A stretch of 40,618 nt of DNA from positions 1 through 40,618 of the IMG/VR virus record IMGVR_UViG_3300049060_000012. The stretch is one strand, 5' to 3'. This document shows, piece by piece, positions 1 through 40,618 of the stretch. The position numbers and the translations under genes are program-made. Source of the stretch: a virus. Lineage: Duplodnaviria > Caudoviricetes. The notes beneath the pieces are model-generated. The model was not told the DNA's origin, ran no database searches, and saw only the letters and a list, made by a program, of their open reading frames with translations. The number at the start of each line of letters is the position of its first letter. Positions within the stretch are counted from its first letter, which is position 1.

Positions 1-36
1 TTGCGAGGTGTGCGAGGGTTGGGAGCTGCTGCCCAT
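1..36 (-). CDS. Partial CDS (N-terminus MGSSSQPSHTSQ), probable ejection/DNA-transfer protein running off the window
   Basis: ATG at 36-34 with AGGA upstream, just after the stop of 45..476; Ser/Thr/Gln-rich start in the position of podovirus ejection genes. Confidence 0.5.
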   Translation of the reverse strand, partial: MGSSSQPSHTSQ

Positions 37-44
37 ATCGTTTC

Positions 45-476
45 CTAGTAGCGCTGCACTGGATTACCGAGGCTGCCCTCGAAGCCGCCCGACCGCGGTA
101 TCGGCGTGTCTATGCCAGGGCGGAAGCCGGGCATGAAGCGGCCCGGGCGGTAGGGCGAGCCCATCACCGGCCATTGTTGAGGCGCTCCACCGAGCAGCCC
201 CGCAAGCCGCGTCCCTTGCTGCTGATACGGCCCGCCGCCGCCGAGCCCCTGCGACAGCAGAAGGCCCTGCCCGCCGTAGCTGCCCTCTGGCGGCACCGGT
301 CCCGTCGTCGGGATCATGTGATTGCCGGCCGTCGGCGTGCCGCCCGGCAGCGGCTGCTGAGGGAGCGGCGGCTGATAGGGCATCGGCGAGCGTCCCACGA
401 CAGACGGAAACTGCGGCGTCTGCCCCTGACCGGCGCGCATCTGCATCATGAGCCTACTCAGCATGTCGTTGAACAT
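45..476 (-). CDS. Pro/Gly/Gln-rich low-complexity protein, probably virion-associated
   Basis: ORF in the late operon; overlaps the end of the upstream gene. Confidence 0.55.
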   Translation of the reverse strand: MFNDMLSRLMMQMRAGQGQTPQFPSVVGRSPMPYQPPLPQQPLPGGTPTAGNHMIPTTGPVPPEGSYGGQGLLLSQGLGGGGPYQQQGTRLAGLLGGAPQQWPVMGSPYRPGRFMPGFRPGIDTPIPRSGGFEGSLGNPVQRY

Positions 477-900
477 CGCGATACTTCCTCAGCGTGACCG
501 CCACCTCGTCGTAACCGGGCATGACGCGTTTCCAGCCTTTGCGCCCGTTGATCTCGATCCACTCGCAACCCTGCGCCCAGAACCACGGCTCGATGATCTC
601 GAAGTACTTCGACAGGCCTAGATCGATGCCGGCGCCGGCGCAGATCCACACGAGCCCGTACTTCGCCGCGTAGCCGCCTTCGATGCGGGTGATCCAGAAG
701 CCGAGCACGTCACGCTCATCGCGCAGCCCCCACGCCAGTGCCTTGCCGTCCTCGAGGAAGCCGCGGACATCGGACAGCGACCACGGCACGTCTTTCACCC
801 GACAGATGCAGCGCTCGATCTCCGGCCACGCATGCGGCACCTCATGCCGATGCACGCAGAAGAGTTCAGACCTGGTCGCCGGGTTCTGCGTCGAATCCAA
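454..900 (-). CDS. GNAT-like (acetyltransferase-fold) podovirus morphogenesis protein
   Basis: C-terminal GCEWIEINGRKGWKRV motif; lies right after the nozzle gene, as P22 gp14-like genes do; exact start uncertain. Confidence 0.55.
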   Translation of the reverse strand: MDSTQNPATRSELFCVHRHEVPHAWPEIERCICRVKDVPWSLSDVRGFLEDGKALAWGLRDERDVLGFWITRIEGGYAAKYGLVWICAGAGIDLGLSKYFEIIEPWFWAQGCEWIEINGRKGWKRVMPGYDEVAVTLRKYRDVQRHAE

Positions 901-2332
901 TGCCAGTCACCCGATCGAAGCCGCCCGTCACGACCAAGCGCGATGACAGAAAGCGCCCTTGCGTCCTGAAGTCGCAGACGCCCGTCCGCGCGGTGCGTGA
1001 CGTCGCCGGACCGAATGACCTGCTGGCGTTGTCCTGCGAGTCGCGCGTTGCGAGCGAAACCGTCACCGACGTCGGATTGCCCGTCAGGAGTGGACGCGCG
1101 CCGCGGATGAAGATGCGGCCGAATGGGTTCTCGTCCTGCTCGCCTGTCTCGAAGGTCGCTTCCTTGCTAGCTCCCGTGAACACGCTAAGCTGATCGCCGG
1201 AAAACCCCATGATGGTCGGCACGCCGCCCTGCCACACGGATGAGTCCAGAGAAATGCTGATGTCATCGACGCTGGTCGTGATGCTGTCGAGATCCGTCCC
1301 CTCCGAGAAGGAGGGAAAGATCAGCTCGCAGTCCTGCTCGGCCCATGCAAAGCGATTGCGCGCGATGCTGTAAATCAGGATCGTGTCGGGTCCTGAGTCG
1401 AGCGTCGGGAACGACCAGAAGATGCACTTATTCGTCCAATCGACGCCTGCCGTGACCTTCTCGAGAAAGCCCTGATTCAGCCGCTCATTGAGCCAGCGAT
1501 CGACCTTGGCGTCGCCGATCGGCCGCACCTGCTGACCGTCCGTCACGTACACGCCGTCGTGCGCGAAAAAGTACGAGAGGTTGCCGATCTGGATATGCGA
1601 CTGCGGGCACCAGCACCCGCGTGAGCGCTCGTAATTGTCGATCTGGAACACTACATCGCCGCCGACGTACGTGAAGCGCGTAATCGCCCGCTTCTGGAAC
1701 ACCAGTCCCCAGAACTGCCCGCCTGCGATCGCCGTGACCGCGCCGGCTTCGGCCTGCAGCAACTGTTCCCCGGCCTGCCGAGCTCGCGCTGTCGATGTTC
1801 CCGGCGTCGGGAAGTCGAGCGGGTTATCGATTGATGACCACTGCACTGCGTACGGGATCGCACCGGCGCCCTGGTCGATGTCGCCGAGCATCAGGAAGCG
1901 ATTGATGACGCCGATCTGCCGCGCATTCGGCGCCGTCAGCGTCGAGAAGTTCGCCGCCGCGCCGATCGTCTTGTAGCGCACGTCATCGTCGAAGTCGGTC
2001 GCAAACACGCGGCTGTCGAACTGCGCGAACCGCCAGTAGGACGATGCGGCGAGCGTGACCGCCGAGCGGGCAGTCCACGCGGTGCCGATGCGCTCGTAGA
2101 GCTGCGTTGCGGTGCCGGCGTAAATCTCCGGGTCACCGGCGTCATCGACCGCCGCGAAAGCGCCGAGTGCGGTGGCCGCAAGCGTCGAGCCGGACGGTGA
2201 CAGCTCCGGGAAATCCGTGTACGACTCGTCGACCGGAATGACGTTGCGCGCCTCGACCAAACCGGGATTGTTCAGCAGAGGTAAATCTGGGAGCCATTCG
2301 CCGAAGATGAGCCGCAGATCTTCTAGCAGCAT
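866..2332 (-). CDS. Tail nozzle / packaged-DNA stabilisation protein (P22 gp10-like position)
   Basis: 488 aa, beta-rich; FGEWLPD N-terminus and VQWSSIDNP motif; coupled to the adaptor gene. Confidence 0.7.
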   Translation of the reverse strand: MLLEDLRLIFGEWLPDLPLLNNPGLVEARNVIPVDESYTDFPELSPSGSTLAATALGAFAAVDDAGDPEIYAGTATQLYERIGTAWTARSAVTLAASSYWRFAQFDSRVFATDFDDDVRYKTIGAAANFSTLTAPNARQIGVINRFLMLGDIDQGAGAIPYAVQWSSIDNPLDFPTPGTSTARARQAGEQLLQAEAGAVTAIAGGQFWGLVFQKRAITRFTYVGGDVVFQIDNYERSRGCWCPQSHIQIGNLSYFFAHDGVYVTDGQQVRPIGDAKVDRWLNERLNQGFLEKVTAGVDWTNKCIFWSFPTLDSGPDTILIYSIARNRFAWAEQDCELIFPSFSEGTDLDSITTSVDDISISLDSSVWQGGVPTIMGFSGDQLSVFTGASKEATFETGEQDENPFGRIFIRGARPLLTGNPTSVTVSLATRDSQDNASRSFGPATSRTARTGVCDFRTQGRFLSSRLVVTGGFDRVTGIGFDAEPGDQV

Positions 2333-2946
2333 CAGCCGACCTTCGTCGCCAATGTCGAGCCGGAGAAACTTTCGCGGCGGTCGGCGCGTTTCACGGTTTC
2401 AAGCGCCTGGTCGTACAGCATCTGCCACGTCGGCAGGCGCTTGTCGTTCATGAGGAACGGCTGCGCTTCGAGCAGCGCCCCGTACAGCATCACCTCGGGC
2501 GCGTTGGTCGTGAACCAGTTCGTCGTGTTGGATGCCGACAGGAGCGTGAGCTGCTTGTAGTAGATGCCGGCAACCGCATAGGTGTCGTCAGGGAACGGCC
2601 CAAAGATGAAGTTCTCAGCCTCGCGCGCGATCTCAAGCGGACGGCCGGATGCGCTGCGCGTTCGCCACTTCGTATAGATCAGCTCCGGCGTCGTGCGCTC
2701 CAGGAACGTGCTCGGATCGGTCGTCAGGTACGCGTACTTCAGCTCCAGGTAATCAGCCGGCACCGCGAGTACGCCGCTCGCGATCGTCCCAGATAGCGCC
2801 GTCTCCATGGTGCGCAGGCGCAGCGAGCGGTAGATCTTGCCCTGACAGTTCTGCAGGAAGTTCGGCACGAACGACGACAGGTCGGAGCGCGCGAGGTAGT
2901 CGGTGATCGCCGTGACCAGCGTGCTGTAGTCCGTGATGAGGGCCAT
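2332..2946 (-). CDS. Head-to-tail adaptor protein
   Basis: 204 aa; motifs DYLARSDL, TNWFTTNAPEVMLYGALLEA typical of podovirus adaptors; synteny. Confidence 0.75.
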   Translation of the reverse strand: MALITDYSTLVTAITDYLARSDLSSFVPNFLQNCQGKIYRSLRLRTMETALSGTIASGVLAVPADYLELKYAYLTTDPSTFLERTTPELIYTKWRTRSASGRPLEIAREAENFIFGPFPDDTYAVAGIYYKQLTLLSASNTTNWFTTNAPEVMLYGALLEAQPFLMNDKRLPTWQMLYDQALETVKRADRRESFSGSTLATKVG

Positions 2947-2947
2947 G

Positions 2948-3481
2948 TCAGCGCTCGATCAGCTTCGGCTTCGCGTAGGCGATGACATGGAACTGGTGCT
3001 CGCCCGTCACCTGCACGGTGTGAATATCGAAGCGCTCCCAGATCTTCGGCAGCCACCACTCCAGCGGCTGCTGTGTGAGATGCGCGTTGCGGCCGTCAGC
3101 GAGCACTTTCACCGCAGGCCCGGTGTGCACCGTGAGGAACGCGACGGCTTCGGTGAGCCGCGCGAGATCGTCGAGCACGTCGTCGAGAAATTCAGGCTCG
3201 ATGTGTTCAAGCACGTCGATGCACGCGACCATCTCTGCCGGTACGGGCGGCGTCGAGTACTGCGGCACGGCTGGATCGTATGCCTGCAGCGTCATCTTGT
3301 GATCCACCTTGAGATTCTGGAACAGTCGGCACTTCGCGCACCCGTAGTCGAGCAGATGCTGCACGCCGAGCCGGTTGCACATCTCCGAGACGAGCGGCGC
3401 GTACTGCACGGAAGCGACGCCGTAGTTGGGATTTTCGTGCAGCTGCTCTTGCTGGGCGCGGTAGGCGTCGGAGATGAGCAT
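2948..3481 (-). CDS. Class I SAM-dependent methyltransferase
   Basis: LLDYGCAK (motif I), AYDP, CIDVLEHI; ATG at 3481 preferred because it overlaps the upstream TGA (TGATG). Confidence 0.85.
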   Translation of the reverse strand: MLISDAYRAQQEQLHENPNYGVASVQYAPLVSEMCNRLGVQHLLDYGCAKCRLFQNLKVDHKMTLQAYDPAVPQYSTPPVPAEMVACIDVLEHIEPEFLDDVLDDLARLTEAVAFLTVHTGPAVKVLADGRNAHLTQQPLEWWLPKIWERFDIHTVQVTGEHQFHVIAYAKPKLIER

Positions 3482-3690
3482 CAGATGCACCTCGACGGAT
3501 CTCGTGAAAGCCAATACCTAAATTTGCGTCGCTTGCCTCCGTAGTTGCCCCAAGCAACGAACAGTCTCCAGCCGAAGAGATGTAGGGACACGTACCGTTC
3601 CCTGATTTTTGCTAGCGAGAGAACTCGCCCATACCCGAACAGGATAGGCATATCTTCAAAGCCTGCTCCCTCTGGAATATCGAGCCTCAT
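3481..3690 (-). CDS. 69-aa hypothetical microprotein (MRLDIPEG...)
   Basis: ATGA overlap with the GT stop at 3687-3690 and TGATG overlap with the methyltransferase start; visibly more AT-rich than neighbours. Confidence 0.55.
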   Translation of the reverse strand: MRLDIPEGAGFEDMPILFGYGRVLSLAKIRERYVSLHLFGWRLFVAWGNYGGKRRKFRYWLSRDPSRCI

Positions 3691-4331
3691 GATGCCCTCG
3701 CCACGTGCACCGAGCCGCCCATCAGCTCCGCATGCGACACCGAATGCAGCATGGATTTGTACGCCTCGTGAAACACTGAATCCTCGACGTTGCCCTTGGT
3801 CTCGCGCCAGATCGGAATACCCTTCGTGAAGTGGTACAGCTTCGCATCGAGTCCAGGCGGCTGATACCCTACCGCCTTGTTCCATTCTTTCGGGAATGCG
3901 CCAACCGCGCCGTGTTCTGCCCATTTGAAGTCGAGCAATCCGTTTTTGGGATTGTCGATGTACTCCGGCGTAAGCAGCGAGCACGCCGCGCAGTCAAACA
4001 GCATCGCCGAGGCCCACTCGAAGGGCTGCTGCTCATTGTTCACCAGCACCTGATAGATGCCGGTGTCGGTGCCGAACAGCTCCGCGATATCGCCGGTCAC
4101 GACCATGTCGGCATCCAGGAACAGCGCCTTGCCTTCGTAGCCGCACAGGTACGGGACTAGGAAGCGGCTGAAGGTGAACTCGGTCAATCCGCGCCGCTTG
4201 ATCGGCAGCGTCGAGAGCACCAGCGGCGTTATGCTGACCGCGCGAGAGGCATGGGCGATGATGCTATGCTGGAGGACGTTATAGGCGAGTGGCTGTCTGG
4301 GGTCGTAACCGATGAACACGCGCAAAATCAT
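3687..4331 (-). CDS. GT-A fold glycosyltransferase (GT8-like)
   Basis: VFIGYDPRQ start, TEFTFSRFLVP, DxD motif (FLDAD), EWN and LYHFTKGIP motifs. Confidence 0.85.
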   Translation of the reverse strand: MILRVFIGYDPRQPLAYNVLQHSIIAHASRAVSITPLVLSTLPIKRRGLTEFTFSRFLVPYLCGYEGKALFLDADMVVTGDIAELFGTDTGIYQVLVNNEQQPFEWASAMLFDCAACSLLTPEYIDNPKNGLLDFKWAEHGAVGAFPKEWNKAVGYQPPGLDAKLYHFTKGIPIWRETKGNVEDSVFHEAYKSMLHSVSHAELMGGSVHVARAS

Positions 4332-5792
4332 TCACATCGCTCCTAAGCGTAAATGCCCCGGCTGTTCTACCAGGGCGCCAGCCTTGGGTTCTATCCCCAA
4401 GGGGATCACGTTTCGCTGCCCATCCTGCAAGGCTAAATGGGTGTGGGGAGTTGGCTTCAGCAGCATCATGACTCGTTGAGTTGCTGCTTCAATTGTACGC
4501 CGCCAATCGCCAGCCCACATCACATGCTCGGCCGGATGGAACGGGATGCCGGCGTGGTACTTCCAACAATCCATCGGCCCGTGCATCGCGATCACTTTCG
4601 TGCCCAATGCACCAGCCAGATGCACAGCAGCAGTTGGCACCGCGACCACAAGATCGAGGGATGCCACCAGCGCCGCCGTGTCGTCGTAGTCGGCCGTGCG
4701 CGTCGCATACGGGTACTCATGCACCTTCGGATGTTGCTCATCGCCCTTGTACTGCAGCGAGACGAAATGCGCATCGAGCGCCAGCAGCGATTCCCACTGC
4801 TCGAGGCCGGCATGCCGGAATTTCTCACCGGTCTTCGGGATGCCGCCTGACCACGCGATACCGATCGCCGGCTTGCCTTTCTTCGCCCATAGCGAGCGCC
4901 ACATCTCGACCCGCTCTGCGTCCGCAGTCAGGTATGGCTGTTGCGGACAGTCGGCCGGGCTCTTGCGGAAGAACTCGGCGAGCTGGCCGATCGGGAACGA
5001 GGCGTCGATTGCCTGATCCTCCTTCGCCCACTTCAGGTGTTTCTTGTTACGCGTGCCGTAGACGGTGACTTGCGGGAATGAGCGCCGGTACAGCGTTTCA
5101 AGCCGCTTGTCGCACTCGACGATGACCTTGCGGCACACGCGCGCCGCGTCTTCGATCATCGAGGCAAAGCACACTTCATCGCCAATGCCCTGCTCCGCGT
5201 ACAGCACGACCGCCTGACCTGGCGTGCCGTCCCACTCGGGCTCGCCGCTGTACTGCACTTTCTTGCGCCAGTCGGTGCCGAGCGTGTTGCGGTAGTTCTT
5301 CCAGCCCTCCTCCCACTCACCGGCCGCGAGCTGGCAGAAGCCGAGATTCGATAGCGCGGTCTTCGACTGCGGGTCGAGCTTGAGCGCCTTTTCGATGTGC
5401 CGGCGCGCTTTCTCGAATTCGCCGTGGTCGATGCACATCGCCGCGAGGTTGCCGTAGCACATCACGCGTGTCGTTTCGCGATTGGTGATCGACAGCGCGC
5501 GGGCATACGCCCGCTCGGCATCGGCGCGCTTCCACAGGTCCTCGGCACAACGGCCGAAGTTCAGCCAGTTGCTGCCCTCGGTCGGCGCCATGTCCTTCAC
5601 GAGCTTGAACAGGTTGTACGCAACCGGCGTATTGCCTGCCTTCTCGTAGATGTGGGCCGCGATGCCGATCGCCCGCGGATCATCCGGGTGCTCGAGCATT
5701 TCCTTCTTGAGCAGATCCATCGCCTGATCGAGTTCGCCCTTGTCCCACAGGGCGACGCACTGGGTCAGCGTTTCAGCGTTTGCCGAGGTCAT
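4332..5792 (-). CDS. TPR-repeat + GT-B (GT9-like) glycosyltransferase
   Basis: N-terminal TPR-like helical repeats; YAEQGIGDEV, IGIAWSGG, FVSLQY and DYDDTAALVASLDLVVAVPTAAVHLAGALG motifs. Confidence 0.85.
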   Translation of the reverse strand: MTSANAETLTQCVALWDKGELDQAMDLLKKEMLEHPDDPRAIGIAAHIYEKAGNTPVAYNLFKLVKDMAPTEGSNWLNFGRCAEDLWKRADAERAYARALSITNRETTRVMCYGNLAAMCIDHGEFEKARRHIEKALKLDPQSKTALSNLGFCQLAAGEWEEGWKNYRNTLGTDWRKKVQYSGEPEWDGTPGQAVVLYAEQGIGDEVCFASMIEDAARVCRKVIVECDKRLETLYRRSFPQVTVYGTRNKKHLKWAKEDQAIDASFPIGQLAEFFRKSPADCPQQPYLTADAERVEMWRSLWAKKGKPAIGIAWSGGIPKTGEKFRHAGLEQWESLLALDAHFVSLQYKGDEQHPKVHEYPYATRTADYDDTAALVASLDLVVAVPTAAVHLAGALGTKVIAMHGPMDCWKYHAGIPFHPAEHVMWAGDWRRTIEAATQRVMMLLKPTPHTHLALQDGQRNVIPLGIEPKAGALVEQPGHLRLGAM

Positions 5793-6132
5793 GAACAATC
5801 GCCAGCTTCTTGCCTTCGTTCTTCTGCGTGCACTTTAGATACGGAAAATTCGTGTTGATCTCCTGCAACACGCGGTCGATGTGCCGCCCGTCCTCGACGT
5901 TGATTCCCTTCGCACGCATCTGGAGCATGAAGATCGGCGGAATCTTCGCGTACAGCCACCACGACTCTTTGATGCCCTTGTCAGTGAGTCCGTCGCGCGC
6001 CAGAGCCTTGTTGTAGTCGAGCAGCGCCTCAACGTCCTGCGTGCGATGGAACGTCACGTTACCGGTCGCCTCGTCGTACTCCATGTCGGTACGGATGCCG
6101 GTCTGAGGATCATACTCGAAGAACTCAGGCAA
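5773..6132 (-). CDS. Hypothetical phage protein downstream of MCP
   Basis: 119 aa; TTG start with GAGGA RBS; overlaps the next gene. Confidence 0.7.
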   Translation of the reverse strand: MPEFFEYDPQTGIRTDMEYDEATGNVTFHRTQDVEALLDYNKALARDGLTDKGIKESWWLYAKIPPIFMLQMRAKGINVEDGRHIDRVLQEINTNFPYLKCTQKNEGKKLAIVHDLGKR

Positions 6133-6235
6133 GTTTCCTCCTCAAACACTCATTACAGTACTGGCTGTTGAACAGCAGCAGAAAGCGCTTGCGGCAAACG
6201 ATGCACTTTGCCGTCACCAGCTCTTTCCACTTCAT
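6125..6235 (-). CDS. 36-aa Zn-finger-like microprotein (CIVC...CNEC)
   Basis: ATG at 6235; two CxxC pairs; stop overlaps the next start. Confidence 0.35.
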   Translation of the reverse strand: MKWKELVTAKCIVCRKRFLLLFNSQYCNECLRRKLA

Positions 6236-6264
6236 GAAAGAAGGGGGCAGGTTTCCCCGCCCCC
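6236..6264 (-). terminator. Intrinsic terminator after the MCP gene
   Basis: GGGGGCGGG-GAAA-CCTGCCCCC stem followed by TTCTTTC, just after the MCP stop. Confidence 0.75.
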
Positions 6265-6270
6265 ACTCCG

Positions 6271-8488
6271 TTACGAGATTGCCACGACCTTGGAATTTGC
6301 TTTCCAATTTCGTGCGACCAAGCACCATTCTCCGATCAGCTGGAACTTCTCGGCATCGCCCGTCTTCGCGAGCTTGCGCTTCTGGATCTTGCGCAGATAC
6401 CGAACGGCCCAGTAGTCGGGGTCCAGACACAGGACGACGCTGGACCGCATATAGCGATGCAGAATCACCTGGTGCTTGCCGAAGTCCGACACGTACACGT
6501 TCGCGGCGCCGATGATCGATGCCTGCGCGCTCTTGTCGACGTCGACAAAGCGAGTTGCGATACCGGTGAAGGTGTCGATGTACCCCTTGCCGATGGTGCC
6601 GGTCAGGATCACGCGCGGATCGCCACCGTCAGACCACGCTGCCTCCAGCGCGAAGTTGAGATCCGGCGCCGTGAGCGGCGCCAGCGTCGTGCCATCGGTC
6701 GGCGCTACGCCAGCCGTCCCGGAAGTCAGCGGCGCAGTCGTCGCCGATGCGGTCGTGGTCGACAGCACCACGTGCGAGGACTCCGCAGACGATGCGGTCG
6801 CATCGCCGATCCACGACTCCATGCCAGCCGTCGAGCGGCCCGTACCGGCGCCGCCGATCGTGCTGATGCCGTTCTGCGTGATGCGGGTTTCCATATCCAA
6901 ACCCCATCACCACTTGTGCTGGGCTCTTTATCCCAGCTCTGAGCTTTCACTCAGGATCGGACTATATCTTCGTCCTATTGCTAGGACGTCGCGCGCTCGT
7001 GGAGCTTCATAGCCCGTGGTGGGCCGTATGCTCTAGTCTCTACACCTTCACCGCATTACTGCGGCGCTTGGCTCGGGATTACCCGCGTTGGGCTTCCCCG
7101 AATTCACGCGATGTTTACTCGCTACTTACGCAGCGAGGGCGCAATATGTATTACGCTTCAGCTCGCGCATCTTCACCATAGCGCCGCGTGCGAGTTCGGA
7201 CTTGCGCCCGGCCTTGTTCACGGCCTCCAGGGTGTCGGATGCAAGGAAGTCCTTCGAGCTGATCTGCAGGTAGCTCGCGTACCGAGCCGGCGCGGTGAGT
7301 GACGCATACGAGGCGTCATCGCCTTCGATTCGGATGTTGGTGTTCGACGGCGCCGCGAGTTCCTGCGCGAGCCATTCGGTATAGGTCGCCGACGCGTCCT
7401 CGCGATCGAGGTTCGTCATCGCCCAGGTGTCCTCCGGAAAGAGGTCGAAGATTACCGATGTGTTATCGCGCGGCTCTTTATCCGCGCATCTGCAGCTCTC
7501 GCTGCAGTCCAGACTACATCTTCACCTGTCGGTGTCGGGGGCTCGTGGGGCTGTCATAGTCCGTTCTGGACCGTATGCCCTAGTCGTTGAACCTTCAACG
7601 CATTCCTGCGCTGCTTGGCTGCTGATTGCCCAATCCTTGCGATTGTTACCTTTCGGTACGCAAGGCTCTAAGGGGTTTCCAGCAATTCACCCGATTGCTT
7701 GTGGTGTTCCGCGAAATGACAGCGCTCGCAAAGTGCTCGACCGTTTAACGGGTCGTATCGTCCTTCAGGATATTCGGCAAACTCTTTCACATGATGTGCA
7801 TGCAGTCTGATTCGATGACCGCAGTGCCCGCACATGCTTCCTTGCTCTAATCCGCATCCTTCGCATTTCCAATCCGCTTTGGTGAGCACCGCAAGCCGCC
7901 AATCGTGGAAGGCTTTGCGTGACCTGCCTAGCTTATTTGCTGTCGAGATTCCGCCGCGCCAGTTTGGGTTTTTAGAGCCAATCTGTCGCCCGACACGAAC
8001 TCGACTCAGAGCCAGCCTATGCTCAGTCGTTTTTGGCTTGCCGCGCATTCTATCGCCGCGGCTGATACCGCTAATTCCATGCTCCTTAAGGCGCATGAAA
8101 ACGACAGTTTCGCCAACGCCGTAGTGCTGCGCGATCCGATCCATCGACAGCTCCTTATACAGATCAAGAAGCTCTGCCTTTGGCGGATCGAATCTGCGCT
8201 GCCTCTTGGAGTTCCTGATGCCCCAAGTGCGAAGCCGGTAGTACACAGCTTCCGGTGTTACTCCGTACCTTACGCCGATCTGCTTTCCGCTCATCTTCTT
8301 GATGAGCGAATCCAACTTCCCCCTAGTAAGGGATTGCCACTCTGCTTTCACTGTCTGAAGTTCCGCGCTAACGCCACTTCAGACTATTGTCCTCTATTCG
8401 AGAGGACTTATCAATCTGACAAGTCCTCGCGGATACCGCCTGCGGTACCTACGCCGACTGTCGTAGTCGTGCCTGAAATCACAGCCAT
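6271..8488 (-). CDS. Major capsid protein (SU10-like/DUF5309 type), spliced: join(8488-8414, 7455-7153, 6897-6271), 334 aa
   Basis: Exon 1 MAVISG...GGIREDLSD, exon 2 VIFDLFPEDTW...MRELKR, exon 3 DMETRITQN...VVAIS; exons are 75, 303 and 627 nt and join in frame; follows the scaffold gene with a GGAG RBS; YVSDFG and LAKTGDAEK motifs. Confidence 0.9.
6898..7152 (-). ncRNA. Group I intron 2 in MCP (255 nt, no homing endonuclease)
   Basis: Exon ends in U (CGT) and intron ends in G; P1 GCGUAAU/AUUGCGC with a U-G pair at the splice site; P10 CAUAUU pairs with the 3' exon GAUAUG; core GAAUUCGGGGAA, AAUCCCGAGCC, AGAGACUA, GAAGAUAUAGUC. Confidence 0.93.
7456..8413 (-). ncRNA. Group I intron 1 in MCP (958 nt) carrying an HNH ORF
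   Basis: Exon ends in GAT and intron ends ...CATCG; core GAAUUGCUGGAA, AAUCAGCAGCC, GUUCAACGACUA, GAAGAUGUAGUC at about 7690-7508; candidate P1 UCAGAU/GUCUGA; boundaries could shift by 1 nt. Confidence 0.9.
7668..8351 (-). CDS. Intron-encoded HNH homing endonuclease (two HTH-like repeats, NUMOD3-like segment, HNH)
   Basis: CEGCG...LHAHHVK...NGRALCERCH; NPNWRGG motif; C-terminus (SGELLETP) runs into intron P3/P4. Confidence 0.9.
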   Translation of the reverse strand: MKAEWQSLTRGKLDSLIKKMSGKQIGVRYGVTPEAVYYRLRTWGIRNSKRQRRFDPPKAELLDLYKELSMDRIAQHYGVGETVVFMRLKEHGISGISRGDRMRGKPKTTEHRLALSRVRVGRQIGSKNPNWRGGISTANKLGRSRKAFHDWRLAVLTKADWKCEGCGLEQGSMCGHCGHRIRLHAHHVKEFAEYPEGRYDPLNGRALCERCHFAEHHKQSGELLETP

Positions 8489-8497
8489 TTGCTGCTC

Positions 8498-9394
8498 CTA
8501 GAATCGGTTCATCAGCTCGCGCTCTATGGCCTTCGCCTTCTGCGCGGAGCTGAGCCCCGGATTGTTCAGTTGCTTCTTCAGGGCGAGCTTGTCCTTCACC
8601 TGCTGCGGCATCGGGTTAGATGAGCCCGGCTTCACAGTCGGTGCGATCTGCACCTTGCCCTGGACTTTCTGAGCCTGGAGCTTGTCGTACTGCTGCGCCT
8701 TCCAGATGGTCTTCACCATCCGCGGGTCAGCCAGCGTATCGATCTCGGCAGCGGTGTAGCCCTCGTTCAGCGCGTATTCGCGCATCGCGGCTTTCGCTTC
8801 CGGTCCCCAGCCCTTGATGGATTTCGCGACAGCTTCCTGCGCCTTGCTCTGCGCCTCGTTGGCGAGTGCAATTTGCTCCTGCTGCCACGTGTTCCATTTG
8901 GAGTTGACGTTGCGGCTCAGTCCTTCGCGTTCTTCCTTCAGGTTGTCGACTTGCGTCTTCACCTGCCACAGCTGCTCGGAGGTCATGCCGGTTACATCGA
9001 TCAATTTCCACTGCTTGATGCTGAAATCGATTTCCTGCATCCGGGCGATGTCGTCCTTCACGGCTGCGTTGAACTTACGCTCGGACTCGAACGCCTTGTA
9101 CGCCAACTGCTGCTGCTCGATGGCCTTCTTCTGTTCCGCCACCTCAGTCGTCTTACGCGTGTAATCGGACTGCGCCATGAGCGCATCTTTCAGCTCTGGC
9201 GGGACCTGGTACGTCTTGCCGTTGAACTCGGTCTCGACGAATTCCGGGGTCGGCGTTTCCGATTCCGGCTCAGGAGTGTTGTCCACCTGCTCCGGTTGTT
9301 CGGGCTGCTGCGTCTCAGGCTGATCCGTCTCGAACTGTGCGGCCAATCGATCTTCCATCGATGGCGATTCCATTGCTGGCTGTTCGCCTGCCAT
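8498..9394 (-). CDS. Scaffolding protein
   Basis: Acidic N-terminus, DYTRKT motif, coiled coil; lies immediately before MCP. Confidence 0.85.
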   Translation of the reverse strand: MAGEQPAMESPSMEDRLAAQFETDQPETQQPEQPEQVDNTPEPESETPTPEFVETEFNGKTYQVPPELKDALMAQSDYTRKTTEVAEQKKAIEQQQLAYKAFESERKFNAAVKDDIARMQEIDFSIKQWKLIDVTGMTSEQLWQVKTQVDNLKEEREGLSRNVNSKWNTWQQEQIALANEAQSKAQEAVAKSIKGWGPEAKAAMREYALNEGYTAAEIDTLADPRMVKTIWKAQQYDKLQAQKVQGKVQIAPTVKPGSSNPMPQQVKDKLALKKQLNNPGLSSAQKAKAIERELMNRF

Positions 9395-9396
9395 AC

Positions 9397-9681
9397 CTAC
9401 CTAACCTTGAAGTCGCGCAGTGATGCGTCGCGCTTCTGTTGTGCGATCTGAAACTCGGCCACCTTGCCGTCGTTCAGTGTCGCGGTGAGATTCGCTTTCA
9501 CGTCCTGCAAAAGCTTGAGACACAGGCGGAGCTCGTGCAGCCCCTCCTGGTCGCGGATCGGTGTGCGCTCGATGGCGTTGAATATCGCCGTGCGCGTGTT
9601 CTCGAAAGCTGTCTTGAATTCTTCGTCGTTCAGGATGCGCTGCGCTTTCTCGGCGCGCGCGATCACTTCTGCTTCGCTCAT
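9397..9681 (-). CDS. Small head-module protein (MSEAEV...)
   Basis: Helical ~94 aa protein between portal and scaffold; ATG at 9681 is coupled to the upstream stop. Confidence 0.65.
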   Translation of the reverse strand: MSEAEVIARAEKAQRILNDEEFKTAFENTRTAIFNAIERTPIRDQEGLHELRLCLKLLQDVKANLTATLNDGKVAEFQIAQQKRDASLRDFKVR

Positions 9682-9851
9682 TCGCCTAGCACCACCGTGC
9701 GGTACCACAGCCACTCGCGCTTCAGTAGCTGACCAACTGCTGAATCGAGCACAGCAACAGTCCCAGAGCTAATCATCCTGCCCCCAGGAGGGCCGATGTA
9801 CGCCATCCAATGGCCAAACCTGTCTACGCTTAGTCTGATATGTGGCTTCAT
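9678..9851 (-). CDS. 57-aa microprotein (MKPHIRLSVDRFGHW...), not in the ORF track
   Basis: ATGA overlaps with the portal stop and with the next start; fills the gap exactly. Confidence 0.55.
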   Translation of the reverse strand: MKPHIRLSVDRFGHWMAYIGPPGGRMISSGTVAVLDSAVGQLLKREWLWYRTVVLGE

Positions 9852-12145
9852 TCGACCGGCACCACTGACTCGACCTTGCCGTCCTTGCCGCGGACCACCT
9901 TCTTCGGCCCGTTCAACTTCGAGATACCGGCCATGACCTGCTCGAACATCGCGCGCATGGCCTCGGTCTGCTGCGCCTGCGACTGCATGAACTGCTGGAT
10001 GAACGTGTCCTTCATCTGACTCTCACGGTCCTTGATCGCCGTTTCCTTCGTCTTCGGGTTGAGCTCGGCGCGCAGTGCTTCGAGGCCGGCGGCGTGATGC
10101 CCCTCGGTTTCCTTGAGTTGCTTCTGCTGCTCCGCCTGATGATGCGCGAGCCCGACCTTGACCTGCGCATCGGTCTCGATCTGCAGCTGCTTGATCTGCG
10201 CATCGCGTATCGAATCGCGCTCGCGCTGCTCGGTCTCCATCTGCGTTGTCTGCAGCGAGGTCTGCGATTTCAGCTGCTCGACCGCGACGATCGTCGGATC
10301 GGGCTGCGGCGGATCTTTGGCCGGGATCTTCTGCGGATCGGTCCAGAAGCGCTCGGGCGATGAGAAGTCCGACGCCTTCGTCAGCTCGACCAGCGTCGCG
10401 TGCACGTTCTGAGGCGTGACGACTGGCAGCCCGCCCAGCAATGCCTCCTTCTGCGCGTTCAAGATCAGCATCAGGCGCGACACCATCGCGTCTTTGTTGC
10501 CGGCCGCGTAGCCCACAGCGATGCGAAAGTCGCTGCGCTTCTTCCACTGCGCGGGGTCGATCTCCACCCACTGGTTTGAGAGCTTGACGGTCTCGCTCTT
10601 GTGACCGCCCTTGATGATTAGCTCGTGAATGATCGAGAACAGGTCGAGGATGCCGGCGCCCATGATGCGGGCGATGAGCTTCACGCGCTGCGCGGCCATC
10701 GTCGACAACTGCTGAATGCCAGTCGCCGTCTTGTTCATCGCGTTCTGATCGATGCCGGTGAAGTAGCGATTCGTGCCGGTGCGGTTCTCGCGCACCTGAT
10801 CCATGTACTCCAGCCCCTCCATCGCCTGCGGGAACACAAATGGCGTGACGAGCGGCGCGATGTCGATACCGTACTGCGCGCCGGTCTCACCGCGCACCAA
10901 GCCGCCGGGGCGCGATACGAGCGCATCGTCCAGGTTGATCTTGTCACTGACGAACGTGCGCGGATTGTTCGCGAGGTAGAGGTTATCGAGACCCTGCCGC
11001 AGAATCGCCGTCTTGATCCGCTGCAGGTCCACGACGATGTCTGCGATCGACGTCGCGATGTGCCGATGCGGATTCGGGATAGCGACCAGTGACGCGACCG
11101 GGATGCGCGTGCACTGCTCTTGATGCAGGATGTGCCGGCCGATGCGCACGACATACAGGCGCTCGGCGATGCCGTCCTCGTTCGCGTCGTGCAGAATCCA
11201 GATCATGCGCACGCGATAGCGCCGCATCGACGCATCGGGCTCGTTCTGATCCTGCCGCCAGCCCTGCTCGTCGTACTGGTCGCGCGCGAGGTCTTCTTCC
11301 TCGTCTATCGACCAGTCATCGGGAACGACGTCCGGCACCTCGAAGCCATCGGCGTTCAAGTCCGACAGCGTCTTGTAGTCGTAGTACTCGAAGTACGGGC
11401 ATTCCTGGCTGATGCTGAAATCTGGCGTGCGATAGCTGATCTTGCAGCGCTCGGGCGGCAGCGCCTTGTAGCAGACCTTCCGCTCCTTCTGGACACGCGT
11501 CACCGTCGCATCGAACAGCATCGGCGGCGGAGACGGCGGCTGCATGATCGGCATGCCGTCTGGTCCAATGGCCGGCTGACCGGTCATCGGATCGATCATC
11601 GGTTGCGGCGGCGGCGCGACGTAGTCTGGGTCCGGATATTGCGCCGTCACCTCGACTTGCACGTCCTTGTCGTCCATCAGCAGCTGTACGCCCTGCTCGG
11701 TCTGCCGCTGATAGCGGTCGATCTCCTCGTTCTTGCGCTCCTCGCTGTACGCCAGGCAGTAACCGTTCTTCGTCATCATGGCGTCCATCGCCCACGTGAT
11801 GAACGTCATCAGCCACAGCGTCGGGTTCTTGTTCAGGATGACGTGATTGAGGTACTGCGATTCCTGTTTCGCGCCGCGCTCATCTTCCGCGCTCACCGGA
11901 GAGATCTCGACCACGTCGTCGCCGTTCGCGTAGATGTCGACGAGCGATGGCAGAATCCACTGGATCGTCTCGAACACGCCGCGATCGACAACTTGCGAGC
12001 GCCCTTCTGGCGCCGGCTCGATGTTCTTGCCGTTGTACATGTCGATCGCATAGGCGCGATCGGCTGCAAGTTGGCTGTCGCCTTCGGAGCTGTACGCACT
12101 TTGCTCTGCCGCGTCGATCGCGGCGATGAGCAATTCGTTATCCAT
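9848..12145 (-). CDS. Portal protein (long podovirus type)
   Basis: 765 aa after TerL; GRSQVV, LRQGLDNLYLANNP, NKTATG motifs; C-terminal coiled coil. Confidence 0.9.
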   Translation of the reverse strand: MDNELLIAAIDAAEQSAYSSEGDSQLAADRAYAIDMYNGKNIEPAPEGRSQVVDRGVFETIQWILPSLVDIYANGDDVVEISPVSAEDERGAKQESQYLNHVILNKNPTLWLMTFITWAMDAMMTKNGYCLAYSEERKNEEIDRYQRQTEQGVQLLMDDKDVQVEVTAQYPDPDYVAPPPQPMIDPMTGQPAIGPDGMPIMQPPSPPPMLFDATVTRVQKERKVCYKALPPERCKISYRTPDFSISQECPYFEYYDYKTLSDLNADGFEVPDVVPDDWSIDEEEDLARDQYDEQGWRQDQNEPDASMRRYRVRMIWILHDANEDGIAERLYVVRIGRHILHQEQCTRIPVASLVAIPNPHRHIATSIADIVVDLQRIKTAILRQGLDNLYLANNPRTFVSDKINLDDALVSRPGGLVRGETGAQYGIDIAPLVTPFVFPQAMEGLEYMDQVRENRTGTNRYFTGIDQNAMNKTATGIQQLSTMAAQRVKLIARIMGAGILDLFSIIHELIIKGGHKSETVKLSNQWVEIDPAQWKKRSDFRIAVGYAAGNKDAMVSRLMLILNAQKEALLGGLPVVTPQNVHATLVELTKASDFSSPERFWTDPQKIPAKDPPQPDPTIVAVEQLKSQTSLQTTQMETEQRERDSIRDAQIKQLQIETDAQVKVGLAHHQAEQQKQLKETEGHHAAGLEALRAELNPKTKETAIKDRESQMKDTFIQQFMQSQAQQTEAMRAMFEQVMAGISKLNGPKKVVRGKDGKVESVVPVE

Positions 12146-12296
12146 GCTTGAGCTTCAGCGTGTCGCGCTCCTGCTGGCGCGCTCGGTCGGCCTTGCTGAA
12201 GTCATCGAGGCGGCGCGTGAGGTCGAGCACCAGCTTCTCCAGATCCGCGACTCGCGCCCTCAACTCGCGGAACGCCGCGCCTTCTGCCATGTTCAT
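12138..12296 (-). CDS. 52-aa coiled-coil microprotein (MNMAEGAAFRELRARV...)
   Basis: ATGA overlap with the TerL stop; ends overlapping the portal start. Confidence 0.55.
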   Translation of the reverse strand: MNMAEGAAFRELRARVADLEKLVLDLTRRLDDFSKADRARQQERDTLKLKHG

Positions 12297-13612
12297 ACGA
12301 TTCCTCGAGCGTCATAGCTCAGTTTCTGCGAGCCCTTGCGTTCTTTCATGATCTTCTCGGCACAGATGCACATCAGGCCGAAACTGTCGGCGCCGTTGCT
12401 CGACCAGTCGTGCTCAGGGCCGAGCCCGATCTGGCGCGCCTCGTCCTTTTTCTCGTGATACCAGCCGAGCGCATCGAGGCCACCGTTCGTCGTCGACTCG
12501 TTGAACCAGATGTACGGGAAGTAGCGTCGGCCGGCTTCGACGCGCGCCTTTGCCGCACCCTTGCCCTGGTTCGGCACGACTGTTACGTCGTACCCCGCGC
12601 CCCTGATCGCTGACTGGTACGAAACGTCATGGACCTTGTCGTGCGCTTCGCCATCGTGCGGCAGCCACACCTGAGACTTGCCCGGCGTGTAGCCACGCTC
12701 GCGCATCCAGTTCAGATGAGTCGCGAGCGGCTGCCCGACCGCCTCGTAGTAGTCAACGGCGCGGATCTCTTTCCCGATGAACTGCGCCGCCCAGATGGTG
12801 ACCGCATCGGCCCGCGCACCTGTTCCGCCTATGTCGAAAAATAGTCGAATAGTGATGAGCGGATCGGCTGCGACGCGACCGATGCGGCCTTCCGAGCGGG
12901 CTGCGTTGATGCACTTCGCGTAGTACGCGCCTTCCAGGACCGTGACGTAGCCGCCCTCCCAGATGTAATCGTACTGCTCGGGCTGCATGCGCAGGCAGTC
13001 CAGGCGCTCCTGTTCGAGCTCCGCGGTAAACCATGGATTGTCGCGCCAGTTCGCGCGCACGACGACCGATCCGGTCGGCCTTTGCTCACCGCGGAACATC
13101 TCGTCGACCGGGTCAGTCTTGCGCCGCGGGTTCCAACTGAACCACTTCTCCGAACCGTCGGCGCGAATCGTCGGCGTGAGTAGGTTCAGCGAGTGTCGCG
13201 TCGCCGTCTGCGCCTCCTCCCACCACGCGCGCTTGAAGCCTTCCAGCGACTTGATCGAGTCGGCGGTGTAGTCGTTCATGCCCTTGAAGATGATCAGGCC
13301 ATCGCCGGGCGTGCGGATCACATCGCGGAAGACCTTGAATCCGTCAGCCTCACCGAGTGCATGCGCCGTCAGCTTCGACTCGATCAGAAGCTTCGATGAC
13401 TGCGCGAGATCCTTCTGCACCTCGCGAATGCAGACCGCGCGCATACCTTCACCACCACTGTCACCAGGCTCGGCGAGACAGTCCTCAATCAGCTTGTCGC
13501 CGAAGAAGTGCGACTTGCCGCTGCCTCGTCCGCCGTGGGCTGCCTTGTATCGACCGGCAGGGATGAGCGGACCAAAGACCTCTGCGGTCTCAATCCTTAG
13601 TGTCCGCACCAA
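12293..13612 (-). CDS. terL: Terminase large subunit
   Basis: Walker A GGRGSGKS, Walker B WWEEA, SWNP, nuclease FFDIG...HDWSSNGADSF. Confidence 0.95.
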   Translation of the reverse strand: MVRTLRIETAEVFGPLIPAGRYKAAHGGRGSGKSHFFGDKLIEDCLAEPGDSGGEGMRAVCIREVQKDLAQSSKLLIESKLTAHALGEADGFKVFRDVIRTPGDGLIIFKGMNDYTADSIKSLEGFKRAWWEEAQTATRHSLNLLTPTIRADGSEKWFSWNPRRKTDPVDEMFRGEQRPTGSVVVRANWRDNPWFTAELEQERLDCLRMQPEQYDYIWEGGYVTVLEGAYYAKCINAARSEGRIGRVAADPLITIRLFFDIGGTGARADAVTIWAAQFIGKEIRAVDYYEAVGQPLATHLNWMRERGYTPGKSQVWLPHDGEAHDKVHDVSYQSAIRGAGYDVTVVPNQGKGAAKARVEAGRRYFPYIWFNESTTNGGLDALGWYHEKKDEARQIGLGPEHDWSSNGADSFGLMCICAEKIMKERKGSQKLSYDARGIV

Positions 13613-13874
13613 TCAGCACTCGCTCGATCTTCTGCACACGAATAGGCGGGTCATCCTCATCGCCGCCAATAATGGACTGCGCCGGCTTGCCCCAGCCGCG
13701 ATCCAACAGCGCAACAGCAGCGGCTAGCCTCGTGCTCTCGGCTTTCCCGTGCTCGCATAGATGCACGATGGTCTCAATGGCAAGCGCCGTGTGCTCCTTG
13801 GCCAGCTCCTTGACCGCCCCATCTTCTTTTGGACGACCGCCCGGATTGCCGGATTGGCCCTTTTGAAATGCCAT
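13590..13874 (-). CDS. terS: Terminase small subunit (DUF5681-like)
   Basis: FQKGQSGNPGGRPK start and LLDRGWGKP motif; directly upstream of TerL. Confidence 0.85.
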   Translation of the reverse strand: MAFQKGQSGNPGGRPKEDGAVKELAKEHTALAIETIVHLCEHGKAESTRLAAAVALLDRGWGKPAQSIIGGDEDDPPIRVQKIERVLIGADTKD

Positions 13875-13877
13875 CAG

Positions 13878-14789
13878 TTACATCAGGAAACGAATCAACG
13901 TCTCCTCCTCGTCCTCTTCATCGGCTTTCGCCAACAGGTATTGAATTTCAAGGTCACGCAGCAGCGCGTCGTAGAGCGCGACGATTTCAGCGCGCTTCTG
14001 GCGCACCAGCGGACGCAGCGCGTCGGAGTCGGTGCGAATGCTCGGCCGCTTGATGCCGTACTCGACGCGTACCGGCGCTGCACGGGCGGCGGCGATCTGT
14101 CTGACCGCCACTTCCTTGGCGCGCTCAAGCAGCGCGAATGCCTGCGCTTCGCTCTCGACCTCGAAGTGCCGCCCGTCTATTTCAACGAGTAGGCGACGGC
14201 GACGGCGCTTGCGGCCGGCGCCGAGTACAGCAGCGGGAGCCTGATCGCCTTGTGCAGTGACGGTGCCTTGCGAGAACGCCGTTGCACTGCCCAGCAGCGC
14301 CGCCGACAGATCGGCAGCGAGCGTCCCGAGAGCCGATGCGATCTCAAGCCCGGTCAGCGCGACGAATACGCCCGTGACTGGCGTGAGCGTGCCCTGCGAG
14401 AACGTCGCAGCTTCACCGCCGAGAGTGACCGAAAGTTCGGGCGCGAGCGTGCCCTGTGCGAAGCTGGCGGAGCTGCCGACGAGCGGCACACTCAGCGCCG
14501 GTATCAACGTTCCTTGCGCAAACGTCGGCGCGAGCCCAGTCAACGCAACGCTGATCTCTGGCGTCAGCGTGCCTTGCGCCCAGACCGCCGCGGAGCCCAC
14601 CAGGGCAACGCTCGTGTCCGGGGTCAGCGTGCCGTGGGCGAACGCCGCACCCTCGCCGGTGAGGGCTACTGAGACGTCAGAGCCACCGGCGGTGGCGAGC
14701 AGAAGACCGAGGCTCGGAAGCGGCGCGGCATCGCCGCCGCTCACTGGACTGCCGCCGCCGCCTCTGCGCAGCAGCAGCGTTAGGGACAT
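13878..14789 (-). CDS. Repeat-containing putative fibre/appendage protein with basic and acidic C-terminal module
   Basis: Seven ~20-aa repeats (SVALxG...FAQGTLTP), then GRKRRRRR and a DEEDEEETLIRFLM terminus. Confidence 0.6.
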   Translation of the reverse strand: MSLTLLLRRGGGGSPVSGGDAAPLPSLGLLLATAGGSDVSVALTGEGAAFAHGTLTPDTSVALVGSAAVWAQGTLTPEISVALTGLAPTFAQGTLIPALSVPLVGSSASFAQGTLAPELSVTLGGEAATFSQGTLTPVTGVFVALTGLEIASALGTLAADLSAALLGSATAFSQGTVTAQGDQAPAAVLGAGRKRRRRRLLVEIDGRHFEVESEAQAFALLERAKEVAVRQIAAARAAPVRVEYGIKRPSIRTDSDALRPLVRQKRAEIVALYDALLRDLEIQYLLAKADEEDEEETLIRFLM

Positions 14790-14793
14790 CGGA

Positions 14794-15060
14794 CTAGAAC
14801 TCTAGATCCATGCCGAGCAGGTACTTCGTCCCATTCGCAGGTGGCCCGCCAGTGAAGGTGAACGTGATGGCGCCCAGCACCCCAAGCGCCGCGCTCACGC
14901 TGAGCCCGCCGCTGCAAACGACATTCTTGATGGCGGTGGGTAAGTTGCCCACGCCGATGCCGATCGCGAAGGGCTGCGTCAGCAGATTCGCGGCCAGAGT
15001 ATTGCTCGCGCCATCTCCCTCGAAGGTCAGGAAGGTGGCGACGTTGACTTTATTCGCCAT
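14794..15060 (-). CDS. Small beta-rich putative virion protein
   Basis: Tightly packed in the late operon; Gly/Ala/Thr-rich. Confidence 0.55.
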   Translation of the reverse strand: MANKVNVATFLTFEGDGASNTLAANLLTQPFAIGIGVGNLPTAIKNVVCSGGLSVSAALGVLGAITFTFTGGPPANGTKYLLGMDLEF

Positions 15061-15063
15061 GGC

Positions 15064-15783
15064 TCAGAATCCCTGCACCTCGCTGTGCTCGATGACAAAC
15101 GTCCAGCGCACCGTGCCCGTGGTCGGGCCGGCGACTGACTGGCGGATCGCGAAGCCCTCGTTGACGCCGAGTACCAGCGGATGAGCGGTCGGCTCCCACT
15201 TGAACAGGTCCTGCCAGACGCTGCCGACGCCGGCCGCAAGACCCGTGGCGCCCGTGGCGCCGATGTCGGGCGACACCTTGAGCGGCAGCGAGGCGTAACC
15301 GAAGCCAACGGAATCCAGCGTACGCGTACCCGCACCGAGCGCGGCCGTCGTCGCCATACGGAAGTCGGCGAACGATGAAATGCTCATGGCACTACGCAGC
15401 TTCGTCGGGATCACGACGCCGCCGCCGGTATCCGCCGAGGTGTAGCCCGTATAGCGGATCGCCTCCACATTCATCGGCGTTGCAACGGTCACCGCCGTCA
15501 GGACCTCGCACGCCGCCTGAATGCGCGTGATCACCGCCACCGGCGGCAACGGACCGGCCCAGCGACACGAGAACAGGATGCCGCCTGCGCCAATGCTCGC
15601 GGTCGCGCCGCTGATGCACACGGTCCGGTAATGCCCGAGCAGATTGCCGGCGGTGTCGGAGTGGTCGAGCGGGCTGATGCTGACGCGGCCCGAGCCCCGA
15701 AGCCGGTCTACCGCCAGACGCTCGCCGGGGGTGAGTCCGCCTGCGCCATCTGGACCGCCCAGAATTTCAACTTGCGATGCCAT
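15064..15783 (-). CDS. Beta-rich putative virion protein
   Basis: 239 aa, Gly/Ala/Thr-rich, operonic. Confidence 0.6.
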   Translation of the reverse strand: MASQVEILGGPDGAGGLTPGERLAVDRLRGSGRVSISPLDHSDTAGNLLGHYRTVCISGATASIGAGGILFSCRWAGPLPPVAVITRIQAACEVLTAVTVATPMNVEAIRYTGYTSADTGGGVVIPTKLRSAMSISSFADFRMATTAALGAGTRTLDSVGFGYASLPLKVSPDIGATGATGLAAGVGSVWQDLFKWEPTAHPLVLGVNEGFAIRQSVAGPTTGTVRWTFVIEHSEVQGF

Positions 15784-15784
15784 T

Positions 15785-16009
15785 TTAGAAACCTCGTAAG
15801 TGAGTCTTTATCTCGACCAGTGCGTCAAGAATTCGCTGCAGCAATTCGTTCGTGTCGCGCGCGCCTTCACCGCGCCACAGCCTCTCGCCCTCAGCACCGC
15901 CGATGTCGATCGACATGACCTGAATCTTCGCGAGATCATCGCGGGCCTTGTCGATCGTGCGGACGTTGTCCCCGCCCGCTGCCGCAGGGATGATGGTGTT
16001 GTCGCTCAT
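15785..16009 (-). CDS. Small putative appendage protein (MSDNTII...)
   Basis: ATG at 16009 coupled to the upstream stop; N-terminus resembles that of 16006..16476. Confidence 0.55.
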   Translation of the reverse strand: MSDNTIIPAAAGGDNVRTIDKARDDLAKIQVMSIDIGGAEGERLWRGEGARDTNELLQRILDALVEIKTHLRGF

Positions 16010-16476
16010 GCGAATCCCAGCCACAGAAAGATTTCGTTCGCGGCGACCGCTGTTGCGTCGGTATCGCTTGCGCCCGTGACGAGCGCGAAGCTGATGCCGT
16101 TTGGAAACGCAGCGCCCCCCGGAATCGGCAGCATGAAGCCTGCACCGGTCGCGCTCGCGGGGATCGGCAGTTTCGCGATCAGTAACGCGTTGTCGGTGGC
16201 CGGTGCAGGCGTCGTCGCCTTGTCGTACAGGTTCAGGTAGCGCACGGCCGCGTTGAGATTCACCGCGTATATCCAGCTGAGCGCACCGGCAGAAGCCTTG
16301 ACGACCGTGGCGTTCGTCGATGCAGCGGACGTCAACCGCGCGCTGGACCAGTTGTCTTGCGCGACGCTGTCGGGACCGACCGAGACCTTGAGACGCGGGT
16401 ACTGGATGCCGCCGATATCATCAGACGCGAAGGTGCTGCCGCCGCTGCCTGGATTGGCGACAAAATTGTCACTCAC
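16006..16476 (-). CDS. Putative appendage/decoration protein
   Basis: STNATVVKASAG...YLNLYDKATTP beta-sandwich-like domain; operonic. Confidence 0.6.
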   Translation of the reverse strand: MSDNFVANPGSGGSTFASDDIGGIQYPRLKVSVGPDSVAQDNWSSARLTSAASTNATVVKASAGALSWIYAVNLNAAVRYLNLYDKATTPAPATDNALLIAKLPIPASATGAGFMLPIPGGAAFPNGISFALVTGASDTDATAVAANEIFLWLGFA

Positions 16477-16479
16477 GGT

Positions 16480-16932
16480 CTATGCGAGCCGCAGCAGGCC
16501 AGTACTGGCATCGTTCGTCGGCATCGTCAACGTGAAGTTCCCGGCAGTCACCGTCTGCGACCCGAAGGTGTAAGCAGCCACCGCCTTGTCGCCCTGCGTC
16601 GAGTTGTACAGCAGCACGCAATCGAAGGCGGTTGCGAGCGTGACGTTAGTCCACGAAAACGAAGCCGAAGGCGATGAGAAAGCCGTCGTGCCGGTAGAAC
16701 TCGGCGCGACCCACGTGAACGTCACGCCGCCGGCGGTGTAGTTCGTGCCGGTCACCTCGCCCGTCGTCGAGTACACGGTCGTCGCAGCATTGATCGTCGC
16801 CGAGGCCAGAAACAGCGCGGCCTTGAATACGTCGGCGCCTGTGCCGGCGCGCACCACAGTCGTGCCGAAGGCGTGGATGCCGTTCAACACCTGCACCTTG
16901 AAGCTGGTCGCTACGGCCTGCGTATTCGCCAC
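16480..16932 (-). CDS. Thr/Ser-rich putative structural (fibre/decoration) protein
   Basis: TQAVATSFK, FKAALF, EVTGTNYTAGG, LLYNST motifs resembling a family common in environmental phages. Confidence 0.7.
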   Translation of the reverse strand: MANTQAVATSFKVQVLNGIHAFGTTVVRAGTGADVFKAALFLASATINAATTVYSTTGEVTGTNYTAGGVTFTWVAPSSTGTTAFSSPSASFSWTNVTLATAFDCVLLYNSTQGDKAVAAYTFGSQTVTAGNFTLTMPTNDASTGLLRLA

Positions 16933-16935
16933 GGT

Positions 16936-17124
16936 TTACACCTCGCCCTGTTCGCCCGTTACCGACAGCCCGCGCAGGATGTTGACGTGCACATCGCGGC
17001 GCACGAGCTCATCGCCCAAATACCACTCGGTCGCAGTCACGCGCGCGTTCTCCTCATCGGTCACGATGTCTTTCGTGGTGAGCAGTCCCCGCTCGAGCAG
17101 CCCGTGTGTCGTGTGAACCAACAT
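16936..17124 (-). CDS. 62-aa hypothetical protein (MLVHTTHG...)
   Basis: TGATG coupling at 17124; the ORF-track upstream extension overlaps the previous gene. Confidence 0.6.
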   Translation of the reverse strand: MLVHTTHGLLERGLLTTKDIVTDEENARVTATEWYLGDELVRRDVHVNILRGLSVTGEQGEV

Positions 17125-17834
17125 CAGCCCACCCCCATGAGTAGCAGGTTTTTCGGTGCGCCGCCCCCTGCTCCCGCCACCGGCACGCGCACCAGAAAGG
17201 CTACGTAGCCCGCAGTGGCGGCAGACAGGGTCAGCGTGCCGCTGATGTCGCCGGTCGCTCCAGCGCTGACGTTGTCGCGTGTGGCGACGGCGAGTTTCAC
17301 CCACAGTCCACCCTCACCGCCGACACCGGCCTCGATCCGCTCGGTGAAGTTGGTCGGCGGGTCGTGACCCACCACGACATTCGGGCCAGAGGTGACATCC
17401 GGTGCGGAAAACCACACCAAGTCATCGCCCTCCACCGCGGTCACGCCCGTCGCCGTCACCGTGATCGGGCTCGATGCCGCAGTGTTCACCACGTTCGAGG
17501 TCGAGGTCGGCGGGTCGGTCGTGTGCCGCCCGCGCAGGATCGTGACTTCGCAGATCCAGTCGCCGCTCGCGCCGAGATCGCCGAACGTGTACGAGCCGGA
17601 GTCCGCGCCGGTCAGTCGCTTCCACCCGAGCGCCGTCGACTGTCCCTCGGCCGTGCAGTTGACGTCGTGCAACTCGGTGAAGCCGGTCGGCCAGTCGCCC
17701 ACGGCGAAGTCAGCGGTCTGCGAGTCGATCGTGCACGCCAGGAGCGCGATGTCATCGGCGGCAACAGAGGCAGGCACGGCGACTGACGGCGTCGAGCTAT
17801 TGCCCGTGCCGTGCGCCGAGGCGAAGTGCGCCAT
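17124..17834 (-). CDS. Ser/Thr/Ala-rich beta-domain protein ending in LLLMGVG; first gene of the late operon
   Basis: 236 aa, two similar beta-rich halves; follows tR'. Confidence 0.65.
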   Translation of the reverse strand: MAHFASAHGTGNSSTPSVAVPASVAADDIALLACTIDSQTADFAVGDWPTGFTELHDVNCTAEGQSTALGWKRLTGADSGSYTFGDLGASGDWICEVTILRGRHTTDPPTSTSNVVNTAASSPITVTATGVTAVEGDDLVWFSAPDVTSGPNVVVGHDPPTNFTERIEAGVGGEGGLWVKLAVATRDNVSAGATGDISGTLTLSAATAGYVAFLVRVPVAGAGGGAPKNLLLMGVG

Positions 17835-17855
17835 CTGTGGGTGTCAGGGCTCCAG

Positions 17856-17886
17856 AAATGCAAAAGCCCGCACGAGTGGCGGGCTT
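17856..17886 (-). terminator. tR'-like intrinsic terminator before the late genes
   Basis: AAGCCCGC-7nt-GCGGGCTT stem followed by T-rich TTGCATTT. Confidence 0.75.
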
Positions 17887-17915
17887 CAGGGACACTGAGG
17901 GAGAATTGCTGATAA

Positions 17916-17944
17916 CTCTTACATGCTCGATTTCACGCCGTCAA
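17916..17944 (-). promoter_or_regulatory. pR'-like late promoter
   Basis: TTGACG (-35, overlapping the Q stop), 17-nt spacer, TAAGAG (imperfect -10), then the terminator; lambdoid arrangement. Confidence 0.5.
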
Positions 17945-18339
17945 GTGCCCAACTCCCGCGCTTCATACACCAGGCGCACCTTAGCCTCCCGCACTCGCCG
18001 CCTCAATTCTTGCTCGCTCACGCCCAGCACCACTGCTTTCTCCGCCGGCCCCCACCAACCGCCGCCCGGGTTCAGCTGCCACGCGTACCAGATCGTCACG
18101 GCGTTGGACTCGACGTCTGGTAGCGCCAGGATCTTGGCGTTGAGCCGCACGACGATCGTCGGGATATCCGGAATCGGGATGCGTGCCTGACCTGAGCCGC
18201 CGAAGATCGCGCGGTAGGTGGGATCACTCGTCGGGTAGCCGTTCCAATTGCGCAGTTGCTCGCACACCGCGCCCCACTGCGTGAGCATGGCGTGGATGCC
18301 GGCGAGCTGATATCGATCAGGTCGTAGCTGGGCGTTCAT
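17941..18339 (-). CDS. Q: Late-gene antiterminator, Q-like
   Basis: LTQWG N-terminus and C-terminal HTH-like KAVVLGVSEQELRRRV; followed by promoter and terminator. Confidence 0.7.
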   Translation of the reverse strand: MNAQLRPDRYQLAGIHAMLTQWGAVCEQLRNWNGYPTSDPTYRAIFGGSGQARIPIPDIPTIVVRLNAKILALPDVESNAVTIWYAWQLNPGGGWWGPAEKAVVLGVSEQELRRRVREAKVRLVYEARELGT

Positions 18340-18524
18340 AGATTCGGGGACATGTACTTGCCACGGAGTTGGTCGGCCTGCGCGAACAGCGATGCGGTTA
18401 TGCGGTTCAGCCCACTCATGGCTCCGCGATTTTCCTCAGGCAGAGCGTCGTGCAGACGGTACGTCTCGGTCTTGATCTGCTGCGCGATGTGGTAGAGCAG
18501 CACCGCCAATTGTTGGTCACTCAT
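18336..18524 (-). CDS. 62-aa hypothetical protein (MSDQQLAV...)
   Basis: GGAGG RBS before ATG 18524; ATGA overlap with Q. Confidence 0.6.
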   Translation of the reverse strand: MSDQQLAVLLYHIAQQIKTETYRLHDALPEENRGAMSGLNRITASLFAQADQLRGKYMSPNL

Positions 18525-18972
18525 CGATTCACCTCCGGGTCGGCTGCGCGCGGCGTGGCCCCGATAGCGGCCGGCGGTGTAGGTCGCCGGCACTTTGCGC
18601 CATGACCGCGCGCCCGACTGCGCCGGAGGGGAACTACCCTGCTTGTGGGGCAACTAGACCCGCACACAGGCCACATCCGCGCACCATCGGTTGCCGAGGT
18701 TCATTGCAGCGACCGCCATTGCAGCGCCGTCGCCCTGCGATCGATCACGCGCTGCACGCCGTCACGAAACTCATCGAGTTCGCGCGGTGTGAGCTTGCGG
18801 ATGTTCTGTCCGTTGACGTTCACGCATTCGCAGCCGCTGTACTTGTGCCGACGAGACGACGATGACTTGAGACCAGCGTAGTTCGAGGGGGGGCGTCAAA
18901 GACGGCTGCGCCGCCCACGACGATACGCGACGATCTCTTCGATCAGCGCTTGGATGTGCGTAGAAGCATCAC

Positions 18973-20064
18973 TCATGGCAGCTGCTTGCTCACGACGTTC
19001 GAGCTGACGCTCTCGACGCCGCTGGTCGCATATGCGCGCACTGCGAAATACCACGTGCCGGGCGCAAGCCCCGCCACCTCGTACTGCGTCGCCGCTGCAT
19101 TCGGCACCGTGATCTGCTGACTGAGCGCTGCAGTGCCGAGGCCGAACAGCACGCGATAGCCAGCGAGATTCGTCAGTGCCGTGCCGTCATCGTTCGTTGG
19201 CGGCGGCGTCCACTCGAGCCGAGCCGTGCCGAGTGGCGGCGGAGGTGGCGGCGGAGGTGGTGTCGAGGCCGGAATCGTGATCGTGAACACTGCCGAGTAC
19301 GGCCCGGCAGGCGGCGGCGTCCACGTGCGCACGCGGTAGCGGTACGTGATACCGGGCGGCAGGTTGTTGTTGCTGAAGCTCGCTACTGCGGTATCGGCGA
19401 GCCAGCCGAAGGTGCAGCCCGAGTTCGTGACAGTACAGCGCTCGACCTCGTAGGCCGTCGCACCGGTGACTGCCGTCCAGGTCAGCCGCACGTTCGAGTT
19501 CGCCGGGTTGGTCTGGTTTTGCGTCGCTACCCCCGTCAGGTTCTGTGGAGCTGCCGGCGGGGGCAATGGATCTGCCACGCATGCACCCGCCGGTGCGCTC
19601 AGCGGCGTCCATTCCGCGGCGGCGGTCCAGGTAGTCCCCACGCACGAAAACGTCTTGTGCTGCGTCCAGGAGCCGCTGGTGCCCGTTGGACACTGACCCG
19701 GCTGCGTCAGGTCGGCGGGCTGAGGCGGCGCGCACGTCGGCGGTGGAGGCGGCGGATCGGCCGATACGATGGCGACGTAGACCGGCGTCTGGCATTTCCA
19801 CGTTGCTGTGGTCGCCGCGCTCGTCGGGATGCGCGCCTGGCACGCCGCCCACGCAGCCTCCTGCGTCGCGCCGACACTCGCCGGTGACACGGTGGTCGTG
19901 CCTTTGACGAGGTTGACACGCCATTCGGCGGAGACGGCGGGATGCGCCACGGCCCACACGCCGATGTACAGCACGAGGCCGAGCAGTGGCCACAGCAAGC
20001 CCTGGAAGGCTTTGCGCGTGTCAGCGTCCAAGGCGTCGTCGATCTGGTGTTGCTCAGTCAACAT
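18973..20064 (-). CDS. Exported/membrane protein with Cys-rich segments, poly-Pro linkers and two fibronectin type III domains
   Basis: Hydrophobic N-terminal segment; VRLTWTAVTGATAYEVER...YRYRV and LEWTPP...LAGYRV...GLAPGTWYFAVRAY. Confidence 0.8.
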   Translation of the reverse strand: MLTEQHQIDDALDADTRKAFQGLLWPLLGLVLYIGVWAVAHPAVSAEWRVNLVKGTTTVSPASVGATQEAAWAACQARIPTSAATTATWKCQTPVYVAIVSADPPPPPPTCAPPQPADLTQPGQCPTGTSGSWTQHKTFSCVGTTWTAAAEWTPLSAPAGACVADPLPPPAAPQNLTGVATQNQTNPANSNVRLTWTAVTGATAYEVERCTVTNSGCTFGWLADTAVASFSNNNLPPGITYRYRVRTWTPPPAGPYSAVFTITIPASTPPPPPPPPPLGTARLEWTPPPTNDDGTALTNLAGYRVLFGLGTAALSQQITVPNAAATQYEVAGLAPGTWYFAVRAYATSGVESVSSNVVSKQLP

Positions 20065-20066
20065 GG

Positions 20067-20516
20067 TTAAACCTCGCGTATCTGAATCCCGTGCAGCGCC
20101 ATCATGAGCTTGCGTTTGATCGAGTACGCCGCGAGCTTGCGCGTGGGCGGCGACTTGCAGTCTTCGACAACGCGCGCTTCGCCCTCGATGTAATCGAAGT
20201 CGCAGACGTACTGGCAGACGAGAACGCCGTTAACGACCAGCGCGTAAGGAACCTGGCGGCGCAAAGATCGGATTTCACCCGCACGCTGTCGCAGCTCAAG
20301 AACCTGCCAGCGACGGAACTCCTTGGTCGAGTCATGAACCGCTCCGCTTGCGTCGGTCACCTTCACGTTGCGGTACTTCGGACGCTTCGCAGGAGACGCT
20401 ATCGGCGTCGGCCCCTGACCTACCCCTTGACTGGTCAACGATCGCGTCGCCTTGATCGGCCTGTTGAGTCTGGCGATGTACGCGTCCAGATCCTCGGTCG
20501 TCCAACGTGCGGTCAC
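20067..20516 (-). CDS. DUF1064-like PD-(D/E)xK nuclease (putative resolvase)
   Basis: KYRNVKV...HDSTKE...RRQVPY...YVCDF...VVEDCK. Confidence 0.8.
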   Translation of the reverse strand: MTARWTTEDLDAYIARLNRPIKATRSLTSQGVGQGPTPIASPAKRPKYRNVKVTDASGAVHDSTKEFRRWQVLELRQRAGEIRSLRRQVPYALVVNGVLVCQYVCDFDYIEGEARVVEDCKSPPTRKLAAYSIKRKLMMALHGIQIREV

Positions 20517-20597
20517 AGAAGTTCTCCAGTGCCTTGAGCTGCGCCCTCACCTTCGCCGGCCGCGGTGTCTTCCAGGCGTGGCCTCGGCGCCAGCGGC

Positions 20598-20879
20598 TCA
20601 TGGCTCTTCACCAGCGGCGCAGAAAGTGCCGTCGTCGCGATGTCGGCGCTTGGATTGACCAGCGACCTTGCACTCAACCGAGCAGTAGTCGTGCGGCATC
20701 GATGGCTGCGAGCGAAGTTTTGCGAACGCCTTCCCGCAGTGGTCGCACTGGAAGAAATCCTTGGCCGATGCCTGCCGGTTGAACGGATGCGACTTGAGTC
20801 TCACGTCAGCCCCTGGCACTGCGCGTAGTGGTCCATGGAGTTGCTGGCGGGCTGATCTGAGGGTCAGGCGTGTTACCAC
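20598..20879 (-). CDS. Zn-finger hypothetical protein
   Basis: CDHCGKAF...YCSVEC; start uncertain. Confidence 0.45.
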   Translation of the reverse strand: MVTRLTLRSARQQLHGPLRAVPGADVRLKSHPFNRQASAKDFFQCDHCGKAFAKLRSQPSMPHDYCSVECKVAGQSKRRHRDDGTFCAAGEEP

Positions 20880-21050
20880 GTAACCACCTCAAATCGATTT
20901 CCGTAACACCGGCTGATACTGGTATTTCCACTGTTTCCTCTTCACTATAACTTCCTCTGATAAGTCTCAGTAACAGTGGTAACAAGATAGGGAACTCAAA
21001 GTGTTACCACCTGTTACCACCTCTGTTACCACCAGAGTTGTAACCACCTT
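20870..21050. repeat. Iteron-like repeats GT(T/A)ACCAC, putative replication origin
   Basis: TGTTACCAC at 20871 and three tandem copies at 21002-21033, GTAACCACC at 20880 and 21040, inverted GTGGTAACA near 20976; AT-rich spacer; directly downstream of the helicase. Confidence 0.75.
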
Positions 21051-22315
21051 CACAGCAAACTCTCCTGTTTCTGAGGTCGCTTCCACACGCGCAGAGTGGT
21101 AACGCCTTGTCTCTCGACCTTGCGGACAAAGCCGAGTGATCGAAGGATGCTCGACACGCGCATCTGGGCACGCTTGTCCTGCCTGTCGGCTTCGATATCC
21201 AGACAGAACTCGAGGATGTCTGGCACGGTCGTACTGCTCTTGCCGTGCAGGTAGTTCTCTATGCGCGGCTGCCACACGTCGTCATCGCGCCGCTGTTCCT
21301 GCTCACGCTCGGCATCCCGCTGCGGCATCTCCCACCAGTCGGTTCCGGCCTGGAATCGTTGGACGGCTTCGGCGAACAGCTGCTCGCGATTGGCGCGGAT
21401 GAAGTCGAGATTGACCTCGCGAACTGCGACCGGCAGGAAGCGCCGCGCCCCGGTGTCGTCGGCCTGCCAGTCATCGCGATTGGTGGTGCCGGTGAAGACG
21501 CAGCGTCGCGGGTAATCGAGCGCTCTGCGGTCGTAGCTGCGGCGGAAGCGATCGACGCGGGTCGTCAATGCAGCCTTCAGGTGGTCGAGATCACGGCCGC
21601 GGAACCCCGATAGGTCGGCGACCTCGGCGAGCCATACGACACCGGTGATTGCTTCGAGCCACTCCTTGGAGCCGAACGGCTGCGTGATTGCGCGGTACCA
21701 CTGACCGCCGAGAATTTCGAGCGACGATGACTTGCGTAGGCCCTGTGCTCCTTCCAGCACCACCATAGTGTCAACCTGGCAGCCTGGCTTGAACGCCCTG
21801 GCGACCAGAGACACGAGCCAGCAACGCCCGATCGCAGCCGTGTAGTCGGTGCGATCGCAGCCGTATGCATCTGCGAGCCATGTAGGGATGCGTTCTGTGC
21901 CGTCCCAGGTGAGGCTGGACAGCCATTCGGTGAGCGGTGCGCGTGACTTGCTGCGCGCGTAGATGTCGACTCCTTGCCGCACCGGCTCTGCGCTCATGCG
22001 CGGGATCGCGTACTCGCTCTGCAGGTGCGCGAGCAGGTCCGTGTCATCGCTGTCGGACCACAGTCGGCCGTCGAACATCGTTGTCTTGGCGTCCACATCG
22101 AACCACAAAGCTGTACCAAAGCGCGGATCGGCGGCGAGGATGCGGCGCACGTTTTCGGCATTGCAGTACGGCTCTGACTGCTTGGTAAGCATTAGGCCGA
22201 GCTCCACCCATCGCAGGTATGGACCTTGCGTGACGAGCTTGCGCCGACGCACTTCGTCGAGCCGCGTGATGGCTCGGTCGGTTTTATCCATGTCCTCAGC
22301 CATCGCATAGTGCAA
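21050..22315 (-). CDS. VapE/VirE-family P-loop helicase (replication protein)
   Basis: WDGTERI, PGCQVD, Walker A EGAQGLRKSS, VFTGTTN, DDTGARRFLPV. Confidence 0.9.
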   Translation of the reverse strand: MHYAMAEDMDKTDRAITRLDEVRRRKLVTQGPYLRWVELGLMLTKQSEPYCNAENVRRILAADPRFGTALWFDVDAKTTMFDGRLWSDSDDTDLLAHLQSEYAIPRMSAEPVRQGVDIYARSKSRAPLTEWLSSLTWDGTERIPTWLADAYGCDRTDYTAAIGRCWLVSLVARAFKPGCQVDTMVVLEGAQGLRKSSSLEILGGQWYRAITQPFGSKEWLEAITGVVWLAEVADLSGFRGRDLDHLKAALTTRVDRFRRSYDRRALDYPRRCVFTGTTNRDDWQADDTGARRFLPVAVREVNLDFIRANREQLFAEAVQRFQAGTDWWEMPQRDAEREQEQRRDDDVWQPRIENYLHGKSSTTVPDILEFCLDIEADRQDKRAQMRVSSILRSLGFVRKVERQGVTTLRVWKRPQKQESLL

Positions 22316-22727
22316 GCGCGGTGGTTATTCGGTCGGCAGCGAGCGCGGCGCGCCGACATAGCTCTGGGTCTGTTCCTTGCGCGAAACAATCGCTCGCGAT
22401 CACGGCCAAAACGTTCGCCTCGCTGCGCATGGCACGCACGATGTCCAGACCCGTTACGCCATGGCGCATGGGACGCATCGGCTGGTGATCGCGATTCAGT
22501 GGCTCGGGGAACAGGTCGCTGACGCTCATGCCGACCGCCGCCAAGACGTCGCCAGCCTCGCACTGATGCGCGAAGCAGTGGATCAGGATGCGACCATCAT
22601 CCGCGTGCGTGACTGCCAGACTTCGACCATCGCCGTTGTGCGCCGGGCAGCGCGACATCCAGCTGTTCTTGCGCGAGCGCCGAACACCGTCAAGGCGTGA
22701 TAGGAGAACATCAATTGGCGCGCTCAT
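22296..22727 (-). CDS. Primase-type zinc-binding-domain protein (no catalytic domain seen)
   Basis: SRCPAH...SLAV...GRILIHCFA..C motif; ATG at 22727 is coupled to the upstream stop. Confidence 0.75.
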   Translation of the reverse strand: MSAPIDVLLSRLDGVRRSRKNSWMSRCPAHNGDGRSLAVTHADDGRILIHCFAHQCEAGDVLAAVGMSVSDLFPEPLNRDHQPMRPMRHGVTGLDIVRAMRSEANVLAVIASDCFAQGTDPELCRRAALAADRITTALALCDG

Positions 22728-22969
22728 GGGATGAATGCCTCCCATTGATCCACGACGTTGCGCCTGTATGCGGTGTCTGGCCTACCGCCCGAGTACGTCT
22801 GTATGAAACGAACCGTCGGATCGATCTGCTCGAAGAACGATGTACAGCCGCCCATATCGGTACAGCCGCCATCTTCGATGACTACCGTTCCGACCCTCTG
22901 CAGGAAGTCATAGCGGATCTCGGCGACGAAGCACTGCATATCCGGATGGAATGGCGCGCTCACACTCAT
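22724..22969 (-). CDS. 81-aa hypothetical protein (GGCTDMGGC motif)
   Basis: ATGA coupling at both ends. Confidence 0.6.
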   Translation of the reverse strand: MSVSAPFHPDMQCFVAEIRYDFLQRVGTVVIEDGGCTDMGGCTSFFEQIDPTVRFIQTYSGGRPDTAYRRNVVDQWEAFIP

Positions 22970-23196
22970 GCCAACCCCTGGGTTCTTTCCATGAACCGCC
23001 TTCGCTCCGGCGTCCGCTGATCGATGAGCCGGCACATCTCGCGCCAGTACTGCATTTTCAGCGTGCGATCCGGCGCCGCGCACATGCGCTCGCGAGCGGC
23101 TTCGATGGCGAGTTCGAGCTGTTCTTCGGCCGCCCTGAAAGTTTTGCAATCAGCTGGGCGAGCGAGGCCGCTGTCGGGCGGGTTTTGAGCGGTCAC
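22966..23196 (-). CDS. Hypothetical protein
   Basis: Coupled to both neighbours in the cro operon. Confidence 0.55.
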   Translation of the reverse strand: MTAQNPPDSGLARPADCKTFRAAEEQLELAIEAARERMCAAPDRTLKMQYWREMCRLIDQRTPERRRFMERTQGLA

Positions 23197-23444
23197 TTCT
23201 TGCCGCTCCGTTGCGTTCCGTCATCTTCCGTGGATCGTCCAGAGGACTCCGTCGCTGGCTCGTTGTCGTCGTCCTGGCCGAGCACTACCTTGGCGTCGTG
23301 GATCTGTTTTCGCACATATGCCGCAAGAACTTCGCGGACGAGATCCTGCAGCGTGATGCCGCGGGCACGTGCGATGCGTGTGAGTACTCGATGGTCCCGA
23401 GGGTCGCCGGCCAAGCGGCCGAAGTCTTTCAGCGGGACGCTCAC
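23193..23444 (-). CDS. Small DNA-binding protein in the CII position
   Basis: IARARGITLQDLVREVL (RHH/HTH-like); immediately after cro. Confidence 0.55.
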   Translation of the reverse strand: MSVPLKDFGRLAGDPRDHRVLTRIARARGITLQDLVREVLAAYVRKQIHDAKVVLGQDDDNEPATESSGRSTEDDGTQRSGKK

Positions 23445-23446
23445 TG

Positions 23447-23665
23447 CTACTGCACCGCCTCGTCGCCGATCTTGGCAACGAGGTAGTCATGCAGCTGCTG
23501 AACGATGATGACGCCCGGCTTGGGGATGGCGCCGCGGTGGAACTTGGCGAGCCAGCTTTCGTCGACGCCGGATTCCTCGCTGATCTGTTTCAGCGTAAGG
23601 ACGCCGCGGGCGCCAAGTAGTCGATGGGTTTTGTCTAGAAGCGGTTCACTTGGATTAGCGGCCAT
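23447..23665 (-). CDS. cro: Cro-like HTH protein
   Basis: TLKQISEESGVDESWLAKF...IPKPG; divergent from the repressor. Confidence 0.75.
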   Translation of the reverse strand: MAANPSEPLLDKTHRLLGARGVLTLKQISEESGVDESWLAKFHRGAIPKPGVIIVQQLHDYLVAKIGDEAVQ

Positions 23666-23675
23666 TCCTCCATTA

Positions 23676-23748
23676 TGCAAAGTTTTGCCGATTGTGCAAG
23701 CCTAAAACAGGCAAGAGATTGCCGCTCCTGTTCAGGCAAGATTCTGCC
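23676..23748. promoter_or_regulatory. OR: three operators plus the cro promoter
   Basis: TGCAAAGTTTTGCC (23676), GGCAAGAGATTGCC (23710), GGCAAGATTCTGCC (23735); on the minus strand TTGCAC-16nt-CATAAT brackets the first operator. Confidence 0.8.
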
Positions 23749-23776
23749 TATCAAATTGGCGCAAGGCAGCAACTGT

Positions 23777-24109
23777 GTGCCGCGGTCAGCGATCCAACTG
23801 TTTAGCCAGAACGTCAGCGCGCTAGTGCGTAGCTACCAGGATGCTCATCCTGATCTGACCCTTGCCCAGATAGCCCAGCGAATCGGCGTGAGCCTGCGCA
23901 CGTTGCGCAATGCGCGTGTCGGTGAGCACGCAGCTACGTTGGATACAGCCGAGTCGGTTGCCAAGTTCTTCGAGCTCGAAATGTGGCAGCTGTTCATGGA
24001 AGACCTACCAGCGGAGATTTTATTAAATCCGCGGCTCGCGCGAATCGTTCGCAACGTTGTCCGTGCCGCGGTCCAGGAACGCGTCGAAGAGCGTACCGGC
24101 ACCCGGTAG
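23777..24109 (+). CDS. cI: CI-like XRE repressor, short form without a peptidase domain
   Basis: LTLAQIAQRIGVSLRTLRN...ATLDTAESVAKFF; flanked by operators; GTG start is inferred. Confidence 0.7.
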   Translation: MPRSAIQLFSQNVSALVRSYQDAHPDLTLAQIAQRIGVSLRTLRNARVGEHAATLDTAESVAKFFELEMWQLFMEDLPAEILLNPRLARIVRNVVRAAVQERVEERTGTR

Positions 24110-24260
24110 TCGGCTCACTCTGCATTACATATAGCGACGCCGGCCGTGGTTTCCCATCACGGCAATTACACATGAGTTAGTGTTTCGTGACGTAGGTCAC
24201 GTTTTACACGTATCACACCTAGTTTTTGCCGACAGTTCTCAGGCTGCTCCCTCATCAGTC

Positions 24261-24307
24261 GGCAAAATTTTGCTTGCATTCTGCGTGCAGATAGGCAAAC
24301 TATTGCC
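24261..24307. promoter_or_regulatory. OL: two operators upstream of the early accessory operon
   Basis: GGCAAAATTTTGCT (24261) and GGCAAACTATTGCC (24294). Confidence 0.8.
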
Positions 24308-24330
24308 TAACAGAACAGCGGGAGCCATCG

Positions 24331-24567
24331 ATGACCACGCAGCTCGACCCGACCCTCCTTCCGGCTTTGGACGCCATCCAGGGCGCGCTCGAGCAGCCGG
24401 CGAAGCGTCCGGGTCTGGACCGTCGCCAGCTCCTGAACAGCATGCAGCGCATGGACTGGGAGATGCGGCTGCGGCACTACCCGGCGGTGATGGAGGCGGA
24501 GTTCGAGCGCGACGCGGCTGAGTTCTTCGCCGCCGCGCAGTGCCCGGCCGACAGCAACTTCCGCTAA
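24331..24567 (+). CDS. First gene of the pL-like operon, hypothetical
   Basis: GGGAG RBS directly after OL. Confidence 0.65.
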   Translation: MTTQLDPTLLPALDAIQGALEQPAKRPGLDRRQLLNSMQRMDWEMRLRHYPAVMEAEFERDAAEFFAAAQCPADSNFR

Positions 24568-24588
24568 CTCCTAGATCGGGAGAAGAGC

Positions 24589-24765
24589 ATGTATCGAGTC
24601 AACTACGGCAACGGGCAAGTGAACAACCAGAAGACTCTGGCCGCTTGCCGCCGCGAGATTTCCGACATGGATCTCTACAAAGAGTTCGCCTACGTGCAGC
24701 GCTACGCCGCTGGCTCGGCCGACTCTCCCGGCGAATGGGTCCGCGTGAAGGAGCTGCAGTCATGA
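24589..24765 (+). CDS. 58-aa hypothetical protein (MYRVNYGNGQV...), not in the ORF track
   Basis: GGAGA RBS; ATGA overlap with the next gene. Confidence 0.6.
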   Translation: MYRVNYGNGQVNNQKTLAACRREISDMDLYKEFAYVQRYAAGSADSPGEWVRVKELQS

Positions 24766-25046
24766 GCGCTGCGAACCTCGAACGCGTATTGCGCGCGCTG
24801 GCGGACACGCCGCGCATGGTGGCCATGACCACCGATGATCTCGACAGCAAAAGCAACGGCGAATTGCGCGAGGCGTCCGAACTCGTGCTGGTTCTCGCGC
24901 GATTGCTCTCCGGCAAAACCGTGCATGACGCATTCGGTGCGCCCGGCGATTGGGGTTATCAGACGCCGATCGGACAGGCGCTCTATCAACTGTACTCGTC
25001 TAGCACCCTAGGCCGCGCGCGACTCGTTGAGCCCGCAACGGCGTGA
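24762..25046 (+). CDS. Hypothetical protein (AFGAPGDWGY motif)
   Basis: AAGGAG RBS; ATG at 24762. Confidence 0.6.
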   Translation: MSAANLERVLRALADTPRMVAMTTDDLDSKSNGELREASELVLVLARLLSGKTVHDAFGAPGDWGYQTPIGQALYQLYSSSTLGRARLVEPATA

Positions 25047-25277
25047 CAGCCCACAAATCATGAGTGAGCCGAATCGAAATGAATCTGTGCACGGTGGGCC
25101 GACCGGAACCTGTCCCGGAGAAACCACTGCATTGCTCGGCGAAGTCTCGCAGCGCCGTGCGCAGGTTCAGCATCGCATTCGGATCACAGACAAAGACGGT
25201 GCGCAGTTGTACGACGGCGCGCTGCTCGGCGTGAACGTCTACATCTACGAGAGCCGGTAACGGAGCGAGAACAGATC

Positions 25278-25478
25278 ATGCACACCGGACCAATACCCGA
25301 CTCCGACGGCGTGTTCAGTGCCTTGGCTGAAGCCTGCACGAGCCACTGTCGCAAGTGCGACAAGCGCACGCCTCACAAGGCCGAGTCTTGGGAATCGAGC
25401 TGCGGCGGATACGAGGACTATCGATACACGTGCATGGTCTGCAACACCGTGCAATGGGTCGATGGCCCCGACGCCTAG
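25278..25478 (+). CDS. Zn-ribbon microprotein
   Basis: CRKC...WESSCGGYEDYRYTCMVC. Confidence 0.6.
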   Translation: MHTGPIPDSDGVFSALAEACTSHCRKCDKRTPHKAESWESSCGGYEDYRYTCMVCNTVQWVDGPDA

Positions 25479-25642
25479 TCAACTGGCCCTCAGGAAGTGA
25501 ATACACATGACCAAGAAGAAATCAGCGGAGAGGATCATGGCTGCATTGGCGCAGACGGCCTTGAGCCTTACACCTACTACCGCGCGAAAGGCGGCAAGCT
25601 GGTCAAGGTATAGCGCTCACACGAACATCCTGGAGTAACAAC

Positions 25643-26234
25643 ATGCCGACTGGATACACAGCAGACATCGCCAAGGGGATCACGTTCGAGCAGTACGCGC
25701 TCAATTGTGCTCGCGCATTCGGCGCGCTGATCCTAATGCGGGATGAGCCGTCGAGCACACCGATCCCTGAGCGCTTCGAGTCGAGTGATTACCACGTCAA
25801 GGCACTCGCCAGCGCGAAGGACGATCTCGCACGCTACGACGCTATGAGCCGAGACGAAGCGAATGCAGCAGCAGTCGAGGACTACTTGGCCGAAGTCGAG
25901 CGGCACGAGAAGCGGATCGCCGACGCGACCGAGCTGAATAACAAGTACAACGCGATGCTCGCTCAGGTCGTGCAGTGGCAGCCGCCGACTGAAGAGCACA
26001 TTCAGTACAAGGAATTCATGATCGAGCAGATTCGCAGCAGCATCGATTTCGACTGCAACACCAGTTACTACGCCAAGCCGGAGCGTTTGACTGGCTCGGC
26101 ATGGTTGGCGCAACGAATCACGAAGGCGCGCGAAAGCGTCGCGTACCACGAGCGCGAGCATGCGCAGGAAGTAGAGGCGCACTGAGAACCGCAATGCGTG
26201 GATCAAAGCGCTGCGCGACAGCCTGCTCAGCTAA
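25643..26234 (+). CDS. Hypothetical phage protein (MPTGYTADI...) with an apparent +1 frameshift near 26177
   Basis: ORF stops at 26185, but the shifted frame continues RTENRNAWIKALRDSLLS to TAA at 26234, just before the next RBS. Confidence 0.6.
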
Positions 26235-26251
26235 GGAGAAAGGATCTAGCT

Positions 26252-26440
26252 ATGGGCGAAGTAGTTCAACTCCGAGAGCCGCCGACCTCAAGCGATGAGG
26301 CGCGACGGACCGTGAGAGAAACGATCCTGCAGCTGCGCCTGCTCGCGTTCTTCTCGACCAACGAGACGCAATCGAAGGTCGCGCTGCGGCTCGCCAAGCG
26401 GCTTTCCAAGGTGGTGCCACTGCTGAAGGATGAGACATGA
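26252..26440 (+). CDS. Hypothetical protein (MGEVVQL...)
   Basis: AAGGA RBS; ATGA coupling downstream. Confidence 0.55.
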   Translation: MGEVVQLREPPTSSDEARRTVRETILQLRLLAFFSTNETQSKVALRLAKRLSKVVPLLKDET

Positions 26441-26577
26441 ACGTCATGAAATTCCGCAGCACCGTCAACTTCGGCAAGCCGATGGCGAAGCGCGTCGGGT
26501 TCCTGCGCCGCCTGCTGTGGCGCGCGTTCGGCAGGAAGCGGGAGAGGTTTTGGTTTTGAAACTGAAAGGTGAACACG

Positions 26578-27315
26578 ATGAGTGCAGTAGTTGAATACCA
26601 GCCAGTACCGTATGCCGAAATGGAGAAGATGGCTGTCACGGTCGCGAAGTCGAAGCTGTTCGGCATCGAGACCCCGGAGCAGGCCCTCGCACTGATGGCG
26701 CTATGCCAGGCCGAAGGCATCCACCCGATGATCGCGGTACGCGACTACAACATCATCAAGGGCAGGCCGTCGCTCAAGGCCGAGACGATGCTCGCGCGCT
26801 TCCTGCAAGCTGGCGGGAAGGTCAAATGGCACGCGCTGACGAATGACAAGGCCGAGGCGACGTTCTCGCATCCTGATGGCGGCGAGATACGTCTGGACTG
26901 GGACATGGATCGCGCGAAGCAGGCGGGCCTCGCAGGCAAAGACAATTGGAAGTACTACCAGCGCCCGATGCTGCGCAGCCGACTCATTTCGGAAGGCGTG
27001 CGCACTGTCTGCCCTTCGATCGTCCAAGGCGTTTACACGCCGGAAGAGATCCATAACCTGACGCCGGAGATCGAGCCCGTCAGCGTCGAGCAGGCCGTGC
27101 AGTCCTTCGGGACGCCGACCATGCCAAGCGCCGAGGTCGAGTCGCACTTGGAAGCCATCAAGGCAGCGACTGCCATCGCCTCTCTCAAGGTTGCCTACCA
27201 GCTTGCGCACAAGGCCGCAGTGGCTGCGAAGGATGAACGCCGTATCGGCACGTTCTCGCTGGCCTATGAGGCCCGCAAGGGCGAGCTTGAGCAGCCCGTG
27301 GAGGCAACGTCGTGA
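26578..27315 (+). CDS. Single-strand annealing recombinase, RecT-like
   Basis: AKSKLFG...IIKGRPSL...AKQAGL...NWKYYQRPML...GVYTPEE. Confidence 0.75.
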   Translation: MSAVVEYQPVPYAEMEKMAVTVAKSKLFGIETPEQALALMALCQAEGIHPMIAVRDYNIIKGRPSLKAETMLARFLQAGGKVKWHALTNDKAEATFSHPDGGEIRLDWDMDRAKQAGLAGKDNWKYYQRPMLRSRLISEGVRTVCPSIVQGVYTPEEIHNLTPEIEPVSVEQAVQSFGTPTMPSAEVESHLEAIKAATAIASLKVAYQLAHKAAVAAKDERRIGTFSLAYEARKGELEQPVEATS

Positions 27316-27818
27316 AGCTCTACGAACTCGTTGGCCAGTATCGGCAGCTCGAGCAGCTGGAGTCGTCCGACGATCTGCCGGCCGAGGTCATCCGCGACAC
27401 ACTGGATGGCCTGGAAGGTCAGCTGCAGGAGAAAGCAACGAACGTCGCGCTGTTTTGCCGCAATCTCGAATCCGTCGCCGACGCGATCGATGAAGCCGCG
27501 GCAACCATGCAAGCGCGCGGCACGAGATTGCGCGCTCGCGCCCAGAGCCTTCAGCAGTACTTGCTGCTCAACCTTCAGGCCGCTGGCATCAGCAAGGTCG
27601 AGTCGCCGTTCTTCACGCTGACAGTCAAGAAGAACCCGCCGACCGTCGTGATCGACAGCGAGAACCTGATCCCGGCGAAGTTCATGCGCACGCCTGAGCC
27701 GCCGCCGCCGCCGAAGCCTGCACCCGACAAGAAGGCGATAGGCGATGCGATCAAGGCCGGCGAGGAAGTGCCCGGCGCGCACGCAGAGCAACGCGAGCGC
27801 CTGGAGATCAAGTTGTGA
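27312..27818 (+). CDS. Siphovirus Gp157-family protein
   Basis: MKLYEL...DTLD, coiled coil, KKNPPTV...IP, PDKKAI...GEEVPGA. Confidence 0.85.
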   Translation: MKLYELVGQYRQLEQLESSDDLPAEVIRDTLDGLEGQLQEKATNVALFCRNLESVADAIDEAAATMQARGTRLRARAQSLQQYLLLNLQAAGISKVESPFFTLTVKKNPPTVVIDSENLIPAKFMRTPEPPPPPKPAPDKKAIGDAIKAGEEVPGAHAEQRERLEIKL

Positions 27819-30800
27819 TGCTCACCCGGCCTCTGCACAGCCCCACCTCCCTCGACGGCGCGAACCCGCTGAACACGTCGTCAACTGTGCAGGGGCCGGC
27901 CTCCTATCACGACTGGCTGCGCAGCCTTCGCCGCCAGCACATGGTGCGCATCCGCACGCACGTCGGCACCACGATGCCGCCCGCGATGGTGACGGACGAT
28001 TCGCCTTGTTACGTGTTCGTGGGGAAGTTGAAGTTTCACCGCCGCAACGGCTGGCAGGTCGAGCGGCAGGGGAAGCAGGTTTACCGGATGAGGCTGCGGT
28101 TGGTGAGAGACGAAAAGGAGCTGCAGTGACGCAGACGGAGAACTTTATGAGCGAGATGGACTTTGCGAAAGAGATTCACAGGCGACTGTGCGCGATGGAT
28201 GAGAGCGAGGCCGTAAAGGATCCGGTCGGGACCGTGTTTCGGATCGCGCGCCAGGTGGCGCTGCGTCACCCGGTGAAGTGCGCGCAGTTTCTGTGGTGGA
28301 GATATCAACGCAATCGCGGGAGCACCGAATGACTAAGAAGAAGAGTACCCAGCCGCCGCCTGAAAAGGTTGCGATTGCTTGGGGCATTTACAACTGGGGG
28401 CGTCTCTACGACCTGCAGCACAGAAAGCGCGACGCCATCAATAGCGCAGAGTCCATCAGCGGTAAACCGTGGAAGGAATGCAAGGCGTACTTCTGCGTTG
28501 CCAAGGTCAAGGTGACGACGCTATGACTCAGCCGACATCGAAAGAGCTGGCCATCGACGAAACCGTCTGCGAGAAGTGCGGCCACAGCAAGTATTGGGTC
28601 GATTGCTGGAACGGCTGCGACGAAGGATGGCACACGGACCTGCATGAGGAAGATCCGCTCTGGTACGACGAGGACGCGATTGAGCGATGCGGCATCTGCC
28701 GCGGCAAAGCTGGCTGGTACGTATGCAGCACCTGTTACCCGGAGAGCTTCGATGACTGACGAAGAACAGACACTACTCCTGATTCGCGGGACCATCGCGG
28801 GCTTGCCCGAGGATGATCAGATTCAGGTGAAGGTTATCGCCATGACACTGCGTAACATCCTGAAACAGGATGCACGCGCGCCGATGGCATTTGCGCTAGT
28901 CGGAGCAGAGCTGGCGGCGCAGCCATGAACAGCCCCAAAGCAACCTACGACGACGTGCTGCGGTTCATCCGCGCCGTGTACCCGGATGCGCCCGAGTTGG
29001 CGCTTGCGAGCTTCAGCGAGAAGCAGGCCCTCATCGATGCGGCGGAGGTAATAGAGGACCTGCGAAATACGGTTCGTGCGGCGCAGGTCCATACCATAGA
29101 CCAATGTCACGCTCACGAACCGTCCGAGCAGCGATGCCCGCACTGCCGGCAGGTGCTGACGCTGCGCCAGGACGAGAAGGGACCGAACGCCGCCGACCTT
29201 GCCAACAATGGCGCACACGTCGAGCTGTGCTCAGGGCAACCGCCAGGACGTGACGAGGCACCGGCGAACAATCCGTTTCGTTGCACACGCTGCGACAAGA
29301 TCTGGTACTCGGCGCAGAAGTTCTGCTTCTGCATGCTCTGCGGCGGCATCTGCAATACGGCACCAGACTTAGCTCTAACGAAGGAACCTGCTCCCTATCG
29401 CAAGCCGACGAATGACGACCCGGGTGGACCGTACGACCTATGAGCACACTAACGCAGTGGATCAACAAGTCACAGGAGCGCAAGCGTGCGTATGCGCAGG
29501 AGCGACTGATTGTCGACGTGACCGAAGCCATATATGAAAGGCTGGCGGCGGCGGGGTTGACGAAAGCGGATCTGGCGAGGGAGCTGCCGTCCAGCAGGTC
29601 GCACATCTCGCAGTTGTTGAGCGGCGGTCGCAATATGACGCTACGAACACTTGCAGACATGGGGCACATTCTCGGCTGCAAAGTCACGGTGACGCTTGAG
29701 GTTCCCACCAGAGCCTGCACGTGCCATCCCGACGACAACCCGCCGCGGTCGTGCCCGCAGAAATTCGCACTGACCGAATGTCGGGCTGCGTCATCTCAGG
29801 GAGAGATCGATGGCCGTTGATGATCCGTTTGACACGTCGGACATGCCGACGGCCAGGGCACACATGAAGCGGTTGCTGGTTGAGTGGCGCGATGCGGGCG
29901 CACCGGTGGATTGCCTCGTGTCCTTTCTTGAGGGATTCGTGGCGTGCAAGGTCTCAGAGATGATGAAGCAGCGCGAAGCCTACTCATCCGTGGAAACGGT
30001 AGCGCTACCCGTCCGCACCTTCGAGCGTGTCGGCGAGGAGAAGGGAATGCAGTCCATGTGCGAGTGTGGCGCGAAGTTCATCGACCATATTTGCCAGGAC
30101 ACCGCCGGCAACGTGTGCGTATGTCCAACAGCGAACCGGAGGGTTAAGCAGTGAAGTGGTGGACGATCAGCGTGACGAGCTACGGAGCCTTTGAGTACTT
30201 CGGTACGCGCGAGCAGGCAGACGAACGCGCCAAGCAGAAAGCTAAGTGGGAAGGCGGACGCGCGACCGTGCGCGAAGCCACCACCGAGGCTGCCGCCGCT
30301 GCCGCGGGACACATCCGTTGGCGCAAGGAAAACGCGTATCCACTTGAACGGTGGGAACGTGAAGCGCTGAGCCTCAACTGAGAGAACCTGAGCGAATACA
30401 CATGATCGACCTAAAGCCGATGCTGAACGGGCACCACGAAGTACGCGCAAGAGTGGCCGTATGCTGCATCTGTCATCAGCAGCACGACTTGCGCTACGGC
30501 GTTTGCTTCCACTGCGCCGATCAAGTTGACGGCGAGATCGTCGGCGAGGGCGCGTCACGTACGCATCGGCTGTGGGATACGAAAAATCCCAGTAACTCAT
30601 GGTTCGTCAAAGAGTGACAGCGCAGCGTCGATGAGTTCGACATGGGCCGGAGCATGAATGTCCTCGATCTCTTAAGGCGCGGCCTGATGGCTTCAACGTA
30701 TGCCTGGTCTCTGACGTTGAAGACCTGCTGTGGAAGATCGAGTCATCCGATAATCCCAAGCTCGTTGCTGGGACGGCACTCAAAGCACTAATGGAGATCG

Positions 30801-32067
30801 GCTCTCATGGCTAAACCATACATTCCGACGCTTGAGATCGTCATCCGTCGCAAGTTCGACGGGCAGATCGAAGGGGCGCGCTCTTGGGTCATCACCGGCG
30901 CGTGGCATCAGATCGACAAACTGGAGGACTGCATCTCCTTCGTTGCCAGCGCTGCGATGGACAGCATTCCCACTCTGGGCAAGGGAACGGAGCAGCCATG
31001 AACGGCCTAGATGTCTTCCTGATCCTGGTTGGACTCGGCGCTGGCCTAACAGCGTGCGCCGTCATGGGCTACATCTGGGACGACCTCGCGCAAGCAGCAT
31101 CGCGCTACCTGCAGAGCTTCTGGGAGTGACGGAGAAGGTCTATGAGTAATACAGATTTGAGTATCCACCCGCACGCCATCGACGAGCACTCGTGGTGGTA
31201 CGAGGAAGAGAAAGGCATTCGCGTTGTCATCGAGGCTCGCGATAGTGCCGGGCGCTTCTACATGACGGTGCAGCGCTTGATTCCGTGGAAAGAGATCAAG
31301 GCCGCAGCGGCTCGCCTTGATCGTGCACCGAAGCGCAAGCGAGCGGCATGAGCCATGGCTTACGGAATCTCAGGTCCACCAATCGAAGGCTTTCGCGAAG
31401 GATGGGCGATCCTGCCGTTCATGAGTTCGCATTGCAAGCCGCACTACTGGAAGCGCAAAGACCTGACGCACCAGTTCCGGAGCCTGTGCGGCGTAGAGCT
31501 TGACCAGACGAATTATCACCCAGGCGCGCAAGTACAGCTCGCACCCGGCGTGTTCATGGTCGACCGGTGCAAGCACTGCAGCCGCTTCCATAAGCGACAA
31601 CTCTGAATTGCTGCGAGAGACATTTATGACCGAACCATCGAAGGAAGTCGTCGCGCAGTGGATCACCGAGGAGCTCGGTGAGCGCTGCGACGAATACAGC
31701 CCGCACTGCCTTACATGCCTCACATGGAAGGTATTCGATCAGACTGAGTGGAAGCAGTCAGCTGCGGATGAGCCTGGTTGACCTAGTGCGATGCACCTTC
31801 ACCTAAAGATCATCGTCGGCCGCTGGAAGCTGGAGGACTGGCACGTGTACCGCTACACCGAACACCGCGACGCCAAGACCGGCGGCAAGAAAGCGCGCTG
31901 GATGATGTGGGACAGGATCTTGTGATGCCCGACCTCATCGACTTCCGCCCCTACCGCCCGCGCGGCATCGTCGCGGACTTCCTACGCGGCCTGTCAGTCG
32001 TCGGGCTCGCGCGCAAGTACGGCAGGACGCGGGCGCAGATCGAGAAGACACTGAGGCGGGCGATGTG
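27815..32067 (+). other. Array of about 15-18 short, often translationally coupled accessory ORFs, many with CxxC motifs
   Basis: e.g. 27815-28129, 28329-28526, 28523-28759, 28752-28928, 28925-29443, 29810-30154, 30151-30381, 30402-30617, 30807-31001, 31142-31351, 31355-31606, 31627-31781; frequent ATGA/GTGA overlaps. Confidence 0.6.
29440..29820 (+). CDS. XRE-family HTH regulator with a Cys-rich tail
   Basis: GLTKADLARELPSSRSHISQLLSGGRNMTLRTLADM. Confidence 0.75.
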   Translation: MSTLTQWINKSQERKRAYAQERLIVDVTEAIYERLAAAGLTKADLARELPSSRSHISQLLSGGRNMTLRTLADMGHILGCKVTVTLEVPTRACTCHPDDNPPRSCPQKFALTECRAASSQGEIDGR

Positions 32068-32442
32068 ATGCACGCGATCGACGAAAAGGAGTACCTGACC
32101 GTGAAGGAGGCCGCGAGCTTTTGCGGCATCTCCTATAGCCATTGGCGGGCGTTCGTGCAGAAGGAGTTCCCTCCGGGGCTGTTCAAGGGCAGACTCATCT
32201 ACCGCCGGGCCGACGTTCAACGCTACGTAGAGAAAAACACACGGTGGCCACAATCTACCCGCGCGGAGATTCCTGGTACCTCAACTGGTCGGAGAACGGC
32301 CAGCAGCAGCGCAAGTCACTTGGCGCGATCTCAGAGCATGACGCCGAGGTCGCGCGCAAGACCAAGGAATACGAGCTTGCGACTGGTCGACGGATCTTCA
32401 CCGCCTCCACCGGATTCGACGAACACCTCGAGCGGTACCTGA
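32068..32442 (+). CDS. xis: Excisionase-like HTH protein overlapping int
   Basis: YLTVKEAASFCGIS...GRLIYRRADV; directly upstream of int and overlaps it by about 200 nt. Confidence 0.7.
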   Translation: MHAIDEKEYLTVKEAASFCGISYSHWRAFVQKEFPPGLFKGRLIYRRADVQRYVEKNTRWPQSTRAEIPGTSTGRRTASSSASHLARSQSMTPRSRARPRNTSLRLVDGSSPPPPDSTNTSSGT

Positions 32443-33227
32443 CATGGCATCGCTCCGAATACCCGGACAGCCACTATCGCGTGCAGCAGATCGCCGAGCA
32501 GCACTTTGGAGACTTCCATGGCGTGGCGCTATCGCAGATCACGCCCGGGCAAATCGAGAAGTGGAAGACCGGCCGGCTATCGGTCGTGGCGCGCGGGACG
32601 GTGGCGAAGGAAGTTCGAACACTCAAGGCGGTGCTTTCGAAGGCGGTCGAGTGGGAAGAGATCGAGCGCAACCCGGGCGACAAGGTCGAGCAACCGCGGA
32701 ACCTCGACGACGAGCCGATCCACTGGTATTCGAAGGACGAGCTCGCTCTACTCTACAAGCGCCCGCACGGCCCTACTTGGCGGCTGATGGCCAACACCGG
32801 CATGCGGCGAAACGAGGCCCGGCAGCTGAGGGTGTCCCGGGTCGACCTGAGCGCCGGTCACGTCGACGTCGTGTCATCAACGGAGGCGCGAACGAAGTCC
32901 GGCCGCTGGCGCCGGATCCCGCTGTCACAGGCTGCGATCGAGGCCGCGGAGGTGCTGATATCGCTCTACGGCAGCACAGGCTACGTGCTGCCCCGTATCA
33001 CGGCGCCGAGCCTCTCCCGGGCGTTTGCGCACGACTGCGCGGCTCTGGGACTGTCAGGGAGCCTGCACAGTCTGCGACACTCCTACGGCGCCCATATGGT
33101 CATGGCGGGCGTGCCGCTGCGGTCACTCCAGGTGCTCATGGGCCACGCCAGCTTCAAGACTACCGAGCGGTACGCACACATCGGCGAGGATCATCTGAAA
33201 GCGCAGGCGCGGCTGGTCAATCTGTAG
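32244..33227 (+). CDS. int: Tyrosine integrase
   Basis: Catalytic R (TGMRRNE), K (TKSG), HSLRH, MGH and Y (TERYAH); GTG start at 32244 is inferred. Confidence 0.95.
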   Translation: MATIYPRGDSWYLNWSENGQQQRKSLGAISEHDAEVARKTKEYELATGRRIFTASTGFDEHLERYLTWHRSEYPDSHYRVQQIAEQHFGDFHGVALSQITPGQIEKWKTGRLSVVARGTVAKEVRTLKAVLSKAVEWEEIERNPGDKVEQPRNLDDEPIHWYSKDELALLYKRPHGPTWRLMANTGMRRNEARQLRVSRVDLSAGHVDVVSSTEARTKSGRWRRIPLSQAAIEAAEVLISLYGSTGYVLPRITAPSLSRAFAHDCAALGLSGSLHSLRHSYGAHMVMAGVPLRSLQVLMGHASFKTTERYAHIGEDHLKAQARLVNL

Positions 33228-33432
33228 CTGTGTTGCTGTGCTACGTAAGCAGCACAACTAGGCGCTTTAAAGCACAGGTGTGCTGCGAATCGACCAGCGC
33301 GGCCGCGCTTAAGTGCTTGAAAATATGGCGTCCCCATGGGGATTCGAACCCCAGTTACCGCCGTGAAAGGGCGCTTGTTTCACGATTATCCACAGGTACT
33401 TGCGAAGGTGCCTGTGCTGTTTCTGTGCTGCC
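33228..33432. promoter_or_regulatory. attP arms: repeated TGTGCT-type arm sites and an IHF-like site
   Basis: TGTG(C/T)T/AGCACA repeats at 33229-33295; tandem CTGTGCTG at 33412-33430; TTTCAAGCACTTA (minus strand, 33310-33322) is one mismatch from WATCAANNNNTTR. Confidence 0.6.
33326..33373 (-). other. attP core: 48-bp 3' half of tRNA-Glu(TTC), including CCA
   Basis: Minus strand reads CGCCCTTTCACGGCGGTAACTGGGGTTCGAATCCCCATGGGGACGCCA; 5' half absent; about 100 bp after int; phage genes on both sides. Confidence 0.92.
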
Positions 33433-35004
33433 ATGAGCACGGAAGAGACGATCGCCAAGGTCCAGGCGGACCACGAACAGCGGCTACTCGAACCGAAGAC
33501 TTTGCCGAAGAAACGTAAGGGCAAGAACAAGAGAGTGCGGCCGAACACGGCGTTGATCTCGTATGCCGCGCTGGGGAAGATGTTGAGCAGAATTCCGAAC
33601 GCGCCGGAACTCGTCAGGGCTGTCCTGAAAGAGCGAAAGCGCAGCGCCTGAGGTATGAAATGACTAGGTGGATCGATCGACTGCTTCCGGTCGCGTGGCT
33701 GCTGTTCGTGGCCTACGTCATTGTTGATATGTACCGGATGTCACACTGAGGTATGAGCTGTGCTGACTGAAGCCGAAACGGCGGACATGCACAAGATGGT
33801 GAACGAGCTCGAAGCCACTGCTGATGCCGGCGGTCCGGGATCGCTCGCGGCTTGGCTAAAGATGCGGTGGCTCGCAGATGCGACCGGCGACCAGTGGGAA
33901 GCTACGGTAAAAATGCTGCTGTCCGAGCGAGCCAGGAATCTGAACGGAGTGAACGATGGGAAAGGTTAATTGCCCATGCGGATGGCAGATATCGGACGTC
34001 GGTGTCCCGAGCCACGAAGTCGGCTACGCGGTCAGTGACCATGAACTCGACGAGATGGCGGCTACTGTGCAGTCGCTGGAGATTATGGACAGCCGCAAGC
34101 TATGGGAGTGCTCGAAGTGCGGTCGCGTGGCGTTCGACTATCCGGAGGCTGGCAGCAACCGCGTCAAGTGGTACGTGCCGGATGATGGGAAGCCAGGCAC
34201 CCTGAATTCGATCGTCCCTGATCAGTGCATGCCCGAGTATCGAAATGTCGGGGGTGGCGTCACGAGCAGCATGCTGCGCACGTTGCCGCAGGCATTGGAC
34301 GAGTCGATTGCCAACGTCGAGGACCGGATCGCGAGAGCGCAGCGCCACCTCGCGAAGCTGAAGGCAGCGAGAGCAAGTATCAACACAGAGGCTAAGTAGA
34401 TGGGCGTCTATAAGCACTGCGTCCCAATGAGCATCGACCGCGTCGAGGTAGTCGAAGAACACGATGATTACGTCGTCATGGTGGAATGGCTCAAGCCAGA
34501 TCCGAAGGGCGTCTACCTCGTTATGAGCGACTACGATGAACCGACGTGGGCGGCGCGTAGGTTTGAAGCGCCACGCTCATCGCACAGCGCAGGAGATCGA
34601 CGTGAGCCGTAGCCCAACAATCGAGCAGCTGACGTGTGCCGCGAGTCCCGATCTGCCTCCAGTTCCTGCTGGAGTTAGGCCCGGCGACTTGATCATCGAA
34701 ACAATCGCGATCGACTGCAACGTTCTGCTACCACCTGAAGGCGAAGGCTGGGTGCTGAGAAGCTACAAGGATGGTCGCGCTGTCTGGGAACGGCAGAGAA
34801 TAGTGGGATCAGACCGATAGACCGGTCTTTCTAGGAAGAGGGTGACGGAGCGACCGAGGGAACGTTATGGCACATGACTTGGACGATCATCTACACAAGC
34901 GGGATTTCTGGGGGAAGACGCGAGGCGGGATCAATTGGCGACGGCTCGTGCTACCAGCGCTGGTGATGGCGGCGATCGGAGCCGTGCTGTTCTTGGCGTG
35001 GTGA
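33433..35004 (+). other. Small accessory ORFs beyond attP
   Basis: 33433-33651, 33660-33749, 33760-33969, 33956-34399 (CPCG...CSKCG), 34400-34612, 34602-34820, 34867-35004. Confidence 0.55.
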
Positions 35005-35005
35005 C

Positions 35006-35200
35006 TCAACCGCCCGCGCGCTGACGTTCGGCTTCAGCTCGAGCAGCATCGCGAATCGCCTGCCCGGCGGCGCCCAGCGCGTCGAGCTCGGCGTCGGTGA
35101 CGTCGCGACCTTCGCTGTTCGCGGTGTTCACGAGCATCTGGTACTGCTGCAATTGCTGCAGGCCCTGAAGGATGAGCTGTCCGATGATTGCGGCGTTCAC
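35006..35200 (-). CDS. Small helical lysis-module protein (possible spanin component)
   Basis: Coupled to the upstream lipoprotein; last gene of the late operon. Confidence 0.5.
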   Translation of the reverse strand: MNAAIIGQLILQGLQQLQQYQMLVNTANSEGRDVTDAELDALGAAGQAIRDAARAEAERQRAGG

Positions 35201-35544
35201 TTGCGTGCCTCGATTTCAGCGAGAAGTAGGTTGAGTCCCGCGATGATCGTCGCGAGCCGATTCTCTGCGCTCGTCGGGTCGGTCTTGTAGACCATGCGCG
35301 TCGCGTCGATCGCCTTCTGCGCATCATCGAGCGTCTGCGTGTACTTATCAGACTCATCGGGCGTGATCTTGCGCGCCTGCAGTAGCGTGAGCACCGTCTG
35401 ACTGCCGGTGTTGACGCTCACGGTGGCCGCGGCTGCCTTCTTGTTGAAGGTGTCGGCCGCCGGTACGCCGAGGGCGGCGCAGCCTGCGAGCAGCAGGAAG
35501 CAGAGATAGGCCACTGCGGTGGCGGCGAAGGGATGTCGCTGCAT
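35197..35544 (-). CDS. Lipoprotein, possible spanin component
   Basis: Signal peptide with lipobox LLAGC; lies in the lysis cassette. Confidence 0.65.
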   Translation of the reverse strand: MQRHPFAATAVAYLCFLLLAGCAALGVPAADTFNKKAAAATVSVNTGSQTVLTLLQARKITPDESDKYTQTLDDAQKAIDATRMVYKTDPTSAENRLATIIAGLNLLLAEIEARK

Positions 35545-35552
35545 GGTGGACC

Positions 35553-35690
35553 TCACTTGATTGGAAGGACGTCGAGCGCGGCCACGACGCACAGCAGGAT
35601 TACGGCCACCCACAACGGGGCCTTGCCGATAGCCGATGCGATGGCAGCGATGAGTGCGCCGATGACGAGAATCAGAGCGACGGTAATCAT
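35553..35690 (-). CDS. 45-aa two-TM membrane protein
   Basis: MITVALILVIGALIAAIASAIGKAPLWVAVILLCVVAAL; coupled start. Confidence 0.6.
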   Translation of the reverse strand: MITVALILVIGALIAAIASAIGKAPLWVAVILLCVVAALDVLPIK

Positions 35691-35887
35691 GTGGCCTCCG
35701 ATGCGGGCTGCGCCTTGTTTGGAATGACGTACTGCGCCACGAACGTCACGACGGTCAGCAGCGCAACAGCATCTTCTGCGGTGACCTGAATGCCGAAGCC
35801 TTCGTTGAGCACGCGCAGGATCAGGTAGGTGACAGCGCCGGTGATACCACCGGCCACGACCTTTCGTTGTGGGATCAGTTCTTTCAT
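35687..35887 (-). CDS. Holin-like two-TM protein
   Basis: RKVVAGGITGAV...; two hydrophobic segments; adjacent to the endolysin. Confidence 0.6.
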   Translation of the reverse strand: MKELIPQRKVVAGGITGAVTYLILRVLNEGFGIQVTAEDAVALLTVVTFVAQYVIPNKAQPASEAT

Positions 35888-36231
35888 GCGCGAACTCCAT
35901 CTGGAGAGTAGCTGTAGTGATTGCCGTCAGGGCGCTTGAATCGACCTCCCCACCGACACCGCGGGTGCAGCTGCTCCCAATACTCGCCGAGCCGTCGATG
36001 CCCTTCGCTCGAGTCGATGAAGTCGCCGCCGACGAACAGGTTCAGATCGATCGCGAGGCGTTCGGTGTGCAAGCTGTTGCTGATGCCGCTGCCATTCTTG
36101 GCGTTGAGCGCTGCCTGCTCTGGCGTACGCCAACACTCGCCGAACGTGAGTTCCATTCCGTTCTGATTCGCAAATTCGATCAGCCGCGCAACGAGGCGCA
36201 CGAATTCGCTTTGCTGTTGGCGTATGCTCAC
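35884..36231 (-). CDS. Endolysin, M15-family Zn peptidase
   Basis: RTPEQ, SLH...AIDL, WGGRF...DGNH. Confidence 0.9.
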   Translation of the reverse strand: MSIRQQQSEFVRLVARLIEFANQNGMELTFGECWRTPEQAALNAKNGSGISNSLHTERLAIDLNLFVGGDFIDSSEGHRRLGEYWEQLHPRCRWGGRFKRPDGNHYSYSPDGVRA

Positions 36232-36509
36232 TTCATGCGCTCCACGACCCACTCGCGCAGTTCAGCCAGGCGCTTGAGCGAATCTGTATAGAAGTCCGCG
36301 ATGGAGCGCGTGCACTGCTCGATGATCTCATGCCGCATGTCGCGTAGGCCGCGGATCTCCTGGCCCTGTGAGTGCGTGCGCTCCTCGAGCGTCGCGATGC
36401 GCTCATGTTGCTTACTGTCCTCCTTGACGTGGATGAACAGTCCTACAGCGATACCGATGACGCCAGTGATGACCATGCCGAGGACCCACTGCAGGACTGT
36501 TGCGTCCAT
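36228..36509 (-). CDS. Single-TM coiled-coil protein (holin/antiholin-like)
   Basis: N-terminal TM segment followed by a coiled coil; coupled to the endolysin. Confidence 0.55.
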   Translation of the reverse strand: MDATVLQWVLGMVITGVIGIAVGLFIHVKEDSKQHERIATLEERTHSQGQEIRGLRDMRHEIIEQCTRSIADFYTDSLKRLAELREWVVERMK

Positions 36510-36736
36510 CAGTCGTCCGGATTGGCCGCGGTCATGACGACCTTGCCGAGCGCGTAGGAGATGAACAGGCGGTCGGCAAAGGTGAACTGGTAGTCGTCCG
36601 GCTTCGCGCGCAACTCGTCGATCTTCGCGAGTTCGGCCGCGCTGAAGTGATCGCGGACACCTTCGTAGTGCGGGTTCGCAGGATCGAACGCGTCGAGCAG
36701 TGAGTGCAGAATAGTTCCGCTGGTGATGTGGCTCAT
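36509..36736 (-). CDS. Hypothetical protein
   Basis: Coupled at both ends. Confidence 0.55.
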   Translation of the reverse strand: MSHITSGTILHSLLDAFDPANPHYEGVRDHFSAAELAKIDELRAKPDDYQFTFADRLFISYALGKVVMTAANPDD

Positions 36737-36984
36737 GGAGACTCCGATGGCATATGTGGATGCGGGTCGTGCCCAGTGCGAATCAGCTCCGTCTTGATAT
36801 CCTCGTAAAACATCCGCAGCAGATCGTAGCGGCTCCAGAGGCCGTAGCAGAAGACCAGGAGCACCATCGACAGCACGAGTGCGGCGACCGCGACAGCGCG
36901 ATCTGAAATGACGATCTTGACCTTCGCCTCGGAGGTGTAGCGCTTGTTGTCGCTGCCGGCCTTGCGCGTCTGCGTCGTGCTCAC
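36733..36984 (-). CDS. Single-TM membrane protein
   Basis: GTGA overlap at 36981-36984; AVAVAALVLSMVLLVFCYGLW. Confidence 0.55.
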   Translation of the reverse strand: MSTTQTRKAGSDNKRYTSEAKVKIVISDRAVAVAALVLSMVLLVFCYGLWSRYDLLRMFYEDIKTELIRTGHDPHPHMPSESP

Positions 36985-37256
36985 TTGCGAGCCTCCACCG
37001 CCGCCAGACGGCGCTCGACGGCCTCCATACGGAAGTTGAACTCGTCCTTGGTGATCGGCGCCGGCCGGTCCTTCAGCACTGCGACGTCCTCGCGCAGCTG
37101 CGAGATGCTCGACGCGCCCCACACGACCGCGGTCGTGAAGATCACGGCCACGACGCCCATGAGGCCCTTGAAGAACAGCGTGAAGCCGGCCGAGTCATTG
37201 GAAATGTGCATCCCGTCTCCGCGTAGTTCCGTGGCGTAGTCGTCGCGTTCAGGCAT
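36981..37256 (-). CDS. Single-TM coiled-coil protein
   Basis: GLMGVVAVIFTTAVVWGA followed by a coiled coil. Confidence 0.6.
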   Translation of the reverse strand: MPERDDYATELRGDGMHISNDSAGFTLFFKGLMGVVAVIFTTAVVWGASSISQLREDVAVLKDRPAPITKDEFNFRMEAVERRLAAVEARK

Positions 37257-37259
37257 GGG

Positions 37260-37766
37260 TCACGGGTCGTCGGTCTCGTAGCAGATTGAAACGCGGATGA
37301 TGTCGTTCGCGGCGAGGCCCGCTATCTGAAAATCCGTGCCGGCGGCGTTATCCGAGTGCTCGCGCAAGTACAGCACTGAGGTTTCAGTTGTCGAGATGAA
37401 CTGTGCCGAGAGAAATGCGCCTGACGTCGTGAAGTCGAGCCCACTCGACCACACATGGCCGATCGGATTTGTGCTGGCTGCCTTTGAATAAGGCGCCCCG
37501 GTGATCTGCATGTAGCCTGTACCGCCAGCCGTGATCGCCCCAGCAAGGGTGATGTCTGTGTCGATAAAGACGCGTCGGCCGTACCTGCTGTAGCGCGATA
37601 TCTGGCTCGCGAGTTCGTATGTGCCGGCAGTTCCGGATCCTCGAATGCCCGCCGTCCAAGATCCATGCTTCGGGTACTGCTTGGCGAGTTCGTTTAGGAC
37701 GGTCGCGATAATGGTGCGGTGCTGTTTCTCATCCGCGCTGTCGAGAGGAACGAGGGGGAGGGCCAT
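37260..37766 (-). CDS. Tail needle/fibre-like protein
   Basis: GSWT...RYSRYGRRVFI...ITGAPY resembles fibre C-terminal beta domains. Confidence 0.6.
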   Translation of the reverse strand: MALPLVPLDSADEKQHRTIIATVLNELAKQYPKHGSWTAGIRGSGTAGTYELASQISRYSRYGRRVFIDTDITLAGAITAGGTGYMQITGAPYSKAASTNPIGHVWSSGLDFTTSGAFLSAQFISTTETSVLYLREHSDNAAGTDFQIAGLAANDIIRVSICYETDDP

Positions 37767-38207
37767 TTACGGGGATGAAACAGTAGCGCTCATTGAATAC
37801 GTCGCACTCGCGCGGATGGTCTGCGATGTCTTATCGCGAGTCTGCACAAGCCACGAGCCGCTGGAAACTCCCAGCGAAGATCGACTAAGTGTCCAGCGCC
37901 GTGAACTCGACAAGTCGAGCCATGTATCCACGGCGGGGCCAGACGATGGAGCACTGCCCGATGAGACCGTCAACAGGATTTGATAGGAACTACCCTGCCC
38001 AACAAACCCAGCAGCGAATCCGCCCCACTCTGGCAAGCGACTGGTCCCGACACCGGTCACGTAGGTCGTCAAAGATCCGTCAGTGTCAAACAATGTCTCG
38101 GCCGATGCGCTCGACGGGAAGTTTGCACCGCCATCGACAGATCTGCTTGTGAGTTGCGGCTTGCCGATAAAGCTGCCAGATAGCAGCGCAGACAGTATTC
38201 CGCTCAC
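37767..38207 (-). CDS. Ser-rich putative receptor-binding/adhesin partner of the tail fibre
   Basis: GTGA-coupled to the fibre gene; more AT-rich codons. Confidence 0.55.
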   Translation of the reverse strand: MSGILSALLSGSFIGKPQLTSRSVDGGANFPSSASAETLFDTDGSLTTYVTGVGTSRLPEWGGFAAGFVGQGSSYQILLTVSSGSAPSSGPAVDTWLDLSSSRRWTLSRSSLGVSSGSWLVQTRDKTSQTIRASATYSMSATVSSP

Positions 38208-38950
38208 GTGAGCCCTGCTCCAGAGATCATCCAGCCTGTGGCGGTGTACTTAATCGCTGTAGCAACCCCAGGAGAGGTCAGTGTTCTAGTACCTGTGCCA
38301 GAAGTACCTGCCAGCAACAGCGTGTCGGTCGTAATTGCAATCGACAGATTGCCTGAGCCCTGATGTATGAAGGTCAACACAGTTCCGACCGGATACGCGA
38401 CGGACGCGTTCGCTGGAATGGTGAACGTATGACCGCCGGACCCTGTGTACGCGATGTGCTTGCCGGCGTCTGTCAGGACCAGCGTGTAACTGCCGCTCTG
38501 CGAGTTCTGCGGGATATTTCGGAAGCCGACGTTCTGCGGATTCAGCAGGTAGAAATCATCAGCACCGCTGTCTAGCACCAGGAAGGCCGGCGTACCAGCG
38601 ACGAAGTCTCCAGGCTGGAGCGCTTCACCGCCATAGCGAAAGACATCCAGCGCGCCCAGTGAGTCGATGTTGAGCGTGGCAGCGCCGGTGTTGGTGTTGG
38701 CCGGGGTTAGCGCGCACGTCATTCCAGCGCTGTATGCCGTGAGGTCAGGCGTCATGCTGCCGGTGATCGTGTTAGTCCCGGCAACGCTCGCCAGCACCTT
38801 GACCGCGTTGATCTGCGCCTCGACGGCGATGTCGGCCATGACCTGTCGGCAGGCGTCATTCAGCGACGCAGCGCTCTGTCCTTCCGGGAAGCCGTTCGGC
38901 GGCGCCGAGTTGTTGTTCGCGGCGACAGTTGAGTACGACGTGACTGGCAT
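38204..38950 (-). CDS. Tail fibre protein
   Basis: NNSAPPNGFPEG...NDACRQVMA anchor, NTGAATLNID, IPQNSQSGSYTLVLTDAGK...WMISGAGLT. Confidence 0.75.
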   Translation of the reverse strand: MPVTSYSTVAANNNSAPPNGFPEGQSAASLNDACRQVMADIAVEAQINAVKVLASVAGTNTITGSMTPDLTAYSAGMTCALTPANTNTGAATLNIDSLGALDVFRYGGEALQPGDFVAGTPAFLVLDSGADDFYLLNPQNVGFRNIPQNSQSGSYTLVLTDAGKHIAYTGSGGHTFTIPANASVAYPVGTVLTFIHQGSGNLSIAITTDTLLLAGTSGTGTRTLTSPGVATAIKYTATGWMISGAGLT

Positions 38951-38985
38951 GTAGAGTGAACCTCGAATAAACAAAAGGACCACAG

Positions 38986-39261
38986 ATGCGAGCCATTGCT
39001 GCTATCGCTCTGCTTCTCACGGGCTGTGCCACCGGCAAGGCGATCTACCTGCCAGATGGCCGGCAAGGCCACGCGATCGACTGCTCTGGCGTCCCGATGA
39101 CCTGGGGTGATTGCTACGCCAAGGCCGGCGCAATCTGTAAAACCGCCGGTTACGACATCGTCAGCAAAGAAGGCGAGGAGTCGGCCGGTGTCGCCGGCAC
39201 GCAGTACGGCGTCTTCGGAAATCAGACGTACAAGCGCTCTCTGGTGATCGCCTGCAAATGA
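38986..39261 (+). CDS. Lipoprotein moron on the opposite strand
   Basis: Lipobox LLTGC, four further Cys, AAGGA RBS; opposes the late operon. Confidence 0.75.
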   Translation: MRAIAAIALLLTGCATGKAIYLPDGRQGHAIDCSGVPMTWGDCYAKAGAICKTAGYDIVSKEGEESAGVAGTQYGVFGNQTYKRSLVIACK

Positions 39262-39386
39262 GAGCCGCCGCGATCACTCTCGTGTGCGGCCTCGTCTGCG
39301 TAGGACTTGGGGCGATCAACCTCTGGCTGGGAATTCTTTCCCTGCCAGTCATGCTCGGCCTAGCGAGTTCGTTCCGAGTCAAGTAG
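39258..39386 (+). CDS. 42-aa hydrophobic membrane microprotein, not in the ORF track
   Basis: MRAAAITLVCGLVCVGLGAINLWLGILSLPVMLGLASSFRVK; ATGA overlap with the lipoprotein stop. Confidence 0.5.
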   Translation: MRAAAITLVCGLVCVGLGAINLWLGILSLPVMLGLASSFRVK

Positions 39387-40618
39387 TCCCGGCACTGTCG
39401 CCATCAGGTATTCCGGCGGAAGTCCATAGGTGGACTTCGGGACAGCCAGCTTCTGGCCAAGCGACGAGAGCAGCAAATCTCGCGCTGCCATTCGCGTGAA
39501 CGGGTACAGAAGCGGCAGCGGGTTACCGGAGGCGCCTGCGGTGAGCCCGCCAAGGATCATGTCTGTATTGCTGACGGAACCGCTGTCCGTCATGAGCTTC
39601 GTCGCTTCCTTAAACGCCTGTGCCGTCTGCCCGACTTGCTTCATACCACCGGTGAGCGGCTTGCCCTGATTCAGTTGCGCAGCCAGTTGGCGAGCATCGA
39701 AGGTGCCGAGCTGTGGATTCAGCGCATCCTCAGCCGAGTACGTCTTGGCAATCATCTGCCGAGCGTTGCGGAAGTTTGCCAGGAGATCTTTCGCGTTGGC
39801 GCCGCGGCGTGACAGGCTCCGCTCGATCGCATCCTCCATCGCCTTCGCTGCGGCCTTGTAAGCAGCGCCAGCCTGCTTCTCGCCGGCCGCATACGCCTCA
39901 TCGGCATTCGCGCGCAGCACGGCGATGGTGTCGACCGCCGTGTCTGAATCGATCGCCTTCGCCTTGAGCGAAGCAATCGTATCCGTGACGTCCGTCTTCG
40001 CGAGCTTCGGGAATTTCTGCGCGACCTTCGACAACTGACCAACGGCGCCGTCGATGTCAGCCTCGAACCTGCTATCAAGCCGAATCGTGCCGATGCCTCG
40101 CACTGGCTTGTAGGCCTGACCGGCTTCGCTGCGCAGGAATGGCAAGGTGCCTTCTGCGACATCGTCGGCCGCACTCAGGCCGAGGTCTTTCTTGACCAGC
40201 GCATCAGTGACGGCCTGGTTTCTCATCGACGCATCCTGTGCAGTCGCGGTCTTACCGCCCCACGACTCGAGGAACCGGTTCAGCAAGCTGGGATTAGTCG
40301 TCGCAGGCGGCACCACGTAGCCAGCTTTCTGCGCCTTCTCCAAGGCCAGCGTACGCATGGCCTTCGGGTCGAATGCGGCCGGCGCTTGTCGGGCAGCGTT
40401 CGGCGCCGGCAACGTTCCACCAACAGCGGCCTGCCCCACGAAATCGGCGGCCTTTTCCGTGAAGTTCTCTGGCTTCGGCACGCCGAGCTCGTCGAGTGCG
40501 CGATTCCACGTCTGCGATGGAATCTCGTAACCCTGAAACGGCTTCGGCGCGATCAGATCCGACAACTGCTTTGGCTGTCGCTTCTCGTCGATGTAGTTGC
40601 GCACGCCGACGCCAGCAT
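39360..40618 (-). CDS. Ala-rich helical ejection (DNA-transfer) protein, 5'-truncated by the window edge
   Basis: Frame is open to the window end; helical composition; lies upstream of the fibre genes. Confidence 0.6.
   Translation of the reverse strand, partial: AGVGVRNYIDEKRQPKQLSDLIAPKPFQGYEIPSQTWNRALDELGVPKPENFTEKAADFVGQAAVGGTLPAPNAARQAPAAFDPKAMRTLALEKAQKAGYVVPPATTNPSLLNRFLESWGGKTATAQDASMRNQAVTDALVKKDLGLSAADDVAEGTLPFLRSEAGQAYKPVRGIGTIRLDSRFEADIDGAVGQLSKVAQKFPKLAKTDVTDTIASLKAKAIDSDTAVDTIAVLRANADEAYAAGEKQAGAAYKAAAKAMEDAIERSLSRRGANAKDLLANFRNARQMIAKTYSAEDALNPQLGTFDARQLAAQLNQGKPLTGGMKQVGQTAQAFKEATKLMTDSGSVSNTDMILGGLTAGASGNPLPLLYPFTRMAARDLLLSSLGQKLAVPKSTYGLPPEYLMATVPGLLDSERTR

What the first reader, a model, noticed from the sequence alone, without database searches (positions are those of the whole stretch)
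6271..8488. Major capsid gene split into three exons by two group I introns
Seen: no intact MCP ORF exists, but removing 8413-7456 and 7152-6898 gives ...IREDLSD|VIFDLFP... and ...ELKR|DMETR..., a 334-aa protein. Both inserts follow a U, end in G and contain the P4/P6/P7 core motifs. Established: classic phage group I introns sit mostly in DNA-metabolism genes (td, nrd, polymerase). Inference: the most abundant virion protein of this small temperate phage needs two self-splicing events, and standard gene callers would misannotate it as fragments.
Basis: partly seen in the sequence, partly recalled or inferred. Interest (0 to 1): 0.85.

Follow-up and report, generated by a model that had tools for sequence, protein, structure and literature searches.

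The report
Phage capsid gene with two introns
The only major capsid gene of an uncultured, likely temperate soil phage is cut into three pieces by two group I introns that are predicted to splice themselves out; this arrangement is already known from other phages, but the first intron belongs to a widespread family at one capsid site whose guide sequence likely also helps hide the start of the intron's own DNA-cutting gene.

Summary
Observation confirmed. Both inserts (8413-7456, 7152-6898) match RF00028 (63 and 73 bits). Removing them gives a 334-aa SU10-family capsid protein, 97% identical and gap-free to an intron-less allele; 106 of 106 full-length homologues are gap-free at both junctions. 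The exons look alive, and DNA contigs lacking either intron exist. Intron 1 carries an intact HNH gene. Its site (D25|V26) is interrupted in 35 of 38 pattern-matched viral loci, 22 with a related HNH. Splicing itself is untested; no RNA run was listed. The arrangement is not new in kind: LittleE, Tuc2009 and crAss-like capsid genes are published, and this scan noted capsid genes with 4-6 introns on other DNA. A hairpin pairs the guide sequence with the HNH start region until a long-range P2 replaces it (13 of 16 closed, then 14 of 16 open, against 35% and 23% in shuffles). In intron 1 a 12-bp exon hairpin would also need a ribosome to open it. New member of a known kind; interest 0.4.

The parts
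8414..8488 (-). Exon 1 of the SU10-family major capsid gene (codons 1-25), ends in U
7456..8413 (-). Group I intron 1, 958 nt, at D25|V26; opens with two in-frame stops, ends in G
   Evidence: same-site family
8402..8428 (-). Predicted hairpin H1: exon 8428-8417 pairs 12 bp with intron 8413-8402 and competes with P1
   Evidence: similar 12-bp exon pairing in L116
8389..8407 (-). P1-loop hairpin (P1a), mutually exclusive with H1
   Evidence: like hairpins in relatives
8379..8384 (-). Internal guide sequence of intron 1 (6-bp P1 with U.G at the splice site)
8353..8384 (-). Predicted hairpin H2: guide sequence paired 9 bp with the stretch ending 2 nt before the HNH start codon
8361..8377 (-). 5' arm of long-range P2 that encloses the HNH gene
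   Evidence: (p about 0.95)
7701..7716 (-). 3' arm of long-range P2
7668..8351 (-). HNH endonuclease ORF (227 aa, GTG start, N-terminal HTH); its last codons run into P3/P4 of the ribozyme core
7490..7740 (-). RF00028 match: catalytic core of intron 1 (P7 strands about 7587-7581 and 7516-7511)
7153..7455 (-). Exon 2 (codons 26-126), ends in U
6898..7152 (-). Group I intron 2, 255 nt, ORF-less, at R126|D127; in-frame stop at its ninth codon; ends in G
7139..7148 (-). Guide sequence of intron 2: P1 (p 0.99) and a 6-bp P10 with the first six bases of exon 3
   Evidence: P10 read from the sequence
6878..6910 (-). Predicted hairpin of the intron-2 tail (6910-6899) with exon 3 (6890-6878), 12 bp with one bulge; the 3' splice site lies in its 8-nt loop
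6271..6897 (-). Exon 3 (codons 127-334 and stop)
6244..6263 (-). Terminator-like GC hairpin followed by a U-rich run after the capsid gene
   Evidence: seen, located; not scored

Best explanation
The phage's only major capsid gene is interrupted by two group I introns that likely splice themselves out of the late mRNA to restore a normal 334-aa capsid protein; intron 1 is likely a mobile element spread by its own HNH homing endonuclease, and intron 2 is an ORF-less relative. SHOWN: the inserts, their boundaries, core pairings, the restored protein, intron-less alleles, and a same-site family with related HNH genes. INFERRED from established group I chemistry: free G bound in P7 cuts after the exon U held in P1, then the exon end attacks after the terminal G. 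INFERRED: the introns persist because they sit in the two most conserved capsid motifs, where only exact loss is tolerated. PREDICTED by folding: while the HNH gene is being transcribed, hairpin H2 holds the guide sequence against the HNH start region, which would keep ribosomes from running into the core. The long-range P2 then replaces H2, keeps much of that region paired and frees the guide. A ribosome that translates exon 1 and stops at the in-frame stop would melt the rival exon hairpin H1 so that P1 can form, like the ribosome-as-chaperone effect described for T4 introns.
For: CM hits over cut-off. Across 10 capsid introns P3, P4, P6 and P7 pair in 67/70, 56/60, 20/20 and 60/60 cells, with two-sided changes at 4/7, 4/6, 0/2 and 3/6 positions (helices placed by motif anchors, not by an independent alignment). 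Gap-free junctions in 106/106, and D25 and K125-R126-D127 are invariant. Against intron-less L002: 121 synonymous-only and 34 amino-acid codon changes, no stops. DNA contigs join across intron 2 (X4, X5) and intron 1 (X10), and intron 1 recurs nearly unchanged in X4 and X5. Same site in 35/38 loci, RF00028 in 32/38, HNH homologues of 35-50% in 22/36. Full-length window folds: H2 about 1.0 until 7720, 0.0 at 7700; P1 0.995 only with the upstream exon held open. Family folds with the exon held open: P1<0.1 before P2 in 13/16, >0.5 after in 14/16, against 223/640 and 150/640 in shuffles; ORF-less members have P1>0.98 in 4/5.
Against: No spliced RNA was seen. In naked-RNA folds P1 of intron 1 is the minor form (p 0.00-0.19; 3.2 kcal/mol above H1 in a shortened construct), so splicing could be slow. 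Intron 1 has only a weak P10 by eye. H1 is clear in only the window and L116 among 26 distinct 5' ends where a guide was picked (L097 is borderline, 1/300 shuffles), so the family does not need it. The relay fails in L102, L107 and L120 (P1 not closed early); L103 and L113 were mis-assigned (their guide lies after the ORF). Family folds used shortened constructs that favour P2, the members are related (L090 and L122 nearly identical), and holding an exon open raises P1 in any model. The Shine-Dalgarno window was paired >0.6 in only 10/16 nascent folds.
Confidence: 0.85

Rival explanations
1. The introns splice, but H1, H2 and the intron-2 tail hairpin are neutral by-products: inverted copies of neighbouring exon left by replication template switching, a relic guide for the site 9 nt upstream (D22|L23), or chance pairing of a pyrimidine-rich guide with any G-rich ribosome-binding site.
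For: H1 extends to 15-17 of 20 positions as an inverted copy of the exon and has the register that a guide for D22|L23 would need; L038 has a 35-nt guide-like insert at that site. H1 is rare in the family. Shuffle controls close P1 in 35% of cases anyway. No same-site homologue of intron 2 was found to test its tail.
Against: H2 survives a change of the guide: the window's guide follows an A at exon -3 where all other members have G, and the 3' arm changed with it (window control 1/40). Guide pairing is higher in ORF-bearing than ORF-less members (median 0.97 vs 0.61, P 0.004, related sequences). H1 in the window and L116 each follows its own exon codons. H1 and the tail duplex beat 0/2000 and 1/2000 shuffles.
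Confidence: 0.45
2. The gene is dead or dying: at least one intron no longer splices well because H1 or the tail hairpin blocks a splice site, and the phage is defective.
For: P1 of intron 1 is the minor predicted fold. The tail hairpin pairs the two bases before the terminal G that P9.0 needs.
Against: No stops or frameshifts in the exons and mainly synonymous change. Core pairs intact. Portal, terminase and scaffold are open frames. Intron 1 sequence recurs with 0-4 differences in contigs of runs from other studies (X2-X7, X10); X1 may be the source itself and the 2025 studies may be one campaign.
Confidence: 0.06
3. Cross-splicing between the two introns skips exon 2 in frame (303 nt, both phase 0) and makes a shorter capsid-derived protein that has a role, as exon skipping was reported for phage Twort.
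For: Frame arithmetic; cores 73% identical over 166 nt; Twort precedent as cited in PMC3073962 (passage).
Against: P3, P4 and P7 differ between the two introns by compensatory changes, so mixed cores would mispair. Exon 2 holds many invariant capsid residues.
Confidence: 0.05
4. Assembly artefact or chimera.
For: The window is a single metagenomic virus record.
Against: One X1 contig spans the whole stretch without differences (possible source). Contigs from other runs bridge the junctions: X2 6886-7036, 7026-7386, 7412-7562 and 8392-8730; X4 7309-8800.
Confidence: 0.01

Closest known systems
Mycobacteriophage LittleE capsid intron, and Tuc2009 capsid intron as cited there (PMC3706429; passages read)
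   Same: Intron in the major capsid gene of a temperate phage, U before and G at the end, carrying an endonuclease gene, with intron-less relatives; splicing shown by RT-PCR for LittleE.
   Different: One intron, of unclear type, with the ORF on the opposite strand. Here there are two CM-positive introns, a sense HNH inside P2, and an SU10-type capsid.
crAss-like Delta and Zeta capsid genes with group I introns (PMC7886860; passages read)
   Same: Several group I introns in one major capsid gene (one MCP in five fragments); annotation breaks down.
   Different: Larger gut phages of another lineage with up to 14 introns per genome; no intron-level RNA analysis in the passages read. This 40-kb genome has just two RF00028 hits.
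T4 td intron with I-TevI (PMC3073962 and PMC2988022, passages; PMC3984707, passages and section 11)
   Same: ORF runs into the ribozyme core; a hairpin hides the endonuclease ribosome-binding site and is needed for good splicing; in-frame stop after the 5' splice site; ribosome on the upstream exon acts as a chaperone.
   Different: GIY-YIG gene in P6 of a DNA-metabolism gene. In the passages read the hairpin is not said to use the guide sequence or to hand over to a long-range helix, as predicted here.
Staphylococcus phage Twort gene with three group I introns (known only through PMC3073962; PMC22036 not held)
   Same: More than one group I intron in one phage gene.
   Different: Three similar introns with shown exon skipping; here two introns about 66% alike in the core.

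Membership tests
Group I intron | Covariance-model match to the P3-P9 core | tested here: met
   RF00028 63.4 and 73.1 bits, cut-off 50
Group I intron | P3, P4, P6, P7 pairings with a G-C pair and a bulged base at the G site | tested here: met
   intron 1 has one U.C mismatch in P3
Group I intron | Exon U paired with a guide G in P1 | tested here: met
   Intron 2 p 0.96-0.99. Intron 1: a 6-bp P1 exists but forms only when rival hairpins are opened
Group I intron | Terminal G before the 3' exon | tested here: met
Group I intron | P10 with the 3' exon | tested here: inconclusive
   6 bp for intron 2, weak and interrupted for intron 1; read by eye
Group I intron | G-dependent self-splicing | not testable with these tools
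   needs RNA; none on hand
Group I subgroup IA2 (phage type) | Subgroup model match; P7.1 and P7.2 | not tested
   No subgroup models on hand. One extra helix follows the P7 5' strand, which I recall as IA-like; the label is recalled, not tested
Intron-encoded HNH homing endonuclease | Intact HNH domain in an intron loop | tested here: met
   PF01844 positions 1-47/47, 29.2 bits; inside P2; 48 of 61 relatives end in or at core-encoded peptides
Intron-encoded HNH homing endonuclease | Tied to one insertion site, with empty alleles available | tested here: met
   22 of 36 same-site loci carry a homologue; empty alleles. The loci were picked by site, so other host genes were not surveyed
Intron-encoded HNH homing endonuclease | Cuts or nicks the intron-less allele and drives homing | not testable with these tools
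   needs an assay
SU10-type major capsid protein (PF17236) | Profile match and head-gene context | tested here: met
   PF17236 on exons 2 and 3, SU10 portal and adaptor nearby; solved capsids 9ny2 and 7z45 at E 1e-50 and 5e-21

The most novel reading that the evidence does not exclude
A widespread, apparently undescribed family of capsid-site introns uses its internal guide sequence as one arm of a switch. The guide first locks the ribosome-binding region of the intron's own endonuclease gene, is released only when the helix closing that gene has been transcribed, and in this phage must also wait for a ribosome on the 25-codon first exon to melt an evolved anti-splice-site hairpin. Capsid output would then be gated by transcription and translation together, with a second exon-pairing hairpin guarding the last splice site.
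Probability: 0.3. Interest if true: 0.65.

Novelty: new member of a known kind. Interest (0 to 1): 0.4.

Why it matters
It adds the small SU10-type phages to the lineages whose capsid gene is an intron target. One site is occupied in at least 15 distinct capsid backgrounds and eight or more neighbouring sites are used, so such genes are mis-called in databases (C72C1). This weakens the view that phage group I introns favour DNA-metabolism genes (stated as an apparent, unexplained preference in PMC12350094). If the fold relay holds, it gives a compact, testable answer to how an intron with an ORF upstream of its core keeps ribosomes out during coupled transcription and translation of a highly expressed gene.

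Tried and rejected
No RNA holder listed among 20 runs, so expression and splicing could not be looked at. A pattern for 3' ends of same-site intron-1 copies before a close-family exon found 0 viral loci. A pattern for intron-2's site found 10 loci: 2 capsid genes with introns at other sites and 8 with no capsid match. A general pattern for short inserts in the N-terminal motif found 13 loci, 12 unrelated and 1 the L038 contig again. The HNH query in viral contigs gave one 13-residue match with no intron. The first guide-sequence picker was faulty, often taking the P2 arm; its folding columns were discarded and redone, where 3 of 29 distinct 5' ends had no guide motif. In one search the script took the wrong core for L111 and L123; their late guide is read by eye. 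The core tree had no well-supported branch, so no direction of transfer is claimed. The ATG at 8291 as HNH start was rejected because the two closest homologues are 227 aa and align from the GTG. Host not identified: capsid relatives sit in bins of five or more unrelated phyla. Look-ups of earlier notes by sequence and place found nothing. Searches that found no paper on introns in this capsid family or on a guide/ribosome-binding-site hairpin: 0 papers; 9 listed, none on topic by title and abstract start; 1 paper, unrelated in passages; most subscription papers and all supplements were not seen, and intron tables in supplements could list these sites.

Full report
OBSERVATION. On the minus strand the capsid gene has exons 8488-8414, 7455-7153 and 6897-6271, separated by inserts of 958 and 255 nt. 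Both inserts are in phase 0, follow a U and end in G; the joined frame is 334 aa with one terminal stop. Both match RF00028 above the curated cut-off, 63.4 and 73.1 bits. Exons 2 and 3 cover abutting parts of Pfam SU10_MCP, 17-118 and 119-289. The spliced protein is 97% identical and gap-free to intact P0001, and none of 106 full-length homologues (of 120 listed; 14 shorter ones left out) has a gap within 8 residues of either junction. There is no second capsid gene. The record is a 40,618-nt virus record estimated complete, with only these two RF00028 hits.

CONTEXT. The gene lies downstream of terminase, SU10 portal and a scaffold-like ORF, and upstream of an SU10 adaptor. An integrase sits beside a tRNA-Glu, which suggests a temperate phage. 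A profile of 43 homologues hits solved capsids 9ny2 and 7z45. Runs holding the stretch are labelled soil metagenome, bar two low-share rows. The host is unknown. Against intron-less L002 the exons show 121 synonymous-only and 34 amino-acid codon changes and no stops, so the gene looks alive.

THE INTRONS. Across ten capsid introns, P3, P4, P6 and P7 pair in 67/70, 56/60, 20/20 and 60/60 cells, with two-sided changes at 11 of 21 positions (helices placed by motif anchors). Intron 2 has P1 at p 0.99, a 6-bp P10 by eye, and an in-frame stop at its ninth codon. Intron 1 opens with two in-frame stops and carries a 227-aa HNH gene inside a long-range P2; its last codons overlap P3/P4. Of 61 HNH relatives, 48 end in or at core-encoded peptides, so this is largely an intron-borne family. 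The two cores are 66% alike, with compensatory differences, so they are not a recent duplication.

DISTRIBUTION. Both sites lie in near-invariant motifs. A pattern for 'motif plus in-frame stop at D25' gave 38 viral loci. In 35 the capsid resumes near residue 26 after roughly 250-1000 nt (2 are cut off, 1 is not a capsid), 32 have RF00028 over cut-off, and 22 of 36 carry an HNH homologue at 35-50% identity. Their capsids are only 32-45% like P0001 and fall into 15 clusters at 90% among the 29 that could be read. Other sites are used too: D29|L30 (L087), L30 phase 2 (L039), D34|T35 (L038, L081), near 62 and 121 plus an N-terminal one (L057), L124 phase 2 (L056) and near 114 (GenBank phage C72C1, annotated as fragments). 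Among close relatives picked by the capsid alone, 2 of 50 had introns. In sequencing runs, DNA contigs join across intron 2 (X4, X5) and intron 1 (X10); X4 and X5 hold intron 1 with 2-4 differences and a further 776-nt insert in exon 3. Whether those contigs are one genome is not shown. Patchy presence among near relatives with a shared site across distant ones fits homing; homing itself is inferred.

PREDICTED FOLD RELAY. Three extra hairpins stood out. H2 pairs the guide of intron 1 with the nine bases ending 2 nt before the HNH start. In folds of growing window transcripts H2 is about 1.0 until 7720 and 0.0 at 7700, when P2 closes. In the family, with the upstream exon held open, P1 is below 0.1 before P2 in 13 of 16 HNH-bearing introns and above 0.5 after it in 14 of 16; shuffles give 223/640 and 150/640, and ORF-less members have P1 above 0.98 in 4 of 5. 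The two that fail after P2 (L103, L113) have their true guide behind the ORF; without them the counts are 11 and 14 of 14, against 150/560 and 149/560. L102, L107 and L120 do not close early. These are related sequences and shortened constructs. H1 pairs the first 12 intron bases with exon 1 (-21.2 kcal/mol; 0 of 2000 shuffles; the nine other full introns gave -2 to -10) and makes P1 the minor form unless the exon is held open (0.00-0.19 against 0.995). It recurs clearly only in L116, the closest HNH relative, where it follows that exon's own codons. The tail of intron 2 pairs 12 bp with exon 3 (-18.5; 1 of 2000 shuffles) and puts the 3' splice site in a loop; no same-site homologue was found to test it.

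MECHANISM. Shown: anatomy and distribution. Inferred from established chemistry (PMC3984707, passages): two-step G-dependent splicing of each intron, 0.9; HNH-driven homing of intron 1, 0.75. Predicted: H2 keeps ribosomes off the HNH start until P2 takes over, about 0.5; the ribosome stopping at the first intron codon melts H1, about 0.4. [quoted passage not shown] The chief rival is that the hairpins are neutral relics. H1 has the register of a guide for D22|L23, the site where L038 has a 35-nt guide-like insert without a core.

COMPARISON AND VERDICT. Introns in phage capsid genes are published: LittleE with RT-PCR proof and Tuc2009 as cited (PMC3706429, passages), and a crAss-like MCP in five fragments (PMC7886860, passages). 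Earlier notes of this scan, which I did not test, list capsid genes with four to six introns and core-less mini-introns on other DNA. I found no paper on introns in SU10/DUF5309 capsids or on a guide sequence hiding the endonuclease start (open-access library only, supplements unseen; PMC12350094, PMC11855218 and PMC10580990 read as passages; PMC3160393 seen as a listing). The finding is real and exact, and is a new member of a known kind. The family at D25 and the predicted relay are what lift it above routine: interest 0.4.

Noticed in passing
L038 2554-2588 (same contig as L065): 35-nt insert with an in-frame stop at D22|L23 of an SU10-type capsid gene. It follows a U, ends in G, has P1 with U.G (p 0.84) and a 6-bp P10 but no core, and lies 36 nt before a full group I intron. 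L081 has the same full intron without it. Candidate core-less mini-intron; rivals are ribosome bypassing, restart at an in-frame ATG, or a dead relic.
   Followed up: partly
window 6486-6491 (contigs of runs X4, X5, X10): Near relatives carry a third insert, 776 nt in X4, in exon 3 near residue 262; the loose ends in X5 read as starting with TAA and ending in G on the coding strand. Full sequence not available.
   Followed up: partly
L057 395-647, 826-1020 and RF00028 match 1216-1439: SU10-type capsid gene with three ORF-less group I introns; one has a P2 nearly identical to window intron 2 but sits 15 nt upstream of its site.
   Followed up: partly
L064 1820-2070 (GenBank OQ984150.1, phage C72C1): Group I intron (81.8 bits) in the capsid gene, annotated as two head-protein CDS and three antisense hypothetical proteins.
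   Followed up: yes
L103, L108, L113, L089/L088, L109: At the same D25 site some members place the guide sequence after the HNH gene, just before P3, so the ORF lies in the P1 loop instead of P2; L103 and L113 still keep an early hairpin over the HNH start region.
   Followed up: partly
L038, L039, L081, L087: Sibling introns with a different HNH-like ORF in P8 sit at three sites within 15 nt (D29|L30, L30 phase 2, D34|T35), which suggests short-range site shifts. L081 lacks most of the 3' helices.
   Followed up: partly
L093, L119: ORF-deleted copies of the L122/L090 intron that keep the HNH start and end and the H2 hairpin.
   Followed up: partly
L056 intron (3446-2516, minus strand): Besides an HNH-like ORF in the 5' part, the helix after P7 is replaced by about 160 nt of cysteine-rich coding-like sequence.
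   Followed up: no
L106, L116: tblastn pieces suggest further interruptions in these capsid genes (L106 resumes at residue 46; L116 breaks between 123 and 138).
   Followed up: no
window 8287-8309: Strong hairpin covering the in-frame ATG at 8291 inside the HNH gene; may block internal starts.
   Followed up: no
window 2948-5798: Glycosyltransferase family 8, a TPR protein and an ORF with a methyltransferase-like look (recalled motif, no Pfam hit) sit between the capsid and adaptor genes; possible virion glycosylation module.
   Followed up: no
window 32142-33227 and 33326-33399: Tyrosine integrase beside a tRNA-Glu(TTC) on the opposite strand; likely attachment site.
   Followed up: partly

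What the first reader, a model, noticed from the sequence alone, without database searches (positions are those of the whole stretch)
8349..8428. Mutually exclusive hairpins at the 5' splice site of intron 1: possible switch linking translation, splicing and HNH expression
Seen on the minus strand: (A) exon GAGGACUUGUCA pairs with intron UGAUAAGUCCUC (8428-8402, 12 bp), leaving only the last exon codon as the loop. (B) GUCUGAAGU/ACUUCAGAC (8384-8353, 9 bp) buries the candidate guide sequence and ends 1 nt before the HNH GUG. The alternative fold is P1 UCAGAU/GUCUGA with the U-G pair, plus inner hairpin GUCCUCU/AGAGGAC (8407-8389). The intron opens with in-frame tandem stops UGA UAA. Inference: A+B is a splicing-off, HNH-off state, and a ribosome terminating at the junction could melt A and favour P1, tying capsid mRNA splicing and nuclease synthesis to active late translation.
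Basis: partly seen in the sequence, partly recalled or inferred. Interest (0 to 1): 0.7.

Follow-up and report, generated by a model that had tools for sequence, protein, structure and literature searches.

The report
Splice guide doubles as nuclease lock
In a phage coat-protein gene, the guide sequence of a self-splicing intron is predicted also to pair with the start of the DNA-cutting gene inside that intron, a complementarity kept in most related introns, and it likely holds splicing off until that gene is fully transcribed and a ribosome has cleared the splice site, so each RNA would make coat protein or nuclease but not both.

Summary
All four stems are real; A+B is the predicted fold, about 9 kcal/mol below P1. 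They head a group I intron (8413-7456) in an SU10-type capsid gene. Among 30 introns at this site (29 relatives plus the window, 14 clusters), a B-type stem joining the guide to the HNH start region beats shuffled and swapped partners in 13 of 14 clusters; A wins the fold in only 4 of 30. For the window, P1 is predicted only when the exon is masked AND the P2 partner has been transcribed. With the real ORF, the splicing fold buries the HNH start deeper than B does (18 of 18), so 'P1 = nuclease on' is not supported; splicing and nuclease translation look mutually exclusive. Each ingredient has precedent (T4 ribosome chaperoning and RBS hairpins, DiGIR1 HEG-P1); I found no paper in which the guide itself is the repressor strand. 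All mechanism is computed, none measured. The scan has noted other capsid introns, not this arrangement.

The parts
8414..8488 (-). Capsid exon 1 (25 codons, ends REDLSD)
   Evidence: uninterrupted relatives continue REDLSD-VIFDL
7456..8413 (-). Group I intron 1 (958 nt), opens with in-frame UGA, ends in G
   Evidence: (RF00028, 63.4 bits at 7740-7490)
8402..8428 (-). Stem A: exon paired with intron 5' end; lineage-restricted trap
8389..8407 (-). Inner (L1) hairpin; its 3' arm 8394-8386 can also pair with exon 2 (P10 extension, 7 of 9 pairs)
8379..8384 (-). Guide (IGS) GUCUGA; pairs with 8419-8414 in P1 or with 8358-8353 in B
8353..8384 (-). Stem B: guide paired with the HNH start region, C opposite the guide G
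8361..8377 (-). P2 5' strand (lies in the loop and upper stem of B; extension covers the GGA before the HNH start)
7701..7716 (-). P2 3' strand, inside the last HNH codons (F-A-E-H-H)
7668..8351 (-). HNH endonuclease ORF (227 aa, GUG start) in loop L2, running into P2, P3 and P4 of the core
   Evidence: (PF01844)
8386..8414 (-). Sigma70-like site TTGATA-17-GACAAT across the splice site; predicted start near 8379; not family-wide
7153..7455 (-). Capsid exon 2
   Evidence: PF17236
6898..7152 (-). Group I intron 2, no ORF, ordinary local P1 and P2; used as a control
6271..6897 (-). Capsid exon 3

Best explanation
The intron's guide sequence is complementary both to the capsid exon (P1) and to the start region of the intron's own HNH gene (stem B), and B likely acts as a co-transcriptional lock that is predicted to give way to P1 only after the far end of the HNH gene has been transcribed and pairs back as P2 and, in this phage, after a ribosome has melted stem A. 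Step 1 (sequence, conserved): B forms as soon as it is made and dampens ribosome loading on HNH while the core, about 650 nt away, does not yet exist. Step 2 (predicted): the P2 partner strand binds in B's loop and displaces it; P1+P2 close the ORF into loop L2 and bury the HNH start. Step 3 (predicted for the window and 6 other introns of 19; known from T4): a ribosome on the 25-codon exon pulls exon sequence out of traps such as A, the inner hairpin catches the freed strand, and the stop codon keeps the ribosome out of the intron. Step 4 (inferred): if ribosomes do load on HNH first, they keep the ORF and P2-P4 open, B stays shut and the RNA serves as nuclease mRNA instead of being spliced. 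So the fold would divide transcripts between capsid and nuclease.
For: B: gain from pairing the guide beats dinucleotide shuffles and swapped 3' partners in 13 of 14 clusters each (p 0.0004); 25 of 30 gain at least 5 kcal/mol against 1 of 6 ORF-less introns (p 0.002); guide-flank positions -3 and -2 pair in 28 and 26 of 30 with several pair types; in the window the guide is not anti-SD-like yet the partner matches 9 of 9; C faces the guide G in 20 of 30, an inert decoy; removing the guide lowers RBS protection in 14 of 18. P2: same register in 25 of 25, beats swaps in 10 of 10 clusters (17 introns). Real-ORF folds: P1 in 12 of 19 naked, 19 of 19 exon-masked, B in 11 of 19 when the ORF is held open. 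Window series: B 0.9-1.0 at seven lengths from 8350 to 7730, P1 1.0 only at 7700 with the exon masked. HNH start harder to open in the splicing fold in 18 of 18 (median 18.6 vs 8.3 kcal/mol), above 56 of 60 control windows. Precedent in T4.
Against: All folding is equilibrium nearest-neighbour prediction without the core, tertiary docking or kinetics; masks are crude ribosome mimics and remove competitors by construction. Swapping the 5' arm gave only 9 of 14 clusters (p 0.07). B is weak or does not reach the RBS in the GUUCG clade (L133, L139, L213, L220) and in L112. 12 of 19 introns reach P1 without any mask. In the short-linker model the P1+P2 state was easier to open in 16 of 25, against step 2's burial. 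A lenient pairing measure was also positive in 3 of 6 ORF-less controls. Clusters are related, so p values are optimistic; only 6 controls.
Confidence: 0.5

Rival explanations
1. One reading: A+B is off for both splicing and HNH; a terminating ribosome melts A, P1 forms, and both splicing and nuclease synthesis switch on with late translation.
For: A+B is the dominant local fold; exon masking is required for P1 in the window; exon-L1 complementarity beats swaps in 13 of 14 clusters by a small margin (median 1.6 kcal/mol) and reaches 12 of 12 in L207; short-linker model opens the RBS from 14.4 to 7.9 kcal/mol in the window.
Against: Masking alone leaves B intact (P1 0.00); A dominates in 4 of 30; real-ORF folds close the HNH start in the P1 state in 18 of 18; the tandem stop is found in 1 of 30.
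Confidence: 0.12
2. By-product: the exon ends in SD-like codons, so the guide is anti-SD-like and pairs with any RBS; the inner hairpin mimics exon 2, which is itself complementary to exon 1, so A follows. The folded core resolves both stems and nothing is regulated.
For: Exon 1 and exon 2 pair at -7.2 kcal/mol in the window, the strongest of 22; the inner hairpin's 3' arm doubles as P10; 5'-arm swaps are only weakly worse; A is sporadic. For A alone this is about an even bet.
Against: B tracks non-SD changes (window GUCUGAAGU/ACUUCAGAC, L229, L146, L143, L136, L218) and beats swapped partners that also carry an SD; L207's A extends 8 nt beyond any P10 mimic.
Confidence: 0.15
3. T4-type control: B simply represses HNH on the long capsid transcript, and HNH is made from a short RNA started at an internal promoter just after the guide, which lacks B's 5' arm. 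Compatible with steps 1-3 of the best explanation; replaces step 4.
For: The only sigma70-like site in 7300-9500 lies at 8414-8386 (0.6 expected); such a transcript opens the RBS to 3.1 kcal/mol while short; TTGACA-like -35 boxes with fair -10 boxes in L126, L127, L129, L207; T4 I-TevI works so.
Against: The -10 box beats shuffles in only 7 of 14 clusters (p 0.63); TTGA is forced by U plus the stop codon; the window site matches 9 of 12.
Confidence: 0.15
4. B matters only after splicing: it disarms the freed guide and silences HNH in the excised intron.
For: With the exon removed the guide pairs downstream in 24 of 25 local folds; C opposite the guide G in 20 of 30.
Against: The same lenient measure is positive in 3 of 6 controls; with the real ORF the window's excised 5' part keeps P2, not B.
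Confidence: 0.08

Closest known systems
T4 td/nrdB/nrdD introns: RBS-sequestering hairpins of I-TevI, II, III (PMC2988022 passages; PMC3073962 section 8)
   Same: A hairpin hides the endonuclease RBS; the ORF's 3' end runs into the ribozyme core, so its translation harms splicing.
   Different: In T4 the hairpin is a separate stem in a peripheral loop relieved by a late promoter; here the repressor strand is the guide and P10 flank, the ORF lies in L2 ahead of the core, and the predicted release is the long-range P2.
Translation-dependent splicing of T4 introns (folding trap; PMC3017892, PMC3984707, PMC11878797 passages; primary papers not seen)
   Same: Exon-intron pairing blocks the native fold unless a ribosome runs over the upstream exon; in-frame stop just after the 5' splice site.
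   Different: Here the trap (A) is a local hairpin across the junction, recurring in only some lineages, and is not the sole lock.
DiGIR1 HEG-P1 versus DP2/P10 switch in Didymium Dir.S956-1 (PMC3679873 passages)
   Same: Endonuclease gene inserted at P2; a hairpin at the head of the endonuclease mRNA is mutually exclusive with P2/P10-type helices and forms first.
   Different: Eukaryotic twin-ribozyme with a lariat-capping ribozyme; the switch acts on that ribozyme, not on the splicing guide, and no RBS is involved.
c-di-GMP riboswitch-group I intron of Clostridioides difficile (PMC3984707, PMC3073962 passages)
   Same: Alternative stems near the 5' splice site control a group I intron and translation.
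   Different: No aptamer here (no Rfam riboswitch hit); inputs are predicted to be transcription progress and ribosomes.
Mycobacteriophage LittleE capsid-gene intron (PMC3706429, search listing only)
   Same: Spliced intron in a phage major capsid gene.
   Different: Different phage group; its 5' folding was not compared here.

Membership tests
Group I intron (RF00028) | U-G pair at the 5' splice site in P1 | tested here: met
   U8414-G8384; guide covaries with exon, native beats swaps in 14 of 14 clusters
Group I intron (RF00028) | Catalytic core and terminal G | tested here: met
   63.4 bits against cut-off 50; G7456 restores the capsid frame
Group I intron (RF00028) | Self-splicing activity | not testable with these tools
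   needs transcription assay
HNH homing endonuclease in an intron | HNH domain, intact ORF inside the intron | tested here: met
   PF01844 E 1e-6; 62 homologues
HNH homing endonuclease in an intron | Cleaves the intronless allele | not testable with these tools
   no assay
T4-type endonuclease repressor hairpin | Stem covers the endonuclease RBS | tested here: met
   predicted; guide adds protection in 14 of 18; weak in the GUUCG clade
T4-type endonuclease repressor hairpin | ORF overlaps the ribozyme core | tested here: met
   ORF end 7668 lies beyond P2 3' strand and P3 5' strand
T4-type endonuclease repressor hairpin | Internal promoter that omits the 5' arm | tested here: inconclusive
   site in window, not family-wide
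Ligand-sensing riboswitch-intron | Aptamer upstream of P1 | tested here: not met
   no Rfam riboswitch hit in the window; the upstream sequence is coding
DiGIR1-type twin-ribozyme switch | Lariat-capping ribozyme in the insertion | tested here: not met
   no such Rfam hit; only 33 nt between guide and ORF
DiGIR1-type twin-ribozyme switch | Endonuclease gene at P2 with a 5' hairpin exclusive of P2 | tested here: met
   predicted

The most novel reading that the evidence does not exclude
A widespread phage intron family uses its own splice guide as a bistable fate switch: each capsid transcript either snaps into P1+P2 and is spliced, or is captured by ribosomes on the nuclease gene, which keep the guide locked, with the strength of stem B setting the capsid-to-nuclease ratio and stem A adding a translation checkpoint in some lineages.
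Probability: 0.3. Interest if true: 0.72.

Novelty: new variant of a known kind. Interest (0 to 1): 0.55.

Why it matters
How an intron lets its nuclease be made without wrecking its own splicing is a recognised problem, answered so far mainly for T4 by a separate hairpin and a late promoter. Here a family of at least 30 capsid-gene introns appears to solve it with the guide itself and a helix that closes only when the nuclease gene is finished. Natural compensatory variants make the model directly testable, and the design is a compact transcription- and translation-gated ribozyme.

Tried and rejected
Alternative splice registers (one base later, or a guide near the core): rejected, they lose the U-G pair or the capsid residue seen in uninterrupted relatives. 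A as the true P1: its only G-U pair is in the wrong orientation and would delete codons. B as a circularisation site: U faces the guide G in only 5 of 30. Family-wide internal promoter: not supported. Fixed-register P10 covariation: not significant (5 of 9 clusters). MAFFT alignment of the B region did not put the 3' arms in register, so no alignment-based pair count was made; swap and shuffle tests were used instead. Annotated phages matched only the intron core, none over 16% of the query among the 30 of 60 listed. The single HNH as query found no useful locus; genome contigs gave one unrelated hit. No RNA holder was listed, which is no evidence. Dropped before counting: L076 (no ORF, moved to controls) and L231 (no comparable guide) of 32 junctions; L079 (missed by the pattern) and L211 (cut upstream) were not analysed; 5 of 30 contigs end before the core; one search ran 19 of 25 and a chosen 18 of 25. 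A search for further core-less mini-introns like L037 found only L037. PMC1797299 was not held.

Full report
Observation. RNAfold on 8445-8330 gives A+B at -43.7 kcal/mol, z -4.07, 1 of 200 shuffles as good. Forcing P1 plus the inner hairpin gives -34.8 and inner+B -41.0; P1 probability is 0.00 at 15, 25 and 37 C. A beats all 2000 shuffles of the intron start and B all 100 shuffles of its partner region.

Setting. The window is a 40.6-kb phage record with SU10-type portal and capsid genes. The capsid gene has two group I introns (RF00028, 63.4 and 73.1 bits). Joining 8488-8414, 7455-7153 and 6897-6271 gives an open capsid frame, and 40 of 42 related capsid loci run uninterrupted through the same motif (the other two carry introns at neighbouring sites). 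Intron 1 (8413-7456) holds a 227-aa HNH ORF (PF01844) with 62 homologues, many ending, like it, in codons that are also ribozyme core.

Comparison set. Loci were chosen by the HNH protein, not by the stems: 80 kept of 200 in metagenomes, 34 in viral contigs, 1 in genomes, plus L112 from an intron-core pattern. A pattern for the capsid motif followed by a stop gave 32 distinct junctions; since the pattern demands the stop, its presence is not a finding. L076 (no ORF) became a control and L231 was dropped, leaving 30 including the window, in 14 clusters at 65% identity of the 5' region. The guide covaries with the exon (GUCUGA, GUCCUC, GUCC, GUUCGA, GUUCGC), confirming P1.

The 8-17 nt after the guide pair with the last HNH codons just before P3, in the same register in 25 of 25 introns whose core is on the contig; native beats swapped partners in 10 of 10 clusters (17 introns, p 0.002). 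This is P2 with the ORF in its loop; the ORF-less intron L076 at the same site has a plain local P2. In the window it is 8377-8361 with 7716-7701. Its 5' strand lies in the loop and top of B, so B excludes P2 as well as P1.

B is conserved. The energy gained by letting the guide pair downstream beats dinucleotide shuffles in 13 of 14 clusters and swapped 3' partners, which also carry an SD, in 13 of 14 (p 0.0004 each); swapping the 5' arm gives only 9 of 14 (p 0.07). A cruder duplex test gave 12 of 14, a pair count 12 of 14 (p 0.017). Guide-flank positions -3 and -2 are paired in 28 and 26 of 30 with A-U, C-G, U-A and wobble types, on registers fitted per intron. 25 of 30 gain at least 5 kcal/mol against 1 of 6 ORF-less introns (p 0.002); a lenient probability measure did not separate the groups (24 of 25, 3 of 6 controls). 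C faces the guide G in 20 of 30, U in 5, nothing in 5. B is weak or far from the start in L112 and in the GUUCG clade. Clusters are related, so p values are optimistic.

A is sporadic. Five or more exon-L1 pairs win the local fold in 4 of 30 (window, L207, L134, L135). Upstream-exon complementarity beats shuffles at 3% or better in 7 of 30 and swaps in 13 of 14 clusters, but by a median of only 1.6 kcal/mol. L207 has a perfect 12-bp version with different codons, which argues for selection in some lineages. Against this, the window's exon 1 and exon 2 are themselves complementary (-7.2 kcal/mol, strongest of 22) and the inner hairpin's 3' arm pairs with exon 2 (7 of 9), so the lower half of A can follow from P10. 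The tandem stop occurs in 1 of 30; C follows the stop in 20 of 30 (that UGAC terminates slowly in E. coli is recalled, not checked).

What releases the lock. With a 12-nt linker in place of the ORF, P1 exceeds 0.5 in 7 (naked), 8 (P2 strand), 8 (exon masked) and 19 (both) of 25; the window gives 0.00, 0.00, 0.00, 1.00, and needs no more than 12 exon nt left free. With the real ORF (19 of 25 run in time), P1 forms in 12 naked and 19 exon-masked, P2 in 18; holding the ORF open returns B in 11. Lengthening the window RNA, B stays at 0.9-1.0 from 8350 to 7730 whether masked or not; at 7700 the masked RNA flips to P1 1.0 with U8376-A7702, the naked RNA keeps A. Masks remove competitors by construction, and no tertiary or kinetic terms are included.

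HNH output. Opening -15 to +3 around the start costs a median 8.3 kcal/mol early, 5.7 without the guide strand (guide adds over 0.5 in 14 of 18), and 18.6 in the exon-masked real-ORF fold (higher in 18 of 18), above 56 of 60 control windows in six introns. The short-linker model points the other way (easier in 16 of 25; 8 of 12 clusters, p 0.15). I trust the real-ORF folds more but long-range predictions are uncertain. On balance the splicing fold is nuclease-off, and B is a partial brake. A sigma70-like site spans the junction (8414-8386; 1 found, 0.6 expected) and would give an RNA lacking B's 5' arm (3.1 kcal/mol while short), but its -10 box is not enriched in the family (7 of 14; matrix recalled).

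Mechanism. Shown: the sequences, their complementarity and its conservation. Predicted: the order B, then P1+P2, and the need for exon clearing in 7 of 19. Inferred: ribosomes that load on HNH before P2 closes keep the ORF and core open and B shut, so a transcript becomes nuclease mRNA or spliced capsid mRNA.

Known work. PMC3073962 (passages; section 8 whole) and PMC2988022 (passages) describe RBS hairpins, ORF-core overlap, in-frame stops and ribosome chaperoning in T4; PMC3017892, PMC3984707 and PMC11878797 (passages) repeat translation dependence and the c-di-GMP intron; PMC3679873 (passages) gives the DiGIR1 HEG-P1 switch; PMC2532722 (abstract) trans-excision-splicing; PMC3706429 was seen only in a listing. 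The primary T4 and DiGIR1 papers were not seen, and no supplements were read. Eight answered searches listed no paper on a guide that represses the intron's own endonuclease or on this SU10 capsid family; the library lacks most subscription papers. Earlier scan notes concern other capsid introns; none on this genome or its look-alikes.

Verdict. A real, conserved alternative-fold system, a new variant of known intron-endonuclease control. Interest 0.55.

Noticed in passing
L037:1554-1624 (+): A related capsid gene has a 35-nt insert at RED|LED with group I ends but no core: 7-bp P1 with U-G, 6-bp P10 and terminal G, then a 36-nt exon identical in protein to an uninterrupted relative (12 of 12), then a full intron with its own P1 and P10. 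It would need the neighbouring core to be removed, like a natural trans-excision-splicing. Its guide is in the same register as the window's stem A. Only this contig matched two patterns in viral contigs. Possibly more novel than the finding itself.
   Followed up: partly
window 6898-7152 (-): Second, ORF-less group I intron in the same capsid gene with an ordinary P1, a 6-bp P10 and a local P2.
   Followed up: partly
window 8386-8414 (-): Sigma70-like site built partly from the exon's last U and the stop codon; similar boxes in L126, L127, L129, L207.
   Followed up: yes
L041:1754-2489, L076, L100: Further group I introns at three or more nearby sites in the conserved capsid N-terminal motif; L041 and L037 carry an ORF further 3' in the core instead of in L2.
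   Followed up: partly
L134, L135 (guide region): Stem B mimics the splice site exactly (GGAU|U, U opposite the guide G) at the UUG start; circularisation there would create a GUG start in frame.
   Followed up: no
first intron codon of 30 introns: C follows the stop codon in 20 of 30 (10 of 14 cluster representatives), a context recalled as slow to terminate.
   Followed up: no
L046 (-): Capsid-like gene with two introns, the first apparently holding an HNH-like ORF on the opposite strand ahead of the core.
   Followed up: no
window 33326-33399 (-): tRNA-Glu(TTC) gene.
   Followed up: no
window 4332-5798 (-): TPR plus family 9 glycosyltransferase-like gene two genes after the capsid gene.
   Followed up: no
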